A stretch of 64,000 nucleotides of DNA, taken from positions 47,237-111,236 of the forward strand of contig DASVDI010000006.1 in the NCBI GenBank assembly GCA_036381175.1, read 5' to 3'. Below the pieces are notes generated by a model, which saw nothing but the letters and a program-made list of their open reading frames with translations, was not told the DNA's origin and did no database searches. Source of the stretch: Gammaproteobacteria bacterium (GTDB taxonomy: Bacteria > Pseudomonadota > Gammaproteobacteria > Natronospirales > JAJUFS01). This document shows positions 1 to 64,000 of this stretch, piece by piece. Numbering within the stretch: the stretch's first letter is position 1; each line of letters begins with the position of its first letter. The translations under genes were made by a program, and so were the position numbers.

Positions 1-129
1 ACTCCTGCGGTGAACATCGTCAGATGCTTCGCCGATAGATGAGTGATCGTGAACTGTCGCGTATGCGGCAAGGGGCGCGATTCACTCTGCCTGCGCGGTC
101 TCCGCCGGGGTTTCCGATGAGCGAAACCT

Positions 130-1149
130 TTGAACATGGAGAAACCGATGTCCGCGCATCAACACCTGATTTTTTCACCGGAAGTTCCCGCAACTGGCAG
201 CATCGTGCTGCCGGCGTTTCGTGCCCGTCATGCAAGGCGGCCGGGGCATTTGACCATTCGCTACACGCGCAGCAGCGATCCCGCGCTCGGCCTTCCTGTT
301 GTCGTGGTGCTCGGTGGTGTATCGGCAAACGCCGATGTCATCGCCTGCGCAGACCGCTCGCCAGGCTGGTGGTGCACGCAAGCCGGTACCGGCTGCGCGC
401 TGGATACGAACCGTTACGATGTGATCAGCATGGACTTCATCACCGGCGGCGGCATTGATGGCGCTGATTGCCGGCACATCGCGACGGGGGACCAAGCCGA
501 TGCGCTGGCCGCATTGTTGAATGCCTTGCACATTCGCCGCCTGCACGCCTTCGTGGGCGCGTCCTACGGCGCCATGGTCGCGTTGTGTTTTGCTGCCCGC
601 TACCCGGAACGGCTGGCGCGATTGATTGCGATCAGCGGCGCGCACGTCGCGCATCCCCGCGCTGTTGCGATTCGCAGCATTCAGCGTCGGATCATCCACC
701 TTGCACGTGATGCCGGAAAGCCCGCGGAAGGCGTCGCGCTGGCGCGAGCGCTTGCGATTGCCGGTTACCGTGAACATGCCGAATTTGCCGCGCGTTTCAG
801 CGGACCACCGAAACGATTTCACAAGGGCTTTCGTTTTCCCGTCGAGGATTACCTGGAGCACAACGGCCGCAAATACGCTGCGCGCGTTGACGCGGATGAT
901 TATTACCAGTTGTGCGAATCGCTCGATCTGCATGACGTCGATCCTTCCGGCATTACAACGCCTGCAACACTCATCGCCGCCGATCCGGATTTTCTCGTGC
1001 CGCTTTCACAGATGCAGGAGCTCGCCGAACGCCTGCGCGGCCCCGCGCAATTGCATGTGCTGCGCACCGCGTACGGACACGATGCATTCCTGAAGGAACC
1101 GGTGGCGATTGCAGGATTGCTGCGTGATGCGCTGGAGGTGGCGGCATGA
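130..1149 (+). CDS. metX: homoserine O-acyltransferase (MetX-family alpha/beta hydrolase)
   Basis: 339-aa ORF with a GxSxG nucleophile elbow (GASYG) and a C-terminal YGHDAFL motif typical of MetX. Its stop overlaps the next gene's start (ATGA). The true start may be an internal Met. Confidence 0.7.
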   Translation: MNMEKPMSAHQHLIFSPEVPATGSIVLPAFRARHARRPGHLTIRYTRSSDPALGLPVVVVLGGVSANADVIACADRSPGWWCTQAGTGCALDTNRYDVISMDFITGGGIDGADCRHIATGDQADALAALLNALHIRRLHAFVGASYGAMVALCFAARYPERLARLIAISGAHVAHPRAVAIRSIQRRIIHLARDAGKPAEGVALARALAIAGYREHAEFAARFSGPPKRFHKGFRFPVEDYLEHNGRKYAARVDADDYYQLCESLDLHDVDPSGITTPATLIAADPDFLVPLSQMQELAERLRGPAQLHVLRTAYGHDAFLKEPVAIAGLLRDALEVAA

Positions 1150-2324
1150 AACAGCATCCCGAAACGCTCGCAGCGCGCGCGGGCATCGACACCGATACCG
1201 CACACGGCGCCGTCGTGCCACCGGTTTACCTGAGCAGCACGTTCACCTTCGAGGATTACGGCAAACCACGGCGTTACGATTACACGCGCTCGGGCAATCC
1301 GACGCGCGATGTACTCGCAGAAACGCTTGCGCGTCTCGAAGAAGGCGCTGCGGGCATCGTTACGGCCACCGGCATGGCGGCGATTACGACCGTGTTGCAA
1401 CTGTTGGAGCCGGATGACCTTCTCGTCGCGCCGCATGATTGTTACGGCGGTACGTGGCGGCTGTTCACCGCGCTCGCGCGCAAGCGATGTTTTCGCGTTC
1501 GCCTGATCGATTTCAACGATACGAAAGCGCGCGCCGCAGCATTCGCAGAGCACCCGAAAATCACCTGGCTGGAAACACCGAGCAACCCCCTCCTTCGCAT
1601 CACAGATATTCGCGTTGTCGCCAATGAAGCTTACGCGGCGGGAAGTATCGTTGTCGTGGACAACACCTTTCTTTCTCCGGCATTGCAGAAACCCATCACG
1701 CTGGGCGCGGACGTTGTCGTGCACTCCACGACGAAATACCTGAACGGTCACAGCGATGTCGTCGGCGGCGCCATCGTCTGCCGCGACGAAAAACTGCACG
1801 CCGATCTCTCATGGTGGGCGAACTGCCTCGGTGTTACCGGCGCGCCGTTCGACAGCTTTCTTACCTTGCGTGGCATTCGCACGCTCAGGCCCCGCATGCA
1901 GGCGCATGAAAGCAACGCGCATGCCGTGGCGGATCTGTTGTCACGTCACGCCGCCGTTGCGCGCGTGCATTATCCCGGCCTTGTCTCGCATCCCGGCCAT
2001 GACATTGCGAAACGACAGCAACAGGGTTTTGGTGCGATGGTGAGTTTCGAGCTGAATGATGGCGAGGCTGTGGTGCGCGCATTTCTCGATGGCCTGCGCT
2101 GTTTTTCGCTCGCGGAATCGCTGGGCGGCGTTGAAAGCCTTATCGTGCATCCCGCCACCATGACGCATGCGGCGATGACTCCGGATGCGCGGCGAGAAGC
2201 CGGAATCACGGACACACTGTTGCGCTTATCGGTTGGCATCGAGCATGCCGATGATTTGTGCGCGGATATTCTCGATGCGCTGGATCGTGCACAAGCTGTG
2301 ACGGCGCGGAGGAAGCGCGCATGA
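1146..2324 (+). CDS. metB: cystathionine gamma-synthase / O-succinylhomoserine (thiol)-lyase (PLP-dependent)
   Basis: 392 aa with the Cys/Met-metabolism PLP-enzyme signature around HSTTKYLNGHSD (PLP lysine). Translationally coupled to metX and hom. Confidence 0.85.
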   Translation: MKQHPETLAARAGIDTDTAHGAVVPPVYLSSTFTFEDYGKPRRYDYTRSGNPTRDVLAETLARLEEGAAGIVTATGMAAITTVLQLLEPDDLLVAPHDCYGGTWRLFTALARKRCFRVRLIDFNDTKARAAAFAEHPKITWLETPSNPLLRITDIRVVANEAYAAGSIVVVDNTFLSPALQKPITLGADVVVHSTTKYLNGHSDVVGGAIVCRDEKLHADLSWWANCLGVTGAPFDSFLTLRGIRTLRPRMQAHESNAHAVADLLSRHAAVARVHYPGLVSHPGHDIAKRQQQGFGAMVSFELNDGEAVVRAFLDGLRCFSLAESLGGVESLIVHPATMTHAAMTPDARREAGITDTLLRLSVGIEHADDLCADILDALDRAQAVTARRKRA

Positions 2325-3439
2325 GCACCTTGCCGAACACTGTGCTTTCGCCCGGCTTCACCGCTGGCAACACGTACGAGCCCACGCCGGTTCGAATCCT
2401 CGATGTCGTTCTGCTTGGCATCGGCACCGTCGGATCCGAATTCCTGCGCCGGCTTTCCGCGCATGCGCCGCCGCGGATTCGTCTCGTCGGCATCGCGAAC
2501 TCGACGACGATGCTGTTCGAGAAGCGAGGGATTCCGGCACATCGTGCGATTGACTACCTGCGCGAATCCAGAGTCGAGAATTGTCTTGAGGAACTCACAC
2601 AGCGACTTTTGAGATCCCGATCAACGCCGGTGATTGTCGATGCCACCGCAAGCGAAGCTGTGGCAAGAAAGCATGCGGCATGGCTCGATGACGGCATTCA
2701 CGTTGTGACCGCGAACAAGATCGCGTCGGCAAGCGGATGGGTGAGCGATATTGGAAATTCTCACTACGGTGACGCCGCAACCGTCGGTGCGGGACTGCCG
2801 GTGCTCGCGACGATCCGTCGCCTTCGTGCAGCGGGCGACAGGGTCACGCGCGTCGAAGGTATTCTTTCCGGGAGTCTCGGTTTTGTTTTTCATGCATTGC
2901 AGAAACACAGTTCATTTTCACGGGCCGTAATGGATGCGTGTGAGGGCGGCCTTGCCGAGCCGGATCCCCGCCAGGATCTTTCCGGTGCCGATGTTGCGCG
3001 CAAGCTCGCCATCATCGCGCGTGCCGCCGGACTGCCGTGTTTGAATGTGAAGCCCGAATCGTTGATCGAACCGCCAGATGAAAAATTGCCACTTGACCGG
3101 TTCCTGCATTCCCTGTCGCGTCACGATGCGGGCTGGCAGCGACGTGTCAACGACGCAAAGAAGCACGATTGCATTCTGCGTTACGTCGCGAGCCTGGACG
3201 GCGAAGGCAACGCGTTCATTGGCGTGCGCGAACTGCATCACGACGAACCGCTGGCGCAAACGCGCGGCGCCGATAACTGCATCAGCATTTACAGCGATGC
3301 CTACCACCGCGACCCGCTCGTCATTCGCGGACCGGGCGCGGGCGCTGCCGTGACCGCGACCGCCCTGCTCGCGGATCTCGCCGAACTATCCGCGCGTTTG
3401 CAATTGCAGGAATGTTTTCATGGCGGACAGCGGCGATGA
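2321..3439 (+). CDS. hom: homoserine dehydrogenase
   Basis: ATG at 2321 follows a GGAGGA RBS and overlaps the metB stop. N-terminal NAD-binding GIGTVG. Motifs VGAGLPV, GILSGSLGFVF and RGPGAGAAVTA match the homoserine dehydrogenase domain of ThrA/MetL. Confidence 0.85.
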   Translation: MSTLPNTVLSPGFTAGNTYEPTPVRILDVVLLGIGTVGSEFLRRLSAHAPPRIRLVGIANSTTMLFEKRGIPAHRAIDYLRESRVENCLEELTQRLLRSRSTPVIVDATASEAVARKHAAWLDDGIHVVTANKIASASGWVSDIGNSHYGDAATVGAGLPVLATIRRLRAAGDRVTRVEGILSGSLGFVFHALQKHSSFSRAVMDACEGGLAEPDPRQDLSGADVARKLAIIARAAGLPCLNVKPESLIEPPDEKLPLDRFLHSLSRHDAGWQRRVNDAKKHDCILRYVASLDGEGNAFIGVRELHHDEPLAQTRGADNCISIYSDAYHRDPLVIRGPGAGAAVTATALLADLAELSARLQLQECFHGGQRR

Positions 3440-3729
3440 ACCTTTCCCAGCTTCGCTATCTTGTTGCGATTGTCGATTCCGGCTTGAGCATCACGCACGC
3501 CGCCCAACGCGTCTTCGCGACGCAGCCCGGTATCTCGAAACAGCTTCGACAGCTTGAAGAGGAACTCGGCTTCACCATCTTCCAGCGCAACGGCAGAAGC
3601 CTCGTCGCCGTCACGCCGGCCGGCGCGCAAGTCATCGCGCGTGCAAGAACCATTGTTGCGGAGGCGGCGCGCATTCGGTCGCTGGCGACCGAATGTGACG
3701 GGAACCAGATCAGCGTTCACAAGCGCTGA
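3436..3729 (+). pseudogene. LysR-family (CysB/Cbl-like) regulator, N-terminal HTH only; truncated
   Basis: MNLSQLRYLVAIVDSGLSITHAAQRVFATQPGISKQLRQLEEELG is a classic LysR wHTH. The ORF ends after ~97 aa with no effector-binding domain. Full-length LysR proteins are ~300 aa. Confidence 0.6.
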
Positions 3730-3780
3730 ATAGAAAAAGGGCGACCGAAGCCGCCCTCAAAACCACAACAGCTCACAGTG

Positions 3781-4557
3781 TCAGTCGGCAGCAATGATCA
3801 CGCGATCGCCGCTGTCCAGGTCAACAGCAAATATCCGATAGCCAGCATCGCCTGAGCCAATGACAAATGCGACGCGGGACGGTGTGTGAAGTGCGAAAGA
3901 ACTCAGGTCGCCCATGTAGGGACCTTGGCCAACCGTTGGTCCTGACACAATGAACCGGTCGCCACTCGCGGGGTCAACTCTGAACAGTGCGCCCTCGGCC
4001 TCACCGGATGCCAGCACGACCTCTTCTTCCTGCCAGTATCGAACCTCAGAAATGGAACTTAATATCGGACCGTCGCCCGCCGAGACAATGGTTCGATCGC
4101 CGGTCGCAGGATCGACCTTGAAAACAACGTTGCCGAGCGCGTCTTCGCCATTCGTAAACAGATCTCCCGTCGTTTCATCGATGGTGACGCTGTCAAGTTC
4201 ATCGAACACCGGACCTACGCCAGTTGCGGCATCGGAGATGATTGTCCGATCTCCGCCTGGCAACGTGACGGAATAGATTTTTCGGTCGGCTTCCGCCGAC
4301 GCAACGTAAATAACCCCCGAGGCAGGATCTCTCGTGACGCCCAAGGCATTGAAAACGGGGCCGGACCCCGTGCCCGTGTCGTTCGACAGCGAGATCCGAT
4401 TTCCATTTGCCATCGCAACAGCCGAGATCTGATTATGGTTTGCGACCAGCAGCTCGCCATCGTCACCAATAGCTATTCCGCGAATGGAGTTGAGCGCAGG
4501 GCCATCCCCCACATCCGGCTCCCGCGACAACACCGTGCGCTGAGCGGTTTCCAGGGT
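3781..4557 (-). pseudogene. beta-propeller lipoprotein, C-terminal fragment (downstream of frameshift)
   Basis: Six ~45-aa repeat units, each ending in x(D/L)xxxGDRx(I/V)(I/V)S (DPATGDRTIVS, DPASGDRFIVS, DLDSGDRVIIA and others). The frame stays open back to 4557 and continues the repeat begun in ORF 4463..5389. Confidence 0.6.
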
Positions 4558-5389
4558 CTAGTTTGTAGACAGTGTCATTAATTCCACCATAGAAGACGCT
4601 CGAACCATCTGGCGAAATTTCCGAACCCTGAATCCCGGACGACATCGGTTCACCACTTCCCACCGTTGCACTTGTCGTGTCGATCACCAGTTCACGAACC
4701 GAAATATTTTTGCTTGTGTCTTCGGCTCGCACTTCGATCTGATTGGCGCCAGCCGACAACGGCATGTCGAAATGCCAGTTGCCGGTTGCCGGATCGGGCG
4801 AAACGATCGTGCCGCCAACGGTGAGCGTTTCCAGCGCCTGGTCCTGGACCGTTCCTCGAACACGAATTGATGTGACATTCGTGATTCCGAGTGCGGGTGG
4901 GAAATGCACCGCGAGTTCGGGCGATTCCTCGTCTGCCTTCGTGGTTACTTCGAATACAGCCGACACCGAAGGCTCGCCCGCAAAGAACTCACCGCTCGCA
5001 ACACCCTCCGGCGTGTCCGAGGCCTGCAGGCGAATGACAACAACGTCGCCATTCTGCACGGTGCGGTCCAGGTGATTGTCCTGCTCGACGCCGTTTATCA
5101 GCAGCACGAATCCTGCCGTGAGGTCCGCGAGACTTGCAGGAACGAGTTCGCCGTCATCAAGCCCCGCGATAGTCACGCTGGCTTCGTGGAATTCGCCGGG
5201 GTTTGCATCCACCACGGCAGCAAAACTGAATGCGTCGGGCGTGCGATCCGCCACGGGCGGAGTTGTTCCGGGCGGAGTGACGCCCGGTGGATCATTGCCG
5301 CAACCGGCGGCTGCGAGTAGAGCGGTCAACAGGAATGCGTTTACAAGGTGCCTGATATTCATGGGAATCCTCCGTGATCGGGCGTTCAA
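4463..5389 (-). pseudogene. beta-propeller lipoprotein, N-terminal fragment (lipobox, Pro/Thr linker, Ig-like region)
   Basis: Signal peptide plus lipobox (LLAAAGC), a PPGVTPPGTTPP linker and a beta-rich region. The sense reading ends near VYKLD, after which the frame runs into unrelated sequence. Confidence 0.6.
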
Positions 5390-5572
5390 CCGGCGCTCAT
5401 TCTCTCGCCGCCCTCAGGCACTTCCCCTCAGGCTTTCCCTGATTTTCCCGAAAGGCCTCGCAAAACCTTCACCGTCGTGCCCGATAGATACCTGATGGGA
5501 GATTGCGACACCGCGCGTGACACTGCGGTACTGCGATGTGTGTTCGTGTTGCGGGGAAGGGACAGCAAGATT

Positions 5573-5606
5573 GTGGCGGATTACGGCTGCGCCTAATCCG
5601 CCCTAC
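5573..5606. repeat. REP element, family B (GGCGGATTA...TAATCCGCCCTAC)
   Basis: Hairpin-forming unit GGCGGATTACGGCTGCGCCTAATCCGCCCTAC. The same family occurs at 52227..52310. Confidence 0.7.
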
Positions 5607-5659
5607 GAAGACTGCGATGCGTGTTCGTCGGGGGAGACAGGGTCAAACAAGGGGCATTC

Positions 5660-7075
5660 ATGCGCGCGTTCCGCTGGCGCTCCATCAACGTGCTGGTCGT
5701 TGTCGGCTTTGCCGTGGTCGGCCTGCCGCTGGTTGCGGCCATTTTGCTGAGCACGATTTACCTGGAGCGCCTCACGCTCATCAGCCAGGCGACGGTGGTG
5801 ACGGGCATCGAAGGCACGCGTCAGGGCCGGATTCTCGGCGAGGAGCTGACGGCGATGGAACGCTACGCGCGCCAGTACGAAATCCTGCAGGAACCGGCGC
5901 TGCTTGAATTGTTCCAGCGCCGCCGCGAACGTTTCGAGGCCGCCGCCGAATCCTTGCGCGGCGTGTTCACGGATGCCGAACTCGATGCGCTGATTGCCGC
6001 GTTGCTCTCGAACTCGCGCACGCTTTCCATAGCGAACGTATCGGAAGATGCTTTCGGCGGCGTTTCGGAACGTTTCGCCACGCTGCTTGAGCAGGCGATC
6101 GCGGTGAACAACCGCGTGCGCGCGCTTACCGAGGCGCGCATGGAGGCGATGCAGACGCAATCCGAAAGCATTCAGCAACGCCTGGTATGGCAGGCGACGG
6201 GAGTGATCGTGATTGCGCTGGTGCTCGCGGTGGTTTTCACGCTGATGATTTCGCGCGCGGTGCGCCAGCTCGCCGGTGCGATCAAGCGTCTCGGCGAAGG
6301 ACGTTTCGAACACGGCATCGACGTGCGCGGCCCCGCTGATTTCGAGCAGCTTGGCGGACAGCTTGACTGGTTGCGGCGGCGGCTCCAAACGGTGGAAGAA
6401 GACAAGAGCGCATTTCTGCGCAACATCTCGCACGAACTCAAGACGCCGCTCGCAAACATTCGCGAGGGCAGCGAACTGCTGACGGATGGCGCAGCCGGCG
6501 CGCTGACGGCAGAGCAGCGCGAAGTGGCGGACATCCTGCGCGAGAACAGCCTGCGCTTGCAGTCGCAGATCGAGAACCTTCTTAACTTCAGTGCGTGGCA
6601 AAACCTGCGCACGCCGCTTCGACGCGAACCCGTGCGCCTCGATGAACTCGTGGAGCGCGTGCTCGAACGCAATCGCCTGCCGATCCACGCGCGCCAGTTG
6701 CGCGTACTTACCGATCTCAATGACGTAACGGTTGCCGGCGATCCGCAGAAACTGGAAGTGATGATCGAGAATCTTGTTTCGAATGCCGTGAAGTATTCGC
6801 CCGTGAAAGGACGCTTGCACATTCGCATCGAACGCCGCGGACGCATGGCGCGCCTGCTGGTTGCTGACGACGGCCCCGGAATCGAGCCGGATGAACGCAA
6901 GCGCGTGTTTCGCGCGTTTTACCAGGGGCGGCGGCAGGCGGAAAGCCATGTACATGGCACGGGTCTTGGTTTGTCCGTGGTGCAGGAATGCGTTCGCACG
7001 CACCGCGGCAAGGTCACCATCATTGACGGAGAAACCCATGGCGCGACTTTTCTTGTCGAACTGCCATCGAAGTGA
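5660..7075 (+). CDS. sensor histidine kinase, GlrK/QseE-like
   Basis: Two TM segments flank a ~150-aa periplasmic region, followed by HAMP, an H-box (SHELKTPL) and an HATPase_c domain (G-boxes DDGPGI, GTGLGLS). It is the first gene of an HK-lipoprotein-sigma54 RR triad. Start chosen at MRAFRW after an AAGGGG RBS. Confidence 0.85.
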   Translation: MRAFRWRSINVLVVVGFAVVGLPLVAAILLSTIYLERLTLISQATVVTGIEGTRQGRILGEELTAMERYARQYEILQEPALLELFQRRRERFEAAAESLRGVFTDAELDALIAALLSNSRTLSIANVSEDAFGGVSERFATLLEQAIAVNNRVRALTEARMEAMQTQSESIQQRLVWQATGVIVIALVLAVVFTLMISRAVRQLAGAIKRLGEGRFEHGIDVRGPADFEQLGGQLDWLRRRLQTVEEDKSAFLRNISHELKTPLANIREGSELLTDGAAGALTAEQREVADILRENSLRLQSQIENLLNFSAWQNLRTPLRREPVRLDELVERVLERNRLPIHARQLRVLTDLNDVTVAGDPQKLEVMIENLVSNAVKYSPVKGRLHIRIERRGRMARLLVADDGPGIEPDERKRVFRAFYQGRRQAESHVHGTGLGLSVVQECVRTHRGKVTIIDGETHGATFLVELPSK

Positions 7076-7082
7076 TCGCGGC

Positions 7083-7733
7083 ATGAGCGGTGCCGCGCGC
7101 CTGCTGCTGCCGCTGCTGCTTGTGACGCTCGGCGCCTGCGCAAGTCTACGCGGCGATGACGCGGCCGAATGGCCCGAAGGCAACGACAACGTGGCGGGAC
7201 ATTATCTGCTCGGCTTGCGCGAATACCTGGCGAAACCGGCCGGCAAGCAGGCGGTGCATCGCGAGCAACTGCGCGTTGCGGCTGAACGCGGCAATCCGGC
7301 GGCAATGCTCGAATACGCGTTTGCACTTTCCGTTGACCGCGATGATCGAGAAAGTCTTGAACGCGCGCGCGCACTTTTCGAATCGTTGCTGGTCGCGCCC
7401 GATCCCCTGCCCGTCGCGCTCGACGCGTTGACGCGCTTGCAACTCGGCCAGGTGATCGACCGGCTTGAGCGAATGCGCGCGAACGACGAGCTGAACCTCG
7501 CGGTGCGCATCGGCGCCAACGAATTGAAAACCTGTCTTGTGCGCCTGGATGAAACCGAGATCCAGCGCGAAGACATGCGCAAGCAACTCGCGGAGGTGCG
7601 CCGCAAGCTCGATGCGCTGACACGCATCGAGCAAACCGTGAATCACGGGCAAGACACGAATGACGATCAACAGAACCAGGAAAACAGGGAGAACGAGGAT
7701 GCCGAGCGGCAACCAGATACTGCTCGTCGATGA
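7083..7733 (+). CDS. QseG/YfhG-like lipoprotein connector (coiled-coil, Q/N/E-rich tail)
   Basis: Lipoprotein signal LLLVTLGAC, a helical or coiled-coil body and a charged Gln/Asn-rich C-terminus. Its position between kinase and regulator matches the E. coli glrK-yfhG-glrR arrangement. Confidence 0.6.
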   Translation: MSGAARLLLPLLLVTLGACASLRGDDAAEWPEGNDNVAGHYLLGLREYLAKPAGKQAVHREQLRVAAERGNPAAMLEYAFALSVDRDDRESLERARALFESLLVAPDPLPVALDALTRLQLGQVIDRLERMRANDELNLAVRIGANELKTCLVRLDETEIQREDMRKQLAEVRRKLDALTRIEQTVNHGQDTNDDQQNQENRENEDAERQPDTARR

Positions 7734-9054
7734 CGATCCGGGCCTGCTCAGGCTTTTGAGCATGCGGCTGGAAAGCAGCGGCTACAAAGTGCGCACCGCC
7801 GCCGATGGAAGGCACGCGCTATCCGAAGTCGCAGCGGCGCGACCCGATCTCGTGATCACGGATCTTCGCATGGAACCGATGAACGGTCTTGAGCTGCTGG
7901 ATGCGCTCGGCCGCGAGGCACCGGGACTGCCCGTGATACTCATCACCGCGCACGGCAGCATTCCCGATGCGGTACATGCGACACAGAACGGTGCGTTCGG
8001 TTTTTTGACGAAACCGGTGGAGAAGGATGAACTGCTCGCGCAGGTCGGGCGCGCGATCGGTGCAAGCAGCAGTGCGAATGCGCAGGGCCAATCGAGATCG
8101 GATGCGTGGCGCGCGGATATCGTCACGTGCAGTGGTCGCATGGAAGAAGTGCTGGCGCAGGCGCGCATGGCGGCGGGCACGGACGTTTCCGTACTCATCA
8201 GTGGCGAGAGCGGCACCGGCAAGGAATTGCTCGCGCGCGCGATTCATCGCGCGAGTTCACGCGCACACAAACCTTTCATTGCGGTGAACTGCGGCGCGAT
8301 CCCGGAATCGCTGCTCGAATCCGAATTGTTTGGTCACGAGAAAGGCGCGTTCACGGGTGCGGTGCAGGCACGCGCCGGTCTCGTGCAGGAAGCCGACGGC
8401 GGCACCTTGTTTCTCGATGAAATCGGTGACATGCCGCCAACCGCGCAAGTGAAACTGCTGCGCATGCTGCAGGAAGGCACGGTGCGGCGCGTCGGCAGCG
8501 CGCGCGATACACACGTTGATATCCGCGTTGTGTCGGCGACTCATCATGATCTTCGCCAGTCGATTGAATCCGGCGATTTTCGCGAGGATCTTTACTACCG
8601 CCTGAATGTCGTCAATTTGCGCCTGCCACCGTTGCGCGAGCGGCGCGAAGACATTCCATTACTGGCGACACATTTTCTCGAACACCTCACCGGACCCGAA
8701 GACAGGCCGCGGAAAATGTTCGCACCCGCCGCTTTGGAAACACTGTTGCGCGGCGACTGGCCAGGCAACGTGCGCGAGCTGCGCAATTTCATCGAACGAA
8801 GCGCGGCATTGACGCCGAGCAAGCTGATCTCCGCCGGGCAAGTGCGACGATTGCTCGACGAGCACGGCAACGGATTGCCCTCGCTCGCGGATGCGCGCGA
8901 TGCCTTCACCCGACAATACCTCTGCCAGTTGTTGCGAGTAACGCACGGCAATGTTTCGCGCGCTTCGCGTCTTGCGCATCGCAATCGCACAGATTTCTAC
9001 AAATTGTTGAAACGGTTTCATCTTGATCCGGCGCAATTCAAGAACCATTCGTGA
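7699..9054 (+). CDS. sigma-54-dependent response regulator, GlrR/QseF-like (REC-AAA+-Fis HTH)
   Basis: REC domain (LLVDDDPG...ITDLRM), Walker A GESGTGKE, the sigma-54 contact motif GAFTGA and a C-terminal Fis-type HTH. Confidence 0.9.
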
Positions 9055-9202
9055 ATTGCGTCGCTCGCCTGCGACAAAAAAAATCAATCTTCTCAATCAT
9101 GTGAAACTGCCGCCGTCAGAACGTTGGCGACAGGCGACGTTTACGTGAGCGCGAGACGATGCATTGGTGCGGTTTACGCCGCGATTGCAGCGTTTTCGAT
9201 CT

Positions 9203-9218
9203 CGGCACGCATATTGCA
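9203..9218 (+). promoter_or_regulatory. sigma-54 (-24/-12) promoter
   Basis: CGGCACGCATATTGCA matches YGGCACG-N4-TTGCW with exact GG-N10-GC spacing. It lies ~55 nt upstream of the ATG at 9274 and directly downstream of the sigma-54 activator gene. Confidence 0.7.
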
Positions 9219-9273
9219 CTAACTCCAGTGAACCTTTCTGGTTCGCGCAAACCTACAACTGGAGGTCACACCC

Positions 9274-9543
9274 ATGAAGAAACTGATGATGCTTTTCCTC
9301 GCCGGCCTGTTCTCCGCTGGCGTTGCTGTTGCCAACGAAGGCGACAAAGTCAATTTCGACCAGCTTGACCAGGATGGCGACGGTCAGTTGAGCCGTACTG
9401 AAGTGGCGCAGAACGCCGAACTTGCCGCGCAGTTCAGCACGATCGATGCCAACGGCGATGGCTACCTGGACCAGAACGAAGCGAAGAGCGCCGAGTCCCA
9501 GGGTCAGCAGCAGGAAGACCAGAGCATGGGCGAGGACTACTGA
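9274..9543 (+). CDS. secreted EF-hand calcium-binding protein (2 loops)
   Basis: Signal peptide MKKLMMLFLAGLFSAGVAVA. Canonical 12-residue loops DQDGDGQLSRTE and DANGDGYLDQNE. RBS TGGAGG. Confidence 0.85.
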   Translation: MKKLMMLFLAGLFSAGVAVANEGDKVNFDQLDQDGDGQLSRTEVAQNAELAAQFSTIDANGDGYLDQNEAKSAESQGQQQEDQSMGEDY

Positions 9544-9783
9544 GTCACAGACCTGTCTGGTAATTGAACATGGCGCGGCGCATACGCCAACCGGGATTCG
9601 CATCGTTGAACGTGTGTCCGCGCCTTTCTTTTGATCTTCACTCGCACACTACATGGCGCGGCCTTTCGATCATTGCTGCCGCGCTTGTTATGGCCACGAT
9701 TCAGGCCGCAATCCGGATTGCCGGATTCTGACAGCCCGATTTTTGAAAGTTATTGACCGACTGCCTCGGCAGGTCCCCCCGTT

Positions 9784-9811
9784 GCCCCGCTACCCCGGCG
9801 GGGCTCTTTTT
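9784..9811 (+). terminator. rho-independent terminator (orphan position)
   Basis: GCCCCGC-7nt-GCGGGGC followed by TCTTTTT. It lies 240 nt after the stop at 9543 and 170 nt before the next gene. Confidence 0.6.
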
Positions 9812-9979
9812 ATCTGAAGCGCGAGGGGACCTGGAATGGCGGTCGCACGCAGAGGTTCGAACTGCCGTGTTGAAACTTCAACGCACAACAACCATTTCGA
9901 TTTCGCGGGCAGGGAAAGCGTTTTCTGTTCGGCGACTTTCGGATTTTGACAAAAGCTCCCACGGTACTGGAGGTAGAAA

Positions 9980-10558
9980 ATGATGACTCGACGCCTTGGA
10001 ATTCTGACAACGTTTGCAACACTGGGCGCCACGCTGGCGGTAACGCCGATAGCGGCGAACGCGGATTCGCTGTTCGATGACGACATCGGTCCGTACGCGG
10101 GCGTGGGTATTGGTTATGGCACTTTCGAGAACGAAGACTTTCTGACCGAGGACAACGATCTGCGTGATGACCGGATGACCTGGCAGGCCTACCTCGGCGC
10201 CAATTTCACGAACTGGTTCGGTATCGAGGCCGGTTACGTCGACTTCGGCGAGATCGACGATGAAGGCGGTTTTCTTGACGCCAATGGCGTGACCGCTGCG
10301 GTTGCGTTTCATATTCCCGTGCATGAATCCGTCAGCCTGTCATTGCGTGGCGGCCAGATGTGGTGGGATTCCACCGGCACTGCCGTTGCCCCGCTTGATG
10401 AATTCGAATTCGATGCAGACGGCGAGGATCCGTTCTACGGCGTCGGTGCACATTTCGGCAGCGGTGAAGGCGTTGGCGTGAATATTCGCTATGACCGCTA
10501 TGAAATGGGTGAAATGGATATCGACATGCCGTCGGTGAATCTCGAGTTCGGTTTCTAG
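9980..10558 (+). CDS. small outer-membrane beta-barrel protein (OmpA-like/OmpX-like barrel)
   Basis: Signal peptide ending in AANA, alternating aromatic/Gly beta-strand pattern, and a C-terminal ...NLEFGF with terminal Phe typical of OMPs. Confidence 0.7.
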   Translation: MMTRRLGILTTFATLGATLAVTPIAANADSLFDDDIGPYAGVGIGYGTFENEDFLTEDNDLRDDRMTWQAYLGANFTNWFGIEAGYVDFGEIDDEGGFLDANGVTAAVAFHIPVHESVSLSLRGGQMWWDSTGTAVAPLDEFEFDADGEDPFYGVGAHFGSGEGVGVNIRYDRYEMGEMDIDMPSVNLEFGF

Positions 10559-10584
10559 AACGCATTGCGTTGCGTTACGGAATC

Positions 10585-10611
10585 AGCCCTGCCTTGTGCA
10601 GGGCTTTTTTT
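10585..10611 (+). terminator. rho-independent terminator
   Basis: AGCCCTGC-CTTGT-GCAGGGCT followed by a T7 run. Confidence 0.8.
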
Positions 10612-10805
10612 GCGCGGCGAGTTAACGGAACACGTCACTGGGAATTCCGCTGCGCGGGAATGGCGGTTTCGCTCCTCACGCTTCTGTCGCGACAATAACC
10701 ACACGAAAAACCTCCGATTCCCGCTCCTGGCATTTAATCCGGCACGCCGAGTCCCAATTGAAAAACTCATCGGCTGAAAATACCGAGAGCGAAAGGAGGT
10801 ACATC

Positions 10806-11978
10806 ATGCAAAGACTCACGTCACTCATTCCATTCACGCTGGCAGGACTTCTTGTCGGCAGCAGCGCGCTGGCCCAGGGGGCCATCGATTTTGATCGTTA
10901 TGACACCAATGGCGACGGTTATTTGACGCAAAGCGAATGGAGCGCCGTCAACAACGTGACGGCGACCTTCGATTCCATCGACACGAATCGCGATGGGCGC
11001 CTCAGCGAAGGCGAAGTGGAAGCCGGTGTTTCTGCCGAGAAGCGAAATGCCAGCCAGCAGGACATTTCGCAACAGTCCGGCGGACAACAGGGAAACATGA
11101 GCACTCGGATGTCGGGCCAGACATCCGGCCAGACATCGGGCCAGACCTCCAACCAGGCATCAACCCAGGTGTCCGGCGTCGAGAGCCAGCAACGCAACGT
11201 GAACATGTACGATACGGACAACGATGGACGTGTCAGCCGTGATGAAGCGCAGAAGGACGGCGAGCTGGTGACATATTTCGTGATCTGGGACACGAACCGG
11301 GACGGCTTCATTGACCAGACCGAAATGGCCGAGGCCAACCAGCAGCCGCAAGACAGCCGCCGCAATGTCGAGCAAGGCGGTCAGGCAGGAAACGCGGCGC
11401 AGCAGTCCGGGAATCAGGGTGCGGCCAGTTTCGAGCAGGCCGATGCGAATCGCGACAATCGCGTCAGCCGCAGCGAAGCGAACGATGCGAATGCGGAAAC
11501 CATTGTCATCTATTTCGATACGCTCGACACGAACCGCGATGGTTTCGTGGACCGCAATGAAGCCAGCGCGAACGACGATTACTGGGAGATGAACGAAACC
11601 GATACGAACGCATTCGACAACGCGAACCGGTTCGACACCTACGACATTGATGATGACGGTTTTCTCGATGAGTCAGAGGCGTTTGAAGACAATTACCTCG
11701 AAGACAACTTTGACGTCCTTGACGTGAACGACGACGGTTTGCTTGGCGAGAATGAAATCGACGACGACTGGATGGAATGGAACGAAGACGCCTTCGACAC
11801 CTACGACATCAATGACGACGGCCTGCTCGATGAAGAAGAAGTCGTTGATTACGACTACATCGATTACAGCTTTGACGACTGGGATATGGACGACGACGGC
11901 TATGTCTCTGAAGACGAAGCCGATGTCGGCTGGTTTGACGACAACGACGACGGGGTGTTCGACGAGGACGACTGGTAA
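10806..11978 (+). CDS. secreted multi-EF-hand protein (10-11 loops, extremely acidic)
   Basis: ATG follows a GAAAGGAGG RBS. Signal peptide ...SSALAQG. Loops include DTNGDGYLTQSE, DTNRDGRLSEGE, DTDNDGRVSRDE, DTNRDGFIDQTE, DANRDNRVSRSE, DTNRDGFVDRNE, DIDDDGFLDESE, DVNDDGLLGENE, DINDDGLLDEEE and DMDDDGYVSEDE, plus a partial DDNDDGVFDEDD. Confidence 0.85.
   Translation: MQRLTSLIPFTLAGLLVGSSALAQGAIDFDRYDTNGDGYLTQSEWSAVNNVTATFDSIDTNRDGRLSEGEVEAGVSAEKRNASQQDISQQSGGQQGNMSTRMSGQTSGQTSGQTSNQASTQVSGVESQQRNVNMYDTDNDGRVSRDEAQKDGELVTYFVIWDTNRDGFIDQTEMAEANQQPQDSRRNVEQGGQAGNAAQQSGNQGAASFEQADANRDNRVSRSEANDANAETIVIYFDTLDTNRDGFVDRNEASANDDYWEMNETDTNAFDNANRFDTYDIDDDGFLDESEAFEDNYLEDNFDVLDVNDDGLLGENEIDDDWMEWNEDAFDTYDINDDGLLDEEEVVDYDYIDYSFDDWDMDDDGYVSEDEADVGWFDDNDDGVFDEDDW
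11112..11147 (+). repeat. 12-bp tandem repeat x3 encoding SGQT-SGQT-SGQT
   Basis: tcgggccagaca / tccggccagaca / tcgggccagacc, located inside the Q/S-rich linker of the multi-EF-hand gene. Confidence 0.8.
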
Positions 11979-11998
11979 CCGCGACCGTTGAGGAAACC

Positions 11999-12028
11999 GG
12001 GCAGGCGTTTTCGCCTGCCCGTTGTTTT
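11999..12028 (+). terminator. rho-independent terminator
   Basis: GGGCAGGCG-TTTT-CGCCTGCCC followed by GTTGTTTT. Confidence 0.8.
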
Positions 12029-12072
12029 CGAAATGTCGTTTTGAAGATTCTGTGCTTGCGAGGAGAGTCACC

Positions 12073-12579
12073 ATGATGAAGATTCCAGGACTATTGCTGC
12101 TGGCCGGCCTGCTTTGTGCCGGGAACGCGCTTGCGGAAAATGAAATCGGCGATCCCGTGGATTTCGAAAAGTATGACGCCAACGAAGACGGCTACCTGAC
12201 GGAAACCGAATGGTCGGAGGTGCCGGTTCGCGTCGAGTTCCACGACGTGGATGTGAACCGTGATGGCCAGGTCGAGGAAGCCGAACTGTTGCAGGGCTAC
12301 CCGTGGCATGTGAATGAATTCGTTGACGAGGAGCCCTACAACGATGCCGATCCGGAAGGCTCGTTCGAGTCCTTTGACGCGAACGACGACGGCCTTCTTG
12401 ATGAGAACGAATTCACCGATGCCGGCTGGACGGACGATGACTTTGACATCCGGGATGCTGATGACGACGGTTTCCTGGATGAAAATGAAGTCAGCGACGA
12501 CTGGTTTGAAGAAGATGGCGCTGTCAGTGCTGATGACGAAGGCGCGGTGGAGGATGACGGCGGTTTGCTTGACGAATGA
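12073..12579 (+). CDS. secreted EF-hand protein (4 loops, acidic)
   Basis: Signal peptide MMKIPGLLLLAGLLCAGNALA. Loops DANEDGYLTETE, DVNRDGQVEEAE, DANDDGLLDENE and DADDDGFLDENE. RBS GAGGAG. Confidence 0.85.
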   Translation: MMKIPGLLLLAGLLCAGNALAENEIGDPVDFEKYDANEDGYLTETEWSEVPVRVEFHDVDVNRDGQVEEAELLQGYPWHVNEFVDEEPYNDADPEGSFESFDANDDGLLDENEFTDAGWTDDDFDIRDADDDGFLDENEVSDDWFEEDGAVSADDEGAVEDDGGLLDE

Positions 12580-12680
12580 GTCGGGCGGCGAAGATTGTGT
12601 GAGACCATCGTTGCGTCACTTGAGGTTTTGTGCGGCAATGCAGTCAATGGAATGAACAAAACACTTCGCAAGGATGCGTC

Positions 12681-13376
12681 ATGCCGAAACTTCTCGATAG
12701 CCTTTCCTTCCGATTCCTGCCGGGTTGCTGCCTGCTCTGCCAGAAACGCAGTGGCCGGCATCATGATCTTTGTTCCGATTGCGAACACGATTTGCCGTGG
12801 CTCGGAGTTGCGTGCACGCAATGCGCGCTGCCGGTGCCGGCGACACACCGGGGCGCTTGCGGCGATTGCCTTAAGTTGCCGCCGGTGCAGGACGCAAGCC
12901 GTGCCGTCTTTCGTTATGGCTGGCCGCTCGATTCCCTGATCCAGCGCTTCAAGTTCAATGGCGATCATGCCGCCGGACGCACGCTCGGTGAATTGTTCGC
13001 GCAAGGCGTCCGCGCAAGGACTCCGCTACCCGACTGCCTTTTGCCGGTACCGCTGCATTCGCGGCGCTTGCGTGAACGCGGTTTCAATCAATCGGAATTG
13101 CTTGCGGATTCTGTTGCGACGAAACTGGCAATGGACGTGCGAAACGATCTTGTCGAGCGCATTCGCGAGACAGCGGTGCAATCAGGCATGAATGCGGTGG
13201 CACGGCGGCGGAACGTGCGAAATGCTTTTGCGCTTTGCGCTGAACGCCTGCCGGCTCACATCGCGATTCTTGATGATGTGGTGACAACCGGCAGCACGAG
13301 TGCTGAAATCGCCAGGCTGCTGCGCCGCGCTGGCGTGAAACGGATTGAGGTGTGGGCGCTGGCGCGCGCGGTGTAG
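12681..13376 (+). CDS. comF: ComF-family protein (phosphoribosyltransferase domain with N-terminal Cys4 zinc finger)
   Basis: CxxC...CxxC pairs (CLLCQ, CSDCEHD, CTQC, CGDC) and a C-terminal PRTase motif ILDDVVTTGST. Confidence 0.8.
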   Translation: MPKLLDSLSFRFLPGCCLLCQKRSGRHHDLCSDCEHDLPWLGVACTQCALPVPATHRGACGDCLKLPPVQDASRAVFRYGWPLDSLIQRFKFNGDHAAGRTLGELFAQGVRARTPLPDCLLPVPLHSRRLRERGFNQSELLADSVATKLAMDVRNDLVERIRETAVQSGMNAVARRRNVRNAFALCAERLPAHIAILDDVVTTGSTSAEIARLLRRAGVKRIEVWALARAV

Positions 13377-13425
13377 AAGCGCCGCGAAGGGTTGTTCACG
13401 CCTGAAGGCGCTCCTGCAAGACCTC

Positions 13426-15072
13426 TCACCAGTTCATCGGAGGCTTGTGAACCTCGAGATCCGCTGCACGCTGAATCCCCCGCGCTACAGCAATCAACTC
13501 GCCTTCGTGGAAAGGCTTTCCGATCAGGCAGATTCCCGTCGGCATGCCTTCGGCATCAAAACCATTGGGCAACGCCACCGACGGATGGCCGGAGAGATTT
13601 GTCGCGAGCAGCTGGTTGCCCGCAAAACACGGCGCCAATACGACATCGACATTCGCATCCGCGAACATTGCCTCGATGCCATCAATCAATCGCGTTCGCA
13701 AACGGTTCGCTTGCAGGTATTCAACGGCGGGAATGAACCGCGCGGCGCGAAACACATTCGGCCAGGCGTTGCTCACCTGCCGCACGAGCAGGTCATCGCG
13801 GCCCGAACGCGTGAGTTCATCAAACGCCGCTGCGGCTTCCGCCGAAAGAATGAAGCTCATGGATTCGACCGGCAACCCGGGCAAGGCGACCGATTGAAGT
13901 TCGACGCCCTGCGCCTGCAATGCTTCGATGACTTTCGCGTCATTTTCGGCATTCGCGTATTCGCTATCGAAATCCGCCGCGAGCCAGGCGATGCGAAGAT
14001 CGGCCAGCTTCGTTTCCGGCGTGTACGCAAAACCGGAGGCGATCACGCTCGCGTCTTCGCCGTCCGGCCCGCGAATGGCATCCAGCACTTTGCCGCAATC
14101 CTCGGCAAAGCGGCAGATGGCGCCGACCTTGTCCATCGACCAGCTCAATGCCATCACGCCATGACGGCTGACGCGCCCGAACGTGGGCCGCAAGCCGATG
14201 ACGCCGTTCTGCACGGACGGCGAAACGATCGACCCCCAGGTTTCCGTGCCGATCGCAATCGGGAAGAATCCCGCCGCAACGCCGGCTGCAGAACCTGCCG
14301 ATGAACCCGACGCGCCTTCTTCGATATTCCACGGCGAGTTGGTGCGTCCGTCGAACCACACGTCGCCCCAGGCGAGCGCGCCAACCGCGGTTTTCGCGAT
14401 CAGCACCGCGCCCGCTTCCTCCATGCGCTTCGCGACCGTCGCAATCTCGTCGATCACCTGCTCTTTATAAGGAGTAGCGCCCCAGGTCGTGGGATAGCCG
14501 GGCACGGCGGCGAGATCCTTCAGGCCGTAAGGAATGCCGTGCAGCGGACCGCGATCGATGCCTTGTGCGAGTTCCGCGTCCGCGCGGCGCGCCTGCTTGA
14601 GCGCAAGCGTATCCGTGAGCGTGATGACGGCGTTGATGTCGTCATCGTGTTCGCGGATTCGATCAAGATAAATGGTCGTCAGTTCTTCGGAAGTGAGACT
14701 GCCGTTTCGAAGCAGCGCGCCAAGCTCCGCGACGGACAGGAATGCGATGTCATCGCCATTTGCGGGTCGCTCGACGGTGTCGGCTTCCGACCATTCTGGA
14801 TTCGCGGGTGGCAAGGTTTCAAAACCCGGATCGAATTTCAACGCAGGTGCGAGATCGTTCGGCAGATCAAGTTCATGCAGAACGTCATACGCCTCGCGCT
14901 GCGCGCGGATGTCATCAAGCATCAGCTCGCGCTCTTCCACCGTCATGGCAACACCGGCAAGGTGTTCGGCAGCGGCGATATCGTCGGCGTTGGGATGCGG
15001 ACTTTCGCTGCACGCTGCGAGTGCCAGGCTGGACAGGATGAGACTGATTCGGGCCGCTTCAGGAATGTTCAT
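13426..15072 (-). CDS. amidase-signature family amidase, lipoprotein/secreted
   Basis: Gly/Ser-rich amidase signature (GASGSSAGSAAGVAAG). N-terminal signal with ALAAC lipobox when started at MNIPEAAR. The longer ORF start at 15135 would overlap ubiA. Confidence 0.75.
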   Translation of the reverse strand: MNIPEAARISLILSSLALAACSESPHPNADDIAAAEHLAGVAMTVEERELMLDDIRAQREAYDVLHELDLPNDLAPALKFDPGFETLPPANPEWSEADTVERPANGDDIAFLSVAELGALLRNGSLTSEELTTIYLDRIREHDDDINAVITLTDTLALKQARRADAELAQGIDRGPLHGIPYGLKDLAAVPGYPTTWGATPYKEQVIDEIATVAKRMEEAGAVLIAKTAVGALAWGDVWFDGRTNSPWNIEEGASGSSAGSAAGVAAGFFPIAIGTETWGSIVSPSVQNGVIGLRPTFGRVSRHGVMALSWSMDKVGAICRFAEDCGKVLDAIRGPDGEDASVIASGFAYTPETKLADLRIAWLAADFDSEYANAENDAKVIEALQAQGVELQSVALPGLPVESMSFILSAEAAAAFDELTRSGRDDLLVRQVSNAWPNVFRAARFIPAVEYLQANRLRTRLIDGIEAMFADANVDVVLAPCFAGNQLLATNLSGHPSVALPNGFDAEGMPTGICLIGKPFHEGELIAVARGIQRAADLEVHKPPMNW

Positions 15073-15094
15073 GAATGTTCTCGACTTTCGATGT

Positions 15095-15973
15095 TCAGGC
15101 CAAGGTGTAGCCAAGCGCGAGACCCGCGAAGACAAACAGTCCCGACCAGTTGTTGTTGAGGAAGGCGCGAAAGCAGTCTTCCCGTTTTCTTTTGCGGATC
15201 AGCCACTGCTGCCAGGCGAAGGTGATGGCGCAGAAAACGAGGCCGTAATAATAAGAAACACCGAGTTCCACCTGGCGGCCGACGAGGAAGAGATTGAACA
15301 GGATGGTGAGTTGCAGGAGCGCGATGATGAGCCGGTCCTGTTCGCCGAAAAGAATGGCAGTCGACTTCACGCCGATCTTCAGGTCGTCATCGCGATCGAC
15401 CATCGCGTATTGCGTGTCGTACGCCGTGGACCACAGCACGTTGGCAATGAACACCAGCCACGCGACCGGCGGCACTTCGCCGAGCTGCGCGGCGAATGCC
15501 ATCGGGATCGCCCAGCCGAACGCGGCACCGAGCACCGGCTGCGGCAAATGCGTCCAGCGCTTGGTGAAAGGATAGAGCGCGGCGAGTCCCGCACCGATGA
15601 ACGAGAGATAAATGGTAAGGCGGTTCATCGTGAGCACCAGCGCGAAAGCGATGGCGAGCAGCACGAAGAAAAGAATCAATGCCTCGCGCGCGCTGACCTT
15701 GCCGGTGGCAAGCGGGCGTTCCGCCGTGCGCTTCACGTGCGCGTCAATCTTCCGGTCGGCAAAATCGTTGATGACACAACCGGCTGCGCGCATCACGAAA
15801 ACACCCAGCGTGAACACGACAAAGACTTTCGCATCCGGATGACCATTTCCGGCGATCCACAACGCCCACCATGTCGGCCAGAGCAGGAGAAATGTGCCGA
15901 TGGGACGATGGAGCCGCGCGAGGTAGGCGTATTGCGTGAGTCGGTCCAGCACATGCGGCAGCAGGCGCTGCAT
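15095..15973 (-). CDS. ubiA: 4-hydroxybenzoate polyprenyltransferase
   Basis: UbiA prenyltransferase motifs ([28 protein letters not shown]). Multi-TM. The N-terminus from MQRLL aligns with the typical ~290-aa UbiA. An alternative upstream start at 16051 is possible. Confidence 0.85.
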
Positions 15974-16020
15974 GAACGCGCTGTCGCGCGCCGCGCGCCG
16001 CCACCGCTTGAGGCGTGGTT

Positions 16021-16536
16021 TCAGATCAGGCCAGGCAGAAAACACTCGCATATCTCGAACGGTTTCCCTTTCAGTTCAACGCGGGCTTTGCGCGCCCAGA
16101 GTTCGGGGTGCAGGGTGATCACGTTTTCGTTCACGTAATCATACAGTGCATCACCGCGAACCATCCGCGCAATGAAAAACCGGCCGCGCATGTAGCCGGG
16201 TTCGCCGAACAAGCGCGCGCCCAGCGGCGTGCCGCCAAGTTCGCCGAGCCAGGGATTCGCGGCGAGCGTCGCGGCGGGAATGCGCGTGCGTGCGAACACC
16301 AGTGGTTTGTCGGCGCAGCCAAGCGTGATTTCGCGGCAGAAGGTTTCCGCGGATTCGTCGTTGTCAAAAATGGCCGCGTTCTGCTCGCGACGCTGATCGA
16401 TTACGCGCAGCTGGAAAGTTTCCGGGCAACGCGAACGCACGCGCGCCGTGAGCGAACCCGGTTCAGCGAGCCAGTCTTCGACGCGGCCGGGAAGGCCATC
16501 GCAGGAATCGAGTGGTTTCCAGATCGTATTGGTCAT
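16021..16536 (-). CDS. ubiC: chorismate pyruvate-lyase
   Basis: Lies immediately upstream of ubiA with typical size and sequence (LTARVRS...REI.L). The first 14 codons of the tracked ORF are a translated REP element, so the start is set at MTNTIW. Confidence 0.75.
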
Positions 16537-16546
16537 TTTGTATCCG

Positions 16547-16623
16547 CAGGTTGGGGTGAGCAGCGCGAACCCCAACATTCTTGTCCATGTTGGGGTTCGG
16601 CTGTCGCCTCACCCCAACCTACG
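16547..16623. repeat. REP pair, family A (GTAGGTTGGGGTGAGC...GCGAACCCCAAC), inverted doublet
   Basis: GCAGGTTGGGGTGAGCAGCGCGAACCCCAAC ... GTTGGGGTTCGGCTGTCGCCTCACCCCAACCTAC. Same family as 57035, 58100 and 60986. Confidence 0.8.
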
Positions 16624-16628
16624 TGACT

Positions 16629-18710
16629 TCATGCATTTGCGTACCGCGAAGAGTCCCCGAGCCACCGTTCGATCAGCGGTTGAACATTCGCCGGAAAATC
16701 ATTCATCACGCGCGCAGCGATCTTCTGCACGTGCGGCAACAGATCCGCATCACGAACAAGATCGGCGATGTGCAATTGCGCAAGGCCGGTCTGCTTCGTA
16801 CCCAGCACTTCGCCCGGGCCGCGAATTTCCAGGTCTTTCTGCGCGATCACAAAACCGTCGTTCGTCTCGCGCATCACGGCGAGGCGTTGCTTCGCGAGTT
16901 GCGAGAGCGGCGCCTTGTACATCAGCACGCAGCTTGATGCGATGCTGCCGCGCCCGACGCGCCCGCGCAACTGGTGCAGTTGCGCAAGCCCCATGCGCTC
17001 GGCGTTTTCGATCACCATCAGACTTGCGTTCGGCACGTCGACGCCGACTTCGATCACCGTCGTCGCCACCAGCAGATCAAGCCTTCCCTGCTTGAAGGCC
17101 TGCATCACGTTTTCCTTTTCCACCGGCTTCATGCGCCCATGCACGAGGCCGATGCGCCGTTGCGGCAAGGCATCCGCAAGCGCAGCGAAGGTATTCTCCG
17201 CCGCCTCGTATTGCATGACCTCGGATTCCTCGATCAGCGGACACACCCAGTAAACCTGCCGCCCTTCGTCGATCGCGCTGTTGACGCGCATGACGACATC
17301 CGCGCGACGCGAATCCGGCAGCACGACCGTCTGCACGGGTGTTCTTCCCGGCGGCAATTCATCGATCACGGAGGTGTCGAGATCGGCGTATGCCGTCATC
17401 GCGAGCGTGCGTGGAATGGGTGTAGCCGTCATGATGAGCTGGTGCGGCGCGTGTCCGTCGCTCGCGCCCTTGTCGCGCAGGGCAAGACGCTGGTGCACGC
17501 CGAAGCGGTGCTGTTCGTCGATCACGATGAGCCCGAGGCGATGGAATTTCACGGACTCCTGGAACAGCGCGTGCGTGCCGACGATTACCGTCGCGTTGCC
17601 GCTTTCGATTTCCTCGAGCTGCTCGCGCTTCTGTTTCGCGGTGAGCTTGCCGGCGAGCCACGCAACGCGTAATCCGATCGGTTCCAGCCATTCGAGAAAA
17701 TTTCGGAAATGCTGCTCGGCCAGCAGTTCCGTCGGCGCCATCACGGCGGCCTGGTAACCGGACTCGACAGCACGGATAGCGGCGAGTGCCGCGACGACAG
17801 TTTTCCCCGAGCCGACATCGCCCTGCACGAGACGCATCATCGGCTGCGGCTTTTCAAGATCCGCGAACACTTCATCGAGCACGCGCTGTTGCGCGCCGGT
17901 CAATGAAAACGGCAGTTGCGCCAGGAATTCCTTTACGCGTTCACCGTCGCCGCGCATGACCGGCGCGCCGAACTGTTTTGTTTCCTCGCGCAGCTTTTGC
18001 AGGCTCAAGTGATGCGCCAGCAATTCTTCCAGCACAAGTCGGCGTTGCGCGGGATGACGGCCTTCGGCGAGCTGCGCGAGATCGGCATCCAGCGGCGGAC
18101 GGTGCACGTATTTCAAGGCATCGGTGAGCGACGGGAACTGCGCGCCGGGAATCGCCTCTGATGGCAGAAGCTCGACGACCTCAAGCCTTCCCTGCTTCAA
18201 CTGGTTCAACGCTTGCGTGGTGAGTCCGCGCAGGCGGCCCTGTTGCACGCCTTCCGTGGCGGGATATACGGGCGTGAGGTTTTCCGCTTGCGGAAGTTCA
18301 CCGTCTTCGCGAACAACGCGATATTCCGGATGCACCATTTCCAATCCCGACTTGCCGCGTCGCGCTTCGCCGAAACAACGCATTTTCACGCCGCGCTGGA
18401 AACTTTCCTGCTGCTGCTTGTTGAAATGGAAGAATCGCAACGTGAGCGAACCCGTGCCGTCGGAGATACGCACCAGCAGCGAACGCCGTCCGCGAAAAAC
18501 AACTTCCGCAAGATCGACTTCGCCTTCAATGCTGGTCGCGGTGCCGGGATACAAGGAACCGATGGGAACGACGCGCGAACGGTCTTCATAGCGTAGCGGC
18601 AGATGAAACAACACATCCTGCGCGGTTTTCAGGCCGAGCTTGTCCAGCCGCGCGGCCACCTGGCCGCCGACGCCGGTAAAATTCGTGACGGGAAATTTTT
18701 CGGCGCGCAC
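16629..18710 (-). CDS. recG: ATP-dependent DNA helicase RecG
   Basis: 693 aa. Wedge domain plus SF2 helicase motifs (GDVGSGKT, DEQHRFG) and a TRG-type C-terminus. Conserved spoT-ridA-recG neighbourhood. Confidence 0.95.
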   Translation of the reverse strand: MRAEKFPVTNFTGVGGQVAARLDKLGLKTAQDVLFHLPLRYEDRSRVVPIGSLYPGTATSIEGEVDLAEVVFRGRRSLLVRISDGTGSLTLRFFHFNKQQQESFQRGVKMRCFGEARRGKSGLEMVHPEYRVVREDGELPQAENLTPVYPATEGVQQGRLRGLTTQALNQLKQGRLEVVELLPSEAIPGAQFPSLTDALKYVHRPPLDADLAQLAEGRHPAQRRLVLEELLAHHLSLQKLREETKQFGAPVMRGDGERVKEFLAQLPFSLTGAQQRVLDEVFADLEKPQPMMRLVQGDVGSGKTVVAALAAIRAVESGYQAAVMAPTELLAEQHFRNFLEWLEPIGLRVAWLAGKLTAKQKREQLEEIESGNATVIVGTHALFQESVKFHRLGLIVIDEQHRFGVHQRLALRDKGASDGHAPHQLIMTATPIPRTLAMTAYADLDTSVIDELPPGRTPVQTVVLPDSRRADVVMRVNSAIDEGRQVYWVCPLIEESEVMQYEAAENTFAALADALPQRRIGLVHGRMKPVEKENVMQAFKQGRLDLLVATTVIEVGVDVPNASLMVIENAERMGLAQLHQLRGRVGRGSIASSCVLMYKAPLSQLAKQRLAVMRETNDGFVIAQKDLEIRGPGEVLGTKQTGLAQLHIADLVRDADLLPHVQKIAARVMNDFPANVQPLIERWLGDSSRYANA

Positions 18711-18719
18711 GGTTGCGCG

Positions 18720-19100
18720 CTACAGGACGAGCACGGCGTCCATTTCGACGGCAACGCCTTTCGGCAGTTCCTTCACGCCGATAGCCGCGCGTGCCGGATA
18801 CGGTTCGCTGAAATACTCCGCCATCACACCATTCACTGATCCAAAATTGCCGAGATCGGTGAGATAGATGTTGAGTTTTACGACGTTCGAGAAATCACCG
18901 CCGGCGGCATTTGCAACCGCGAGCAGGTTGTCGAACACGCGCCGGACATGATTCTCGAATGGACCTTCAACGACATTCATGGTTTGCGGATCAAGCGGAA
19001 TCTGGCCGGAAAGATAAACCGTGTCGCCGACTTTCACGGCTTGCGAGTACGTGCCGATGGCGGCGGGCGCCTTGTCCGTCGAGATGATTTCTTTTTTCAT
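18720..19100 (-). CDS. ridA: RidA/YjgF family reactive-intermediate deaminase
   Basis: [22 protein letters not shown]...[25 protein letters not shown] is the canonical RidA sequence. The upstream part of the tracked ORF is a translated REP. Confidence 0.9.
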
Positions 19101-19118
19101 TTTTTTCCTCGGCGTTGC

Positions 19119-19196
19119 GTAGCCCGGATGAAGCGCAGCGGAATCCGGGAAATTGAAATGCATGACCCGGATTCCGCTGCGCTTCATCCGGGCTAC
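19119..19196. repeat. REP pair, family D (GTAGCCCGGATGAAGCGCAGCGGAATCCGGG), inverted doublet
   Basis: Two convergent copies separated by ~16 bp. A single related copy occurs at 57085..57115. Confidence 0.8.
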
Positions 19197-19199
19197 AAC

Positions 19200-21350
19200 T
19201 CATGCTCTCGTCCGCGTAATCCTCAACACCTGCGGCATCGTCTTGATGTGTTTCATGATGTTCGCAAGGTGCTTGCGATCGTGCACGGCGAACAGGAAAT
19301 TCATCACTGACGTTGAACCGTCGCGTTCCTGCACACTCACCTGCTCGATGTTCGAGCCGAGCTCGGCAATCGTTGCTGCGACCGTCGCGAGTACGCCGCG
19401 CTGGTTGTTGACCTCGATGCGCACCTCCACCGTGAAGTCGCGACCGATGTTTTTCTCCCACTGCACCTCGATCCATTTTTCCGGCTGATCGCGGTATTCG
19501 GCGAGGTTGTGGCAGTTATCGCGATGAATCACGATGCCGCGCCCCGTGGAGAGATAGCCAATGATGGCGTCGCCCGGAATCGGATGACAGCAACGCGCGA
19601 GCGTGACAACCATCCCTTCGGTGCCGCTGATGGCGAGCGGCCCCTGGTGCGCGGCGCTTGCTTCATCGGGATCGGTGACGAAACGGCGCGCGACCAGCGG
19701 CGCGGGACGATGCCCGAGGCCGATGGATTCGAGCAGGTGTTCGAAGGAATCGAGCTTGAAATCCGCGAGCACAGTGTCGATCTGTTCGCGCTTGAGCGAT
19801 TTCACGCGCAGCTTGTGCGCTTCCAGCGCGCGGTCCAGCAGGCGTTTCCCCAGCTCGACGGCTTCCTCTTCCTTGAGATGCTTCAAATAATTCCGAATGT
19901 TCGCACGCGCCTTCGCGGTGACGACGAAATTCAGCCACGCCGGATTCGGTTTCGCGTTCGGCGCGGTGATGACTTCCACGGTCTGGCCGTTGACGAGCGG
20001 CGTGCGCAACGGCGCGAGCCGGCGATCGATTTTCGCCGCAACGCAGGTGTTGCCCACATCGGTGTGCACGGCGTACGCGAAATCGACCGAGGTCGAACCG
20101 CGCGGCAAGCGGCGAATGTCGCCCTGCGGCGTGAATACGTAAACCTCGTCAGGGAAAAGATCAATCTTGACGTTTTCGAGGAACTCCAGCGAGTTGCCGG
20201 AGCCCTTCTGCATTTCCATCACGCTGCGCAACCATTCGCGCGCGCGCACTTCGGGCGAGGTGCTCGAAGAACTTCCGGTCTTGTACAACCAGTGCGCGGC
20301 AATGCCGGCTTCTGCAATCCGGTCCATATCCGTCGTGCGAATCTGCGCTTCGATCGGCACGCCGTTCGGCCCGAACAGCACGGTGTGCAGCGACTGGTAG
20401 CCGTTGGTTTTCGGAATCGCGATGTAATCCTTGAAACGTCCCGGCACCGGCTTGTAAACATTGTGCACAACACCGAGCGCGCGGTAACAGGTATCGACCT
20501 TGTCAACGACAATGCGAAAACCGTAAACGTCCAGCACTTCATCAAAGGAGAGCGATTTCTCCTTCATCTTTTTATAGACGCTGTAGAGATGCTTCTCGCG
20601 CCCGCGCACTTCCGCGTAGATGTTTTCCTGGCCGAGCGCGTTTTCGAAAGCGTTCGCAATCGTCTTGACGATTTCCTTCTGGTTGCCGCGCGCCTTTTTC
20701 ATGCGCCTCGCGAGCACGCGGTAACGCTGCGGATACATCGAGCGGAAGCCGAGATCCTCAAGCTCAAGACGGAAATCGTTCATGCCAAGGCGATTCGCGA
20801 TCGGCACGTAGATGTCGAGTGTTTCGCGCGCGATACGGCGGCGTTTCGCCGGCGGCATCACGCCGAGCGTGCGCATGTTGTGCAGGCGGTCGGACAGCTT
20901 GACGAGAATGACGCGAATGTCCTGCACCATGGCGAGCAGCATCTTGCGGAAATTCTCCGCCTGCGCTTCGGCCTTGGAACGAAACTTGATCTGGGTGAGC
21001 TTGGAGACGCCGTCAACGAGCTGGGCGACTTCCTCGCCGAACTGTTCGGCGATCTGGATCTTGGCGGTGGGTGTGTCTTCGAGAACGTCGTGGAGAATGG
21101 CAGCAATGATCGTGGCGGGGTCCATGCGCATGCCGGCAAGAATGCCGGCGACGGCGACGGGATGCGTGATGTAAGGCTCGCCGGAAAGCCGCTTCTGGCC
21201 TTCGTGCGCGAGCGCGCCGAATTCATATGCGCGCTCGATATCGTGAACCTGGTCTTCCGGGAGATAGGCGCGCGCCTTATCGAGCAGCTCGTCAAGGCCG
21301 GCGCGCTTGCCGCGATGAACGCGGCCAAGAAGGGAAGCGGCGTAGTTCAT
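19200..21350 (-). CDS. spoT: bifunctional (p)ppGpp synthetase/hydrolase
   Basis: 716 aa. HD hydrolase domain (HPVAVA...HDVLED), RelA/SpoT synthetase domain, then TGS and ACT domains. Lies downstream of rpoZ. Confidence 0.95.
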   Translation of the reverse strand: MNYAASLLGRVHRGKRAGLDELLDKARAYLPEDQVHDIERAYEFGALAHEGQKRLSGEPYITHPVAVAGILAGMRMDPATIIAAILHDVLEDTPTAKIQIAEQFGEEVAQLVDGVSKLTQIKFRSKAEAQAENFRKMLLAMVQDIRVILVKLSDRLHNMRTLGVMPPAKRRRIARETLDIYVPIANRLGMNDFRLELEDLGFRSMYPQRYRVLARRMKKARGNQKEIVKTIANAFENALGQENIYAEVRGREKHLYSVYKKMKEKSLSFDEVLDVYGFRIVVDKVDTCYRALGVVHNVYKPVPGRFKDYIAIPKTNGYQSLHTVLFGPNGVPIEAQIRTTDMDRIAEAGIAAHWLYKTGSSSSTSPEVRAREWLRSVMEMQKGSGNSLEFLENVKIDLFPDEVYVFTPQGDIRRLPRGSTSVDFAYAVHTDVGNTCVAAKIDRRLAPLRTPLVNGQTVEVITAPNAKPNPAWLNFVVTAKARANIRNYLKHLKEEEAVELGKRLLDRALEAHKLRVKSLKREQIDTVLADFKLDSFEHLLESIGLGHRPAPLVARRFVTDPDEASAAHQGPLAISGTEGMVVTLARCCHPIPGDAIIGYLSTGRGIVIHRDNCHNLAEYRDQPEKWIEVQWEKNIGRDFTVEVRIEVNNQRGVLATVAATIAELGSNIEQVSVQERDGSTSVMNFLFAVHDRKHLANIMKHIKTMPQVLRITRTRA

Positions 21351-21370
21351 GGCACGCTCCCGACCGTGTC

Positions 21371-21694
21371 TTACAGGTCGGTCGCTTCCTCGGACGATGC
21401 TGCCGGCGGCGGAACGATGTCGTCGTCGGCTTCCGCCATCGCGGCCGCTTCGGCTTCCGCAGCAGCCGCCGCTTCCTGCGCGGCGAACGGGTTGTCGGCC
21501 TCGTCAAGCACCGTCGGCGTGATGTAGCCGTCGGCAATTTCGCGCAGCGCAACCACGGTGGACTTGTCGTTTTCCCAGGGCACCATCGATTCCGCGCCGT
21601 TCGACAACTGGCGGGCGCGCTTGGTCGCCACGAGCACCAGCTCGAACAGGTTTTCTACGTTGTCCAGGCAATCTTCAACGGTAACGCGGGCCAT
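21371..21694 (-). CDS. rpoZ: DNA-directed RNA polymerase subunit omega
   Basis: [30 protein letters not shown] is the canonical RpoZ N-terminus. Confidence 0.95.
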
Positions 21695-21795
21695 GGGTAT
21701 TCCTCGAAAAAATGCTTGCCGGCTGAAAGTGCCAGCGATACAGGGCCGTTCAGTTTATCGCAGGACCGACGGCGAACGCCACCGGAGAAAAGGCT

Positions 21796-22428
21796 TCAAT
21801 TGCTGTCCTGCGCCAGCAGCGAGCGCAGCAGGGGACGAACTTCCGCACGGTCGCTGCGGCTTTGCCCGCCCTTGCCGCGGAGAATATGCCGGAGCTGGTC
21901 AAGGGCGGCGGAGAAGTCGTCGTTGATGACCACGTAGCGGAATTCGTTCCAGTGCGACATGTCTTCGACGGCGTCGCGCAAGCGCCGCGCGATGACCTCG
22001 TCCGCATCCGTACCGCGACCACGCAAGCGGCGTTCGAGCTCGGCGCGTGACGGCGGCAGGATGAACACGCTCTCGCAATCGGGCCAGGCGGCGCGGACTT
22101 GCGCCGCGCCCTGCCAGTCGATTTCCAGGATGACGTGCTTGCCGGCGGCGAGCCGTTCTTCGACCTGCTCGCGCGCGGTGCCGTAGTAATTATCGAAAAC
22201 CCGCGCGTGTTCGATGAATTTTCCGGCCGCGATCATCGCCTCGAATTCCGCGCGGCTCACAAAAAAATAATCGCGCCCGTTGACCTCGCCAGGACGTTGC
22301 GGTCGCGTGGTGTAGGACACCGAGAACGTCACTTCCGGCACGTCGTGCACCAGCTCCTTCACGAGGCTGGTCTTGCCGGCGCCGGACGGCGCGGAGATGA
22401 CGAAGAGTTTTGCGTGTTGTTCTGTCAT
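21796..22428 (-). CDS. gmk: guanylate kinase
   Basis: P-loop SAPSGAGKTS and the YTTRPQRPGEVNGRDYFF motif. Confidence 0.95.
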   Translation of the reverse strand: MTEQHAKLFVISAPSGAGKTSLVKELVHDVPEVTFSVSYTTRPQRPGEVNGRDYFFVSRAEFEAMIAAGKFIEHARVFDNYYGTAREQVEERLAAGKHVILEIDWQGAAQVRAAWPDCESVFILPPSRAELERRLRGRGTDADEVIARRLRDAVEDMSHWNEFRYVVINDDFSAALDQLRHILRGKGGQSRSDRAEVRPLLRSLLAQDSN

Positions 22429-22444
22429 GTTTCCTGCGCTGGTC

Positions 22445-22493
22445 GTAGGAGCGCCTTCAGGCGCGATGGGTTCGCGCCTGAAGGCGCTCCTAC
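22445..22493. repeat. REP pair, family C (GTAGGAGCGCCTTCAGGCGCGA), inverted doublet
   Basis: GTAGGAGCGCCTTCAGGCGCGA-5nt-TCGCGCCTGAAGGCGCTCCTAC. Related copies at 48798 and 55354. Confidence 0.8.
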
Positions 22494-22498
22494 ATCAA

Positions 22499-23365
22499 TC
22501 ACTCGATATTTTGAATCTGTTCGCGCATTTGCTCGATGAGCACCTTCAGCTCGACCGACGCCTTCGTCGTTTCGCTGTCCTGCGATTTCGAGCCGAGCGT
22601 ATTCGATTCGCGGTTGAATTCCTGCATGAGGAAATCCAGCCGGCGGCCGACCGGTTCGTCGCGCTTCAGCACGTTCTGCAATTCGATGACATGGCTTTCG
22701 AGGCGATCCAGCTCCTCGTCCACGTCCATGCGCTGGGCCTGGTAAACGAGTTCCTGCTCCAGCCGGTCAGCATCCGGCTTGGCCGTGATTTCCGCGAGTC
22801 GCGCGTCGAGTTTCTCGCGCAGCCGCGCCCTGACCTCGGGCACGCGCTTGCGCACAAGCTTCACGATTTCGCCGACGGCGACGGCGCGATCGGCAATCAG
22901 CACGCCGATGCGCCCGCCTTCCTCGGAGCGCGTCGCAACGAGATCCGCCAGTGCCGCATCGAGCAGATTCATGGCCGCCGCGTGCAGCGGGCCGGGGTCC
23001 TGCTCTTCCTCGCGGATCACGCCGGGCCAGCGCATAAGCTCCTGCGGTGTCAGGTCCTTGTCGCTGCCGAGCAGCCGGCCGACACGCGCATGCACGTCGC
23101 GCAACTGGCGAATCAGCGCCTCGTTGACGGCCAGGCGAATCTCGCTTGCATCCTCGCGATCCCAGCGCAGCGAAACGTCCACCTTGCCGCGCCCGAGCTT
23201 CGATGCGATCCGTTCGCGGATATTGCCTTCGAGCGCGCGGAATTCTTCCGGAAGGCGCATGCCGACCTCAAGATAACGGTGATTGACCGAGCGCAGCTCC
23301 CAGGCCATACGGCCATAGGGCCCGCGTTCCTCGCGACGCGCGAATCCGGTCATGCTCTGAATCAT
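22499..23365 (-). CDS. yicC: YicC-family stress-induced protein
   Basis: MIQSMTGFAR N-terminus and the C-terminal EQMREQIQNIE motif typical of YicC. Confidence 0.9.
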   Translation of the reverse strand: MIQSMTGFARREERGPYGRMAWELRSVNHRYLEVGMRLPEEFRALEGNIRERIASKLGRGKVDVSLRWDREDASEIRLAVNEALIRQLRDVHARVGRLLGSDKDLTPQELMRWPGVIREEEQDPGPLHAAAMNLLDAALADLVATRSEEGGRIGVLIADRAVAVGEIVKLVRKRVPEVRARLREKLDARLAEITAKPDADRLEQELVYQAQRMDVDEELDRLESHVIELQNVLKRDEPVGRRLDFLMQEFNRESNTLGSKSQDSETTKASVELKVLIEQMREQIQNIE

Positions 23366-23498
23366 TGTGACTCCTTGAAAACGTAGTGCGGGGCGGGCCG
23401 GTTTACAGGCGGGCGCGGAAAGCTGGCATTATACGGACGAAACAATCAGGACCAAGCGCGGGGCAACGAACTCCGCGCGCGACAAGAAGGGGTGGGCA

Positions 23499-24239
23499 GT
23501 GGAATTCCAGACGGCCGAAACGAGCCTGATCGGCGACCGTGAAGTCAACCAGGACCGCCACGGCATCCTGATGAGCGACGCGGAAGTCGTGCTCACCGCC
23601 TGCGACGGCATGGGCGGTCACGAAGACGGTGAAATCGCCGCCCAGACCGCGATCGACACCTTTCTCGCCGGTTTCAAGGAGCACAAGCCTGCTCTCGACG
23701 CCGCGCCCACCTTTTTCAAGGATGTCATCGAGAAGGCGCATCGCGCCGTGGTGCGGGCGGGTATCAAGAAGCCGGTCGACCAGCGGCCGCGCACGACCGC
23801 CACGCTCGCGATGATCGCGGGCAACGTTGCCGTCTGGGCGCATGTCGGCGATTCGCGCGTTTATCACCTGCGCGGTAACGGTGTGTTCAACCGCACGCGC
23901 GATCACAGCGCGGTGGAGGCGCTGTACCAGCGCGGCGCCATTACCGAGGCGCAGATGCAAACCCATCCGATGCGGAATTTCGTCGAGGAGTGCCTGGGTG
24001 GTGAGGCCGACCTGCCGCGCATTGACATCGCCACACCCGAAACCCTCGAGGCCGGCGACACGCTGCTGCTGTGCACAGACGGTTTCTGGTCGCCGCTCGA
24101 CATGAACATTGTCGCGGAGCGGCTTTCCGCCGCTGAAGACCTGCAGGACGAACTCGACGCGCTGGCGCTTGAGGCGCGTGAACACGCGAAACCGCACTCG
24201 GATAACGTGACCGCGGTGGCGTTCAGGCTGGACGAGTAA
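23499..24239 (+). CDS. PP2C-family Ser/Thr protein phosphatase (stand-alone)
   Basis: GTG start after an AAGAAGGGG RBS. PPM motifs are present (NQDRHG, DGMGGH, GDSR, TDG). No kinase, FHA or STAS partner is adjacent. Confidence 0.8.
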   Translation: MEFQTAETSLIGDREVNQDRHGILMSDAEVVLTACDGMGGHEDGEIAAQTAIDTFLAGFKEHKPALDAAPTFFKDVIEKAHRAVVRAGIKKPVDQRPRTTATLAMIAGNVAVWAHVGDSRVYHLRGNGVFNRTRDHSAVEALYQRGAITEAQMQTHPMRNFVEECLGGEADLPRIDIATPETLEAGDTLLLCTDGFWSPLDMNIVAERLSAAEDLQDELDALALEAREHAKPHSDNVTAVAFRLDE

Positions 24240-24314
24240 CGCAAGAAGTTCTGCCGCCTTTCGACCTTCCCCGTCCGGTATAATTTTCGACCCACTCTCT
24301 TCCAGGAACTGCCC

Positions 24315-25040
24315 ATGCGACCTTCCGGCCGCGCAGCCGACCAGTTGCGTTCCATCGAACTCATCCCCGACTTCACGCGTCACGCCGAAGGCTCGGTGCT
24401 GGCGGTGTTCGGCGACACCCGCGTGCTGTGCACAGCGAGCGCGGAAGATCGCGTGCCGCCCTGGCTGAAAGGCAAGGGCCAGGGCTGGGTGACGGCGGAA
24501 TACGGCATGCTGCCGCGGGCGACCGGAACGCGCACGCAGCGCGAGGCGGCACGCGGCAAGCAGTCGGGACGCACGCAGGAAATCCAGCGGCTGATCGGCC
24601 GCTCGCTGCGCGCGGTGACGAATCTCGCAGCCCTTGGCGACACCACCATCACGCTCGATTGCGACGTCATCCAGGCCGACGGCGGCACGCGCACGGCGGC
24701 GATCACGGGCGCTTACGTCGCGCTGGGTATCGCCGTTGAAAACCTGCTCAAAAGAAAAAAACTGAAAAAGAATCCAATAATTGGTGCCGTTGCCGCGGTT
24801 TCCGTCGGCATCTATCGCGGCGAGCCGGTGCTGGATCTCGATTACGCCGAGGATTCACAAGCCGAGACGGACATGAACGTGGTGATGAACGACGCCGGCG
24901 CGTTCATTGAAGTGCAAGGCACGGCGGAAGGCCATGCGTTTCGCCGCGAGGAAATGGACGCGATGCTGAACTTTGCTGCCAACGGCATCGCGCAACTCAT
25001 CGACATCCAGCGCGACGTGCTGGCCGCCCGGAAAGCATGA
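24315..25040 (+). CDS. rph: ribonuclease PH
   Basis: [12 protein letters not shown]...[14 protein letters not shown]...QADGGTRTA, the canonical RNase PH sequence. Confidence 0.95.
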
Positions 25041-25642
25041 AGCTCGAAAAGACATTGGTGCTCGCGACGGGCAACCGCGGCAAGCTCGCGGAGATACAGG
25101 CGCTGCTCGCGCCACTCGGCATGGATGTGAAAGCGCAATCGGAATTCGGCGTCGAGGCGCCAGAGGAAACGGGCTTGAGCTTCGTCGAGAACGCGATCCT
25201 GAAGGCGCGCCATGCATCCCGCGTCACCGGCATGCCCGCGCTTGCGGATGATTCCGGCCTGGAAGTCGATGCGCTCGATGGCGCACCGGGCATTTATTCC
25301 GCGCGCTACGCGGGCACCGATGGCGACGACACCGCGAACAACGCCAAATTGCTCGCAGCGCTCGCCGATTTTCCCGCCGAAGAACGCGGCGCGCGTTTCC
25401 GCTGCGCGATCGCGCTCCTGCGCCACGCAAACGATCCCATGCCGGTACTCGTCTCCGGCACCTGGGAAGGCCGGATCCTCGATGCACCGCGCGGCGACGC
25501 GGGCTTCGGTTACGACCCGCTGTTTCTTCCGGAAGGTTTCGAGAAAAGCGCCGCTGAACTCGACAGGAAAGAGAAGAATCGACTGAGTCATCGTGGAAAG
25601 GCGCTCGCCGCGCTGGTGGAACACCTGCGCACCGCAAAATGA
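25037..25642 (+). CDS. rdgB: dITP/XTP pyrophosphatase (Ham1/RdgB)
   Basis: [12 protein letters not shown]...[21 protein letters not shown]...FGYDPLF. Confidence 0.95.
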
Positions 25643-26805
25643 ACGCGCTCCCGCCTCTCACGCTTTACGTGCACCTTCCCTGGTGCGTGCAGAAATGTCC
25701 GTATTGCGACTTCAACAGCCACGCGCTGAAGAACGAGTTGCCCGAAGACGACTATCTCGCAGCGCTCGCGCGTGACTTCGATTTCGCCCTGAGCGAACTC
25801 GACGCGCCGCGTCCGCTGGAAGCCATTTTTTTCGGCGGCGGTACACCCAGCCTGTTTTCCGCGAACGGCATTGGGGATTTTCTTGAACGCGTTGCCGCGA
25901 AACTGCCGCTCGCACCGGATGCCGAAATCACGCTGGAAGCGAATCCCGGCACCATCGAGCACGACAGCTTCAGGAATTACCGCGCGGCGGGAATCAATCG
26001 CGTTTCGCTTGGCGTGCAGAGCTTCGACGATGCGCAACTGAAAACACTCGGCCGCATCCACGACAGCAGCGCCGCATTGAAGGCTGTTGATGAGCTGCAT
26101 GCCGCGAATCTCGCGAACTTCAACATCGATCTCATGTACGCGCTGCCGGGACAAACCGTTGACGCGGCACTCGCGGACTTAAAAAAAGCGATCGCCGCGG
26201 AACCCGCGCACATCAGCCACTATGAACTCACGCTGGAGCCGAACACCTTGTTCGCCGTGCGCCCGCCGACAGGGCTTCCGGACGACGATCGCACGATGGA
26301 GATTGCTGCTGCCTGCCGCGATCGCCTCGCTGCCGCCGGTTTCGAACGCTACGAAATCTCCGCGTACTCGAAACCCGGCAGGCAAAGCGCGCACAACCTC
26401 AATTACTGGCGCTATGGCGATTACCTCGCCATCGGCGCCGGCGCGCACGGCAAATTGACGACAACGAGCGGCATCATTCGCACCGCGCGGCACCGTCACC
26501 CGCGCGATTACCAGGCGAGCGCGGGAACGTCGCGCGCCATTGCCGAGCGCCGTGAAATCCCGCCGGAAGAACGCGTATTCGAATACATGCTGAACCGCAG
26601 CCGGTTGATCGAAGGCGGACATCCCGACGAATTCACGGCGATGATCGGACTGGACGCGGATCGCTGGCTGGAACCGGGCCTTTCCAGGGCACGTTCGCTC
26701 GGCTTGATCGAGAACCGGGCCAGCGGTGGCTGGCGGCCGACGGAACGCGGGCTCGACCTGCTGAACGAATTCCAGGCGCTGTTCCTGCCCCGAGAGAGCG
26801 CATGA
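25639..26805 (+). CDS. hemW: radical SAM heme chaperone HemW (HemN-like)
   Basis: [17 protein letters not shown] (CxxxCxxC radical SAM cluster). Conserved rph-rdgB-hemW order. Confidence 0.9.
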
Positions 26806-26993
26806 GCCTGCTGGAAGAACTTGAAATCCAGTGCCCCTACTGCGGATCACCCTTCGCCATCGAAGCCGAACCTGCGCTCGAAGACCAGCAGTTCATCGAA
26901 GATTGCCCGGTCTGTTGCGCGCCCATAGAATTCGAATTGCGCGCCGAATCCGACGGCGGCTGGCGGCTTTCTGCCCGGCGGGACGATGACTGA
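26802..26993 (+). CDS. CPXCG-motif cysteine-rich small protein (zinc ribbon)
   Basis: 63 aa with CPYCG...CPVCC. Translationally coupled to hemW (start overlaps its stop). Confidence 0.7.
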   Translation: MSLLEELEIQCPYCGSPFAIEAEPALEDQQFIEDCPVCCAPIEFELRAESDGGWRLSARRDDD

Positions 26994-27228
26994 CGACTAC
27001 GTACCGATCGACTGCGACGTGTACGAGCGCTACGAGCTCGCCATCATGCATCGTGAAACCCTTTTCATTCGTTGGCGCGATACCGGGGGAATGACGCACC
27101 TCGAACTTCTGCAACCCGTCGACTTGCGCGCACGCGACGGCGAGGAATTCCTGCACACACGCACAGCCGACGGCGCCGAACGGATTCTGCGACTGGACAG
27201 CATCGTGGAAGTGCGCGAGCGATCCTGA
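26986..27228 (+). CDS. rof: Rof-family Rho-binding antiterminator
   Basis: 80 aa. YVPIDCDVYERYELAIMH resembles the Rof/YaeO N-terminus (Y.PI.CD.YD.LE). Confidence 0.65.
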   Translation: MTDDYVPIDCDVYERYELAIMHRETLFIRWRDTGGMTHLELLQPVDLRARDGEEFLHTRTADGAERILRLDSIVEVRERS

Positions 27229-27294
27229 ATCTGCCGGAAAAAAAGGCCCAGAATCAGGCACCTGCACATCGGGACGGCGGCATTCGACGGTCAG

Positions 27295-27303
27295 TTATTC
27301 ACA
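27295..27303 (+). promoter_or_regulatory. DnaA-box-like nonamer TTATTCACA
   Basis: Matches the TTATNCACA consensus. Confidence 0.4.
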
Positions 27304-27484
27304 TACGGAACACTACGGAGAACTTTCGCGGTTTCTCGCAGCGCGGTTTGCCCGTTTTGACCGGCATTATTGCTCAACTTGTTGTTTTTATTAGGAATTT
27401 TTTAGTGGCGACTTTTTCACCGATTTGAAACAAAACCTGCCTTTTCCGGTGTTTTATTTCATTTGCACGGTTTCATGCACAGAC

Positions 27485-27507
27485 TTATCCACAGATTCTG
27501 TGGATAG
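27485..27507. promoter_or_regulatory. perfect DnaA box TTATCCACA within the palindrome TATCCACAG-ATT-CTGTGGATA
   Basis: TTATCCACA at 27485..27493. An inverted partner, cTATCCACA, lies on the other strand at 27499..27507. Located in the A/T-rich intergenic region upstream of rpmE. Confidence 0.5.
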
Positions 27508-27709
27508 TGCGGAAAGCGCCTCAGTGTCAGTGACTTAGCGTCACATGATGAAGCGGGATGGGAACAAGGCTCTGCAAGCGTGCCGCAAGATATCGCTCCG
27601 TCCAGGGCACTTTCCCGCCCTTGCCCGGCCCGGCGAATGCGGCTAAGATGCGCGGCTCGCTTCAGGCTCCGGGAACATCCGTGAGCCGAACAACCGATCG
27701 AGGAACGTC

Positions 27710-27910
27710 ATGAAGCCCGAAATTCATCCCGATTACAAAGCGGTCAAGGTCACCTGCAGCTGCGGCAACGCCTTCGAAACCCGTTCCACCATGGGCGAAG
27801 ATATGCAGGTCGAAGTCTGCTCGCAGTGCCATCCGTTCTACACGGGCAAGCAGAAGATCATCGACGCCGGTGGTCGCGTGGACAAGTTCCGCCGCAAATA
27901 CGGCCGCTGA
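27710..27910 (+). CDS. rpmE: 50S ribosomal protein L31 (Zn-binding type A)
   Basis: [20 protein letters not shown]...[13 protein letters not shown]. Confidence 0.95.
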
Positions 27911-27954
27911 TCCGCCTGCGGCCCACGCGCCGCTTCAAGATCACGAACGCAAAA

Positions 27955-27998
27955 CGGCACGAGGCGCCCGGGGATTCCAGGGCGCCTCGTGCCGTTTT
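27955..27998 (+). terminator. rho-independent terminator
   Basis: 15-bp stem CGGCACGAGGCGCCC / GGGCGCCTCGTGCCG followed by TTTT. Confidence 0.85.
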
Positions 27999-28251
27999 GC
28001 GCGTGGGAATCTGCTTCGCTGTCCGTCAAACTGTCCTTGGCGGCGCACCTTCCTTATAATCTGGCCCCGCTGGATTCGAGGGTCCGTCTTTCATCGGACC
28101 CGAGCCGGACGTCCGCATCCATAAACCAACAACTCGAACTGTCTGTCTGCCCCAAGCTGCGGACGGGCCGCGGACCCCGACTCTCCAGCCAGCAGCGGTG
28201 CGGCATCGGAAGCGATGCCGGCCGACTCGTCAAAGACCAGGAGCAAGCGGA

Positions 28252-29547
28252 ATGAGCAACAAGCACTTCAAGCTTACGAATCCCGAAACCGGACAGGAGT
28301 CCGATCTGCCGTTGCTGGAAGGCGCGCTGGGTCCATCGACGCTGGACATCGGCAGCCTGTACAAGAATCACGGCGTGTTCACCTACGATCCCGGGTTCGG
28401 CGCCACGGCAAGCTGCCAGAGCGACATCACGTTCATCGACGGCGAGAAGGGCGTGCTCCTGTACCGCGGCTACCCGATCGAGCAGCTCGCGGTGGATTCG
28501 AATTTCCTCGAGGTTTCCTACCTGCTGCTGAACGGCGAACTGCCGGCGAAAGACGAGCTCGCCGTCTTCAGCAACGACATCGTCTATCACACGATGATCA
28601 ACGAATCGCTGCTGCGCTTTTTTCACGGCTTCCATTACGACGCACATCCGATGGCCATGCTGTCCGCTGTCGTCAGTTCGCTGTCGGCCTTCTATCATGG
28701 CAGCACGAACATCCGTGAGCCGGAAGACCGCGACTTGTTCGCCACCCGCATCATCGCCAAGATCCCGACCATTGCCGCGGCCGCCTACAAGCATTCCATC
28801 GGCCAGCCGTTCATCTACCCGCGCAACGATCTCGGCTACTGCGAAAACCTGCTGCGGATGTTCTTTGCGGTACCGGCAGAAGAATATGAAATCGATCCCG
28901 TGGCAGCAGAAGCGCTGGACCTGCTGTTCATCCTGCATGCCGATCACGAGCAGAATGCTTCAACCTCGACGGTTCGCCTCGCGGGATCGGCGGGCACGAA
29001 TCCGTACGCGGCTATTGCCGCGGGCGTTGCCACTTTGTGGGGACCGGCGCACGGCGGCGCGAACGAGGCGGTGCTGAAAATGCTGGATGAAATCGGCAGC
29101 GTGAAGAACATCGACAAGTACATCGACAAGGCGAAGGACAGGAACGATCCGTTCCGCCTGATGGGTTTCGGGCATCGCGTCTACAAGAACCATGATCCGC
29201 GCGCCACGATCATTCGCGACATGTGCTACAAGGTGCTGAAAAAACTCGGCAAGGAAAACGATCCGCAGCTGGAACTTGCGATGAAGCTGGAAGAAATCGC
29301 GCTCAAGGACGAATACTTCATCGAGAAGAAACTCTATCCGAACGTCGATTTCTACTCCGGCATCATCTATCGCGCGCTGGGCATTCCGGTGAGCATGTTC
29401 ACCGTGATGTTCGCGATCGCGCGCACGGTCGGCTGGGTCGCGCACTGGCAGGAAATGATTTCCGATCCGGCAATGCGCATCGGCCGGCCACGCCAGCTTT
29501 ATACCGGCGCCGGCAAGCGGGATTACGTGCCGCTTGAGAAGCGCTGA
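28252..29547 (+). CDS. gltA: citrate synthase (type II)
   Basis: 431 aa from MSNKHFKL. Contains motifs [11 protein letters not shown] and [14 protein letters not shown]. Confidence 0.95.
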
Positions 29548-29576
29548 TTGCCGACGCTGATATGCAGACACGAAAA

Positions 29577-29604
29577 AGCCGGGATTTCATCCCGGCTTTT
29601 TTTT
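29577..29604 (+). terminator. rho-independent terminator
   Basis: AGCCGGGA-5nt-TCCCGGCT followed by a T8 run. Confidence 0.85.
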
Positions 29605-29617
29605 CGCTTCCCGGTCT

Positions 29618-30232
29618 TCAGACCTCGTCCCGTAATGCCTCCACTTCCGCCAACCCCGCCCGTTTCATCGGCTTGCCGTCCACTGGCGATGCCGGCGCCT
29701 GGCGCACGCCTTCGACAGGAAACACGACCGCTTCAATCACGATGTCTCCCGCGACAAAACGGTAAGCGGGAAAATCCTGCTGCGTGCCATCCGTGAATCG
29801 AACACGTCGATCAGTGGTTTCAAAGGGAATGTCGCGGTCGATCAGGTGCATGACGATGCGTTCCGGCGCATCGGCAAACAGGTGCAATTGCACGGGTGAA
29901 TGACGGTTCGCATTGCCGTTGAGGACCGGCCCGACCAGGCGCGGCTGGAAATCGCTGAACAGGATCATGGCCTGACGGGCCGCATCGCGCAGCCGGCGCA
30001 GCATTTGCGGGTGGCTTTCAGCCTGGAACAGCCGCTGGTATTCCGCCACCGCCTGTTCGATTTCCTGGTTGGTGGGAAAGCCGCCATCGCGTTCGGAAAC
30101 GCCAAAACGCAGCGCGGCCTTGCGCTTGGCCTGCAGGTAATCGCGCACGCCGTCTTCGGCAATCAGGCGCGCGGCCTCATTGGCCAGCAGCCGGCGCATG
30201 TCCCCGCCGCGCCCCCAGCGATGTTTGCCCAT
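29618..30232 (-). CDS. hypothetical protein
   Basis: 204-aa ORF with coding-like composition. It is co-oriented with, and 18 bp downstream of, the PBP1A gene. I recognise no motif. Confidence 0.5.
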   Translation of the reverse strand: MGKHRWGRGGDMRRLLANEAARLIAEDGVRDYLQAKRKAALRFGVSERDGGFPTNQEIEQAVAEYQRLFQAESHPQMLRRLRDAARQAMILFSDFQPRLVGPVLNGNANRHSPVQLHLFADAPERIVMHLIDRDIPFETTDRRVRFTDGTQQDFPAYRFVAGDIVIEAVVFPVEGVRQAPASPVDGKPMKRAGLAEVEALRDEV

Positions 30233-30250
30233 GCCTACCTCAAGAGATGA

Positions 30251-32845
30251 CTAGAACAGGCTCTGCTCGGTGTCGTCCTCGCCGTCTTCGCCGTTCTCGC
30301 GCACGATTGCCGGCTGTTCCGGCGGCACTGTGCCTTCGACAAAGGTTTCGAAGATGGCGTCAGGATTGCCGGCGCCCGCCAGTAATCCGGTTTCAGGATC
30401 GATCCTGACGGTCACAAGACCGGGTGGGCGCTCGTGGTAAACCTCGGGCGTGCCCGCGAGTGCGACGCGCATGTAGTTGATCCACGCCGGCAGCGCCGCG
30501 CGTCCGCCGTATTCGCCACTGCCCAGCGTGGAGAAGTCGTCGAAGCCGATCCAGACAGTGGTGACGATTTCCGGATTGAATCCGGAGAACCAGGCGTCAC
30601 GATATTCGTTCGTCGTGCCCGTCTTGCCAGAAATGTCCTCGCGTCCGAGCACCCGTGCACGACGACCGGTGCCGCGCTGGATAACATCGCGCATCATGTC
30701 CGCGATCAGGTAATTGACCGGCGCGGATTGCACTCTTTCGGCGATGCGCGGTTCGCGGCGCTCGATCATGCCGGCGAAGGCCGCGTCATTCAGCGGCAGC
30801 GCCACCGCTACCGGTTCTTCGCCCGGTGATTCCGGCAATGGCGACGATTCAGTGATGGCTTCGCCGTCCACGGCGACGTCAGCCGCCGCGAGCTCCGTTT
30901 CCACGACTTCGCACTCGGGGCAGACAATTGCGGGATCCGCGCGAAAAATCGTCTTGCCGCCCGGGCCGATGATTTCGTCGATGTAATACGGCTGAACGCG
31001 ATACCCGCCGTTCGCGATGACTGTGTACGCCGACGCCATTTCCATGGGCGAATACGCGCCACTGCCCAAGGCCAGCGAAAGATTGCGCGGCAGGCGTTCG
31101 CGATCAAAACCATAGGTGCTTGAGAGGTAGTCGATCGCGTTGCCGATGCCCATGGTCTGCAGCACGCGAATGGAAACGAGATTGCGCGAGTTCACGAGCG
31201 CCTCACGAAACCGCGTCGGCCCGTAGAAGCGGCCGGAGTCGTTCTGCGGACGCCAGACGTCTTCCAGTTCCTCGTCGGCGAACACGACGGGGGCATCGTT
31301 CACGATGGTCGCCGGCGTGAAGCCGTTGGCGAGCGCGGCGGAATAGATGAACGGCTTGAACGATGAGCCGGGCTGGCGGCGGGCCTGCACGGCGCGGTTG
31401 TACTTGCTGTAGAAGAAATCATAGCCGCCGACCAACGCGACGACCGCGCCGTCTTCCGGGTCCAGTGACACCAGCGCGCCCTGCACTTCGGGAATCTGGG
31501 CAAGACGCCAGCCGGCTTCATTGTTGATGTCCGCGTTAACACCGGTTTCATCGTCTGCTTCGGATTCGATCTTCGCGGCAACTTCAGGATCGCGCAGCAC
31601 ATAAATGATGTCGCCGACCGCAAGCACATCAGCAGGCATTTCGGGCGCGGGGCCAGTCTGGCGCAAATCCTGCGCGGGCGCCGCCCATTCGAGTCCGGCC
31701 ATCCCGATCTCGATCGGCCCGACTTCGCGCACGAAAACGCGCGCGACAGTGTCAGTCAATTCCATGACAACCGCCGTTTGCAGGTTCCCAGGCTCGCGGA
31801 AGTCGCCGACGACGGCATCGAAGTCTTCGGCCAATGTTTCGGCATCAAAGCTCTCTGGCTCAAGATGACCGATCGGTCCGCGGTAGCCGTAGCGCAGGTC
31901 GTATTCCTGCAAGGCATCACGAATGGACTGGTTGGCGGCTTTCTGCAGGCGGCTGTCGAGCGTGGTAATCACGCGGTAACCGTCCGTGTAGGCCGCCTCC
32001 TCGCCAACGCGCGCAACCAGATCCGCACGCACCAGCTCGCCGACGTAGTACGCGTCCACCTCGGAGACCACACCGTGATAGGACGCCGTGACCGGCGCGG
32101 CCATGGCTTCGTCGTAGGCCGCGCTGTCGATGTAACCCAGCTCCAGCATGCGGCCGAGCACGTAGGCCCGGCGGATCAGCGCGCGCTCGGGATCGGCGAT
32201 CGGGTTGTATTTCGACGGCGCCTTCGGAATGGTGGCCAACATCGCCATCTGCGCCAGGTTCAACTGGTTCAATGGCTTGCCGTAATAGATTTCGGAGGCA
32301 GCACCAAAACCGTAGGCGCGATTGCCGAGATAGATCTTGTTGAGATACAGCTCGAGGATCTCGTCCTTGGTCAGCTCCTGCTCGATCTTTATGGACAGGA
32401 ACGCCTCGCGAATCTTGCGGGTCCAGGTCTGATCGAAACTCAGGAAGAAGTTGCGCGCGACTTGCTGGGTGATCGTCGACGCGCCGCCGACGATCTCGCC
32501 GGCGAGCACGTTGTTTACCGCCGCGCGGGCGATGCCGAATACGTCGATTCCCGGATGCTGGTAGAAGCGGTCATCCTCGGCCGCGAGGATCGCGTGCTCG
32601 AGCGGGTCCGGAACCTCCTCAAGGGTCAGCGGGACGCGGCGCTGTTCACCATATTCCGCGATCAGGCGGCCATCGCGCGTGTATATCCGCAGCGGCACCT
32701 GCAACTGGACATCCTTCAGCGCCTGGGCATCGGGCAATCCTGGCGCGAAATACACGTAGGCACCGAGCACAGTCACGATGCCGAGTACCAGCAAGGTCAG
32801 CCCGCCGGCGGCGGCATATAAGAGGAGTCGAAGTTTGCGGGACAT
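30251..32845 (-). CDS. mrcA: penicillin-binding protein 1A (bifunctional glycosyltransferase/transpeptidase)
   Basis: 864 aa. N-terminal TM anchor, GT51 motifs (EDDRFYQHPGID, GASTITQQ, RKIRE) and transpeptidase motifs SSFKP and KTGTT. Divergent from pilM, as in Pseudomonas. Confidence 0.95.
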   Translation of the reverse strand: MSRKLRLLLYAAAGGLTLLVLGIVTVLGAYVYFAPGLPDAQALKDVQLQVPLRIYTRDGRLIAEYGEQRRVPLTLEEVPDPLEHAILAAEDDRFYQHPGIDVFGIARAAVNNVLAGEIVGGASTITQQVARNFFLSFDQTWTRKIREAFLSIKIEQELTKDEILELYLNKIYLGNRAYGFGAASEIYYGKPLNQLNLAQMAMLATIPKAPSKYNPIADPERALIRRAYVLGRMLELGYIDSAAYDEAMAAPVTASYHGVVSEVDAYYVGELVRADLVARVGEEAAYTDGYRVITTLDSRLQKAANQSIRDALQEYDLRYGYRGPIGHLEPESFDAETLAEDFDAVVGDFREPGNLQTAVVMELTDTVARVFVREVGPIEIGMAGLEWAAPAQDLRQTGPAPEMPADVLAVGDIIYVLRDPEVAAKIESEADDETGVNADINNEAGWRLAQIPEVQGALVSLDPEDGAVVALVGGYDFFYSKYNRAVQARRQPGSSFKPFIYSAALANGFTPATIVNDAPVVFADEELEDVWRPQNDSGRFYGPTRFREALVNSRNLVSIRVLQTMGIGNAIDYLSSTYGFDRERLPRNLSLALGSGAYSPMEMASAYTVIANGGYRVQPYYIDEIIGPGGKTIFRADPAIVCPECEVVETELAAADVAVDGEAITESSPLPESPGEEPVAVALPLNDAAFAGMIERREPRIAERVQSAPVNYLIADMMRDVIQRGTGRRARVLGREDISGKTGTTNEYRDAWFSGFNPEIVTTVWIGFDDFSTLGSGEYGGRAALPAWINYMRVALAGTPEVYHERPPGLVTVRIDPETGLLAGAGNPDAIFETFVEGTVPPEQPAIVRENGEDGEDDTEQSLF

Positions 32846-33045
32846 GGTTCTCTGAGAGCTTATGAACGATCGGACCGGCGAAACAGGCGCGCGGAAAACA
32901 CGAGGTCCGCATTATACGACCCGTGTCTCAGTCCTACGAGGGTCTTATTTGATTTAGCCATTTATTGATATATAGTTGAAACTGGTAGTTAAGGCTCTGG
33001 ACGATGTATTCGTCCCAACTAGCCGTTAGAAAAAGGAAAAATGCC

Positions 33046-34107
33046 GTGCTGTTCAAGCCGAAGGCAAAGCCGAAACTGGGGGTGGATCTCTCTACATCCT
33101 CCGTGAAGCTGATCGAAATCAGCCGCTCCGGCGACTCCTACAAGGTGGAGACGTACGCGGCCGAGCCGATGCCGCCGAACGCGATCGTGGACAAGGTGAT
33201 CCAGGATGTCGAAGCGGTAGGTGACGCCATCCGCAAGGCCACCAAGCGCGCCGGCTCCCGGGTCAAGGACGCGGCGGTTGCCATCGGCGGCGCATCCGTC
33301 ATTACCAAGATCATTCCCATGCCCGCGACCCTGCCCGACCAGGAACTGGGCGAGCAGATCGAGTTGCAGGCCGACCAGTACATCCCCTTCCCGCTGGAAG
33401 AGGTCAGTTTCGATTACGAAATTCTCGGCCCTTCGACACATGATCCCGAAATGGTGGACGTATTGCTCGCCGCGACGCGTCGAGAGAACGTCGAGGCGCG
33501 GCAAGCGGCGCTTGAAATCGGCGGATTGAACCCGAAAGTCGTCGATATTGAGGCGTATGCCCTCGAAAACGCCTGCCGGCTGCTGACCTACCAGATGCCG
33601 GATGAAGGTCTGGACAAGACGATCGGTGTCGTCGATTTCGGCGCCACCACCACCACCTTCAGTGTGCTGCACGACCGCAGGATCATTTACACGCGTGACC
33701 AGGCCTTCGGCGGCAAACAGCTCACCGAGGAAATCATGCGCCACTACGGCCTTTCCTTCGAGGAAGCCGGCAAGGCCAAGCGCGAGGGCGGGCTGCCTTC
33801 CAACTACCAGCCCGAAATTCTCGATCCCTTCCTGGAAGACATGGCACAGCAGGTCAACCGCTCGATCCAGTTTTTCCTCTCTTCCCAGAGCGAATTCGGC
33901 GAACTCGACCAGATCGTGATCTGCGGCGGCTGCGGCGCCATTCCTGGTGCTGCGGAGCACATTGCCGAGCGTGTCGGCACGGAGGCCGTGGTCGGCGATC
34001 CGCTGGGACAGATGAAGCTGTCCTCCAAGGCCAAGGCCCAGCTGGTGGAAAGCGACGCGGCGGCGTTGATCCTCGCCTGCGGGCTGGCAATGAGGAGCTT
34101 CGACTGA
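33046..34107 (+). CDS. pilM: type IV pilus assembly protein PilM
   Basis: Actin-like ATPase fold. LGVDLSTSSVKLIEISRSG aligns with the PilM N-terminus. GTG at 33046 follows an AGGAAA RBS. The alternative ATG at 33004 would add 14 aa. Confidence 0.9.
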   Translation: MLFKPKAKPKLGVDLSTSSVKLIEISRSGDSYKVETYAAEPMPPNAIVDKVIQDVEAVGDAIRKATKRAGSRVKDAAVAIGGASVITKIIPMPATLPDQELGEQIELQADQYIPFPLEEVSFDYEILGPSTHDPEMVDVLLAATRRENVEARQAALEIGGLNPKVVDIEAYALENACRLLTYQMPDEGLDKTIGVVDFGATTTTFSVLHDRRIIYTRDQAFGGKQLTEEIMRHYGLSFEEAGKAKREGGLPSNYQPEILDPFLEDMAQQVNRSIQFFLSSQSEFGELDQIVICGGCGAIPGAAEHIAERVGTEAVVGDPLGQMKLSSKAKAQLVESDAAALILACGLAMRSFD

Positions 34108-34108
34108 C

Positions 34109-34675
34109 ATGCCACGTATCAACCTACTCCCCTGGCGCGAGGAACGGCGCCGCGAACGCCAGCAGCAGTTCCTTGTCCAGCTCGGCTTGACGGTCGCGCT
34201 CGGCGCGACAGTGGTGTTCGCCGCCAACCTGCACGTGGGGCAGCTCGTCAGCCACCAGGAAGCGCGCAACGCCTACCTGAATTCCGAGATCGCGATCGTC
34301 GACAAGAAGATCGAGGAGATCAAGACGCTGCAATCGACGAAACAGGCGCTGATTGCGCGCATGCAGGTCATCGAGCGCCTCCAGAAGAGCCGCCCACAGA
34401 TCGTGCACCTGTTTGACGAACTGGCAAGAACACTGCCGAACGGCGTTTACCTGACGTCGATCAAGCAGACCGGTGACACCCTGGAAATCAAGGGCACCGC
34501 CGAGTCGGGCGCGCGAATCGCCGCCTACATGCGCAACATCGAAGAATCGCCATGGCTCAAGGATCCGAAACTCGGTCCCATCCAGAGCACCGCGGAAGGC
34601 CGCTTCCGCCGCAGCGAGTTCTCCCTGACGGCGAAACAGGAATCCCCGCACGACGATGAAGAGGCGGAGGAGTAA
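34109..34675 (+). CDS. pilN: type IV pilus assembly protein PilN
   Basis: MPRINLLPWRE N-terminus followed by a single TM segment. Confidence 0.9.
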   Translation: MPRINLLPWREERRRERQQQFLVQLGLTVALGATVVFAANLHVGQLVSHQEARNAYLNSEIAIVDKKIEEIKTLQSTKQALIARMQVIERLQKSRPQIVHLFDELARTLPNGVYLTSIKQTGDTLEIKGTAESGARIAAYMRNIEESPWLKDPKLGPIQSTAEGRFRRSEFSLTAKQESPHDDEEAEE

Positions 34676-34677
34676 TC

Positions 34678-35307
34678 ATGGACTGGAACGAACTGAAGAA
34701 TTTCGATTTCAACAATCTCGATACCAACAACATCGGGAGCTGGCCAACGCCCATCAAGGTCATCGTCCTCGTCCTCGTGTTCGTCGCGGTACTCGGGCTC
34801 GGCTACAAATTCATGATCACAGAACAGTTGGCGGCACTCGATCGCGCCAAGCAGGAAGAACAGACACTGCGTACCCAGTTTTCCGGGAAACAGTCGCGCG
34901 CGGCCAACCTCGATGCCTACAAGGCGCAGCTTGAAGAGATGCGCCGTTCGTTCGGCGCCATGCTGCGGCAACTGCCGGGTGAAACGGAAATCGACACCTT
35001 GCTGGTCGATATTTCTCAGGCGGGACTCGCAACCGGACTGCACCAGGAACTGTTCTCGCCGCAGAACGAGGTCATGCGGGATTTCTACGCGGAAGTCCCC
35101 ATCGAGATCGTTCTTACCGGCAATTATCACCAGTTCGGTGAATTCGCGAGCGCGGTCGCCGCATTGCCGCGCATCGTCACGCTGCATGACATCAGCATCA
35201 CTCGCCAGGGCGGATCACCAGAGCTCACCATGAGCGTCGTTGCGAAAACCTATCGCTATCTCGAAGACGGTGAAGCCGAGGGCACGGCAGGGAGCGCGAT
35301 GAAATGA
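34678..35307 (+). CDS. pilO: type IV pilus assembly protein PilO
   Basis: Position in the operon, a single TM segment, a coiled coil and a ferredoxin-like C-terminal domain. Confidence 0.85.
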   Translation: MDWNELKNFDFNNLDTNNIGSWPTPIKVIVLVLVFVAVLGLGYKFMITEQLAALDRAKQEEQTLRTQFSGKQSRAANLDAYKAQLEEMRRSFGAMLRQLPGETEIDTLLVDISQAGLATGLHQELFSPQNEVMRDFYAEVPIEIVLTGNYHQFGEFASAVAALPRIVTLHDISITRQGGSPELTMSVVAKTYRYLEDGEAEGTAGSAMK

Positions 35308-35879
35308 AACGTTCCTGCCGAATCTCCAGCCGCTTCGCCGGTCTTGAAAACCGCGGCCTCATCATTTTCCTCCTGGTGTTGTCGCTCTCCGGCTGTGCGG
35401 GCGACATTTCCGACTTGCGGGAATTCGTCGAGCAGGAAAAAGCCCGGCCACCCGGCCCCATCGAGCCGCTGCCGCAGATCCAGCCTTACGAAACCTTCAC
35501 CTACCAGGCACAGGATGTCCGCTCGCCGTTCCAGCCGGATGAAAGCTCGGGTGCAACCACCGCGGAACGCGGGACAGGCTCGGGCTCCGGTATTCAGCCG
35601 GATTTCAACCGCAACCGGGAATACCTGGAACAGTTTCCGCTGGATACCTTGTCCATGGTGGGCACGATTACCGCGAACAATCAGAAATTTGCCCTGGTCG
35701 CCGATCCCGACGGCGCCGTACACCGGGTACAGGTGGGAAATTACCTCGGCCAGAACCACGGCAAGATCATCGAGATCAACGACATGCAAATAACAATCAC
35801 AGAAATTGTCCCGGATGGATTGGGCGGCTGGATAGAAAACCAGGCAGCCATCGCAGCCGATGCGCAGGCCGGGGAGTAA
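35304..35879 (+). CDS. pilP: type IV pilus assembly lipoprotein PilP
   Basis: Lipobox LSLSGC. The C-terminal beta-domain motif (LVGTI...ALV..PDG....V.VG.YLG.N.G.I..I) matches PilP. Confidence 0.85.
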   Translation: MKRSCRISSRFAGLENRGLIIFLLVLSLSGCAGDISDLREFVEQEKARPPGPIEPLPQIQPYETFTYQAQDVRSPFQPDESSGATTAERGTGSGSGIQPDFNRNREYLEQFPLDTLSMVGTITANNQKFALVADPDGAVHRVQVGNYLGQNHGKIIEINDMQITITEIVPDGLGGWIENQAAIAADAQAGE

Positions 35880-35884
35880 GGATC

Positions 35885-38038
35885 ATGAGCATGAAGAACA
35901 CTCACGAACGCACGCCACGCCTGCTGTTGGCAGTCAGCATGGCGATGACCGCAACCCTGGTCATGGCTTTCCAGCCGGCATACGCCCAGCGAGGTTCGAA
36001 CGCGCTTGAAGCGATCGACGTGGCGGCGCTGCCCGGCAACCAGGTGCAGTTGCGTTTGCGCATGAGCGAGCCGGCCCCGGAACCCCAGACCTTCAGCACG
36101 GACAACCCGCCGCGTATCGCGATCGATCTCCCGGACACCTATTGGGCCGCCGAAAGCCGTCGCACCGATGTCAGCATTGGCCCCGTTCGCAGCGTCATGG
36201 GAGCGGAATCGCAGGGCCGGGTTCGCCTGGTCGTGAACCTTTCCGACATGGTCGACTACGCCACGCGCGTTGAAGGCAACACGATTCTTGTCACGCTGGG
36301 CGGGGGCCTGGTGGCAACGCCGATGGCGCCTGTCGCGGCCGCCAAATCGCAGGAACCGACTCCGCCTCCCGGCAAGGAAGGCAGCGTGCCGCGCGAGCCC
36401 GCCATCGAAAGCATCGACTTCCGGCGCGGCCCGAATGGTGAAGGACGCGTTGTCGTCGATCTCACCAGTCCGCGCACAGCGGTTGACCTGAAACAGGAAG
36501 GCGATCAGATCGTTCTCGAACTGAAGAACGTCCAGGTGCCCGATGCGCTGGTGCAACGTTACGACGTGACGGATTTCGCCACGCCGGTCACGACAGTGGA
36601 TACCTTGCGGCGTGGACGCGACGCACGCGTCATCGTCAGCACCGCCGGCGAATACGAACAGCTCGCCTATCAGATGGACGATCAGTTCATCCTGGAAATC
36701 AAGCCCGTCGAGGAAGAAGAAGTCGCAGAAGCGAACCGGGAAAAGGAATATACCGGTGAGCGTCTCACGCTGAATTTCCAGGACCTGGAAGTGCGCGCCT
36801 TCTTCTCCATCATCGCCGACTTGACGGGCATGAATGTCGTCGTCAGCGATTCGGTGACCGGTAACATCACATTGCGTTTGCAGAACGTGCCGTGGGACCA
36901 GGCCGTTGACATCGTGTTGCGGACCAAGGGCCTCGCGATGCGGCAGAACGGCAACGTGATGCTGGTCGCGCCGGCGCAGGAACTCGCGGCAATGGAACGC
37001 ATGGAGCTCGAATCGCGGGCGCAGATCCAGGAACTGGAGCCATTGCGTTCGGAATTCATCCAGGTGAACTATGCCAAGGCAGCCGATCTCGCCGCGCTCA
37101 TTGAAGGCAGCGAAGATGCATCGATTCTTTCCGAGCGCGGTTCGGTGACCCTCGACGAGCGCACCAATACCCTGCTCGTCCGCGACACTGCCGAACGCCT
37201 CGCCAATATTCGCCAGCTGGTGCAGACGCTCGACATCCCGGTCCAGCAGGTGCTGATCGAATCGCGCATCGTCATTGCCAACGAGGATTTCAACAAGGAA
37301 CTGGGCATTCGTCTCGGCTACACGAATTACAACCTCACTCCCGATGCCGATGAATGGGCGCTGACCTCCGGCTCCACCAGCCAGAACCTCGGTCTCGTTG
37401 AAGACATTTCGCAGGGCAATGCGCTCGAGTTCCTCGACCCGAACCGCTACAACGTGAACATGCCGGTAACCAGCCCGGCAGGCTCCATCGCCTTTGCCGT
37501 GCTCGGCAATTCCTACCTGGTTGACCTCGAACTTTCCGCCCTGCAGGCGGAAGGCCGCGGCGAAGTCGTTTCCTCGCCGCGAATCGTGACGGCGAACCAG
37601 CACGAAGCCATGATCCAGCAGGGTGTCGAACTTCCCTACCAGGAAGCCTCGGCCAGCGGCGCCACCACCACACAGTTCAAGGACGCCGTGCTGGAATTGC
37701 GGGTCACGCCACAGATCACGCCGGACGATCGCATCATCCTTGATCTTGCGGTCAAGAAGGACAACCTGGGCGAAAACGTGGCCACCCCGACCGGCTTCAT
37801 TCCGACCATCGACACCCGCGAACTGACGACACAGGTGCTGGTCAACAACGGCGACACCGTCGTGCTCGGTGGCGTTTATGAAACCACGCGCACCCAGTCG
37901 GTCCAGAAGGTGCCGCTGCTGGGCGACATACCGGTCATCGGCGCGCTGTTTCGCAGCAAACAGCAAGTGGCCGACAAGCGCGAACTCCTGGTGTTCATTA
38001 CGCCCAAGATCCTCGATGAAGACCTGAACATCGACTGA
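35885..38038 (+). CDS. pilQ: type IV pilus secretin PilQ
   Basis: 717 aa. AMIN-type N-terminal repeats, N0/N1 domains and a secretin C-domain (VPLLGDIPVIGALFR). Confidence 0.95.
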   Translation: MSMKNTHERTPRLLLAVSMAMTATLVMAFQPAYAQRGSNALEAIDVAALPGNQVQLRLRMSEPAPEPQTFSTDNPPRIAIDLPDTYWAAESRRTDVSIGPVRSVMGAESQGRVRLVVNLSDMVDYATRVEGNTILVTLGGGLVATPMAPVAAAKSQEPTPPPGKEGSVPREPAIESIDFRRGPNGEGRVVVDLTSPRTAVDLKQEGDQIVLELKNVQVPDALVQRYDVTDFATPVTTVDTLRRGRDARVIVSTAGEYEQLAYQMDDQFILEIKPVEEEEVAEANREKEYTGERLTLNFQDLEVRAFFSIIADLTGMNVVVSDSVTGNITLRLQNVPWDQAVDIVLRTKGLAMRQNGNVMLVAPAQELAAMERMELESRAQIQELEPLRSEFIQVNYAKAADLAALIEGSEDASILSERGSVTLDERTNTLLVRDTAERLANIRQLVQTLDIPVQQVLIESRIVIANEDFNKELGIRLGYTNYNLTPDADEWALTSGSTSQNLGLVEDISQGNALEFLDPNRYNVNMPVTSPAGSIAFAVLGNSYLVDLELSALQAEGRGEVVSSPRIVTANQHEAMIQQGVELPYQEASASGATTTQFKDAVLELRVTPQITPDDRIILDLAVKKDNLGENVATPTGFIPTIDTRELTTQVLVNNGDTVVLGGVYETTRTQSVQKVPLLGDIPVIGALFRSKQQVADKRELLVFITPKILDEDLNID

Positions 38039-38080
38039 TCCCGCACGGTGATGAATATGAGAAATGACGGAGCAACACTG

Positions 38081-39955
38081 ATGAACAGAAAAACTGGCTG
38101 GCTGGCAATCCTGCTCATGCTCGCCGTGGCTTCCTGCGGGGGCGACGGCCCGGGCCTTGCGGATATGAGAGACGGACCGATTACGGAAACGCCGGAAGAC
38201 GAGATTCCTGCGACGCTAAGCACCGTGGAACTGCTCACAAGTTCACCCCAGCTGCAGTCGGACGGCTCGGCCGTCGCAACGCTCACAGCCTTTGCAAAGA
38301 ACGCGAACAACCAGGTTGTCGCTGGCGTTCCCGTCGTGTTTTCTGCGAACTCAGGGGCGCTGACTATCCTTGAAGGAACAACTAATGACCAAGGTATCGC
38401 CACGGCAGAACTCAGAACGTCGGGCGATCCTACCAATCGTCTGATTACCGTAACGGCTACGGCGCCGAGCGGAGCCACCGAAACCCTTAGCGACAGTGTA
38501 GACGTCGCGGTCATCGGGTCGTCCATCCAGATTCAGGGACCTACCAGTCTCGTGCTTGGCGATTCTGCGCCGTACGCCGTAACACTTATAAATTCCGCTG
38601 GCGAAGGTATCCCAGGCAAGACACTCGACGTCACGGCGTCGAACGGCAATGTGGTGGAAGCCGAAACGCTGACGACTGACGGTGACGGACAGGTTATCGT
38701 GACGATGACAGCGAACGAACCCGGCGATGGCACACTGACTGCAACCGGCCTGCCAGACGCAGATGGAACACCAACGGTAACGACCAGTCTTGACGTGGCC
38801 GTCTCGTCCGAGAACTTCCGTTTCACGGCTCCGGACAGCGGAGACGAGATCGTGCTCGACACACCGCGGTCAGTTTCAGTGACATGGCTGGACGAAAACG
38901 ACCAGCCTGTGAGCGGCGAGCAAGTCGTTTTCGCGACCACGCGCGGTGTTCTTACACCAGCGAATGGAACGGTGACAACCGGTGCCGACGGTGTCGCGAC
39001 TGTCTCCATCTCATCCGAGACTGCAGGACCGGCGACAATTACCGCAACGACTGCCGATGCCACTGCGCAGTTGGCCGTCGAATTCATTGCGACTGTGGCC
39101 GACCAGCTCATTGTCCAGACAAGTCCTAGCGTGATCGGCCCTAACGAAACCAGTACGGTCACCGCCATTGTGGAAGACCCGGAAGGCAATCGCGTAAAGA
39201 ACAAGATCGTGACCTTCACACTGACGGATACCAAGGGTGGATCGCTTTCGATTCCTTCGGCGGTTACGGACAGCCTAGGGCGTGCCCAAACAACCTATAC
39301 GTCAACCTCGGCAACCAGCGCGGACGACGGAGTCATTATTACAGCGCGTGTAACCGATACCACACTTGAGACGAGCGCAACTCTGACCGTCGCGGGCCGC
39401 GCGCTGTTCATTACCTTCGGAACGGGTAATACGATCATTGAAAACGAGGCGGACACGACATACACCAAGGATTACTCGCTTTTCGTCACAGATTCCTCTG
39501 GAGCCGGGGTTGAGGGTGCCACTATCAATCTTCGGATGAAGTCGACGGCGTTCGGGAAAGGTGAAATGGTGCCGGGTGTGGAGCTATGGATTCAGCAGGT
39601 TTCGGTCGTTTGTCCCAGTGAAGACGTGAACAACAACGGGACGCTTGATACCGATCCTTTTGAAGATATCAATGGTGACCTGGAACTGAGCCCGGGCAAC
39701 GTCGCCGTGGTGGCCCCGAGCACAATCACAACCGATGAGAGTGGCGAAGCCGTCTTCCGGATCACGTATCCGCAGAACTTCGGTTTCTGGGTCTCAGGCA
39801 ACATTACTGCAACCACCACTGTTGCAGGAACGGAGTCGCGCAAGACCGAAGCCTTCAACTTCCCTGTTGCCGCTGGCGATCTCGCGCTCGACGGAACACC
39901 GCCAAATGTGGAAAGCCCATGGGGAGTCGGCGGTTCCTGCACCGACACCTTGTGA
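38081..39955 (+). CDS. lipoprotein with four tandem Big_1 (invasin/intimin-type Ig-like) domains and a ~220-aa C-terminal domain
   Basis: Lipobox LAVASCGG. There are four ~90-aa repeats with the Big_1 pattern (A.vtA.v.d..g.pv.G..V.F....G.l.....TD..G.A...l.s...G...itA). It starts 43 nt after the pilQ stop (10 nt if the GTG at 38048 is used). By eye it is more A/T-rich than pilQ. Confidence 0.75.
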   Translation: MNRKTGWLAILLMLAVASCGGDGPGLADMRDGPITETPEDEIPATLSTVELLTSSPQLQSDGSAVATLTAFAKNANNQVVAGVPVVFSANSGALTILEGTTNDQGIATAELRTSGDPTNRLITVTATAPSGATETLSDSVDVAVIGSSIQIQGPTSLVLGDSAPYAVTLINSAGEGIPGKTLDVTASNGNVVEAETLTTDGDGQVIVTMTANEPGDGTLTATGLPDADGTPTVTTSLDVAVSSENFRFTAPDSGDEIVLDTPRSVSVTWLDENDQPVSGEQVVFATTRGVLTPANGTVTTGADGVATVSISSETAGPATITATTADATAQLAVEFIATVADQLIVQTSPSVIGPNETSTVTAIVEDPEGNRVKNKIVTFTLTDTKGGSLSIPSAVTDSLGRAQTTYTSTSATSADDGVIITARVTDTTLETSATLTVAGRALFITFGTGNTIIENEADTTYTKDYSLFVTDSSGAGVEGATINLRMKSTAFGKGEMVPGVELWIQQVSVVCPSEDVNNNGTLDTDPFEDINGDLELSPGNVAVVAPSTITTDESGEAVFRITYPQNFGFWVSGNITATTTVAGTESRKTEAFNFPVAAGDLALDGTPPNVESPWGVGGSCTDTL

Positions 39956-39974
39956 TACAAGACTCGCCCCCCGA

Positions 39975-40003
39975 AAACGCGGCCTTCAGGCCGCGTTTTT
40001 CTT
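39975..40003 (+). terminator. rho-independent terminator
   Basis: AAACGCGGCC-TTCA-GGCCGCGTTT followed by TTCTTT. Confidence 0.85.
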
Positions 40004-40052
40004 TCCGGATCATGAACCCGTTTAGAATGGGCTTCGGCATTACGGATTCCAC

Positions 40053-40571
40053 ATGAACACCTTGATCCTCATCGGTCCCATGGGCGCGGGCAAAACGTCG
40101 ATCGGCCGCCGGCTGGCGGAGGTGCTCGGCTTGCCGTTTCTCGATACCGATCATGAAATACGCGAGCGCGCCGGTGTCGATATTGATTTCATTTTCGAGA
40201 AGGAAGGCGAAGCAGGTTTTCGTCGCCGGGAAGCGATGGTGTTCGCGGATCTCGTTGACGAATCCGCCGTCGTTGCGACAGGCGGAGGCATCGTGCTTGA
40301 TGCTGCAAATCGGGAGCGCATGAAAGAGCGCGGCAATGTCGTTTTCCTGGAGACAAGCGTTGACTGGCAACTCGCGCGCACGCGGCGCGGCCGGCATCGC
40401 CCGTTGCTGGACACCGAAGACCCGCGCAGCCGCCTCGAGGAAATCTATGCCGTGCGCGAGCCTTTGTACCGCGAGTGCGCGACTGTCACCGTAAACACCG
40501 ATGGACGTCGCGTCGCCACCGTAGCCAGCGCCGTGATGGACGCATTGCGCGATGCAGGGATTTGCCCATGA
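40053..40571 (+). CDS. aroK: shikimate kinase
   Basis: LIGPMGAGKTSIGRRLA P-loop, then DTD and GGG motifs. Confidence 0.95.
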   Translation: MNTLILIGPMGAGKTSIGRRLAEVLGLPFLDTDHEIRERAGVDIDFIFEKEGEAGFRRREAMVFADLVDESAVVATGGGIVLDAANRERMKERGNVVFLETSVDWQLARTRRGRHRPLLDTEDPRSRLEEIYAVREPLYRECATVTVNTDGRRVATVASAVMDALRDAGICP

Positions 40572-41632
40572 GCCACGTGAAAGTCCATCACCGGAACGGG
40601 GAATACGACGTTGTCATTGGCGCGGGTATTCTCGCCAACTCCGATCTGCGAAATGTCCTTAGCACGCGCCCGGGACTGATTGTCACGGATAAAAATGTCG
40701 CCCCGCTCTGGCTGGATCACTTGCGCGCGACGTTACCCGCCGCGGAAACGTTGGTTCTTCCCGCGGGTGAAACAACGAAAACGCTCGAAACTGTCGAAGG
40801 GATCTGGTCTTTCCTCGCAGAAAAAAATCTTGGCCGCGACGCGGTGTTGATCGCGCTCGGCGGCGGCGTCATCGGCGACATGACAGGATTTGCCGCAGCC
40901 TGCTGGATGCGCGGTATCGATTTCATCCAGATACCGACCACATTGCTCGCGCAGGTCGATTCATCTATCGGCGGCAAGACCGGTGTCGATCTGCCCGCCG
41001 GCAAGAATCTCGTCGGCGCGTTTCACCAGCCGCTCACCGTGTTTGCCGACACCGACACGTTGCAAACGCTCCCCGAGCGCGAGTATTTCTCCGGCATGGC
41101 AGAAATCGTCAAGGCCGCGCTAATCGCGGATAAGGTTTTTTTCAGCTGGCTTGAGATGAACGCGAGTGCGTTGCGCGCACGCGAGCCGGATGCGCTCTCG
41201 CACGCGATTCAACGCAGCTGCGAAATCAAGGCAGCGATCGTCACGGCCGACGAACGCGAGCATGGCCAACGTGCGCTGCTCAACCTCGGCCACACCTTCG
41301 CGCATGCGCTGGAAAGCACAGCGGGTTACGAACGCTTTCTTCACGGCGAAGCTGTTGCCGTCGGGCTCGTGCTTGCGGCCAGACTGTCTGAACAACAATG
41401 CAACCTCGATCCTGCGCTGCGTCCCCGGCTGGAAGCCCTGCTTGGGGAATTCGATCTGCCCGTTCGCCTGCCGGCGGATGTGAAGCCCGACAAACTCCTG
41501 CACGCCATGCGCCTCGACAAGAAACACACGCGCGCGAACTGGCGGCTGATTCTGCTGGAAGCCACCGGCGCTGCCATCGTGCGCGAATTCGCCGACGAGA
41601 ACGCTGTCCGGCGCGCACTGGGCGCTTCCTGA
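40568..41632 (+). CDS. aroB: 3-dehydroquinate synthase
   Basis: The start ATG overlaps the aroK stop (ATGA). Motifs GGGVIGDMTGFAAA, DSSIGGKTGV and LNLGHTFAHALE. Confidence 0.95.
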   Translation: MSHVKVHHRNGEYDVVIGAGILANSDLRNVLSTRPGLIVTDKNVAPLWLDHLRATLPAAETLVLPAGETTKTLETVEGIWSFLAEKNLGRDAVLIALGGGVIGDMTGFAAACWMRGIDFIQIPTTLLAQVDSSIGGKTGVDLPAGKNLVGAFHQPLTVFADTDTLQTLPEREYFSGMAEIVKAALIADKVFFSWLEMNASALRAREPDALSHAIQRSCEIKAAIVTADEREHGQRALLNLGHTFAHALESTAGYERFLHGEAVAVGLVLAARLSEQQCNLDPALRPRLEALLGEFDLPVRLPADVKPDKLLHAMRLDKKHTRANWRLILLEATGAAIVREFADENAVRRALGAS

Positions 41633-41679
41633 GTGCATGGTAGAATCGCGGCTCGAATCGCAACGCTACGACGAGTCCG

Positions 41680-42411
41680 ATGAACAAGAATCCGTCCCTT
41701 CTTTCCGACAAAACCATTCCCGTTGACGAGCGCCTGATTGTCGCGCTCGACGTGCCGGATGCCGGCGCCGCGCGCGAACTCGTGGCAACGCTCGGCGATG
41801 CCGTGAAGTTCTACAAGATCGGCATGGAGCTGTTCATGACCGACGGCTATTTCGCGCTGCTGGACGAACTCGTTCAAGCGGGGAAAAAAGTGTTCGTTGA
41901 TTTGAAATTCTTTGATGTACCCGCGACCGTCGGCTCGGCCATCCGGCAGCTTTCCACGCGCGGCGCCACCTTCGCGACCGTGCACGGCAACCAGGCGGTG
42001 ATGGAAGCCGCGGGTGAAAACAAGGGCGACCTGAAAGTCCTCGCCGTTACCGTGCTAACCAGTCTTGATCGTGGTGATCTCGATGATCTCGGTTTCGCGG
42101 TGGATGTCGAAAAGCTCGTGCTCTCCCGCGCGCGCCGCGCGCTCGAAGCCGGTTGCGATGGCGTCGTGTCTTCCGGCATGGAAGCGGCTGCATTGCGCAG
42201 CGAGCTCGGACCGCGCCTGATGGTTGTCACACCGGGAATTCGTCCCGTCGAGAATCGCCCGGCTGACGATCAGAAAAGAGTCGTCACACCCGCGCAAGCC
42301 TTTCGCAATGGCGCCGATTACATCGTCGTTGGCCGGCCGATTCGCGGCGCCGCCGATCCGCGCGCCGCCGCGGAACATATCCAGGCGGAAATCGCCGCGG
42401 TCTTCGCATGA
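41680..42411 (+). CDS. pyrF: orotidine-5'-phosphate decarboxylase
   Basis: LIVALDV...FYKIG..LF...[13 protein letters not shown] and TPGIR motifs. Confidence 0.95.
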
Positions 42412-43490
42412 GCGCGAACCTGCAGAATGATCTTCTCCTGCGCGCGCTGTTGCGCGAACCTGTAGAACGCACGCCGGTATGGATGATGCGCCAGGCCGGA
42501 CGCTATTTGCCGGAGTACCGCGAAACACGCGCGAAGGCCGGTTCGTTCGTCAAGCTCATGAAGAATCCGGAACTCGCCTGCGAAGTCACTCTGCAGCCGC
42601 TAGCGCGTTACCCGCTCGATGCCGCAATTCTTTTCTCCGATATTCTCACCATTCCCGATGCGATGGGCCTCGGGCTTTACTTCGAAACCGGCGAAGGTCC
42701 GAAATTCGAACGTCCTGTCCGTGACGCGCGCGCCATTGATGCGCTCGGCATTCCCGACCCGGAACAATCACTGCGTTACGTGATGGATGCGGTGCGTACC
42801 ATTCGCCGCGAACTCGCAGGACGTGTTCCGCTGATCGGTTTTTCCGGCAGCCCATGGACGCTCGCGACATACATGATCGAAGGCGGTTCCAGCAAGGATT
42901 TCTCGCGCGTGAAAGGCATGATTTACAGCGATCCGGATGCCGCGCATCGCCTGCTCGCGAAACTCGCCGACAGCGTCGCCGTTTATCTCGCCGCACAGAT
43001 TGCGGCCGGTGCGCAGGCTGTGCAGATTTTCGACACGTGGGGTGGCGCGTTGAGTGATGCCGCGTATCGCGAATTTTCATTGCAGTACATGCAACGCATT
43101 GTTGAACAATTGCCGAAGGAATCGGACGGCCGGCGCGTGCCCGTCATCCTGTTCACCAAGAACGGCGGGCTCTGGCTGGAAGCGATGGCGGAAACCGGCT
43201 GCGACGCGCTCGGTATCGACTGGACGTGCAATATCGGCGACGCGCGCCGTCGCGTCGGTGACAAGGTGGCATTGCAGGGAAACCTGGATCCCGGGGTGCT
43301 GTATGGATCACCGGAACGAATTCGTGCGGAAGTCGAAAACGTACTCGCGGACTTCGGAACCGGATCAGGCCACGTCTTCAATCTTGGCCACGGCATTACG
43401 CCTGGTGTCGATCCCGAACACGCCGGCGCGATGATTGCTGCCGTACATGAGCTGAGTCCGCAGTATCATGGGAAGAATGGACAGGATTAA
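42408..43490 (+). CDS. hemE: uroporphyrinogen decarboxylase
   Basis: [17 protein letters not shown] motif. 360 aa. Its last four codons and stop lie inside the left inverted repeat at 43476..43516. Confidence 0.95.
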
Positions 43491-43944
43491 CAGGATTTTT
43501 CAGAATTTACAGGATTTCTGTATGTCTTGAATTTCCTGCGGACGGCGACACTCTTGCCAAAATTGATGAGCAGTCCCGTCTCAAAACCTGTTGCACAAAG
43601 ATAGTTGACCAGCTGCAGTTCATGCTCTTTCGCGAGCGATACCGCCGCCTTGATCTCACAAATGACGGAGCGCTCGATCAGAAGATCGGCGTAGTAATCG
43701 CCGACAGGCTCGTTTCCGTAAAACACCGGGATTGGAAACTGCTGCTGAACGAGCAATCCTGTCTGACGCAGCTCGAGGCCAAGCGCATTTTCATAGACCT
43801 TCTCGAGGAACCCACCACCGAGCTGTTTATGGACAGTAAATGCAGCACCAATAATTTGTTGCGTTACGTCCTTGTATCGCATCTTCTAACCTGACCTGTT
43901 TTTAATCCTGTAAATTCTGAAAAATCCTGTTAATCCTGTCCATT
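43476..43944. mobile_element. 469-bp cassette bounded by perfect 41-bp inverted repeats and carrying one GxxExxY nuclease-fold gene (candidate non-autonomous mobile element)
   Basis: 43476..43516, AATGGACAGGATTAACAGGATTTTTCAGAATTTACAGGATT, is the exact reverse complement of 43904..43944. Each arm contains three ACAGGATT direct sub-repeats. The cassette fills the whole convergent hemE/fadD gap. Confidence 0.55.
43487..43882 (-). CDS. GxxExxY protein (PD-(D/E)XK nuclease superfamily)
   Basis: 131 aa with [13 protein letters not shown] (the GxxExxY motif) and the [14 protein letters not shown] core. A/T-rich relative to its neighbours. Its stop overlaps the hemE stop in the tetranucleotide TTAA. 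Confidence 0.8.
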
Positions 43945-43955
43945 GCTTTTCTTCA

Positions 43956-45620
43956 TTATTCGTCCCGCAACGCGCGCCGCAGAATCTTCCCGACATTCGT
44001 CTTCGGCAACTCGCTGCGGAACTCGACATGCTTCGGCACCTTGTAGCCGGTAAGTTCCTTGCGCGCGAAGTCTTTCAATTCCTTTTCCGTGAGCGCTTCG
44101 TCTTTCTTCACGACAACGATCTTCACGACTTCACCCGACTCCTCGTCGGGCGCGCCGATGGCAGCAACTTCGAGCACGCCGGGATGCATGGCGATCACGT
44201 CTTCGATTTCGTTCGGGTAGACGTTGAAACCGGACACGAGAATCATGTCCTTCTTGCGATCGACAATGAAGAAATATCCCTTCTCGTCCATGCGCGCCAT
44301 GTCGCCGGTGCGCAGCCAGCCATCCGGCGATAACTGCTTCGCGGTTTCATCGGGACGATTCCAGTATTCCTTCATCACCTGCGGACCCTTGACGCAAAGC
44401 TCGCCGACTTCACCCATCGCCACTTCATTGCCGTCTTCATCCACGATCTTTTCATCCGTCGAGGGAAGCGGCAGGCCAATGGAACCGGTGAATTCCGTCG
44501 CGCCAAGTATGTTCGCGTTTGTCACTGGCGAGGCTTCCGTCAGGCCGTAGCCTTGCGTCAGTCCCTTGCCCGTCACTTTCTGCCAGCGTTCGGCCACGGA
44601 ACGCTGCACGGCCATACCGCCGCCCAGCGCAAACTTCAGCTCGCTGAAGTCGAGGTCAGAAAACCCTTCCGTGTTCAGCAAGCCGTTGAACAAGGTGTTC
44701 ACGCCGGTGATCGCAGTGAACGGCTGCTTGCCCAGTTCCTTCACAAAGGCTTTCATGTCGCGCGGATTGGTGATGAGAATGTTCAACCCGCCGAGATTCA
44801 TGAACAGCAGGCAATTCACGGTCAATGAAAAGATGTGGTACAGCGGCAGCGCGCAGATCGCCTTTTCCTGTCCTTCCGCGAACATGTCGCCGGCCCAGTG
44901 CTTGAGCTGCAGGAAATTCGCAATCATGTTGCCGTGCGTGAGCACCGCGCCTTTCGAAACGCCCGTCGTGCCGCCCGTGTACTGCAAAAACGCACAGTCG
45001 TCCTGCGAAAGGTCCACTTCATCCAGCGTCTGCCATTTGCCTTCGCTGATCGCCTTGTGAAAGGAAATCGCGCCCGGAATATTCCAGGCCGGCACCATTT
45101 TCTTCACGCGCTTGACGACGAAATTCACCAGCGCGGATTTCGGGAACGGCAGCATGTCGCCGATGCGCGTAGTCATGACCGTTTTCACGTCGGTCTTGTC
45201 GATGACCTTCTCAAGCGTGGTCGCGAAATTCTCGAGGATGACGATCGCCTTTGCGCCCGAATCCTTGAGCTGGTGTTCCAGCTCGCGCGCCGTGTACAGC
45301 GGATTCACGTTGACTACCACGAGGCCTGCGCGCAACACACCCGAAAGCGCGACCGGATACTGCAGCAGGTTCGGCATCATGATGGCGACGCGATCGCCCT
45401 TCTTCAGGCCCGCGACTTTCTGCAGGAACGCCGCGAAATACCGGCTTTGCTGATCGATATCCGCATAGGTCAGCACCTTGCCCATGTTCGAGAATGCCGG
45501 CAGGTCGCGGTACCGCTCGAAGCTCGTGTCCAGCATGTGCCGCAGGGACGTGAAACGGGTCGCGTCGATTTCGGCAGGCGCACCGGGTGGGTAATGTTTC
45601 AACCAGATCTTTTCGACCAC
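43956..45620 (-). CDS. fadD: long-chain-fatty-acid--CoA ligase
   Basis: 554 aa. AMP-binding motif [12 protein letters not shown], plus [21 protein letters not shown] and a C-terminal [11 protein letters not shown]. Confidence 0.9.
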
Positions 45621-45863
45621 GGCGAAGCTCCTCGATATCTATTGTTGATGGTTGTCGGCCAAAGGTGCCGGCAATCCGGTTGGCCGTAATTCCACAATAT
45701 ACAGGGTATAGCACCCGGCGAGGCGCCGGGGCAAGGCGAGCAATCCGGGAAAAATCGTGAGGAAACAACCGCTTCGCGGCGAAAACGCGCCGCGGCCCAC
45801 CTTTAACCGGAAACTGGCGATCGCTACACTTCGCCGCTTCCAACGAAGCCCTTGCGATCACTG

Positions 45864-46547
45864 ATGCATACACTCCGACTTGTCACGCTGGATCTCGACG
45901 ACACGCTCTGGGCGATCGCGCCGGTCATCGCGCGCGCGGAAAACGTGTTGCACGGCTGGTTGACGGAAAATTGCCCGGCCACCGCCAGCCAGTTCTCGCC
46001 ACAGGACCTGCGCGCGTTGCGCCAGGACGTCGAGAAACTGCACCCGGAGCTTGGCGACGACATCACCGCCCTGCGCCGCCAGTCCATTCTTCTCGCCCTT
46101 CAACGCGGCGGCGATGACGAAGCGCTGGCCGACGCCGCTTTCGATGCCTTCTGGAGCGCACGTAATACTGTTGATTGCTTCGAGGACGTGTTCCCTGCGC
46201 TTGCCCGCCTGAAATCGAAGTTCCTTGTTGCAGCGATCACCAATGGCAACGCCTGCGTGAAAACGGCGGGTCTTGGGGAGTACTTCGATTTCACGCTTTC
46301 CGCACGCGACGCCGGTTGCGCGAAACCCGGCCGGGAAATATTCCGCCAGGCCTGCAAATTCGCGGGCGTCCAGCCGCACGAAACCCTGCACGCGGGCGAT
46401 GACATCGACTGCGACGTGCGTGGCGCACTCGCCGCCGGCATGCACGCCGCCTGGATTCACCGCGACACCCGCGTGACACGCCTGCTCGCCCCGCCCGCCC
46501 TCACCTTCCCCGATCTCACCGCACTCGCGGATCACCTCGCCGCCTGA
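45864..46547 (+). CDS. HAD-superfamily hydrolase
   Basis: Motif I is LDLDDTLW, motif II is AITNG and motif IV is GDDIDCDV. Confidence 0.8.
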   Translation: MHTLRLVTLDLDDTLWAIAPVIARAENVLHGWLTENCPATASQFSPQDLRALRQDVEKLHPELGDDITALRRQSILLALQRGGDDEALADAAFDAFWSARNTVDCFEDVFPALARLKSKFLVAAITNGNACVKTAGLGEYFDFTLSARDAGCAKPGREIFRQACKFAGVQPHETLHAGDDIDCDVRGALAAGMHAAWIHRDTRVTRLLAPPALTFPDLTALADHLAA

Positions 46548-46562
46548 ACGCGACCCGCGTCG

Positions 46563-46676
46563 CAAAATCCGGCAAAACCTGAACGAATCGTAGAAACAAG
46601 CCGCGTAGCCTGACCCTCCCCGCGGCGCCATCGCGCATGCCGCACGGAACGACACAAATCCCAAGGAGGGAATGTC
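46563..46676 (+). promoter_or_regulatory. conserved leader, copy 1 (promoter-like blocks plus putative anti-SD hairpin)
   Basis: ~115 nt that align with 48862..48974. Shared features are CTGAAC-N19-CGTA blocks, and CCCTCC (46614..46619) complementary to the RBS GGAGGG (46665..46670) with a nested GCGGC/GCCGC stem. Confidence 0.45.
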
Positions 46677-48710
46677 ATGCATATCAAATCACCCGTCCGC
46701 CTCGTGGCGGTAATTATCTCTTCCATATTGCTCACAGCGTGTGGTGGTGGCGGAACCACCCCACCGCCTCCCGGCGGCACCAACCCGCCGGCGCCGGGTG
46801 GAACAACGCCCCCACCGGCAAATCCCTCGCCAACAGTTACCGTTGTCGAAACCGGCCCCGTCATGGAGCTGACCTCCGTCACACTCACCGCGACCGTCAA
46901 GGATGCGGACGGCGACTTGGCCTACACCTGGACGCAAACTGCCGGCACACCGGTAGCGCTCACCGGCGGCGACAGCGCCGAACTTTCCTTCACTGCACCA
47001 AAAACAAGAAACAGCGAAACACTAGCCTTCGAAGTCACCGTGAATGACGGTGAAGCAACGGCGACAACCAGCACAGAAGTCATCGTCGAAGAAGCGAACG
47101 GCGTGGTGTACTCGGGAATCGAAGAAACAGCCAGAATCGAGCACGTTTACTTCCATCATCCTGGGTTAGAAACGCCGCGCAAACTGAACCCGAATCTTGA
47201 TTCAACCAATCATGAATTCAGCTCTGCATCCCCGATCTACCTGCTGCCCGATCACAAACATGTCATTTACAAGTACGGCATTCGACTGGAAGACGGCTCC
47301 AACACGTTTAATTTATATAGAGCAGCACTGGATGGTAGCGACGAAACCGACATCACCGGCGACATTGTCGAGAACGGTGCAATAGCCGCCATCAAGCTGT
47401 CGCCCGATGGCAAGTGGCTGGCGTTGACGGGCGATCTGGAAACGGACGAAAAGCGCGAGCTATTTGTCATGCCTGTGGATGGCAGCGAACCACGCCGCAA
47501 GATTTCCGGAGGTGCATCGACTGAGAATGGCGATGTTTCTGCAGACCACTTCTACTGGTCGCCCGACAGCACGCAGTTGTTGTTCGGTGGTGATATAAAC
47601 ATCGATGAACGCTACGAGGTGTTCGTTGCGAATATTTCCGAGAGCAATCCGCTACGGATCTCGGCTGAAGGAATAGCACAGAACAACGCCAACCTCTTCA
47701 TAGACGTTGTAGAAGGGACGCCATTCGCGTGGTCGCCGGATGGCGAATACATCACATTCATCGAACAAGCAAACGTCGATGCACCGGTAGAGCTCACCGC
47801 CGCAAAACGGGACGGTAGCAACCGCGATATGGTTATGAACAACGATCCATCGCAGAGATTGAAGTTCGAGTGGTCAAATCAAGGAAAACTCGCGTTTATC
47901 TTCGGGATAGAAGATGAATGGGAAGACCTTTTTATCTACGATCCTGCCACTGGTTTCGATGTTTGGGTCGGAGGTGCAAGGGCCATCGTGAACGAAAGTG
48001 GCATCGGGATCGGAAAAGTACGCAAGTTCCAATGGTCATCCGACGGCGAATCCCTCGCGTTCACGCTGGAGCGCAGCATCACGAATATCGGTGTCTTCGT
48101 AGTCCCTGCTGGTGCCATCAGCCCTGATGATCGCGTTCGTATCGATGGTGAGACTGACGAAGCGGCAAGCGTTGCAAATTTCGCGCCTGACGTGAGCTGG
48201 CTTCCAGATAACCGCCGTTTTCTGTTCACAAAGCGTATAGCGGGTCTGGAGCGCCTTTACGCCAATGGCATTGAAGGCACTCCGCCTACCGATATCTCCG
48301 GAGAATTCGCAGGCATCACCTCTGGCGTTACCTCCTCCTACTGCACATCGCCCGACGGCGAATACATAATATTTAACGCCGATATCGCCGGAGACGGCAA
48401 CTCACATCTCTATCGTGCGAGAACGGACGGTACCGAACGGCGCACCGTAACCGGCGATATCATCCATGCTGACGGAATCGAAACAACCTTTAGAAATGGC
48501 AGTTGCTGGTCGCCCGATGGGACACAGGTACTATTTGAGGGCGATCTGGAGCAGAACGGATTCGGTCAGTTATTCGCCGTTCCTGGCGACAGCACTGATG
48601 GACGGGATCGCATCCGCGTTTCCAACCTTTTGGAAACAGACGGTAATGCAGATGGATTTCCTGACGGTCGATGGACAGAAGCCGTCTGGGTCGGACCAGA
48701 TGCCAAGTAG
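46677..48710 (+). CDS. lipoprotein: Pro/Thr linker, PKD/Ig-like domain, PD40 (TolB-like) beta-propeller
   Basis: Lipobox LLTACGGGG. TPPPPGGTNPPAPGGTTPPP linker. A PKD-like segment (TLTATVKDADGDLAYTWTQTAG). Repeated PD40 motifs include LSPDGKWLA, WSPDSTQLLF, WSPDGEYITF, WSSDGESLAF, TSPDGEYIIF and WSPDGTQVLF. Confidence 0.75.
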   Translation: MHIKSPVRLVAVIISSILLTACGGGGTTPPPPGGTNPPAPGGTTPPPANPSPTVTVVETGPVMELTSVTLTATVKDADGDLAYTWTQTAGTPVALTGGDSAELSFTAPKTRNSETLAFEVTVNDGEATATTSTEVIVEEANGVVYSGIEETARIEHVYFHHPGLETPRKLNPNLDSTNHEFSSASPIYLLPDHKHVIYKYGIRLEDGSNTFNLYRAALDGSDETDITGDIVENGAIAAIKLSPDGKWLALTGDLETDEKRELFVMPVDGSEPRRKISGGASTENGDVSADHFYWSPDSTQLLFGGDINIDERYEVFVANISESNPLRISAEGIAQNNANLFIDVVEGTPFAWSPDGEYITFIEQANVDAPVELTAAKRDGSNRDMVMNNDPSQRLKFEWSNQGKLAFIFGIEDEWEDLFIYDPATGFDVWVGGARAIVNESGIGIGKVRKFQWSSDGESLAFTLERSITNIGVFVVPAGAISPDDRVRIDGETDEAASVANFAPDVSWLPDNRRFLFTKRIAGLERLYANGIEGTPPTDISGEFAGITSGVTSSYCTSPDGEYIIFNADIAGDGNSHLYRARTDGTERRTVTGDIIHADGIETTFRNGSCWSPDGTQVLFEGDLEQNGFGQLFAVPGDSTDGRDRIRVSNLLETDGNADGFPDGRWTEAVWVGPDAK

Positions 48711-48721
48711 CTTCAGATAGC

Positions 48722-48757
48722 AAAAAAAAACGCCCGGCTCGCCGGGCGTTTTTTTTT
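48722..48757. terminator. bidirectional rho-independent terminator
   Basis: A9-CGCCCGGC-TC-GCCGGGCG-T9. Confidence 0.8.
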
Positions 48758-48797
48758 GCAGCAAAGACCGGTGCTTCATCGTGCAAAACGAAGCGAT

Positions 48798-48823
48798 GTA
48801 GGAGCGGCATCCTGCCGCGAATC
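48798..48823. repeat. REP, family C single copy (GTAGGAGCGGCATCCTGCCGCGAAT)
   Basis: Same core as the inverted pair at 55354..55410. Confidence 0.7.
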
Positions 48824-48861
48824 TTCACAAAACTCTCGCGGCTCTGCGCACGATCAACCAC

Positions 48862-48974
48862 CAAAAATCCGGAAAACCCTGAACGGCACCGCCAGAAACT
48901 CTCCGTATGCTGACCCTCCCGGCGGCGCTGCCGCGCATGCCGCACGGAACGACACAACCCACGGAGGGATTGTC
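48862..48974 (+). promoter_or_regulatory. conserved leader, copy 2
   Basis: Aligns with 46563..46676. CTGAAC at 48879, CGTA at 48904, CCCTCC at 48914..48919 and GGAGGG at 48963..48968. Confidence 0.45.
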
Positions 48975-50792
48975 ATGCATACGAAAATACCGGCCCGCCT
49001 TGTGGCGGTAATTCTTTCTTCTTTATTGTTTACGGCTTGTGGTGGCGGAGGTGGCGGCAACACGTTGCCTGTGGCGAATGCCGGTACCGATCAGGCGGTC
49101 GACGACAACACAACGGTAACGCTTGATGCATCCGCATCAACTAACACGGACGGGGGCACCTTGACCTACGCCTGGGCACAATCGTCAGGGCCGTCCGTGA
49201 CACTCTCGGATCCAAGCGCCGAGAAGCCGACATTTGTCGCACCGGTCATCAGTGGAGGTACATCGCTGACATTCGACGTTACGGTAAGCGATGCCTCTGA
49301 TGCGAGCGATACCGATTCCGTAACCATCACCGTCAATGACGTCACGCCTGCTGTCGCGACATTGGCGCCGGATTACACGGCCAGCACACCGATCACCTGG
49401 ACCTTCAACGAATCCATGGATCCCGAATCGCTGCAACTGAGCGGCACGCTTGCCGCTCTTGGCGATGGCGGCGCCTGGTCCACGACAAACGTTGAAAACG
49501 ACACGCTTGCGCTTTCGCCGGTGGACGCAACATCACTGACGTCCGGTTGGGAAAGCGGCGTGCAGACTGTCGGGTTCACTGTGGCGGACACCCGCGGGAA
49601 TGTAACGACAGTGATCGACTACCCGCTGCAGATTCGGCTCGTGTTCGAAAATTTCCAGCCCGCCGAAAATGTCATCGGGCAACTGGATTTCGTCTCGGGA
49701 GAAAAACATCGGGGCGGGGCCGCGAAGAACGGAACATTTGCCGGACCACATGGCAACGCGGGCTATGACGCTGTCACGGGCCTGCTCTTCCTCACGGACT
49801 ACGAAGCCGAGCGCGTGCTCGCCTACTCAGGTATTCCCGCTGTAGATGGCGCCGATGCCGTATTCGTTGTCGGGCAGCCTGATTTCACCACCGTGGACTC
49901 ACGTCCGGTGAGCGCGACGTCCTTTTCAGGGCCAGGTTCGACGCAATCATATGAAGGCCGGCTCGTCGTCGCGGACAACGAGCATAGCCGGATCGTCATT
50001 TACGACAACCTGCCGTCATTGCTCAGTGGCAGTCCCGCCGTCATCGGTACTGTCCTCGGACAGAACTCGCTGGATTCCGACAATGCCGCGTGTTCGCAGA
50101 TGGGCCTGAGTGCGCCGGTTGCGCAACATATAACACCGGACGGCAAGCTGATTGTCGCGGATATCGACAATCACCGCGTGATGATCTGGAACACGTTACC
50201 GGAAGCCGGCCAACATGGCGCACCGGCGGATATCGTGCTCGGGCAAGAGAATTTCGATACGTGTGAATCCAATAGAGGGCTGGATGTACCGTCAGCGGAA
50301 AGTCTTTCTTATCCCTCGGGCATATGGAGCGATGGCCAACGGTTGGTCGTGCTTGATTACAACAACAGAGCGCTTCTCTGGAACGTATTCCCGACCGAAT
50401 CCGGGCAAGCAGCTGATCACGTCATTGGTCAGAAGGATTTCACATTGATGGCAGAAAATGATGGCGATGGTGACGGCACGGCGGATGAAATGCCCTCGCC
50501 GCGCACTCTCTCCGGCCCTTATGTCGGCGTCCATTCAAACGGAGTACAGCTTTTCATTACGGATTCGGAAAACAACCGCGTGCTGATCTGGAACAATTTT
50601 CCGACTCAGGATTTTCAACTCGCGGATGCCGTATTGGGACAACCTGACTTCGTCAGTTCGAGTAGGAATCTTGGCGAGACCACTCCAACAGCCAGCAGCC
50701 TGAATTTTCCCAGCGGGGTGATGACAATACGCAACAAGCTTGTCATTTCGGATTACGAGAATTCGCGGTTCCTGGTGTTCGAATCACGGTAG
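48975..50792 (+). CDS. lipoprotein: PKD/Ig-like domains plus six-bladed NHL-type beta-propeller
   Basis: Start at MHTKIPARLVAVILSSLLFTACGGGGGG, which parallels the N-terminus of the upstream paralog. PKD-like segment VANAGTDQAVDDNTTVTLDASAS. Six blades with the xDxxNxRVLxW pattern: TDYEAERVLAY, ADNEHSRIVIY, ADIDNHRVMIW, LDYNNRALLW, TDSENNRVLIW and SDYENSRFLVF. Confidence 0.75.
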   Translation: MHTKIPARLVAVILSSLLFTACGGGGGGNTLPVANAGTDQAVDDNTTVTLDASASTNTDGGTLTYAWAQSSGPSVTLSDPSAEKPTFVAPVISGGTSLTFDVTVSDASDASDTDSVTITVNDVTPAVATLAPDYTASTPITWTFNESMDPESLQLSGTLAALGDGGAWSTTNVENDTLALSPVDATSLTSGWESGVQTVGFTVADTRGNVTTVIDYPLQIRLVFENFQPAENVIGQLDFVSGEKHRGGAAKNGTFAGPHGNAGYDAVTGLLFLTDYEAERVLAYSGIPAVDGADAVFVVGQPDFTTVDSRPVSATSFSGPGSTQSYEGRLVVADNEHSRIVIYDNLPSLLSGSPAVIGTVLGQNSLDSDNAACSQMGLSAPVAQHITPDGKLIVADIDNHRVMIWNTLPEAGQHGAPADIVLGQENFDTCESNRGLDVPSAESLSYPSGIWSDGQRLVVLDYNNRALLWNVFPTESGQAADHVIGQKDFTLMAENDGDGDGTADEMPSPRTLSGPYVGVHSNGVQLFITDSENNRVLIWNNFPTQDFQLADAVLGQPDFVSSSRNLGETTPTASSLNFPSGVMTIRNKLVISDYENSRFLVFESR

Positions 50793-50821
50793 TGCTTGAA
50801 ACCTGGAAGCTGATGTATTTG

Positions 50822-50847
50822 AACCGCCCCTTCGGGGCGGTTTTTTA
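50822..50847 (+). terminator. rho-independent terminator
   Basis: AACCGCCCC-TTCG-GGGCGGTT followed by TTTTAT. Confidence 0.85.
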
Positions 50848-50886
50848 TCGAGCGTATATCGCTCGTGCGCTACGCTCACCCGCAAC

Positions 50887-51522
50887 CTACTTCGCATCCG
50901 GCTCCAGCAGCGGCGCCAACACCGGCCATACATTCTCCAGCAACGTCATTTGCGCATCCGAGTTCGGATGTATGCCGTCGTCCTGCATCAGCTCCGGTTT
51001 CAGCGCCACGCCATCAAGAAAGAACGGCAGGAAGGGAACCTGCGTGCTGTTGGCGAGGTCCACAAACACTTGATGAAAGCGTTCGGTGTACGCCGGGCCG
51101 TAGTTCGCGGGGATTCGCATGCCGAGCAGCAGCACCTCGGCGCCGGATTCACGGCTGAGGCCGATCAACGCGGCGAGGTTTTCGTGCATCACATCAGGCG
51201 GAAAGCCGCGCAGGCCGTCGTTGCCGCCGAGTTCGATGACGACGAGTTCGGGATCGTGCACGTCCAGCGCGCGCGGCAATCTCGAAAGTGCGCCGCGCGT
51301 GGTATCGCCGCTGATGCTCGCGTTGATGACGCGATGCGGATAGCCTTCCGCCTCGAGCTTTTGCGCAAGCAGGCTCACCCAGCCTTCGCCGGGCGCGAGG
51401 CCATAGCCTGCGGAAAGCGAATCACCCACGATCAGCACGGTCGGAGCGCTGTCCTGCTCCTCCGCCGCGAGCGGAACCGCAGGCAGCAACAGGATCAACC
51501 ACAAGAGAGATCGCAACAGCAT
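50887..51522 (-). CDS. tesA: SGNH/GDSL arylesterase-thioesterase (TesA-like), secreted
   Basis: Signal peptide MLLRSLLWLILLLPAVPLAA. Block I is LIVGDSLSAGYG, block III is ELGGNDGLRG and block V is DGIHPN. Divergent from ybbA, as in E. coli. Confidence 0.85.
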   Translation of the reverse strand: MLLRSLLWLILLLPAVPLAAEEQDSAPTVLIVGDSLSAGYGLAPGEGWVSLLAQKLEAEGYPHRVINASISGDTTRGALSRLPRALDVHDPELVVIELGGNDGLRGFPPDVMHENLAALIGLSRESGAEVLLLGMRIPANYGPAYTERFHQVFVDLANSTQVPFLPFFLDGVALKPELMQDDGIHPNSDAQMTLLENVWPVLAPLLEPDAK

Positions 51523-52210
51523 GACGCACTCCAGCAAAGATTCACTGCTCATCGTTGATGACCTTGGCAAGGCCGTCAACAGTCCCGAGGGACGATTGAC
51601 CATTTTGAGCGACGTGAGTTTCACGGTTTCGGCGGGCGACACGATTGCCGTGGTCGGCGCGTCGGGTTCCGGCAAATCCACGCTGCTTGGCCTGCTCGCG
51701 GGCCTGGACGAGCCAACGTCCGGCAGCGTGGTGATTTCCGGCAGCAATCTCAACGATCTTGATGAAGACGGCCGCGCGAAACTGCGTGCCGAACGCGTCG
51801 GGTTCGTGTTCCAGTCGTTTCATTTGCTGCCCGCGCTGACGGCGCTTGAAAACGTGATGCTGCCGCTGGAACTCGCCGGCGACAAAAAAGCGCGTGGCCG
51901 CGCGCTGGAAGTGCTCGCGGAAGTCGGCCTTGCCGGGCGCGTCGATCATTACCCGAATCAACTCTCCGGCGGCGAGCAGCAGCGCGTCGCCATCGCGCGC
52001 GCCTTCGCGACGGAACCGAAAATTCTCTTCGCCGACGAGCCGACAGGCTCACTCGATACGCGCACGGGCGACAAGATCATCGAACTGCTCTTCGATCTCA
52101 ATGCGCGCCGCGGCACGACGCTGGTGCTGGTCACGCACGACGAACATCTCGCCGCGCGCTGCGACCGCATTCTCACGCTCGACGCTGGCCGTTTGCAGGC
52201 GGCAGCATGA
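51521..52210 (+). CDS. ybbA: ABC transporter ATP-binding protein (YbbA/LolD-like)
   Basis: Walker A GASGSGKST, signature LSGGEQQRVAIARA and Walker B ILFADEPTGSLD. Confidence 0.9.
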   Translation: MTHSSKDSLLIVDDLGKAVNSPEGRLTILSDVSFTVSAGDTIAVVGASGSGKSTLLGLLAGLDEPTSGSVVISGSNLNDLDEDGRAKLRAERVGFVFQSFHLLPALTALENVMLPLELAGDKKARGRALEVLAEVGLAGRVDHYPNQLSGGEQQRVAIARAFATEPKILFADEPTGSLDTRTGDKIIELLFDLNARRGTTLVLVTHDEHLAARCDRILTLDAGRLQAAA

Positions 52211-52226
52211 AGCCGAAAGCGGCGTT

Positions 52227-52310
52227 GTAGGGCGGATTAGCCGCAGGCGTAATCTGCCATTACGAGAGGATGGCGGATTACGCGAGCTGGCGCTCGCTAA
52301 TCCGCCCTAC
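52227..52310. repeat. REP pair, family B (GTAGGGCGGATTAGCCGCAGGCGTAATCTGCC), inverted doublet
   Basis: GTAGGGCGGATTAGCCGCAGGCGTAATCTGCCATTAC ... ATGGCGGATTACGCGAGCTGGCGCTCGCTAATCCGCCCTAC. Confidence 0.8.
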
Positions 52311-52354
52311 GGATACGTTGCTTCCAAAATGACAATGAAAGGCACAACAAAGAA

Positions 52355-54847
52355 ATGAACCCAGTCACCCTGGCAATCCGCCAACTGCGCCGCGAATGGC
52401 GCTCGGGCGAACTCGCGGTGTTAATTGCAGCGCTCGTGATCGCCGTCGGCGCGTTGTCGTCGGTGGGATTCGCGACGGATCGCGTGCGACAAAGCGTGGA
52501 ACGGCGCGCGGCGGAATCACTGGCGGCGGATATTGTCATTCGCTCGCGCAATGAAATCTCCGAATCCTTTGAGCAAACCGCGCGCGAACTCGGTCTGCAA
52601 ACGGCTCGCACGCTGGAATTCCCGAGCGTGATCACCACGCCCGAGCGCGGCCAGCTCGCGGAAATCCGCGCCGTCACGGACGGCTATCCACTGCGCGGCC
52701 GCCTGAAAATTTCCGAACGCGCCTATGGCGTTGCGAGCGAAACCGACGCGCTGCCCGGGCCCGGTGAAATCTGGGCGGAACCGCGTCTCGTCGGCGCGCT
52801 CGGCATCGAGACCGGCGATGAAGTCCGCGTCGGTGCGAAAACCTTCACGCTCACGCGCGTGATTTCCTACGCGCCGGACCAGGGTTTTTCGTTCGTGGAT
52901 ATCGCGCCGATGCTCGTGATGCGCAGGGACGATCTTGAAGGCACGCAATTGCTCGGCCCCGCGAGCCGTGTTTCGCATCGCTTGCTGGTTGCGGGCGCGC
53001 GCGGCGCGGTGGACGCGTACCGTGAAGCCGTCGAACCCGAACTCGAATCCGGTCAGCGCCTGCAGGATATTGACGATGCGCGTCCGGAACTCGCGCGCGC
53101 CGTGGAGCGCGCTGACCGCTTTCTCAATCTCGCCGCATTGGTCGCGGTGCTGCTCGCGGGCGTCGCCATTGCCATGGCGGCGCGCCGTTACGCGACACGT
53201 GAAACCGACACCGTCGCGATTCTCAAATGTCTGGGTGCGAGCCGGCGCGAGGTGCTGTGGGGCTATCTCGCGCAACTGTTGTTGATCGCGATCGGCGCGG
53301 GGCTCGCCGGCATCGTGCTCGGCTACGGCGCGCAGGCGCTGCTGTTGTATCTCGTGAAAGACCTCATCGGCCAAGCATTGCCGGCGGCCTCATTGGCGTC
53401 CGCGCCGTGGTCGCTCGCGCTCGGCGTCATCATCCTCGCAGGTTTTGGTTTGCCGCCAGTGCTCGGACTCGTGCGCACGGCGCCGATCCGCGTGCTGCGT
53501 CGTGATGTGGGCGGCGTGCCTGTCACCGGCTGGCTGGTGTATTCCATTGCGCTCGCTGCGATTGCCGCGATTCTCGTCACCGAAACCGGCGATCTGGAAC
53601 TCTCGCTGTACGTGCTCGGCAGCGGCGCGGGCGGTGCGTTGCTGCTCGCGCTCGGCGCGGCCGCGCTGGTCCTTGTACTCAACCGTTTCCGTCGCGGTGT
53701 TGGCGTCGCGTGGCGGTTCGGCGTGGCGAGTATTGCCCGGCGGCGACGCGATTCCATCGTGCAGGTGATGGCGTTCGGTCTCGGCATGCTGGTGCTGTTG
53801 CTGCTCGCGGTGGTGCGCACTGATCTTCTCGAAAGCTGGCAGGCGATGCTGCCGGAAGATGCGCCCAATCATTTTATGGTGAACATCCAGCCGGAGCAGC
53901 GCGACGGTATTCGCGAATTCTTCCGTGAACGAAATATCGACGCGCCGAACATGCAGGCGATGGTTCGCTCGCGCCTGACCGCCATCAACGGCACGCCGAT
54001 TACGGAAATTGATTTCTCCGGGCCGGAAAGCTCCGAACGCTTCGCCGAGCGCGAGCAGAACCTTTCCTGGGCAGGCGAGCTTTCGGACAGCAACACCGTC
54101 ATCGCTGGCGAATGGTGGACGCCAACCGAATACGGCGAGCCGCTGGTTTCGCTCGAAGAGGAAGCGGCGATGCGGCTCGGTGTCGCGCTTGGTGATGAAC
54201 TCACCTACGACATCGCTGGCGAGCAGATCACCGTGACGGTCGACAGTATCCGGCAGATCGACTGGGATTCCTTCGAGCCGAATTTCTTCATGGTCGTGCC
54301 GCCCGGTTTGCTGGAAGGCTATCCCGCGACCTTCCTCACCAGCGTTTACCTGCCGCGTGAACAAGCGCCGATGCTGCTGGAACTGGTGCGGGAATATCCG
54401 TCGGTAACCGTGGTGGATCTCGATTCGATCATGGCGCAGGTGAAAAGCGTCATGGACCAGGCGGCACTCGCGGTGGAGTACATTTTCCTGTTCACGCTCG
54501 CCGCCGGTGTGCTGGTGCTGCTGGCCGCCGTGCAATCCACGCGCGAGGAACGGCGCTTCGAATCCGCGGTGCTCAGAACGCTGGGCGCCACGCAGCGGAC
54601 CGTGCTCGCCGGCGTTGTCGCGGAATTCACGCTGCTCGGCCTGCTGGCCGCAGCGCTCGCGGTCGTGGCGGCCTCGGTATCCGGCTGGCTGCTGGCCACG
54701 CGCGTTTTCTCGCTGGATTACCAGACCAGTCCCGGGGTCTGGCTGATCGGGCTTGTGGCTGGCACACTGTTCGTCGGAGCGACCGGCGTCCTCGCCACCC
54801 GGCGAGTCGTGCGGCAACCGCCCTTGCTGACACTACGACAACGATGA
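52355..54847 (+). CDS. ybbP: ABC transporter permease, FtsX-like, duplicated (YbbP-like)
   Basis: 830 aa containing two FtsX-type 4-TM modules, each preceded by a large periplasmic loop. Lies downstream of ybbA. Confidence 0.85.
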   Translation: MNPVTLAIRQLRREWRSGELAVLIAALVIAVGALSSVGFATDRVRQSVERRAAESLAADIVIRSRNEISESFEQTARELGLQTARTLEFPSVITTPERGQLAEIRAVTDGYPLRGRLKISERAYGVASETDALPGPGEIWAEPRLVGALGIETGDEVRVGAKTFTLTRVISYAPDQGFSFVDIAPMLVMRRDDLEGTQLLGPASRVSHRLLVAGARGAVDAYREAVEPELESGQRLQDIDDARPELARAVERADRFLNLAALVAVLLAGVAIAMAARRYATRETDTVAILKCLGASRREVLWGYLAQLLLIAIGAGLAGIVLGYGAQALLLYLVKDLIGQALPAASLASAPWSLALGVIILAGFGLPPVLGLVRTAPIRVLRRDVGGVPVTGWLVYSIALAAIAAILVTETGDLELSLYVLGSGAGGALLLALGAAALVLVLNRFRRGVGVAWRFGVASIARRRRDSIVQVMAFGLGMLVLLLLAVVRTDLLESWQAMLPEDAPNHFMVNIQPEQRDGIREFFRERNIDAPNMQAMVRSRLTAINGTPITEIDFSGPESSERFAEREQNLSWAGELSDSNTVIAGEWWTPTEYGEPLVSLEEEAAMRLGVALGDELTYDIAGEQITVTVDSIRQIDWDSFEPNFFMVVPPGLLEGYPATFLTSVYLPREQAPMLLELVREYPSVTVVDLDSIMAQVKSVMDQAALAVEYIFLFTLAAGVLVLLAAVQSTREERRFESAVLRTLGATQRTVLAGVVAEFTLLGLLAAALAVVAASVSGWLLATRVFSLDYQTSPGVWLIGLVAGTLFVGATGVLATRRVVRQPPLLTLRQR

Positions 54848-55326
54848 ATGCAAACCGACATCCTGCACGCAGCCACGCCGAGAAACGTCTCAGTGCCGGC
54901 ACCATCGTTGTCAGGGAGTCGGAACACGGTTTGTTGTTTCTCCTGTTGCGCGCCTTCAAGCACTGGGATTTCCCGAAGGGCATGGTCGAGGACGACGAAA
55001 CGCCGCTCGAAGCCGCGCAACGCGAAACCACCGAGGAATCCGGCATCACGGAGCTCGACTTCCGCTGGGGCGAGGATTTCTTCGAAACGCCGCCGTACAA
55101 CCGCGGCAAGGTCGCGCGGTATTACATCGCGCACACGACGCAGGATGCCGTGAGCATCGCGCCGAACCCTGTGACCGGCGAGCTCGAACACGTCGAGTTT
55201 CGCTGGGTGAGTTTCGAGCAGGCATGGCGGCTGGTGTCGCCGCGCGTGCAGAAAGTGCTGAACTGGGCGGCCACGCAGCTTGATCTCGATTCGGACGGGA
55301 TGCCGGCGTCAAGCAGTGAGCGGTGA
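54844..55326 (+). CDS. NUDIX hydrolase (Ap4A hydrolase-like)
   Basis: Nudix box GMVEDDETPLEAAQRETTEESGI (GX5EX7REUXEEXGU). Confidence 0.85.
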   Translation: MNANRHPARSHAEKRLSAGTIVVRESEHGLLFLLLRAFKHWDFPKGMVEDDETPLEAAQRETTEESGITELDFRWGEDFFETPPYNRGKVARYYIAHTTQDAVSIAPNPVTGELEHVEFRWVSFEQAWRLVSPRVQKVLNWAATQLDLDSDGMPASSSER

Positions 55327-55353
55327 CACGCATCACCCAGTGGTCGAAGACAT

Positions 55354-55410
55354 GTGGGAGCGGCATCCTGCCGCGAATATCGAAAAATCGCGGCAGGATA
55401 CCGCTCCCAC
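55354..55410. repeat. REP pair, family C (GTGGGAGCGGCATCCTGCCGCGAAT), inverted doublet
   Basis: GTGGGAGCGGCATCCTGCCGCGAAT...ATCGCGGCAGGATACCGCTCCCAC. Confidence 0.8.
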
Positions 55411-55473
55411 AGAACGTCGATAACCATCGTCTCGCGCCTCCCGGTGTAAGATGTTGAAAACCCGCCTCGCATT

Positions 55474-56088
55474 GTGAACATCATGAACATCCGCGTTCTC
55501 GGCAGAATCTTCTTCACCGGCCTGGTAACCGTGCTCCCGATCGCGATCACCGTCGCCGTGCTGTGGTGGCTCGGGTCCGCCGCCGAAAAGCTGCTCGGCG
55601 CGGTGGTGATCTGGCTCATTCCGAATGCCTGGTACGTACCTGGAATGGGCATCCTGCTCGGCATCCTGCTGATTTTCAGCATCGGGCTGCTGGCGCGCGC
55701 CTGGCTGTTCCGGAAAATCTTCGGGCTATGGGACGGCCTGTTCAACCGCATTCCGCTGGTGAAAACTGTTTACGGCGCGGTGCAGGATTTCATGAAGTTC
55801 ATTTCCGGCGGCGGCAAGCATTTCGATCGCGTGGTCATGGTCGATCTTGACGGTCATCGCATCATCGGCTTCGTGACCTGCGAGGATTCCGAAACCCTGC
55901 CCGCTCCGCTCGGCGAAGATGATCGCATCGCGGTTTATTTTCCGATGAGTTACCAGATCGGCGGCTACACGATCTTCGTGCCGCGTGATCGCGTCACGCC
56001 CGTCGAGATGGGCATGGAAACCGCGATGCGTTTCGTGGTGACGGCAGGTTTGTCCGGCGGCAAGGACAGCGATTCGCGCAAGTCATGA
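55474..56088 (+). CDS. DUF502-family membrane protein
   Basis: Two N-terminal TM segments with GLVTVLPIAITV, then the motif IPLVKTVYGAVQDF. GTG start. An ATG at 55483 is an alternative. Confidence 0.75.
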   Translation: MNIMNIRVLGRIFFTGLVTVLPIAITVAVLWWLGSAAEKLLGAVVIWLIPNAWYVPGMGILLGILLIFSIGLLARAWLFRKIFGLWDGLFNRIPLVKTVYGAVQDFMKFISGGGKHFDRVVMVDLDGHRIIGFVTCEDSETLPAPLGEDDRIAVYFPMSYQIGGYTIFVPRDRVTPVEMGMETAMRFVVTAGLSGGKDSDSRKS

Positions 56089-57038
56089 AAGGTGTATTTC
56101 TCGACTTTGCGACGGTCTCGAACGGCGACATTGACCCAGCGCCGTTGCACGATTCTCTCGACTCCCTCGTGTTGCACGACGTAACCGCACCGCGCGATCT
56201 TCCCGCACGCGTCAAAGACGCGAATGTGATTCTCGCGAACAAGTGCCGCATCGGTGCCGCCGAAATGGACGCAGCGCCCGAACTTCAACTCATCGCCCTC
56301 GCCGCGACCGGCTACAACAACATCGACATCGACGCCGCAAAAGCGCGCGGCATTGCCGTGACAAACATTCGCGCTTATTGCACGCCGGCGGTTGCGCAAC
56401 ATGTGTTCGCGTTGCTGCTCGCGCTCAACCAGAACATCGACGGTTACCGGCGTCTGCTTTCGAACGGCACGTGGAAGAAATCACCGCAGTTCACGCTGCT
56501 GGATTTCCCGTTCCATGAGCTGAACGGCCGCGTGCTCGGCATCATCGGTCATGGCGAACTCGGCAAGGCCGTCGCGCGTATTGCCGAGGCCTTCGGCATG
56601 CGCGTGATGATCGCTGAGCGCAAGGGCAAGGAGCCGCGTGCGGGACGCACGGCATTCGAAACGGTGTTGCGCGAAGCGGATATCCTGAGCCTGCATTGCC
56701 CGCTGACGCCGGAAACCGAAAAACTGATCGACGCGAATGCATTTTCGATGATGAAAAGCGAGGCGATCCTCATCAACACAGCGCGCGGCGCGCTTGTCGA
56801 TGAAGCGGCGCTGGCCAATGCATTGCGCGCCGGTGAAATCGGCGGTGCGGGAATCGACGTGCTCTCGGAAGAACCGCCGGTACATGGCAATCCCTTGCTC
56901 GATGATTCGATTTCGAACCTCATCGTCACGCCGCACGTTGCCTGGGCGGCAGTTGAGGCACGGCAGCGCGCGATTCAGCAGATGGCGGAATGCATTGCGG
57001 CGTTTCGAAGCGGAAAGAAGTTGAACCGCGTGGTGTAG
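56085..57038 (+). CDS. D-isomer-specific 2-hydroxyacid dehydrogenase (glycerate/hydroxypyruvate reductase-like)
   Basis: NAD-binding GIIGHGELGKAV, a catalytic-region LINTARG motif and TPHVAW. Confidence 0.85.
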   Translation: MKGVFLDFATVSNGDIDPAPLHDSLDSLVLHDVTAPRDLPARVKDANVILANKCRIGAAEMDAAPELQLIALAATGYNNIDIDAAKARGIAVTNIRAYCTPAVAQHVFALLLALNQNIDGYRRLLSNGTWKKSPQFTLLDFPFHELNGRVLGIIGHGELGKAVARIAEAFGMRVMIAERKGKEPRAGRTAFETVLREADILSLHCPLTPETEKLIDANAFSMMKSEAILINTARGALVDEAALANALRAGEIGGAGIDVLSEEPPVHGNPLLDDSISNLIVTPHVAWAAVEARQRAIQQMAECIAAFRSGKKLNRVV

Positions 57039-57115
57039 GTTGGTGTGAGCGCCGCGAACCCCCAACAATTTGTCGCGGTCTGTTCCCGGATTTCGCTCCG
57101 CTCTATCCGGGCTAC
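57035..57115. repeat. REP family A copy (57035..57066) followed by a family D copy (57085..57115)
   Basis: GTAGGTTGGTGTGAGCGCCGCGAACCCCCAAC, then CCCGGATTTCGCTCCGCTCTATCCGGGCTAC. Confidence 0.75.
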
Positions 57116-57143
57116 GCTTTGCAGCGAGTAGTGTTTGTCTTTC

Positions 57144-57653
57144 TTACTCGAACACTAAAAAATTCTTTCGCCCCGCGCCACTTTCGATTCCCTCCAGCGC
57201 CAGCAGCTTCTCCTTGATCGGCAAACCACCGCCATAACCGGTAAGCGAACCGTCCTTGCCGATAACGCGATGACAAGGAATCACGATCGGAATCGGGTTG
57301 CGGCCGTTCGCAAGACCGACTGCACGAACCGCATTCGGATTGCCGATGCTGTTTGCAATGTCCGAATACGAAACGGCCTTCCCGAAGGGAATCGTCATCA
57401 GTGCTTTCCACACGCTTTGCTGAAACACGGTGCCGGCTGGCGCAAGCGGCAAGTCGAAATCCTTTCGCTTGCCCGCGAAATATTCTTCGAGCTGACGAAT
57501 GACTTTCGCGAACGGTGCGACGTTTTCCTTTGCATCATTCGGCGGTTTTGACGGACGCATGCCTGTCGTGAAGCCAATCTCCAGCAGCGCGCCGTTTCCC
57601 TCGACAAGGATCAGGTCGCCAATGAGGCTTTTCATTCGGCACCAATGTTTCAT
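57144..57653 (-). CDS. ogt: methylated-DNA--protein-cysteine methyltransferase
   Basis: Active site IPCHRVIG, and the YGGGL..K..LL motif. Start chosen at MKHW, 6 nt after an AGGA RBS. Confidence 0.9.
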   Translation of the reverse strand: MKHWCRMKSLIGDLILVEGNGALLEIGFTTGMRPSKPPNDAKENVAPFAKVIRQLEEYFAGKRKDFDLPLAPAGTVFQQSVWKALMTIPFGKAVSYSDIANSIGNPNAVRAVGLANGRNPIPIVIPCHRVIGKDGSLTGYGGGLPIKEKLLALEGIESGAGRKNFLVFE

Positions 57654-57663
57654 GTTCATTCCT

Positions 57664-58080
57664 TTAATCAGAGCCGACCGTGCGAGAGGAAAGCGACCCC
57701 CTTTGAAAAAGGGGGTCGGCTTGCGAAGCAAGCCGGGGGGATTTTCCGTACGCACGCTCCACCTTCGCGACACGCAACTCGAAATGTTCATACCATTCCT
57801 CACGACCACGCTTTCGCGCGGCAGCGTGCTCCGCGTTCGCTCGCCAGTTTTTTATCGACGCCTCATCACGCCAGTAGGAAACCGTAATGCCTAGACCATC
57901 GGCGTTGTGCACGGTTTCAATGCCGAGAAAGCCGGGCATGGTTGCGGCGAGTTCCGTCATGCGATCTGCGGTTTCGTCGTAACCGTCATTGCCATCGCTA
58001 TGGCCCGCCGTGCGTTGCGAAGTAAAAATGACCGCGTAGTAAGGCGGTTCCGGCGTCGCTGCGAAATTGTGATCTGTCAT
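57664..58080 (-). CDS. antibiotic-biosynthesis-monooxygenase (ABM/Dabb) domain protein
   Basis: ~100-aa ferredoxin-like ABM core (YYAVIFTS...GFLGIE...ITVSYWRDEASIKNW). The last ~25 codons read through a double-hairpin repeat element. Confidence 0.7.
   Translation of the reverse strand: MTDHNFAATPEPPYYAVIFTSQRTAGHSDGNDGYDETADRMTELAATMPGFLGIETVHNADGLGITVSYWRDEASIKNWRANAEHAAARKRGREEWYEHFELRVAKVERAYGKSPRLASQADPLFQRGSLSSRTVGSD
57695..57744. repeat. double-hairpin repeat element (family E), copy 1
   Basis: GACCCCCTTTGAAAAAGGGGGTC + GGCTTGCGAAGCAAGCC + GGGGGGATTT. A paralogous copy lies at 61108..61157. Confidence 0.7.
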
Positions 58081-58099
58081 TCTGTTTCCTTTTACATGC

Positions 58100-58129
58100 G
58101 TTGGGGTTCGCTCCGCTCACCCCAACTAC
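58100..58129. repeat. REP, family A single copy
   Basis: GTTGGGGTTCGCTCCGCTCACCCCAACTAC. Confidence 0.75.
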
Positions 58130-58131
58130 GA

Positions 58132-59604
58132 CTACTTTTCGCTCGCTTGCGCCCACAGATGAATCAACCCGTACGCGCGCCACGGCCGCCACGCTTCAGC
58201 GCGCTGTTCAACGGCACGAGCGCTCAACGGTTTTTCGTCGCCCAGCATCTGCCGCAGGATGAGGTCACTCGCCGGCAGTGCATCCGGATCGCGCAATGCG
58301 CGCATCGCGATGTACTGCGCGGTCCATGCACCGATGCCGGGCAACGCCTCCAGTGATTCACAAAGCTCTACGGGCGTTGCGCTGAAATCGACATCACCGC
58401 TGGCGACGGCTTTCGCCAATCCGCGTAATGCTTCCGCGCGCTTGCCGGGCAAGCCGATGCCCGCGAGCGACGAAACATTGGCCGCGGCAATCTTCTCCGG
58501 TGTCGGGAATGTGTGCGTGAGTCCTGTTGCGAGCGGTTCGGAAAGTTCCTGCCCGAATCGCTCGACCAGCCGCGCCGCAAGTGTGCGCGCGGCAGCAACG
58601 CTGACCTGCTGCCCGAGCACGGCCCGCACGGCAAGTTCGAAAGGGTTCCACGCGCCGGGCAAGCGAAGGCCAGGACAACGCCGCACGCGCGGCGCGAGCG
58701 CGCGATCACGGCGCAAGATTTCGGCAATGCTCGCCGGGTCCGCGTCGGCGTCCAGCAAGGCGCGCGCAAGACGAACCACCGTAAACAATTCCGCGGGCGG
58801 AATATTCCGCACGGTCACCTCGGCAGCAGGCACATCCGGCAGCGGCCGGATGCTGACCGTTCCCGCGCCATCCTTCGTAACGTGCACGCGCGAGTACGCG
58901 CCATCGGCAACCAACTCCACGCCGGGAATCGCGCGTTTGCCGAGAAACGTGAGCCAGTGTTCTGCATCAAACGGCGCGCGCAAGGCGATGGTGAGCGCCA
59001 TTTCGGATTTTCGTTCCGGCGTGCGCTGGCGCAATTTTCGAAGCTCTCCCGGGCTGCGGCCCCACGTTTCGCGAACCGTGTGGTTGAAACGGCGCAGGCT
59101 GCCAAAACCGGCGGCGAGCGCGACGTCCGAGAAGCTCAACGCGCTTTCGTCGATCAGCCGTTTCGCGAATTGCAGCCGCCGCGTCTGCGCAACTGTCACC
59201 GGACTCGCACCAAGATGTTCGCGAAACAAGCGCGACAAGTGCCGGCTGGTGACGCCGAGGCGTTCGGCAAGATCGTCAACGGAACCACGATCCAGCGCGC
59301 CTTCGCCGATCAGTCTCAATCCACGTGCGACGGTTGTGGACGTGCCCTGCCAGGCTGGCGTGCCAGGCGCTGCTTCCGGACGACAGCGCAAACAGGGACG
59401 GTATCCCGCTTCGGCAGATGCTGCCGCGGTCGGAAAGTACGTCACGTTCGCTGCCCGGGCGGTCGGCGCGGGACACACCGGCCGGCAATAAATGCCGGTG
59501 GATTTCACCGCAATGAAAAAGCGTCCGTCGAAGCGCAGGTCGCGCGCGTGGCGGGCGCGCTCGCAGATTTCCGGATCGGGCATTTGAACGTTGTGATACT
59601 CCAT
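58132..59604 (-). CDS. Ada-AlkA fusion: Ada Zn-binding methylphosphotriester repair domain, AraC HTH, AlkA N-domain, HhH-GPD 3-methyladenine glycosylase II
   Basis: Start at MEYHNVQ. N-Ada motif FFIAVKSTGIYCRPVCPA...YRPCLRCRP. AraC-type HTH (LAERLGVTSRHLSRLFRE). HhH-GPD region (LPGIGAWTAQYIAMRAL.DPD). The upstream 150 codons of the tracked ORF are not part of the gene. Confidence 0.85.
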   Translation of the reverse strand: MEYHNVQMPDPEICERARHARDLRFDGRFFIAVKSTGIYCRPVCPAPTARAANVTYFPTAAASAEAGYRPCLRCRPEAAPGTPAWQGTSTTVARGLRLIGEGALDRGSVDDLAERLGVTSRHLSRLFREHLGASPVTVAQTRRLQFAKRLIDESALSFSDVALAAGFGSLRRFNHTVRETWGRSPGELRKLRQRTPERKSEMALTIALRAPFDAEHWLTFLGKRAIPGVELVADGAYSRVHVTKDGAGTVSIRPLPDVPAAEVTVRNIPPAELFTVVRLARALLDADADPASIAEILRRDRALAPRVRRCPGLRLPGAWNPFELAVRAVLGQQVSVAAARTLAARLVERFGQELSEPLATGLTHTFPTPEKIAAANVSSLAGIGLPGKRAEALRGLAKAVASGDVDFSATPVELCESLEALPGIGAWTAQYIAMRALRDPDALPASDLILRQMLGDEKPLSARAVEQRAEAWRPWRAYGLIHLWAQASEK

Positions 59605-59710
59605 GACGCAGAAGGATAACGCTGCGTGGAAACAAACACTCGCCGTTTTCGGACCTCTTCGCCGATGGCTGTCTGCTACGCTTGATGCGTACCCGGCTGG
59701 AGGTTTCATC

Positions 59711-60988
59711 ATGCGTCGCATTGTCTGCCTGCTCGTGTTACTGGCGCCGATTTTTCCGGATGCCGCGCTCGCCGCGGAGCTGCTTTCCGACGAACAGCTC
59801 GAGTCGGTAATGGAGTTCCGCCGTTGGGCGCACGAAAATCCCGAGCTTGGCAACCACGAATTCGAAGCTGCCGAGCGCATCGCGACGCACTTGCGTGAGA
59901 TGGACCTTGAAGTGAAAACCGGCATCGCGGTTACCGGCGTCGTGGGCGTACTCGACACCGGCAAGCCCGGTCCTGTCGTCGCCGTGCGCGCGGACATGGA
60001 CGCGCTGCCCGTGACCGAGAAAAGCGGATTGCCGTTCGCGTCGACGAAAACCACCGAATTTGCAGGCCAACAAGTCGGCGTCGCGCACGCCTGCGGTCAC
60101 GACATCCACATGAGCGTCGGGCTTGGCACCGCGCAGGCACTCGTTAATATGAAAGACGAACTGCGCGGCACGGTGATGTTCATCTTCCAGCCCGCCGAGG
60201 AAGGCGTGCCGCCCGGTGAAAAAGGCGGCGCCGAGTTCATGCTTGAAGAAGGCGTGTTCGAGGAACTGAAACCGGATGCAATTTTCGCGCTGCACAGCTT
60301 CCCGGACCTGGAAGTCGGCGAGATCGGTTACTCCGTCGGGCCCGCGTTCGCCGCGACGGATCATTTCGTTCTTACCGTGAACGGCGAACAGACGCATGGC
60401 GCGTACCCGCATCTCGGCAAGGATCCGATTGTCATCGCCGCGGAAATTGTCGGTGCGCTGCAGACCATCGATTCGCGCACCATCAATCCGCGCGATCCGG
60501 TTGTCGTCACCGTCGGCATGATTCACGGTGGCGAACGCTTCAACATCATTCCGGGCAGCGTGGAAATGGAAGGCACGGTGCGCACGTACGACAAGACCGT
60601 GCAGGACAAAACCGTCGAGCGCATCAAGGCGATTGCGAACGGCATCACGCAGGCGCACGGCGGCAGCTACGAGTTGATTTACAACAGGAACACGCCGGCG
60701 GTCATCAATGATCCGGCGTTGTCAGAGTGGGCCGGCGAAACGTTGCGATCGGAACTTGCCGATGTTGAAGTGCAGCAGATGGAGCCGACCATGGGCGGCG
60801 AGGATTTCGCGTATTTCTCGAACGTCGTGCCCGGATTCTATTTTCGTCTCGGCACGCTCAACCCCGAAGAAGGTTCCGGTGGTTTGCATACGCCGACATT
60901 TCGCGCCGATGGTTCGTCAATACCGGTTGGTATCAAGGCGATGACGGCGTTGGTGACAGAGTATCTTGAGAATCCACCGAAGTTGTAG
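59711..60988 (+). CDS. M20D-family amidohydrolase (N-acyl-amino acid amidohydrolase/hippuricase-like), secreted
   Basis: Signal peptide MRRIVCLLVLLAPIFPDAALA. Motifs WAHENPELGNHEF, VRADMDALPV and ACGHD. Confidence 0.85.
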   Translation: MRRIVCLLVLLAPIFPDAALAAELLSDEQLESVMEFRRWAHENPELGNHEFEAAERIATHLREMDLEVKTGIAVTGVVGVLDTGKPGPVVAVRADMDALPVTEKSGLPFASTKTTEFAGQQVGVAHACGHDIHMSVGLGTAQALVNMKDELRGTVMFIFQPAEEGVPPGEKGGAEFMLEEGVFEELKPDAIFALHSFPDLEVGEIGYSVGPAFAATDHFVLTVNGEQTHGAYPHLGKDPIVIAAEIVGALQTIDSRTINPRDPVVVTVGMIHGGERFNIIPGSVEMEGTVRTYDKTVQDKTVERIKAIANGITQAHGGSYELIYNRNTPAVINDPALSEWAGETLRSELADVEVQQMEPTMGGEDFAYFSNVVPGFYFRLGTLNPEEGSGGLHTPTFRADGSSIPVGIKAMTALVTEYLENPPKL

Positions 60989-61057
60989 GTTGGGGTGAGG
61001 TATTCCCGAACCCCAACGCTTTCGATGTTGGGGTTCGCTGCGCTCACCCCAACCTAC
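60986..61057. repeat. REP pair, family A, inverted doublet
   Basis: GTAGGTTGGGGTGAGGTATTCCCGAACCCCAAC ... GTTGGGGTTCGCTGCGCTCACCCCAACCTAC. Confidence 0.8.
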
Positions 61058-61107
61058 GCGCTACGCGCACTGGAGTTGCCGGAAGCATTGCAGTGATGGA
61101 GTACGTT

Positions 61108-61157
61108 GGCCCCCTTTTTCAAAAGGGGGCCGCGGCGCGCAGCGCCGCGGGGGGATT
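61108..61157. repeat. double-hairpin repeat element (family E), copy 2
   Basis: GGCCCCCTTTTTCAAAAGGGGGCC + CCGCGGCGC-GCA-GCGCCGCGG + GGGGATTT. It abuts the stop codon of the convergent gene at 61158. Confidence 0.7.
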
Positions 61158-61664
61158 TCAACACGCCGGCGCTTCCACCGTGCTCTCACTGAACTGCACC
61201 GGCAGATCGGAATCCGGCAACACGATGACGTGATGCGGCTGTGTCACGGACTGCGCAACCGCGCAATTGTCGCCAGGTGTTTCCAGTTCGATTTCCACAA
61301 CGATGAACTCGTTGTTCTCGCGAATATCTTCGACCGTTACCGCGTAACCGTCTGTTGTGCGCTGGCCCATGAACGCGGCAACGACCATGTCGGTGCCGAA
61401 CGTCACTGTCGGCTGCGCCGGTTGCGGTGCGAACCCGGCGGCGTGATCGGCCCAGAATTCACTGAAGGTATTGATGTCCCGGATCACCTGCAAGCGCTTG
61501 CCGGTGATGCCGCTGACATCACCCTTTACGTCCGTGCCGCCTTCATATTGCAAGGTATCGAAATCAGTCGGCTCTTCCGGACCGAGCCCGTCTTCATCCA
61601 GGCGGCAATCGGAAGCGCCGAGACACAGCGCCGCCACCAGCAACAATCCCGCGCGTGCGAACAT
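61158..61664 (-). CDS. lipoprotein, possible PrcB-family (protease complex subunit PrcB C-terminal domain-like)
   Basis: Signal peptide with a Cys (LCLGASDC). The segment GQRTTDGYAVTVEDI...VVEIELETPG...TQPHHVIVLP resembles the PrcB_C pattern. The assignment is from memory of the family and is not verified. Confidence 0.45.
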   Translation of the reverse strand: MFARAGLLLVAALCLGASDCRLDEDGLGPEEPTDFDTLQYEGGTDVKGDVSGITGKRLQVIRDINTFSEFWADHAAGFAPQPAQPTVTFGTDMVVAAFMGQRTTDGYAVTVEDIRENNEFIVVEIELETPGDNCAVAQSVTQPHHVIVLPDSDLPVQFSESTVEAPAC

Positions 61665-61788
61665 CTTTCATTCCTCTTTAGAAAGCCCACATTTACCGAA
61701 GGCAGCGTATTCCGTGAGGGCCGGCGAACGCAATCGGCAGCATTCTGGAAAAAAAACCGCCCTGGCAGGATGAAATGGCTGCGGCAAT

Positions 61789-62259
61789 TCAGTCTTTCGT
61801 TTTTTCTTTCACGGGTTTGTGCGCGCCGCGACCGAAGATCGCGGTGAGGCGGTCTTCGAGATCGTCCATCACCCAGAGGACGAGCAGCGTGACCAGCGAA
61901 AGCGCCAGCGCACCCAGGTAATTCCCGAACCCGATGGTGCCGCCGATCGCCGCCAGCACCCAGACGACGGCAGCGGTCGTGACGCCTGTGATCGTGCCTT
62001 CACGTGAAATGATGACGCCCGCGCCAAGAAAACCCACGCCGGTGATGATCTGCCCGAGCACGCGCGAAGGATCGCTGCCCGGACCGGCGCTCGCGCCGAG
62101 ATGAATGAACACGGCCGTGCTCAGGCAGATGAGAACGCTGACGCGAATGCCGGCCGGTTTGCCGCGCAATTGGCGTTCCAGCCCGACGATGCTGCCACAG
62201 AGCACGGACATCCCGACCATTACCCAGAACGCTGGCGCGAAGGGATCGAAAAATTGCAT
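61789..62259 (-). CDS. MgtC/SapB-family membrane protein
   Basis: Start at MQFFDP. GSIVGLERQLRGKPAGIRV is the MgtC-family signature. Four to five TM segments. Confidence 0.8.
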   Translation of the reverse strand: MQFFDPFAPAFWVMVGMSVLCGSIVGLERQLRGKPAGIRVSVLICLSTAVFIHLGASAGPGSDPSRVLGQIITGVGFLGAGVIISREGTITGVTTAAVVWVLAAIGGTIGFGNYLGALALSLVTLLVLWVMDDLEDRLTAIFGRGAHKPVKEKTKD

Positions 62260-62456
62260 GGCGTGCCCCCGTATGGAAACTGGAGCGGCAAGTCTAGTCC
62301 GGCGATGCGCGCTTGCGGCAGTTTCGGTGCCTGAAAAATTCCTTTTCTGCATGCCGCGTGCCAGTTTCTGCGCCCGGAATACCATTCGTCTGAAATCCCG
62401 TATCCTGCCGGATCGCTGAACTACGCTTTATTTTCGCAGGAGCGGAAGTAAAGGAG

Positions 62457-62774
62457 ATGGGGATGAACATCTATGGAATCAGCTTTCGGCTTGAGGATGG
62501 TGATGTCAACGGCAGGACGCACGATGAGCGCTACGACGCGCTTCAGGCGGCGATTCTCGACGGGACGACAAAGTTCTGGGATCAGACCAGCTCGTTTTTC
62601 GTGATCGAATCACGGCGGTCCATCGATGAAATCGCGTGGAAGTGCAAGCAGGCGATCGAACCTTCGACCGACCTGGTGCTCGTGCGCGAGCTAAGCGGCA
62701 GCCCGACGCGGATTTCCGGAAACAATCGCGATCCGGATCTCTTCAAGCTGATGCCTTACGTGAAATATTGCTGA
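62457..62774 (+). CDS. hypothetical small protein (orphan)
   Basis: 105-aa ORF after an AAGGAG RBS (ATG at 62457 or 62463). More A/T-rich than its neighbours. The predicted beta-alpha-beta-beta-alpha-beta pattern is a by-eye judgement only. I recognise no motif. Confidence 0.45.
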   Translation: MGMNIYGISFRLEDGDVNGRTHDERYDALQAAILDGTTKFWDQTSSFFVIESRRSIDEIAWKCKQAIEPSTDLVLVRELSGSPTRISGNNRDPDLFKLMPYVKYC

Positions 62775-62868
62775 ACGATCGTTTCATTTGATCGTTCGGT
62801 TCTTCCGGCTCCGCCAGTGTCACGGCGGGCAACGCCGGCGCTTTGTGTCCCGATGCCAGCCTCCGCGA

Positions 62869-64000
62869 CTACCCCGTGTTCTGCAAACCCTGCGCGATGC
62901 CGTTGACGGTCGCGATCAGCGCGTTCAGGTGTTCGTCGTCCTTTGAACCGGCTTCGCGCCATTCGCCCAATAGCTCGACCTGCAGAAGACTCATGGGATC
63001 GACGTAGGGATTGCGCAGGCGGATCGCGCGCTCAAGACCGGGATCGTCGGCGAGCAAGGTGTCTGCATTTCTCGCGGCGAGCAGCATTTTTACCGTCAAC
63101 GCGTGCTCGGCGGAAATTTTCGCGCCGATGCCGGACGGATCGTCATGCAGGGCGAAGTAGCGATCCGCGATATCCATGTCGGTTTTCGCAATCACCATTT
63201 CGACATCATCCAGCAGGTTCGCGAAAAACGGCCAGGCGCGCGCCATGTGCTGCACGCTGTCCAGGCCCGCGTGCTCGACCAATGCGTTCAGTCCCGTGCC
63301 CAAGCCGTACCACGCCGGCAATATGCAGCGGTTCTGTGTCCAGGCGAACACCCACGGAATCGCACGGAGATCACCGATTCCTTTCCCCTTCCGGCGCGCC
63401 GCGGGACGCGAGCCGATCTTCATCCGCTCGATGACATCCACCGGCGTCACGGTGCGAAAGAAATCGTAGAAACTTTCGTTTTCGTAAACGAGCTCGCGAA
63501 AACAGCGGCGTGATTCGTTCGAGACGCGCTCCATCGCGGCTGTCCACTCCGGCGCATCTTCATGTGAAGGCGCCGGCGCAAGATCCGCGATCAGCATCGC
63601 GCCCGCCATCTGCTCGAAGGTGCGCATCGCGATGCCGCGCAAACCATATTTCGCGTTGATGATTTCGCCCTGCTCGGTGACGCGCAGCACGCCGTTGACC
63701 GTGCCGGGCGGTGCGGCGAGTACGGCACGATGCACGCGTCCGCCACCACGGCTGACGGTGCCGCCGCGACCGTGGAAAAACGTGAGCGTCACACCAGCGG
63801 TGCGCGCAACGGATACCAATTGCGATTGCGCCTGCTGCAAGGCCCAGCGTGATGCTGCCACGCCACCGTCCTTCGCGCTGTCGCTGTAACCGAGCATCAC
63901 GCGCTGCACGTTGCCGCGCGCGGCGAGGTGTTCGCGATACACGGGATCATCGAAAAGCTTCGTCATCACGGCAGTTGAATTTTCGAGATCGCCGACGGTT
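62869..64000 (-). CDS. ppc: phosphoenolpyruvate carboxylase, C-terminal part (5' end beyond window)
   Basis: VMLGYSDSAKDGG and FHGRGGTVSRGGG motifs. The C-terminus ...GIAQGLQNTG matches the PEPC GL(R/Q)NTG end. The frame stays open to the window edge. Confidence 0.9.
   Translation of the reverse strand, partial: TVGDLENSTAVMTKLFDDPVYREHLAARGNVQRVMLGYSDSAKDGGVAASRWALQQAQSQLVSVARTAGVTLTFFHGRGGTVSRGGGRVHRAVLAAPPGTVNGVLRVTEQGEIINAKYGLRGIAMRTFEQMAGAMLIADLAPAPSHEDAPEWTAAMERVSNESRRCFRELVYENESFYDFFRTVTPVDVIERMKIGSRPAARRKGKGIGDLRAIPWVFAWTQNRCILPAWYGLGTGLNALVEHAGLDSVQHMARAWPFFANLLDDVEMVIAKTDMDIADRYFALHDDPSGIGAKISAEHALTVKMLLAARNADTLLADDPGLERAIRLRNPYVDPMSLLQVELLGEWREAGSKDDEHLNALIATVNGIAQGLQNTG

Follow-up and report, generated by a model that had tools for sequence, protein, structure and literature searches.

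Genes and predicted proteins at the locus

The window, a 64,000-nt stretch of DNA, contains seven plus-strand genes that had been predicted from the sequence, and the open reading frames and Pfam domains of all seven are confirmed in silico at the coordinates given below. The proteins are present in public data as identical entries (HEX7046142-148), labelled hypothetical or EF-hand, from a soil-type MAG on a 223 kb contig. The first three genes form a triad resembling QseE/GlrK, QseG and QseF/GlrR, the three proteins of an envelope-signalling switch in E. coli. The first gene (5660..7075) encodes a QseE/GlrK-type sensor histidine kinase with the Pfam-supported order TM, periplasmic helical sensor, TM, HAMP, HisKA and HATPase_c. 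Its best match, spanning the whole kinase, is QseE from the solved QseG-QseE complex (9m08_C; E 4.7e-67); the second-best, CpxA (1e-28), covers the kinase core alone. The sensor region by itself also matches QseE (E 4.8e-11). In this alignment MERyaRQY pairs with MERsyRQY, and kinase residues R68 and R71 fall opposite the sensor Arg-x-x-Arg motif of QseE, which we take to be R70/R73 of PMC12691602.

The second gene (7083..7733, with an alternative start at 7038 that is the counterpart of the start annotated in the relative L001) lies between the kinase and regulator genes, the same place as qseG, and encodes a predicted 216-aa, helical, QseG-like outer-membrane lipoprotein with lipobox LGAC and a C-terminal RRKLDALTRIEQTV motif. 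This protein matches no Pfam or NCBIfam family, and as a single-sequence query it returns no QseG match. The lipobox and C-terminal motif are kept in its positional counterparts at eight loci, including that of Arsenophonus, which has an enterobacterial-type two-box sigma-54 promoter upstream of the kinase. A profile that includes the Arsenophonus sequence matches solved QseG (7x6f) with an E of 1.5e-21; a profile without enterobacterial sequences matches QseG marginally (E 0.02, over the C-terminal 50 aa). The lipoprotein thus appears to be a remote relative of QseG, recognised by position.

The third gene (7699..9054; 451 aa as annotated, with a start at 7660 giving a longer ORF) encodes a GlrR/QseF-type sigma-54 enhancer-binding response regulator comprising Response_reg (Asp55), Sigma54_activat (E 8e-74, with the GAFTGA motif) and AAA_lid_14 domains and a C-terminal HTH that is kept across 13 aligned GlrR-type loci. 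Among NCBIfam families the regulator scores highest against GlrR (585.6 bits, vs. 432.8 for NtrC), at a score below the GlrR equivalog cut-off of 763 bits, and its public relatives, at 58-61% identity, carry the JGI name GlrR. Clusters of qseEGF are widespread in Gamma- and Betaproteobacteria and Acidithiobacillia (PMC12691602). On the domain, profile and positional evidence, we conclude that these three genes make up a genuine system of the QseE/GlrK-QseG-QseF/GlrR type, as had been proposed.

The four genes that follow on the same strand each encode a protein with a typical Sec-type signal peptide, as read from the translations, in agreement with the original prediction. EF1 (9274..9543; 89 aa) has one EF-hand pair, with loops DQDGDGQLSRTE and DANGDGYLDQNE separated by 14 residues and both matching PS00018, and an acidic tail; Pfam EF-hand_5, EF-hand_6, EF-hand_1 and EF-hand_7 all exceed their cut-offs, and the AlphaFold2 model (core pLDDT 85-88) matches EF-hand pairs only. 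An unannotated 53-codon ORF (9570..9731; MARR..., with a C-terminal hydrophobic helix) lies between EF1 and the EF1 terminator and is tentatively a real ORF: in L001 its start and stop are at equal positions and its indels are in frame, at low protein identity. The end of the EF1 transcript is predicted by a terminator scan at a conserved double-hairpin block (9761..9810, with a hairpin at 9784-9804), which is near-identical in L001 and which in L002, L003 and L090 is placed 3' of the gene for the next protein, a small outer-membrane barrel (OMP). The OMP (9980..10558; 192 aa, about eight strands, OmpA/OmpX-like, acidic loops, C-terminus ...EFGF) scores 48 bits against Pfam OMP_b-brl (cut-off 28.7), also matches OmpA_membrane and is weakly similar to the OmpA barrel; its gene always adjoins EF1 within the clade and is followed by a terminator-like hairpin (10585..10605; terminator scan). 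EF2 (10806..11978; 390 aa) has 10 (strict) or 11 (relaxed) paired EF-hand loops, Q/S/G-rich linkers and an acidic aromatic C-terminal third, the last 130 aa being 44% D+E, 16% F/W/Y and 1% K+R; a strong terminator hairpin (11998..12021; 10 pairs, 9 of them G-C) follows. EF3 (12073..12579; 168 aa) has four EF-hand loops and an acidic tail, with 45% D+E in its C-terminal half. The predicted total of 16-17 canonical loops (two in EF1, 10-11 in EF2 and four in EF3; PS00018) and the extreme acidity of the C-terminal parts of EF2 and EF3 are both borne out. The four genes do run on the same strand; they do not form a single tight operon, terminator-like hairpins following EF1, OMP and EF2.

The composition of these proteins bears on what they might bind. 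The hypothesis that they are lanmodulin-like, binding a lanthanide or other trivalent or hard cation and not primarily Ca2+, draws on weak NCBIfam LanM matches (29.8, 45.1 and 17.8 bits), a weak resemblance to LanM (6mi5, 8fns) in sequence and fold, a 14-residue inter-loop spacer in all EF pairs and Asp at position 9 in many loops, a short spacer and Asp at position 9 being features that also occur in lanmodulin. However, every LanM score is far under the 135-bit cut-off, Pro at loop position 2, which characterises LanM, occurs in none of the 16-17 loops, and the neighbourhood contains no lanthanide-dependent dehydrogenase or TonB-receptor gene. We consider lanmodulin-like binding very unlikely. 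According to a second hypothesis, Ca2+ stabilises these proteins, which would be structural, matrix or mineral-interacting components of the envelope; Ca2+ would then be a structural cofactor and not a managed ligand, and the proteins could have roles in surface adhesion, in biofilm matrix or in control of CaCO3/phosphate nucleation in a Ca-rich soil habitat. The extreme Asp/Glu/aromatic tails and Q/S/G-rich linkers of EF2 and EF3, which are like those of disordered acidic mineral and matrix binders, weak SPARC_Ca_bdg and DUF7151 matches, the dedicated small OMP with acidic loops nearby and the apparently soil-type source are consistent with such roles. This hypothesis, however, does not account for the fact that in other lineages the partner conserved with the two-component system is just one EF-hand pair of 60-70 aa, and the locus is without a secretion system or anchoring motif other than Sec signal peptides. 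We regard these roles as unlikely.

Promoter and operator architecture upstream of EF1

The intergenic region between the regulator gene and EF1 contains a candidate sigma-54 (-24/-12) promoter, CGGCACGCATATTGCA (9203..9218, plus strand), 56 nt ahead of the start codon of EF1 and with one mismatch to TGGCAC-N5-TTGCW. Only five sites with ≤1 mismatch to the sigma-54 consensus, this one included, occur on the two strands (128 kb), and within the 64 kb the site at 9203-9218 is the only sigma-54-like site with two GlrR-type boxes upstream. Operator box 1 (9059..9076; CGTC-N10-GACA), centred 136.5 nt before the -24 GG, has one mismatch to the experimentally defined GlrR consensus, TGTCN10GACA (PMC3045617), and no other match of this kind occurs nearby. 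Box 2 (9122..9139; CGTT-N10-GACG), 63 nt from box 1, is in the window a weak match to the consensus. The expected background of GlrR-type boxes is 0.016-0.077 per 260 nt.

Comparison with related contigs yields a footprint. The EF1 promoter is kept in L001, L002 and L003, 149-180 nt past the regulator stop codon, and likewise precedes EF1 in L170 and L171; the box 1 half-sites are kept, with a variable spacer, in L001-L003, and the position of box 2 is kept in all five contigs. Across these five, half-sites, -24/-12 elements and distances are kept, and spacers and flanks have diverged. In the predicted EF1 5' UTR, a conserved inverted repeat (9230..9244; GAACC-N5-GGTTC) has arms that are invariant, and a loop that varies, in the window and L001-L003.

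OMP, EF2 and EF3 have no recognisable GlrR/sigma-54 promoter in the window. Upstream of EF2, alignment with L002 and L003 reveals an apparent promoter remnant (10740..10755) in which the -24 element CGGCAC is retained and the -12 GC is gone, the aligned GlrR box being TGTCGCGACA. The homologues of EF2 in L002 and L003 have the promoter CGGCA(C/T)GAA..TTGCG, and GlrR-type boxes precede the promoters of EF2 homologues in L002 (one box, at 72.5 nt), L003 and L171 (two strict boxes each). More generally, individual sigma-54 promoters also precede the other EF-hand genes of the relatives, and several of these promoters have two strict boxes. The EF2 upstream region thus looks like a decayed copy of a promoter present in relatives, and EF1, as judged from promoter and box matches, is the only gene here that retains a GlrR/sigma-54 promoter. 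Because a promoter of this type is absent from OMP, EF2 and EF3, each with separate termination, the wiring of one module to one regulator is supported for EF1 only; the original prediction of wiring to the sigma-54 regulator is backed at EF1 by the promoter and two boxes, and for OMP, EF2 and EF3 is so far unsupported.

Recurrence of the arrangement across lineages

In all clade members the first gene past glrR is an EF1 orthologue, and in the five related contigs the promoter geometry is followed by a gene for a secreted two-EF-hand protein of 76-115 aa. Promoter, two boxes and EF-hand gene also occur together at the distant loci L086 (in a 4.68 Mb genome), L087 and L010 and in five more metagenome contigs (L104, L111, L119, L121 and L122), with a two-box spacing of 63-68 nt in most distant loci. 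L087 is Thiohalorhabdus methylotrophus and L010 is Sulfuriferula; other gammaproteobacterial MAGs are also among the distant lineages. At L011, a gene for an EF-hand lipoprotein with a perfect sigma-54 promoter lies upstream of the kinase gene, in the place that glmY has in E. coli; in Arsenophonus (L008, enterobacterial-type), that same glmY position upstream of the kinase is occupied by two strict boxes with a spacing of 63 nt.

Among 68 metagenome GlrR-type loci, a downstream EF-hand ORF is present in 7 of the 10 with a boxed promoter and in none of the 58 without such a downstream promoter. A sister lineage (L004/L005; regulator identity 77%) has unrelated genes downstream. No such downstream EF-hand ORF is present at 41 loci of non-GlrR enhancer-binding proteins, and control loci totalling 1.04 Mb contain not one ORF with ≥2 EF loops, so EF-hand ORFs are rare by chance. 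The adjacency is kept in the clade and recurs both in metagenomes and in distant members of the Gamma- and Betaproteobacteria; it is therefore not unique to this genome, and uniqueness had been named as the outcome that would count against a link. We conclude that the pairing of two-component system and EF-hand protein is recurrent, not universal. The multi-gene island with its OMP is, from the loci compared, clade-specific, and the cross-lineage core is one small EF-hand-pair protein.

These results bear on whether coincidence could explain the adjacency, in which case the EF-hand genes would be transcribed independently, from promoters of the sigma-70 or ECF type, and the sigma-54-like site would be a chance match. 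The window has 31 sigma-54-like hexamer matches with ≤2 mismatches, no more than its shuffles (32.7), and three of the four genes are without a sigma-54-like promoter, as coincidence would predict. However, the site and both boxes keep their positions across genomes whose intergenic sequence has otherwise diverged, a matching architecture stands beside EF-hand genes in distant lineages, and the EF-hand ORF background in the controls is zero. Coincidence is, in our estimation, highly improbable.

Proposed mechanism

We propose that the locus is probably a QseEGF-type system with a local sigma-54-dependent EF-hand target that acts as an envelope Ca2+ sink or buffer. The phosphorylated GlrR-type regulator would bind the two TGTC-N10-GACA-like boxes (9059-9076 and 9122-9139) and would activate sigma-54 RNA polymerase at the -24/-12 promoter (9203-9218); the transcript would comprise EF1 and possibly the 53-codon membrane peptide and would stop at the 9784-9804 hairpin. 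EF1, a small Sec-exported EF-hand pair, would bind Ca2+ in the periplasm. In the clade, duplication of the EF-hand-pair unit with its 14-residue linker may have amplified the output into the EF2/EF3 island with its small outer-membrane barrel, and EF2, EF3 and the barrel would then most plausibly provide a high-capacity sink or buffer for divalent cations (Ca2+) in the envelope. Ca2+ buffering is compatible with the predicted proteins as one of several roles that EF-hand proteins could fill.

ZraP of the sigma-54-dependent ZraPSR system and CpxP of the Cpx system are small periplasmic (metal-binding) proteins, encoded adjacent to the two-component systems that induce them, that feed back on the kinase. 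By analogy with both, EF1 might be a Ca2+-dependent periplasmic accessory that tunes the kinase via QseE and/or QseG, with EF2, EF3 and the OMP as later add-ons. Such feedback would fit the cross-lineage conservation of one small EF-hand pair and not of a high-capacity protein, the position of the small EF-hand gene always directly beside the two-component system (sometimes upstream in the same orientation, as at L011), the statement that no negative regulatory component is known for QseEGF (PMC12691602) and the reported precedent of a Caulobacter periplasmic EF-hand protein linked to an ECF sigma factor in a regulatory loop (PMC13171946). In contrast, growth in the clade to 16-17 loops with polyacidic tails suggests capacity over signalling. 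We regard feedback on the kinase as a possible, less probable role.

Under the preferred hypothesis, that EF1 is the target of a QseEGF-type system and contributes to an envelope Ca2+ sink or buffer, we propose that several Gamma- and Betaproteobacteria outside the enterics share a small EF-hand protein as the conserved output of the system, in the regulatory niche taken in Enterobacterales by the sRNA gene glmY. In the literature searched, we found no report of EF-hand proteins as GlrR/QseF or RpoN targets. The sigma-54 promoter with its boxes beside EF1, together with the recurrence of this arrangement in distant bacteria, points to an undescribed output outside enterics. If this is correct, the QseEGF switch would have, beyond enteric bacteria, a hitherto undescribed secreted calcium-binding-protein output.

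A QseE/QseG/GlrR-type triad

The first gene of the triad encodes a histidine kinase (HK; 5660-7075) in which Pfam detects HAMP, HisKA and HATPase_c domains and in which the succession of segments (transmembrane segment, periplasmic four-helix sensor, transmembrane segment, HAMP, HisKA, HATPase_c) gives the domain order of QseE/GlrK. HK residues 7-469 match 9m08_C, the kinase chain in the solved complex of QseG with QseE, with an E value of 4.7e-67; the second-ranked match, CpxA (1e-28), covers the kinase core only. The N-terminal 213 residues of HK alone match 9m08_C with an E value of 4.8e-11. In the alignment, the HK sensor sequence MERyaRQY lies opposite MERsyRQY of 9m08_C, and R68/R71 lie opposite its Arg-x-x-Arg motif, which we take to be R70/R73 of Salmonella QseE. 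R70 and R73 of Salmonella QseE are conserved sensor arginines reported at the QseG interface (PMC12691602).

The second gene (7083-7733), between the HK end at 7075 and the regulator start at 7699, encodes a lipoprotein with the lipobox LGAC, the lipobox cysteine being C19 (...LVTLGAC19AS...). The lipoprotein matches no Pfam or NCBIfam family and, as a single sequence, does not match solved QseG. A profile of its non-enteric positional homologues matches solved QseG marginally (E = 0.02, C-terminal 50 aa only), and the profile with the Arsenophonus protein added matches it with an E value of 1.5e-21. QseG's C-terminal part is what binds QseE (PMC12691602). All positional QseG homologues have in common the lipobox cysteine and a C-terminal '(K/R)-(L/V)-D-A-L-x-x-I-E' motif; in the window lipoprotein it reads RRKLDALTRIEQTV and lies opposite ...RKLENLTDIERQLS in QseG, and the C-terminal helix may bind and activate the QseE-type kinase. 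We take the lipoprotein to be a positional QseG.

The third gene encodes a response regulator (RR; annotated start 7699, stop 9054) with Response_reg, Sigma54_activat (E = 8e-74) and AAA-lid domains in Pfam, with the phospho-acceptor Asp55 and a GAFTGA motif in its translation, and with a C-terminal helix-turn-helix (HTH) that is kept in 13 aligned GlrR-type loci. The top NCBIfam model for RR is GlrR, at 585.6 bits, ahead by 150 bits of NtrC, at 432.8 bits. Because the score of 585.6 bits lies under the 763-bit cut-off of the NCBI GlrR equivalog (NF011695), RR is a GlrR-type relative and not an equivalog of enterobacterial GlrR; public relatives with 58-61% identity carry the JGI label GlrR. 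The triad thus belongs, as the original prediction had it, to the GlrK/QseG/GlrR type: by a full-length QseE match for the kinase, by GlrR as top family for the regulator and by position for the lipoprotein. Since qseEGF clusters have been shown to be widespread across Gamma-, Betaproteobacteria and Acidithiobacillia (PMC12691602), the triad by itself is of an already known kind.

Predicted secreted EF-hand proteins and a beta-barrel encoded 3' of the triad

All seven open reading frames (ORFs) first described from the sequence, namely the triad and four genes 3' of it, are present as described. Three of the four encode predicted secreted EF-hand proteins, EF1 (9274-9543), EF2 (10806-11978) and EF3 (12073-12579), with two PS00018 loops in EF1, ten strict PS00018 loops in EF2 (11 with a relaxed pattern) and four in EF3. 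An EF-hand loop was taken as 12 residues with D at position 1, D/N/S at position 3, D/N/S/G at position 5, G at position 6, a hydrophobic residue at position 8 and E/D at position 12, with helices on its flanks and with loops in pairs. The loops of all three proteins follow this canonical pattern, from which Ca2+ binding is predicted, and each protein scores above the curated Pfam cut-offs (EF-hand_1/5/6/7), as anticipated. The proposed barrel likewise holds: OMP (9980-10558), encoded between EF1 and EF2, is a 192-aa OMP_b-brl/OmpA-like barrel with a signal peptide and a C-terminal Phe (...NLEFGF), scoring 48.0 against a cut-off of 28.7 for PF13505 and 45.3 against a cut-off of 21 for PF01389. 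Asp and Glu together account for 44% of the last 130 aa of EF2 (aromatic residues for another 16%) and for 45% of the C-terminal half of EF3. Dockerin or thrombospondin-type repeats have no Pfam support in the window proteins. Identical proteins, annotated as hypothetical or EF-hand, are in public data from a 223 kb contig of a metagenome-assembled genome (MAG) labelled 'Gammaproteobacteria bacterium' (HEX7046142-148).

An inter-loop spacer of 14 residues is found in all EF pairs of EF1, EF2 and EF3, and position 9 is Asp in many of the loops; the inter-loop spacer of calmodulin is ~24 residues. The uniformity of the spacer suggests that an EF1-like unit was duplicated repeatedly to give the large EF proteins. 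An AlphaFold2 model of EF1, built from the clade alignment, has a mean pLDDT of 71 (85-88 over residues 30-70), and its Foldseek matches are all EF-hand pairs, namely calmodulin lobes, lanmodulin and the C-domain of Entamoeba CaBP1, and are weak, with E values of at least 3.5e-3. By sequence, the solved proteins closest to EF1 are Entamoeba CaBP1 (1.4e-10) and lanmodulin (1.4e-4). A homologue search with EF1 gave 33 matches with 54-100% identity from the same clade only, a confinement that reflects the word-based nature of the search.

Because terminator-like hairpins lie 3' of EF1, OMP and EF2, the island genes are not one compact operon. Between EF1 and the EF1 terminator lies an unannotated 53-codon ORF (9570-9731, + strand; MARRIRQPG...GLSIIAAALVMATIQAAIRIAGF), which may encode a small membrane protein co-transcribed with EF1. 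Its counterpart in L001, a close relative's locus, has 55 codons, matching start and stop, in-frame indels, a C-terminal hydrophobic helix and low identity. Elsewhere in the window, overlapping 308-aa and 250-aa ORFs at 3781-5389 (- strand) correspond to the N- and C-terminal parts of one 544-aa lipoprotein of L001; the break, near residue 285-293, is a frameshift in this assembly: a pseudogene or a sequencing error.

A predicted sigma-54 promoter with two GlrR-type boxes precedes EF1

The intergenic region 3' of RR contains a predicted sigma-54 promoter, CGGCACGCATATTGCA (9203-9218), 56 nt before the EF1 ATG, with a single mismatch to TGGCAC-N5-TTGCW at the first, least conserved base. Sites with one mismatch or fewer to the sigma-54 consensus number five on both strands of the whole window. 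Upstream of the EF1 promoter lie two predicted GlrR-type operator boxes 63 nt apart: box 1 (9059-9076; CGTC-N10-GACA), centred 136.5 nt before the -24 GG, and box 2 (9122-9139; CGTT-N10-GACG), centred 73.5 nt before it. The GlrR site has been defined experimentally as TGTCN10GACA, upstream of the sigma-54 promoters of glmY and glmZ (PMC3045617). GlrR-type boxes have a background of 0.016-0.077 per 260 nt, and 9203-9218 is the only sigma-54-like site in the 64 kb with two such boxes upstream.

No convincing sigma-54 promoter or GlrR box was found upstream of OMP, EF2, EF3 or HK in the window. The conserved sequence GGCATTTAATCC(G/T)GC upstream of EF2 was rejected as a sigma-54 promoter because its spacing is GG-N11-GC. 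An IHF site (WATCARNNNNTTR) between the boxes and the promoter was looked for and not found; a partial match, AATCAATCTTCTC, is located between the two boxes.

Two further elements were observed on the + strand. Where the EF1 mRNA is predicted to begin, at 9230-9244, is an inverted repeat, GAACC-tttct-GGTTC, with arms that are invariant and a loop that varies in the related loci L001-L003; a protein may bind here, or the repeat may form a stabilising hairpin at the 5' end. Just 5' of the HK start is a 35-nt direct repeat (5530-5564 and 5611-5645; 74% identical; 81 nt start-to-start) that begins ACTGCGATG(T/C)GTGTTCGT and has a loose TGTT-N10-GACA match in each copy. No sigma-54 promoter lies 3' of this repeat, which could be an operator for autoregulation of the two-component operon.

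Conservation of the promoter in the close clade and apparent promoter decay upstream of EF2

Alignment of the window with three close relatives' loci (L001, L002 and L003; RR identity 90, 81 and 79%; L003 agreeing with metagenome locus L090 in sequence coordinates and features) shows that the half-sites, the -24 and -12 elements and the distances are kept, and that the box spacers and flanks vary. Two further relatives, L170 and L171, show the same pattern of promoter and box conservation. The gene order glrR, EF1, OMP, one to three more EF-hand genes, comF-like gene and amidase gene is found in all five relatives, with EF-hand genes that differ in number and size among clade members.

The other EF-hand genes of the relatives have promoters of their own. 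A separate sigma-54 promoter, with zero or one mismatch, precedes the second small EF gene in L002, L003, L170 and L171, and the large EF gene has a sigma-54 promoter and GlrR-type boxes in L002 (one box, at 72.5), L003 (two strict boxes, centres 136.5 and 73.5) and L171 (two strict boxes). Whereas these promoters are intact in L002, L003 and L171, the region upstream of EF2 is reduced in the window: at 10695-10755 (+ strand), and likewise in L001, the -24 element is still CGGCAC, the -12 element lacks its GC and only TGTCGCGACA remains of the aligned box. We read the EF2 upstream region, from this comparison of sequences, as a decayed GlrR/sigma-54 promoter. The original prediction had the island as a whole wired to the sigma-54 regulator; the sequence supports this for EF1, with its promoter and boxes, and not so far for OMP, EF2 and EF3, which have no recognisable promoter of this kind here. 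Because no sigma-54/GlrR promoter is detectable for OMP or EF3, and because that of EF2 appears decayed, EF1 is the only gene demonstrably wired in this genome.

A double-hairpin terminator block, CTGCCTCGGCAGGTCCCCCCGTTGCCCCGCT.CCCCGGCGGGGCTCTTTT, is nearly invariant and single-copy in each locus (window 9761-9810; L001 11061-11084; L002 10834-10857; L003 7570-7593). The block precedes the OMP gene in the window and L001 and follows it in L002 and L003, a difference in position that implies local rearrangement of EF1, OMP and the terminator.

The glrR/EF-hand pairing recurs in distant lineages

In distant loci (RR identity 52-61%), a sigma-54 promoter lies after the glrR stop, its two boxes 63-68 nt from each other, and the product of the first gene is a signal-peptide protein of 76-115 aa that has two EF loops. 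This layout is present in L086 (a 4.68 Mb genome), in Thiohalorhabdus methylotrophus (L087), in a Sulfuriferula MAG (L010) and in metagenome contigs L104, L111, L119, L121 and L122. In L011 the kinase gene has upstream of it, where E. coli has glmY, a gene for an EF-hand lipoprotein with a perfect sigma-54 promoter. The glmY position in Arsenophonus (L008) has a sigma-54 site preceded by two strict boxes that are 63 nt from each other. In the Sulfuriferula MAG, the second gene after glrR (region 10107-10995) encodes two EF-hand loops fused to a BON domain and is followed by a gene for a stand-alone BON-like protein, a fusion that connects the EF-hand output with a domain of envelope or osmotic-shock type.

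Searching metagenomes with the GlrR-specific HTH gave 68 loci with 600 nt or more of downstream sequence. The promoter with boxes is present in 10 of the 68, and an EF-hand ORF follows in 7 of these 10 and in none of the 58 loci without the promoter. (A regular expression for QseG-like genes in metagenome loci was too strict, at 13/53, and was left out of the denominators.) A scan of the genome collection with the whole RR was swamped by generic AAA+ patterns, with 7 GlrR-type loci among 80; the rest served as negative controls. No EF-hand ORF lies downstream in any of 41 loci of other sigma-54 activators, and no ORF with two EF loops occurs in 1.04 Mb of these control loci. Over these loci, the survey of glrR neighbours proposed at the outset finds that the adjacency is not unique to this genome, being seen in 5/5 relatives, in distant lineages and in 7/68 metagenome loci.

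Other loci have other products or none nearby. In a Burkholderiales MAG (L009), small non-EF envelope proteins are encoded behind GlrR-type promoters: two GlrR-box/sigma-54 promoters after glrR (9329-10415) precede genes for a ~90-aa lipoprotein and a 149-aa membrane-anchored protein, neither with EF-hands, indicating that the local output of the QseEGF system differs between lineages. In a Spectribacter hydrogenooxidans-type contig (L089, 7364-7880), a sigma-54 promoter (TGGCACGACTAGTGCT at 7542) with two GlrR boxes comes directly after glrR, and no gene is called over ~340 nt. The ORF-less transcript predicted there has only chance-level matches in Rfam; it may, judging from its promoter, be a GlrR-dependent sRNA outside Enterobacterales. 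No nearby GlrR target was seen at L088, L012 or L004/L005. We conclude that the glrR/EF-hand pairing is recurrent and specific, and that it is not universal.

Discussion

The window system resembles QseE-QseG-QseF of E. coli, Salmonella and Yersinia in gene order (kinase, lipoprotein, regulator), in a kinase homologous to QseE over its full length, sensor Arg-x-x-Arg included, in a GlrR-type enhancer-binding protein with the same C-terminal HTH, and in a sigma-54 target promoter with TGTC-N10-GACA boxes ~63 nt apart directly adjoining the operon. It differs in that its target encodes a secreted EF-hand protein and lies 3' of RR, whereas the enteric target is the sRNA GlmY (and also glmZ in some genera) and lies upstream of HK; in having two recognised boxes and not the three of E. 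coli; and in having a QseG-like lipoprotein that is barely recognisable from sequence. Neither GlmY/GlmZ nor any other Rfam family reaches gathering score in the whole 64 kb.

Among envelope systems, ZraP-ZraS-ZraR is a sigma-54/NtrC-family two-component system with an adjacent target gene for a small periplasmic metal-binding protein, and CpxP-CpxA-CpxR is comparable by its logic; both ZraP and CpxP belong to the CpxP family of helical proteins, with Zn binding or a chaperone function. The window system would be similar to these at the level of how it works, with an envelope two-component system and an adjacent small periplasmic metal-binding product. It differs in that EF1 is an EF-hand protein and in that Zra and Cpx are not known to have a lipoprotein partner.

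Among calcium-binding proteins, the window proteins are similar to P. aeruginosa EfhP, Caulobacter CaBP and Rhizobium calsymin in Sec export and canonical EF-hand loops, and these three proteins are implicated in Ca2+ homeostasis or envelope stress. They are encoded by single genes, whereas the window has three EF-hand genes and OMP, 16-17 loops and polyacidic tails. In the literature searched, none of EfhP, CaBP and calsymin is reported as a sigma-54 or QseEGF-type target. Caulobacter CaBP, which forms a regulatory loop with the neighbouring regulator gene sigV (PMC13171946), is the closest earlier case of a periplasmic EF-hand protein in such a loop. Lanmodulin is similar as a small periplasmic protein with short (12-14 residue) spacers between EF loops, including 14-residue spacers and Asp at position 9 in many loops; the similarity in sequence and fold is weak, and the genomic context differs. 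Membership of the LanM family is rejected because the scores of 29.8, 45.1 and 17.8 bits are far under the 135-bit NCBIfam cut-off and because the diagnostic Pro at loop position 2 is present in none of the loops of EF1, EF2 and EF3.

Starting from the promoter architecture and its recurrence, both established in silico, we infer the following sequence of events. QseG-activated QseE would phosphorylate the GlrR-type regulator; the regulator would bind the two boxes and activate sigma-54 polymerase at 9203-9218; the transcript would comprise EF1, and perhaps the 53-codon membrane ORF, and would end at the hairpin at 9784-9804; and EF1 would be exported and would bind Ca2+. A role as a cation sink or buffer fits the number of loops and the acidic tails predicted for proteins of the clade. 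By analogy with ZraP or CpxP, the data would also fit EF1 as a Ca2+-dependent feedback partner of QseE/QseG, in that one small EF pair is the element conserved across lineages and in that QseEGF has no known negative regulator (PMC12691602). We consider it rather unlikely, on present evidence, that EF1 is the missing periplasmic QseE/QseG modulator and that QseEGF was ancestrally a Ca2+/outer-membrane-integrity circuit, with a Ca2+-binding protein as both original output and feedback element and with glmY as a later replacement in the same promoter slot.

The evidence is all computational, and only one of the four island genes, EF1, is demonstrably wired here. The full-text literature searched contains no paper linking GlrR, QseF, sigma-54 or RpoN to EF-hand or calcium-binding targets, in agreement with the initial view that no system of this composition had been described. 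The finding is thus a known two-component family with a recurrent, previously undescribed protein output.

QseEF/GlrKR has been studied almost only in enteric pathogens, where its signal is disputed. To our knowledge, sRNA genes (and rpoE) are the only well-defined direct targets of enteric QseEF, no negative regulator is known, and the regulation and function of bacterial periplasmic EF-hand proteins are largely obscure. Our results suggest that, in several non-enteric lineages, the local target hard-wired to a QseEF-type system is another one, a secreted EF-hand protein; this transcriptional circuit would be among the first to be predicted for periplasmic EF-hand proteins of bacteria. The signature of GlrR boxes and a sigma-54 promoter can be used to locate local qseEGF targets across Pseudomonadota, including candidate new sRNAs, such as that in Spectribacter. 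The EF-hand target provides a testable handle on what QseEF monitors, Ca2+ or envelope cation status, and makes the question of the QseEF signal experimentally approachable in non-enteric bacteria.

Follow-up and report, generated by a model that had tools for sequence, protein, structure and literature searches.

A GxxExxY putative nuclease gene in the loop of a dispersed palindromic repeat between hemE and fadD of a gammaproteobacterium

A 469-bp unit lies between the convergent genes hemE and fadD in the 64-kb stretch of DNA analysed here (the window), and consists of a GxxExxY gene bracketed by inverted repeats (arms). Our preferred reading, to which we give a probability of about 0.5, is that it belongs, as one of the copies with a gene, to a large interspersed palindromic-repeat family and that GxxExxY is the family's own nuclease, spreading via the arms. 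The repeat family spans phyla, and GxxExxY is the only gene that recurs in its loops. Its members would be REPIN- or MITE-like repeats with a dedicated loop-borne PD-(D/E)XK nuclease, spreading by arm recombination, a mechanism that we infer from anatomy and distribution. The features of the locus are as follows.

42408..43490, plus strand: hemE (uroporphyrinogen decarboxylase), 360 aa; its last five codons (NGQD and stop) are arm sequence
43476..43516, no strand: left arm, made up of AATGG and then four units in tandem, with ACAGGATT at 43481, 43490 and 43509 and the degenerate TCAGAATT at 43500
43487..43882, minus strand: GxxExxY gene, 131 aa, the sole real ORF in the unit
43883..43903, minus strand: 5' leader of GxxExxY, 21 nt from the right arm to the start codon, with a purine-rich stretch
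43904..43944, no strand: right arm, exactly reverse-complementary to the left one, non-coding
43956..45620, minus strand: fadD (long-chain-fatty-acid--CoA ligase), converging on hemE and oriented like GxxExxY

The arms are complementary at 41 of 41 positions and are separated by 387 nt. Within the window the 41-mer occurs at these two positions only, and it was not recovered in 100 shuffles. Each arm comprises four repeats of ~9 nt with the unit sequence ACAGGATTN, spaced 9, 10 and 9 nt. The octamer ACAGGATT is found eight times in the window (1.09 expected), with six of the eight in the arms, and to the three copies per arm recognized in the initial annotation we add the fourth, degenerate unit, TCAGAATT. 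The left arm encodes the end of both adjoining genes, namely the last five codons of hemE with its stop on the plus strand and the last nine codons of GxxExxY with its stop on the minus strand, and the two stops (43488-43490 and 43487-43489, respectively) overlap in TTAA. On the other side, the right arm stops 11 nt short of the fadD stop at 43956. GC content is 0.45-0.54 within the unit versus a window mean of 0.60. The features given in the initial annotation (perfect arms, one 131-aa gene, A/T-richness, both junctions) are all confirmed, as is the lack of a target-site duplication: no direct repeat lies at the unit flanks. Family-wide, T-N-GACAGG...CCTGTC-N'-A is all part of the inverted repeat, whose outermost bases are therefore an inversion and not a duplication. 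A TA target duplication was rejected because members with TG...CA and TC...GA ends place that position inside the inverted repeat. An Rfam search of the 469-bp unit gave no match, rRNA included.

The GxxExxY product matches PF13366 (PDDEXK_3; 134.1 bits, cut-off 22, E 3.7e-39) and TIGR04256 (130.5 bits, cut-off 35, E 3.5e-38), which bears out its assignment from the motif. It belongs to a large family (15,403 clusters at E<=1e-3; ~15,000 clusters at 50% identity) of unknown function according to a survey of PD-(D/E)XK proteins (PMC3424549). The motif G24-F-L-E27-K-V-Y30 together with D66, E76 and K78 does not vary among 22 sequences, some of them homologues with 31-46% identity, and the full set of invariant alignment positions is G22, G24, E27, Y30, D66, E76, K78, H87, Q90 and Y94 (QxxxY). 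An AlphaFold2 model (pLDDT 91.2) has the order helix-helix-strand-strand-strand-helix-strand-strand, and its best PDB match is Cas4 SSO0001 (E 3e-4), with lambda exonuclease and Hjc also matched; a PDB search by sequence gave no match. As modelled, GxxExxY is a minimal Cas4/RecB-like PD-(D/E)XK nuclease with a restriction-endonuclease-like alpha/beta fold and an intact catalytic set. It consists of a bare nuclease core of 120 residues, lacks a separate DNA-binding domain and ends in an arm-encoded tail (residues 121-131, NPVNSEKSC) that is disordered in the model. Of the 120 best homologues, at least 58 have a C-terminal tail encoded by an arm, and one homologue lacking such a tail is still flanked by CAGGATT arms.

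A scan of 596 Gb of genomes for the arm core (19 specified bases) identified at least 117 stretches in roughly ten phyla, with several per genome; cultured carriers among the matches are Thiobaca trueperi DSM 13587 and Thioalkalivibrio sulfidiphilus ALJ17. They include 99 inverted array pairs with an inter-array gap of <80 nt in 78 and <150 nt in 91, in line with the initial proposal of a repeat family that is delimited by the arms and has gene-less, MITE-like members. That proposal had named a single occurrence of the arm in the genome as part of what would count against it; the 64-kb window, a part of that genome, contains one copy of the element, and the arm clearly recurs in relatives and in many other genomes. 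Most copies are palindromes of ~90-200 nt without a gene, and gene-bearing copies are the minority. All six loops that measure 384-431 nt contain an intact GxxExxY gene, the first 29 codons of the gene persist in a loop of 128 nt, and at least one gene-less copy (locus L025) is an internal-deletion derivative. One loop contains a HicB-like ORF, every other gene-bearing loop holds GxxExxY, and PDDEXK_3 alone occurs more than twice among 130 ORFs adjoining arrays. Gene context comprises 19 convergent, 35 tandem and 17 divergent arrangements, with no clear preference for convergent gene ends; we set this comparison aside, as it is based on crude ORF calls in which hemE itself was miscalled. Contigs frequently break within arms. 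An Rfam search of eight short-palindrome loci returned only one tRNA and one sub-threshold chance match. Viral contigs yielded one arm match and one protein relative, phage records no arm matches, and plasmid records eight with the arm out of 72,556, all non-mobilizable; spread by phage or plasmid is thus unsupported.

Distant GxxExxY lineages share this arm-loop architecture, built from different units. In Bacteroides the gene is flanked by CAGAGGA units in arms of 30 nt (90% complementary) and in Sphingomonas by CGCGAAGG units in arms of 25 nt (92% complementary), while Treponema and one viral contig have CACGGAT units. A 24.8-kb Bacteroides stretch also contains two palindromes that lack a gene and are built of the Bacteroides unit type (7 arrays, 0.005 expected). 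The gene is found between hemE and fadD here, between fabD and fabG in Sphingomonas and after radA in Bacteroides.

Empty sites were located by protein search and contig look-ups of hemE relatives, and comparison of the hemE-fadD junction, as the initial annotation had suggested, resolved three spacer states (empty, gene-less palindrome and gene-bearing) with no target duplication. In the empty alleles (L204, L205) the spacer holds a plain bidirectional terminator, and in relatives that lack the element the hemE product stops 5-6 residues sooner (...QYHR/Q/D). The gene-less alleles (L208 and L214, more distant relatives) have the same arm junctions around a loop that is a terminator hairpin, and are not deletion derivatives of the gene-bearing form. 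The gene-bearing alleles (the window and the syntenic L001 and L216) form one clade with 100% bootstrap in a neighbour-joining tree of eight taxa, in which internal branches have 38-56% support. Since L208 and L214 share the arm junctions with a terminator hairpin in place of the gene, the arms are most likely older than the gene at this site, and the initial view of a single 469-bp unit inserted exactly between hemE and fadD is not borne out by these relatives. Alternatively, the history of the site may comprise two independent gene losses instead of one gain. A metagenome scan for hemE relatives yielded 80 loci (69-77% identity), without fadD, pyrF, GxxExxY or arrays in the vicinity of any.

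Relative to L001, the arms are identical at 79 of 82 positions (left 40/41, right 39/41), whereas the flanking genes agree at 58-68% of their third codon positions, and the 21-nt leader is the worst-conserved part of the unit (15/21). Arm conservation of 95-98% at a synonymous-site divergence of 32-42% argues for constraint and not recent insertion, and on these sequence comparisons the arms are evidently under strong purifying constraint in place. Perfect arms had initially been attributed to either recent mobility or strong constraint; the latter stands, and the former is at odds with the divergence and with the synteny of L001 and L216. Gene-less arms are as well conserved as gene-bearing ones (the right arm matches that of L214 at 39/41 positions), which could indicate a host function independent of GxxExxY.

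Each arm in the family is thus an array, with ~9-bp units numbering three or four, and two inverted arrays bracket a loop. According to our preferred reading, GxxExxY would recognize these arrays as DNA and cut the palindromes, at or within them, after which recombinational repair using the conserved arms as homology would copy the gene into a loop or lose it. Such a homing-like loop swap would leave no target duplication. The protein may also maintain or spread gene-less copies in trans, in the style of RAYT and REPIN. Expression of the gene in the window probably depends on read-through from fadD and/or on weak promoter-like hexamers of the right arm. Between fadD and GxxExxY no intrinsic terminator is predicted. 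Of the two options raised by the initial annotation, a cassette mobilised in trans or a nuclease-driven selfish element, which we consider the right pair, we favour the latter.

A different view, which we regard as unlikely though deserving of weight, is that the unit is a domesticated cis-acting module in which the host keeps the arrays for regulation, GxxExxY is an ordinary chromosomal gene (e.g. in defence or repair), and nothing is mobile now. The arms could then serve as promoter or operator of the loop gene, as a barrier between convergent genes, or as an RNase III stem as in the intervening sequences (IVS) of 23S rRNA. Conservation of the arms in place over long divergence, with the gene present or absent, agrees with this, and the element occupies the spot of the bidirectional terminator in empty alleles, gene-bearing alleles having no other predicted terminator. 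Each arm also has an inward sigma-70-like match, that of the right arm being TGGACA (43942-43937), a 17-nt spacer and CAGAAT (43919-43914) on the minus strand. An A-run and a T-run border many of the short copies, the unit RNA is predicted to fold into a 41-bp stem (z = -7.2), and the anatomy resembles that of the Coxiella IVS, a 428-nt, ORF-bearing element excised by RNase III (PMC4990558). However, a stem function alone needs no common unit sequence over roughly ten phyla, and the two arms pair at the variable base that separates units in 31 of 59 elements versus 25 expected, which is near chance. Stem mismatches comprise 47 G:T versus 50 A:C, a comparison in which a G:U bias is readable only when the transcribed strand is known. 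With conserved units and barely complementary bases between them, the sub-repeats look like protein-binding sites, as initially suggested from their sequence. In gene-less alleles the loop retains a canonical terminator, and termination at those sites therefore does not require the arms. Finally, the patchy presence in close relatives, multiple copies per genome and truncated-gene derivative point to a repeat family with turnover.

Less probable still, we think, is that MITE- or REP-like palindromes are moved by an unlinked transposase (RAYT or other) with GxxExxY as mere cargo. The great excess of gene-less over gene-bearing copies, the very small size of GxxExxY for a transposase and the HicB-like ORF in one loop are compatible with this, as is a RAYT gene (NF047646, E 1e-28) lying between elements in L042. 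That RAYT has its own GC-rich REP hairpins, however, and is found at one locus in ~118; the 25 commonest Pfam families listed for array-adjoining ORFs include no transposase, and target-site duplications are absent. Random capture would also not predict a cargo that is nearly always GxxExxY, nor distant members with arms of like design made of other units. A chance inverted repeat or an assembly artefact, the latter raised initially, can be dismissed with near certainty despite the window deriving from a metagenome-assembled genome (its hemE product has 100% identity with a protein labelled 'MAG TPA: Gammaproteobacteria bacterium'), given the absence of matches in shuffles, the same arrangement in the independent assemblies L001 and L216, and arm-type palindromes in over 100 other records. 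Look-ups by exact sequence returned no record for the GxxExxY and hemE products of the window.

We found no description of the repeat family in the literature, Rfam or PDB searched, and no link of GxxExxY to any repeat in that literature. A specific conserved DNA motif provides a concrete candidate substrate for this function-unknown family and makes its role testable. The link to a repeat would explain why GxxExxY genes are seemingly wedged into housekeeping operons and why many of the predicted proteins have odd tails (such as NPVNPEKSC or RQDLQD). If the nuclease does act on the palindromes, the family would be a second, mechanistically different long-lived intragenomic replicator of the REPIN-RAYT type, and might supply a compact sequence-specific nuclease. 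Annotators should be aware of arm-encoded extensions of neighbours such as hemE, of fused gene calls and of the arms as a cause of metagenome contig breaks.

Among known systems, the 428-nt Coxiella 23S IVS is excised by RNase III, carries an ORF and is regarded as selfish and kept by vertical descent (PMC4990558). Like the IVS of Coxiella and Leptospira, our unit measures ~430-470 nt and has complementary ends, a long stem and one ORF of ~120-130 aa, but it lies between hemE and fadD and not in an rRNA gene, and its ORF encodes a PD-(D/E)XK protein and not a four-helix-bundle S23p. PF05635 (four-helix-bundle) is absent from the 25 most frequent families listed beside CAGGAT arrays, and ~800 kb of loci with arms gave no support to the idea that PF05635 genes share them. 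Another comparison class is that of MITEs with the insertion sequences that are their parents, e.g. the Correia/NEMIS elements. Shared with MITEs are the terminal inverted repeats, the short non-coding copies that outnumber gene-bearing ones and the location of copies near or overlapping gene ends; a target-site duplication and a parent transposase of the DDE, serine or tyrosine type are not seen, and the arms are arrays of units. REP/REPIN-RAYT systems consist of interspersed palindromes in core-genome spacers, present in many copies and long-lived at orthologous sites, and of one dedicated small nuclease gene flanked by repeats, RAYT (PMC5581495, PMC8049555), which is typically single-copy (PMC5581495). 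The present family resembles them in its many short intergenic palindromes, long persistence and dedicated small repeat-flanked nuclease gene. Unlike REPs, its arms are direct tandem ~9-nt units without an internal hairpin or a GTAG/CGTC tag, and the CAGGAT motif is absent from a REP survey (PMC3733652). The gene lies in the palindrome loop and not beside it, and has the PD-(D/E)XK and not the HUH/Y1 fold. Of the two features that define the class, the tagged palindromic REP is not seen in the arms, and the HUH/Y1 RAYT is confined to the one locus in ~118 that has its own GC-rich hairpins. Free-standing homing endonuclease genes are similar in being small nuclease genes wedged between housekeeping genes, in their patchy distribution without target duplication, and in replacing intergenic sequence rather than merely interrupting it; the presence/absence polymorphism at a conserved site expected of homing is seen at hemE-fadD in the empty, gene-less and gene-bearing alleles. 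They differ in that the site proposed here is a dispersed palindrome and not a unique allele, and GxxExxY lies outside the characterised homing families. Tentatively, and with somewhat less confidence than in the reading of the unit itself, we suggest that GxxExxY genes and their lineage-specific palindromes may constitute a distinct class of nuclease-driven selfish elements in at least ten phyla, homing between copies as a PD-(D/E)XK counterpart of RAYT-REPIN.

The initial annotation had described a single GxxExxY gene between perfect 41-bp inverted repeats, and this holds: the arms are complementary at 41 of 41 positions with 387 nt between them, and the 41-mer has no further occurrence in the window and none in 100 shuffles. 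The unit and its neighbours are arranged as follows.

42408-43490, + strand: hemE (confirmed)
43476-43516: left arm
43487..43882, - strand: GxxExxY gene, 131 aa (PF13366, E 3.7e-39; TIGR04256, E 3.5e-38)
43904-43944: right arm
43956-45620, - strand: fadD (confirmed)

Each arm comprises AATGG and four units, ACAGGATT-A-ACAGGATT-TT-TCAGAATT-T-ACAGGATT, spaced by 9, 10 and 9 nt. The octamer reported three times per arm is thus joined by a fourth unit, TCAGAATT, and six of the eight copies of ACAGGATT in the window (1.09 expected) lie within the arms. The gene is the sole credible ORF between the arms, and its nine C-terminal residues (NPVNSEKSC) are encoded by the left arm. Also as first described, the hemE and GxxExxY stop codons overlap in a common TTAA (43487-43490), 11 nt separate the right arm from the fadD stop, and the unit is A/T-rich (GC 0.45-0.54 versus a window mean of 0.60). 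No further GxxExxY gene or arm was found within the 64-kb window. An AT-rich spacer of ~480 nt (27230-27700, GC about 0.47) separates a Rof-like ORF (26986-27228) from rpmE (27710-27910). No intrinsic terminator is predicted at 43300-44150, and a TGGACA-17-CAGAAT match faces inward in each arm; since the gene is oriented as fadD, it could be expressed by fadD read-through or from these weak predicted promoters. Residues D66, E76, K78, E27, H87 and Q90-x3-Y94 are invariant among homologues down to 31% identity, and a confident AlphaFold2 model (pLDDT 91.2), in which the arm-encoded tail is disordered, has Cas4 SSO0001, lambda exonuclease and archaeal Hjc as its closest structures. The protein appears to be an active, minimal nuclease that lacks additional domains.

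The GxxExxY family comprises 15,403 clusters at E<=1e-3. Arm-type tails occur in at least 58 of the 120 best homologues, in differing reading frames (NPVNPEKSC, RQDLQD, SCKS), and near-identical tails are found in homologues labelled as different phyla. This prompted a scan of 596 Gb, each species being represented by a single genome, for an arm core of 19 specified bases, GAAAAATCCTGTNAATCCTG; it yielded at least 117 stretches where ~4 were estimated by chance, so the arm does have copies outside the window locus, as the initial annotation had anticipated. Matches listed include the Gammaproteobacteria Thiobaca trueperi (five contigs), Thioalkalivibrio, Thiosymbion, Muproteobacteria and Sulfuricaulis, together with Acidobacteriota, Verrucomicrobiota, Chloroflexota, Bacteroidota, Armatimonadota, Kiritimatiellia, Lentisphaerales, Desulfobacterales and Heliomicrobium. 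Among them are 99 inverted CAGGAT array pairs, spaced by <80 nt in 78 and <150 nt in 91, with stems of median 25 nt and maximum 44 nt, 25 of them perfect. Some loci of 8 kb contain three elements. Element termini read (A)AT-N-GACAGGATT...AATCCTGTC-N'-AT(T); because the outermost bases belong to the inverted repeat and are not duplicated, the lack of an obvious target-site duplication noted in the window extends family-wide. These arrays constitute a cross-phylum palindromic repeat family. Rfam holds no family matching the unit or the short palindromes, a literature search found no relevant paper on the motif, tail peptide or family names, and the motif is absent from a broad REP survey (PMC3733652). 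In a Saprospirales locus (L068:1200-1800) palindromes are tandemly reiterated, with 17 unit arrays in 8 kb.

The repeat family is linked near-exclusively to GxxExxY. Among the matches listed, an intact gene is present in each of the six loops measuring 384-431 nt (the window and loci L001, L010, L084, L118 and L119 from other genomes), and a 128-nt loop (L025) retains its first 29 codons (blastx E 2.7e-9). The sole other cargo among loops examined is a HicB-like antitoxin ORF (PF15919, E 2.6e-8) in place of GxxExxY in a 600-nt loop (L080:6513-7175). Across 130 array-adjoining ORFs of 70-220 aa, no Pfam family other than PDDEXK_3 occurs more than twice, the remainder being assorted housekeeping genes. 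The homologue P0044 has no arm-encoded tail but is still bracketed by CAGGATT arrays; it lies between the gene of a MoxR-type ATPase and the DUF2201 partner of that gene. L120 has the order array, GxxExxY gene, complete short palindrome. Four database 'proteins' of ~380-410 aa (P0257, P0267, P0292, P0347) join a GxxExxY domain to an NPVNPV-type tail and a prepilin-like protein; in these cases gene calling probably ran through an arm.

Other GxxExxY lineages share this design with units of their own. In a distant set from a plasmid collection (35-46% identical), a Bacteroides finegoldii gene after radA has 30-nt arms (90% complementary) with three CAGAGGA units, a Sphingomonas gene between fabD and fabG has 25-nt arms (92% complementary) with CGCGAAGG units, and CACGGAT units occur on a viral contig and in Treponema, where the gene lies upstream of a Fic-family gene. 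A Fusobacteria plasmid (L209:1230-1960), with the gene between ATP-binding and hydrolase genes, has three 52-nt direct repeats containing AATCCGTG, not inverted arms. The 24.8-kb Bacteroides record also has two gene-less CAGAGGA palindromes (seven arrays versus 0.005 expected), so the CAGGATT lineage is not alone in having gene-bearing and gene-less forms with a unit of its own. Tails that repeat every three residues (NPVNPV, NPRNPR, SSVVSSVSS, TGFSGFTG) are common in the 150 best cluster representatives.

Comparison of contexts with common aroK-aroB-pyrF-hemE><fadD synteny revealed turnover at this one orthologous site. The spacer may be empty (L204/L205; 71 nt with a canonical terminator, AAAAACGCCGGCTTTCGCCGGCGTTTT), hold a gene-less palindrome (L208, L214) or bear the gene (window, L001, L216). 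The gene-less loops contain a GC-rich terminator hairpin, GGCCGCAT(G)TTGCGGCC, and show no GxxExxY similarity, with outer junctions as in the window (…AATGGACAGGATT / …CCTGTCCATTGCT). Thus the unit does lie between hemE and fadD as initially annotated, but its insertion as a whole is not borne out, as relatives have the arm junctions without the gene. In a hemE+fadD tree, gene-bearing and empty alleles each form a clade with 100% bootstrap, whereas only 6% of replicates pair L208 with L214; this makes the gene-less palindrome most probably the earlier state, with the gene entering its loop later, although two independent replacements of the gene are possible. The window hemE product is 100% identical to a 'MAG TPA: Gammaproteobacteria bacterium' protein, and homologues at 83-91% identity fall into two classes, 360 aa with the arm-encoded ending xxNGQD and 354-355 aa ending QYH[RQD], which are interspersed in a hemE tree. 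Two further homologues end in ..KSQGPN (P0123) and ..QDQRTR (P0128), resembling decayed arm-encoded tails, which suggests that elements at this site are eroding in other lineages. L202 (5070-5420) has no CAGGAT element in this spacer, carrying an unrelated ~340-nt insertion with ~30-nt inverted ends (CGCCGTCATTCCCGGTACCCCGGGAATCCAG...) and a canonical terminator; on these sequences, the spacer is one invaded more than once. Between window and L001, GxxExxY is 93% and hemE+fadD 91% identical; against L216, whose left arm is 19 nt (two units) shorter, the GxxExxY core is 81% and hemE+fadD 92% identical, which could mean that a paralogue replaced the loop or that rates vary. L003 (5180-5360), from the MAG that also contains L216, has a solo CAGGATT arm followed by a GC hairpin and tandem (CCTTTCG)x7, with GCGAAAGG-type units on the opposite side, which may be a second unit-array family.

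The arms are under strong constraint. Relative to L001, the left and right arms match at 40/41 and 39/41 positions, an AATGG to AATAG change occurring in both L001 arms, while flanking genes are 82-86% identical in nucleotides (58-68% at third codon positions), the GxxExxY coding sequence 85% (64% at third positions; protein 92%) and the 21-nt leader 15/21. The non-coding right arm also matches gene-less L214 at 39/41, though hemE+fadD is ~80% identical. Of the two origins initially offered for perfect arms, near-identity amid diverged flanks therefore points to constraint, through selection or continual homogenisation, and not to recent arrival.

We infer, with a probability of roughly 0.5, that GxxExxY is the repeat family's own nuclease, which would recognise the unit arrays, the gene moving between repeat copies by recombination through the arms. 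Such a homing-like loop swap would leave no duplication, and the nuclease may act in trans to sustain gene-less copies, much as RAYT does for REPINs. A distinctly less probable explanation is a regulatory or RNA-processing module domesticated by the host. The predicted transcript would fold into a 41-bp stem (z = -7.2); units are conserved family-wide, and the variable base separating unit 1 from unit 2 is complementary between arms in 31 of 59 elements (25 expected, p about 0.04), a pattern that fits a sequence-specific binding site, arrayed twice in inverted orientation, better than a stem under selection for pairing. A reading in which an unlinked transposase moves the element and the gene is its passenger is unlikely. 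Neither a transposase nor PF05635 is among the 25 most frequent Pfam families listed for array-adjoining ORFs. In one locus (L042:2100-3100) a RAYT gene (NF047646, E 1e-28), with GC-rich hairpins of its own, has a complete CAGGAT palindrome to one side and a second right-type arm to the other; this arm, with ~35 nt of flank, is duplicated on both sides of RAYT. The GxxExxY gene is almost absent from the viral contigs, phages and plasmids searched. Contig ends often fall inside arms (L206, L207, L215 and many short contigs among the matches listed), as expected for a dispersed repeat. An artefact is extremely improbable.

A repeat family with its own nuclease would work most like REPIN-RAYT systems and free-standing homing endonuclease genes, and in appearance is most like ORF-bearing rRNA intervening sequences; these, and MITEs, each have defining features only partly found here. 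If the nuclease-homing mechanism is true, GxxExxY and its palindromes merit treatment as a new class.

Follow-up and report, generated by a model that had tools for sequence, protein, structure and literature searches.

A Conserved 5′ Module, Probably for Expression and Export, Preceding Two Different Lipoprotein Genes of a Soil Gammaproteobacterium

Introduction

In Mycoplasma, the variable lipoprotein genes of the vlp, vsp, and vsa loci carry a conserved 5′ noncoding stretch and signal sequence. Among bacterial promoters of alternative sigma factors, the RpoE/AlgU promoter is GAACTT-N16/17-TCnAA and the Bacillus subtilis SigW promoter is TGAAAC-N16-CGTA. An ECF sigma gene is usually autoregulated through the motif of its own targets, with transcription beginning 5–8 nt past the −10 element. 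The Acinetobacter SigAb promoter is GTCAAC-N17-CGTT, and an 18-nt spacer in place of the 17-nt spacer lowers its activity about 3-fold (PMC12153292). RpoE-type sites have been described as GAAC-N17-GTC (PMC4336711). A/T runs upstream of the −35 element are UP elements at ECF promoters (PMC12153292; PMC3326320). Here I describe two lipoprotein genes whose shared front end resembles these systems in part.

Results

The 64 kb window (the whole stretch of DNA analysed) comes from a soil gammaproteobacterium. Two genes on its plus strand lie within an accessory island between an HAD-hydrolase gene and tesA (GDSL lipase); the island is hosted by a small clade of uncultured Gammaproteobacteria. Gene A (46677..48710) encodes a 677-aa lipoprotein with a 100% match to the NCBI MAG protein VF275_01240, and its start codon ATG 46677 matches that deposited protein (P0001). 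The product has a signal peptide, the lipobox LTAC (Cys22), a Gly/Pro linker, a K319L-like PKD domain, and a PD40/DPPIV_N-type beta-propeller. Gene B (48975..50792) encodes a 605-aa lipoprotein (VF275_01245, 100% match) with a signal peptide, the lipobox FTAC, a K319L-like PKD domain, a Big_5 domain, and an NHL-repeat beta-propeller. These Pfam domains agree with the different propeller types named in the preliminary description. Judged by eye, both lipoboxes (...SSILLTAC GGGG in A and ...SSLLFTAC GGGG in B) follow the rule [LVIF]-x-[AGS]-C. The alignable part of the two proteins is limited to the N-terminal region plus the PKD domain (36% over 147 aa), and the gene bodies are 31–43% identical in amino acids or of different fold class.

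It was found that both genes have a front end of about 190 bases in common, consisting of promoter-like blocks, a leader, and an export signal. Copy A (46564..46753, plus strand) runs from the promoter-like region through the 5′UTR to the signal-peptide codons and the Gly linker, and copy B lies at 48864..49051 on the same strand. The copies are homologous (blastn, 79.7% over 192 nt, E 3e-41), and MAFFT and the repeat search (D1/D3/D12) gave a concordant alignment. The nhmmer bounds are 46564-46750 for copy A (E 1e-56) and 48864-49048 for copy B (E 1e-58). The similarity starts sharply at AAAATCCGG, continues through GAACG-N18-CGTA, CTGACCCTCCC, the Shine-Dalgarno (SD) sequence GGAGGG, and the lipoprotein signal peptide, and ends at the poly-Gly linker codons. 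Thus, the ~115-nt upstream leaders align as had been claimed. The reported conservation of the first ~25 codons also holds: 26 codons, covering the signal peptide, the lipobox Cys22, and GGGG, are ~78% identical in DNA between A and B, and the signal-peptide codons are often identical at synonymous sites. When further copies were sought within the 64 kb window by blastn and nhmmer, copies A and B were the only ones, without a third.

The upstream block of copy A, AAAATCCGG-CAAAACC-TGAACG (46564..46585), is invariant in the four module copies of three genomes. It forms the 5′ edge of the similarity and consists of phased A-tracts (AAAATCCGG at 46564-46572 in A and 48864-48872 in B) and the −35-like GAACG (46581-46585 in A, 48881-48885 in B). 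The following 18-nt spacer (46586..46603 in A) is unrelated in sequence to those of the other copies and equal in length. The −10-like block (46604..46621 in A) is CGTA followed by NN-CTGA-CCCTCC(CC); CGTA lies at 46604-46607 and 48904-48907, and CGTA-NN-CTGA-N-CCTCCC is invariant in all four copies. CCCTCC (46614-46619 in A, 48914-48919 in B) is a candidate anti-SD or discriminator/operator. An inner GC hairpin is predicted by the MFE fold at 46622..46643, where GCGGC (46622-46626) pairs with GCCGC (46639-46643); the counterparts in B are 48922-48926 and 48939-48943. GGAGGG is located at 46665-46670 upstream of the ATG in copy A (46665..46679 in total) and at 48963-48968 upstream of ATG 48975 in copy B, whose lipobox Cys codon is 49038-49040. 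All these elements are on the plus strand.

A bidirectional intrinsic terminator lies between gene A and module B at 48720..48759; it has A/T runs and an inverted repeat of 19 nt without mismatch (I4). All weak Rfam matches of the region fall on it. Since this strong terminator is upstream, copy B would need its own promoter. A REP-like element, GTAGGAGCGGCATCCTGCCGCGAAT, is located closely 5′ of module B (48797..48823, plus strand). Its exact 21-mer occurs again at 55357-55377 and inverted at 55387-55407, and the element is also present in a JGI contig (L002 12321-12355). Downstream of gene B, a terminator-like hairpin, CCGCCCCTTCGGGGCGG, with a T-run was read from the sequence at 50824..50846 (plus strand), and it was not called by the terminator scan.

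Is the module common in related bacteria? Whole-collection scans gave four distinct copies only, and the module statistics therefore rest on few lineages. The two copies outside the window come from further metagenomic genomes, namely the JGI contig Ga0299914_10000082 (L002 13001-13187), upstream of a PD40 paralogue (g2), and NCBI GCA_036375775.1 (L004 1542-1727), upstream of the positional orthologue of gene A. The second gene is of NHL type in the window versus PD40 type in L002, with modules 77% identical, and L002 also has a decayed paralogue that keeps just the promoter half of the module. The contig L016, which carries an NHL gene and belongs to the bin of L004, breaks within the Gly run and overlaps the L004 sequence there. 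The relatives L017 and L018 lack the island. In L006, which like L021 is among the closest relatives sampled (fadD 92% identical in amino acids), the homologous lipoprotein gene lacks the module; thus, the module seems to be dispensable for the expression of such genes.

The promoter part of copy B is 91% identical to that of L004 and 86% identical to that of L002 g2, while copies A and B are 66% identical. Four-fold degenerate sites of the flanking fadD, HAD, and hemE genes are 49–62% identical between genomes. The promoter conservation is above this neutral level in both between-genome comparisons (binomial p ~1.7e-5 each). Between genomes, the module is conserved at the level of housekeeping coding DNA, which exceeds the conservation of the gene bodies that follow it. 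Within the promoter part, the spacers of A and B agree at 5/18 positions and the blocks on either side at 35/40 (Fisher p = 1.3e-5), and the GAACG-N18-CGTA spacing is the same in 4/4 copies. The preliminary description had noted the blocks at identical spacing in A and B as GAAC-N19-CGTA, which is the same spacing, and its −35/−10-type pattern of conserved blocks around a variable spacer was confirmed. It had also named the outcome that would speak against regulation, namely that the leader is just left over from a recent segmental duplication, with leader and flanks diverged to the same degree. This was examined and is excluded by the promoter identity, lower within the window (66%) than between genomes (86–91%).

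The −35-like (T/C)GAACG contains AAC and the −10-like CGTA contains CGT, both invariant in 4/4 copies. The AAC-to-CGT spacer is 19 nt in all four, 2–3 nt above the ECF range of 16–17 nt (±1). No ECF sigma gene was found among the window ORFs by phmmer with RpoE and SigW queries, nor was an anti-sigma gene detected within the 64 kb. The nearest neighbour genes checked are housekeeping genes, and no regulator gene is adjacent. A scan of both leaders for sigma-70-type promoters gave no match. Thus, the shared cis-regulatory region proposed earlier is backed by its above-neutral conservation, but its assignment to the ECF class is unproven given the 19-nt spacer and with no ECF sigma gene detected in the window.

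An RBS-sequestering hairpin had also been proposed. CCCTCC and the GCGGC/GCCGC stem do occur in both copies. The complementarity of CCCTCC to GGAGGG is kept in 4/4 copies, with a G-U pair in place of G-C where a C has changed to U, whereas CCTCC occurs no more than 85 nt upstream of GGAGG at 2/49 window sites outside both leaders. Because it is invariant, this outer helix offers no evidence from covariation. An inner stem is predicted for every copy, with shifted registers in L004 and L002 and a compensatory pair, the one found among 14 in a comparison of four sequences with low power. Covariation thus gave no support to the hairpin. Relative to shuffled sequences, copy B folds with z = −3.7 and the other three with −0.7 to −1.2. 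When 30 nt of coding sequence is included, the SD is predicted to be unpaired with a probability of 0.27–0.58 versus 0.15–0.51 in non-module control leaders, with a change of at most 0.13 between 15 and 45 °C, and two of the four MFE structures lose the SD–anti-SD helix. The hairpin predictions vary with context and are not distinctive. Neither leader has an Rfam match at the gathering threshold or at E ≤ 10, and the UTR interior of L004 is 67% identical versus 62% for neutral sites (p = 0.26). The SD being no less accessible than in controls, these predictions make a weak case for RBS sequestration. They disagree with a thermosensor, and a riboswitch is unlikely.

Discussion

These results are best explained by a ~190-bp 5′ expression-and-export module that has probably been kept by purifying selection before different PKD/beta-propeller lipoprotein genes. 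The putative promoter would consist of the phased A-tracts AAAATCCGG/AAAACCC, the −35-like GAACG, the 18-nt spacer, and the −10-like CGTA. It would be followed by a 5′UTR of ~65–70 nt, with a probable start at or near CTGACCCTCCC and a strong GGAGGG SD at its end, and then by the signal peptide, lipobox, and Gly linker, which may direct both proteins to the same Sec/Lgt/Lsp lipoprotein route. Since the promoter determinants are the same, both genes are most likely under one regulator, and genes A and B are probably switched on together. The regulator would be an alternative sigma factor of ECF-like type or else an activator at the A-tract/GAACG block. Of the two proposed routes of co-regulation, the shared promoter fits the conserved promoter region; the translational element fits less well with a predicted SD accessibility like that of controls. 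CCCUCC at the presumed mRNA 5′ end can pair with the SD; its role may be to dampen or gate translation or to make the 5′ end more stable. As a regulatory feature, the shared module is genuine, though fairly ordinary.

The regulator might instead act on a transcription factor-dependent sigma-70 promoter whose −10 hexamer is TAnnCT within CGTAnnCT, a reading that I consider possible but doubtful. To the same doubtful degree, AAAATCCGG...GAACG would be an activator site overlapping the −35 region and CTGACCCTCCC a discriminator/operator rather than an anti-SD. The A at −11 and the T at −7 of TA(G/T/A)(C/G)CT are invariant in 4/4 copies, no usable TTGACA-like −35 lies at 16–18 nt, a situation typical of class II activator-dependent promoters, conservation of the block runs 13–17 nt past the 4-nt ECF −10, and the ECF spacing is off. 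On the other hand, the combination GAAC...CGT is a hallmark of ECF promoters, the sequence shows no obvious operator, whether dyad or direct repeat, apart from the A-tract phasing, and a regulator gene is not adjacent. It is rather unlikely that the main function is post-transcriptional, with the 5′UTR as an RBS-sequestering switch (a thermosensor, a ligand riboswitch, or a target of an sRNA or CsrA) that works through masking of GGAGGG by CCCUCC. Such a switch would suit the invariant 6-nt anti-SD, the SD–anti-SD helix that is the MFE structure for short constructs of all four copies, the z-score of copy B, the inner hairpin found in every copy although its sequence changes, and the GGA motifs (ACGGAA and the SD) ~20 nt apart in 3/4 copies. 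However, the Rfam, covariation, register, and accessibility results all speak against it, as do the modest z-scores of the other three copies and the helix lost with coding sequence, and the L004 UTR interior diverges neutrally, unlike an aptamer core. Moreover, if the −10 is the sigma-70 TAnnCT, transcription would start within CCCTCC and the anti-SD would be only partly transcribed.

The similarity could also have no regulatory meaning and be a remnant, now decaying, of a recent event at the 5′ end, either a tandem duplication or a gene conversion. The genes are in tandem with a PKD domain common at ~30% amino acid identity, the locus is dynamic, as the promoter-half paralogue of L002 suggests, and synonymous sites are often shared. 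Nevertheless, this is very improbable and appears largely refuted by the identity, four-fold-site, and block tests: the divergence within the module is block-wise rather than uniform, and the duplication is old, since the mature parts no longer show recognisable similarity. Alternatively, recombination at the front end and the poly-Gly/Pro linker might place different propeller bodies behind one module and diversify surface lipoproteins. The module does head both PD40-type (gene A, L002 g2, L004) and NHL-type (gene B) genes, the second gene differs between the window and L002, the similarity stops exactly at the Gly-codon run, the promoter-only scar is fused to an internal PD40 fragment, and the island is missing from two relatives. 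The L016 contig also breaks in the Gly run, but this assembly break could reflect low complexity. Silent cassettes, invertases, and inverted repeats were not found at the locus, each locus has two copies only, and the module divergence (64–77%) speaks against frequent exchange, so I regard this exchange as quite unlikely. An even more speculative combination is a portable cassette of a long-spacer (19-nt) ECF-like promoter and a 5′-terminal anti-SD gate, recombined at the Gly/Pro-linker codons.

Compared with known systems, the conserved module of genes A and B shares with ECF (group 4) promoters an AAC-containing −35-like and a CGT-containing −10-like element, a fixed distance between the two with an unconstrained spacer sequence, an A-rich upstream stretch resembling a UP element, and envelope (lipo)protein genes as apparent targets. 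It differs in the spacer (19 nt versus 16–17 nt), in the conservation that runs 13–17 nt past the −10, and in having no cognate sigma/anti-sigma pair seen within 64 kb. With SD-occluding 5′UTRs (ROSE, fourU, and ompA-type hairpins), it shares an SD-complementary segment in all copies, which would be at the extreme 5′ end, as in the stabiliser hairpin of the ompA leader, if transcription starts near CTGA. In contrast to ROSE and fourU, it matches neither ROSE nor any Rfam model, its CCCUCC would pair perfectly and G-C-rich rather than U-rich with melting mismatches, its predicted SD accessibility is temperature-independent, and it shows no covariation. The Mycoplasma vlp/vsp/vsa loci differ from this locus of a Gram-negative environmental lineage, which has two copies only, no poly-A/homopolymer or invertible switch, and mature parts that differ in fold class instead of being repeat variants. 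Both have a conserved promoter, 5′UTR, and prolipoprotein signal, divergent mature regions, tandem genes, and a plastic locus. If the portable-cassette idea were true, this uncultured lineage would have surface lipoproteins that diversify under common regulation, a functional analogue of the mycoplasma variable-lipoprotein loci in a Gram-negative soil bacterium.

Two leader modules in the window

It was found that 46564-46753 is homologous to 48864-49051 (79.7% over 192 nt, E = 3e-41 by blastn; MAFFT and a repeat search agree). Each copy is a module of about 190 bp, in which promoter-like blocks, a 5′UTR, and a lipoprotein signal peptide precede gene A (copy A) or gene B (copy B). No third copy was found in the 64 kb window with blastn or nhmmer profiles. 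The similarity is sharply bounded, by AAAATCCGG at the 5′ edge and by the Gly-codon run after the lipobox cysteine at the 3′ edge. All elements named in the preliminary description were recovered in both copies with the spacing claimed there: GAACG at 46581 and 48881, CGTA at 46604 and 48904 (GAAC-N19-CGTA), CCCTCC at 46614 and 48914, GCGGC/GCCGC at 46622/46639 and 48922/48939, the Shine-Dalgarno (SD) sequence GGAGGG at 46665 and 48963, and the ATG at 46677 and 48975.

Gene A encodes 677 amino acids with a K319L-like PKD domain and a PD40/DPPIV_N propeller, while gene B encodes 605 amino acids with PKD, Big_5, and NHL domains. Similar leaders do precede different propeller types, as had been described, and the two proteins can be aligned only across the signal peptide and the PKD domain. 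They are identical to the deposited hypothetical proteins VF275_01240 and VF275_01245 ("MAG TPA: Gammaproteobacteria bacterium", 223 kb contig). This MAG has another NHL paralogue, P0170, whose locus was not found. A bidirectional terminator with a perfect 19-bp stem (48720-48759) and a REP-like element, (T)GT(A/G)GGAGCGGCATCCTGCCGCGAAT (48797-48823, + strand), lie between gene A and module B. Thus, gene B needs its own promoter. The same REP-like element is found twice, in opposite orientations, downstream of the NUDIX gene (55351-55378, +; 55387-55412, −), and again in an intergenic region (12321-12355) of L002, a related locus in another contig.

Conservation of the module in other genomes

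Related loci were recovered via homologues of both lipoproteins and of the neighboring fadD-like gene. The full module is present in two further genomes. In L002 (JGI Ga0299914_10000082), it lies at 13001-13187 before the second PD40 paralogue (P0005), and in L004 (NCBI GCA_036375775.1), at 1542-1727 before the positional orthologue of gene A, immediately after the HAD gene. The housekeeping genes around the locus, fadD, HAD, and hemE, share 72-87% DNA identity with those of the window. At their 4-fold degenerate sites, the identity is only 49-62% in the module-carrying L002 and L004, and 59-74% in L006, a locus lacking the module. The promoter part of copy B is 91% identical to that of L004 and 86% identical to that of the second L002 gene (binomial p ~1.7e-5 each against the neutral 4-fold baseline), versus 66% between copies A and B of the same genome. 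The mature lipoproteins share only 31-43% identity, or differ in propeller class. Since the promoter identity between genomes exceeds the neutral baseline while the mature proteins have diverged, the copies must be old and the module is kept by purifying selection. A decaying duplication is rejected on the same identities, and the scenario that the preliminary description had named as its own refutation, a recent duplication with equal divergence in leader and flanks, fails on them.

Among the N-termini of 236 homologues, the signal peptide is carried only by the gene A protein (P0001) and the homologous lipoproteins P0117, P0005, and P0003. The N-terminus of another homologue, P0028, resembled it, but the upstream region proved to be unrelated. 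A search for AAATCCGG-N5-CC-N-GAACG-N18-CGTA gave three matches in GTDB species genomes, all by chance and in unrelated phyla, and five in JGI metagenomes, the sole real one being the known L002 contig; the lineage is barely represented. The module had no match in plasmid or phage collections.

Constrained blocks and promoter class

The four copies share three stretches: an upstream block, AAAATCCGG-N7-(T/C)GAACG followed after exactly 18 nt by CGTA-NN-CTGA-N-CCTCCC; a start-site block, GGAGGGA-NTG-N-CATG; and the signal peptide. The interior of the UTR is far less constrained (L004 is 67% identical versus 62% at neutral sites, p = 0.26). An upstream ORF was considered and dismissed, as the ATG within GCGCATGCC is not kept in frame and is missing from L004. 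In copy A, the 18-nt spacer is scrambled (5/18 identical to copy B, versus 35/40 in the flanks; Fisher p = 1.3e-5) with its length kept, which bears out the variable spacer reported between the conserved blocks. Two invariant blocks held a constant distance apart by a spacer that is free to vary are what bipartite promoter recognition classically leaves behind. Phased A-tracts lie upstream of GAACG and look like UP elements, whose contribution at ECF promoters is strong (PMC12153292).

Which sigma factor might read this promoter? The GAAC...CGTA pair looks ECF-like, yet the spacing AAC-N19-CGT is non-canonical. The SigW promoter is TGAAAC-N16-CGTA. The SigAb promoter is GTCAAC-N17-CGTT, and 18 nt already causes a ~3-fold loss of activity (PMC12153292), while Shewanella RpoE sites are tabulated as GAAC-N17-GTC (PMC4336711). 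A phmmer search of the window with RpoE and SigW as queries revealed no ECF sigma gene. Ten neighboring ORFs that were checked are housekeeping genes (HAD, GDSL lipase, ABC/FtsX transporter, NUDIX, DUF502, 2-hydroxyacid dehydrogenase, Ogt, Ada/AlkA, and M20 peptidase). Because the spacing departs from the ECF pattern and no sigma factor was identified, I did not file the module as an ECF promoter. Of the earlier proposal, the shared promoter and co-regulation are well supported, and the ECF class is one candidate. Alternatively, TAnnCT may be a sigma-70 −10 hexamer, with the upstream block as a candidate activator site; A-11 and T-7 of the hexamer are invariant, and no sigma-70-type −35/−10 pair was detected in either leader. 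Sigma-54, sigma-32, and sigma-28 promoters, as well as the RpoE2/ChrR motif TGATCC-N16-CGTA (PMC4336711), were ruled out on motif or spacing by eye. Overall, an alternative-sigma or activator-dependent promoter is favored over a constitutive one.

The enrichment of AATCCGG in the window (31 sites versus 12.3 expected) was discounted as regulon evidence. A second, unrelated REP-like repeat, GCGTAGCCCGGATGAAGCGCAGCGGAATCCGGG, contributes some of these sites; it lies at ~19117-19198 (inverted pair) and ~57067-57100 (−). A similar sequence occurs in another locus, L015 (3730-3765).

The 5′UTR hairpin

CCCTCC is invariant in 4/4 copies, and one C-to-U change beside it preserves a G-U pair. This pairing potential is rare elsewhere in the window: of 49 other GGAGG sites, only 2 have CCTCC in the 85 nt before them. 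In short constructs, the helix between the SD and this anti-SD is the MFE structure in 4/4 copies. Since the helix is invariant, it offers no covariation. The inner GC hairpin exists in all copies, but its registers are shifted, and compensatory pairs number 1/14. Copy B alone folds more stably than shuffled sequences (z = −3.7, compared with −0.7 to −1.2 for the remaining copies), and adding 30 nt of coding sequence abolishes the SD-anti-SD helix in 2/4 MFE structures. At 37 °C, the SD has a predicted unpaired probability of 0.27-0.58, not below the 0.15-0.51 of five control leaders that lack the module, and this probability is nearly constant from 15 to 45 °C. The position of the transcription start decides whether CCCUCC is transcribed: a CGTA-type −10 would put it at the extreme 5′ end of the mRNA, while TAnnCT as the −10 would put the start inside it.

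On this evidence, the hairpin is a plausible accessory that could damp translation or stabilize the 5′ end, rather than a demonstrated switch. The RBS-sequestering hairpin of the preliminary description stands as complementarity in all four copies, and the case for a translational switch is weak, with no covariation and SD accessibility no lower than that of the controls. A riboswitch, also suggested there, is unlikely; Rfam gave no match on either leader (whole window at the gathering threshold; 46450-49100 at E ≤ 10), and only weak chance-level matches were seen in the latter region, at the terminator 48720-48759. The flat predicted accessibility does not support the suggested thermosensor either.

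An accessory island with a common front end

The lipoprotein genes make up an accessory island, bounded by the HAD gene on one side and by tesA, the GDSL lipase gene, on the other. In L017 and L018/L019 (FadD 88-89% identical), HAD adjoins the GDSL lipase gene without a lipoprotein gene (junctions at L017 6098-6215 and L018 7032-7037). Thus, the lipoprotein genes and the module constitute a variable accessory island. L006 and L021 (FadD 92%) have one PD40 lipoprotein gene each, whose leader is unrelated or only remotely related to the module. Among the loci of the clade, walked via FadD homologues, those of L020 and L022 are rearranged. L002 has a decayed third paralogue (12402-12850) between two intact genes, in which the module's promoter half (12402-12436), ending near the −10, is fused to an internal PD40 fragment of ~145 amino acids matching P0003 residues 345-482 (blastx).

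The module precedes PD40-type and NHL-type bodies alike. The second gene is of the NHL type in the window and of the PD40 type in L002, and their modules are 77% identical. The L016 contig, from the L004 bin, carries an NHL gene (P0151), and its first bases fall within the poly-Gly codons that directly follow the lipobox; GGCGGCGGGGGCGGGGGC is common to L016 1-30 and L004 1715-1745. The assembly may have broken here because the 5′ module is repeated, or just because the sequence is of low complexity. The locus facts would allow, without proving, shuffling of modules and bodies at the Gly/Pro linker.

L021 (GCA_036375775.1, DASVBT010000494.1) has, on its reverse strand, another upstream motif, TTCCCGAGCG-N~14-TTG(A/G)(C/T)TAAGGTT(C/T)GC, which is shared by the genes at 1325 (a 178-aa membrane protein) and 673 (a PD40 lipoprotein). 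As L004, with a second version of the locus, belongs to the same MAG, the GCA_036375775.1 bin seems to combine two strains. Between the divergent fadD and HAD genes of the window, ~48 nt (45690-45737) containing the hairpin GGGTATAGCACCC show 83-86% conservation in both L004 and L006; this stretch could serve to regulate the fadD-like gene.

Significance and comparison with known systems

The module is a lineage-specific promoter/leader module. If this is correct, AAAATCCGG-N8-GAACG-N18-CGTA is a small regulon signature that marks the genes of envelope lipoproteins with beta-propellers in a little-known clade of soil Gammaproteobacteria. Copy A serves as a natural "mutagenesis", whose scrambled spacer with kept blocks and spacing pinpoints the promoter determinants. 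Given complete genomes, the signature could help to assign an orphan alternative sigma factor or activator. It opens no new class of mechanism.

In the way it would work, the module comes closest to an envelope promoter of the alternative-sigma (ECF) type followed by a 5′UTR complementary to the SD, differing from ECF promoters in spacing. It is no ROSE or fourU thermometer and no Rfam family. In mycoplasma variable lipoprotein families, the promoter, UTR, and prolipoprotein signal are conserved and the mature parts diverge. The architecture of the module may recall these families in its shared front end and divergent mature parts.
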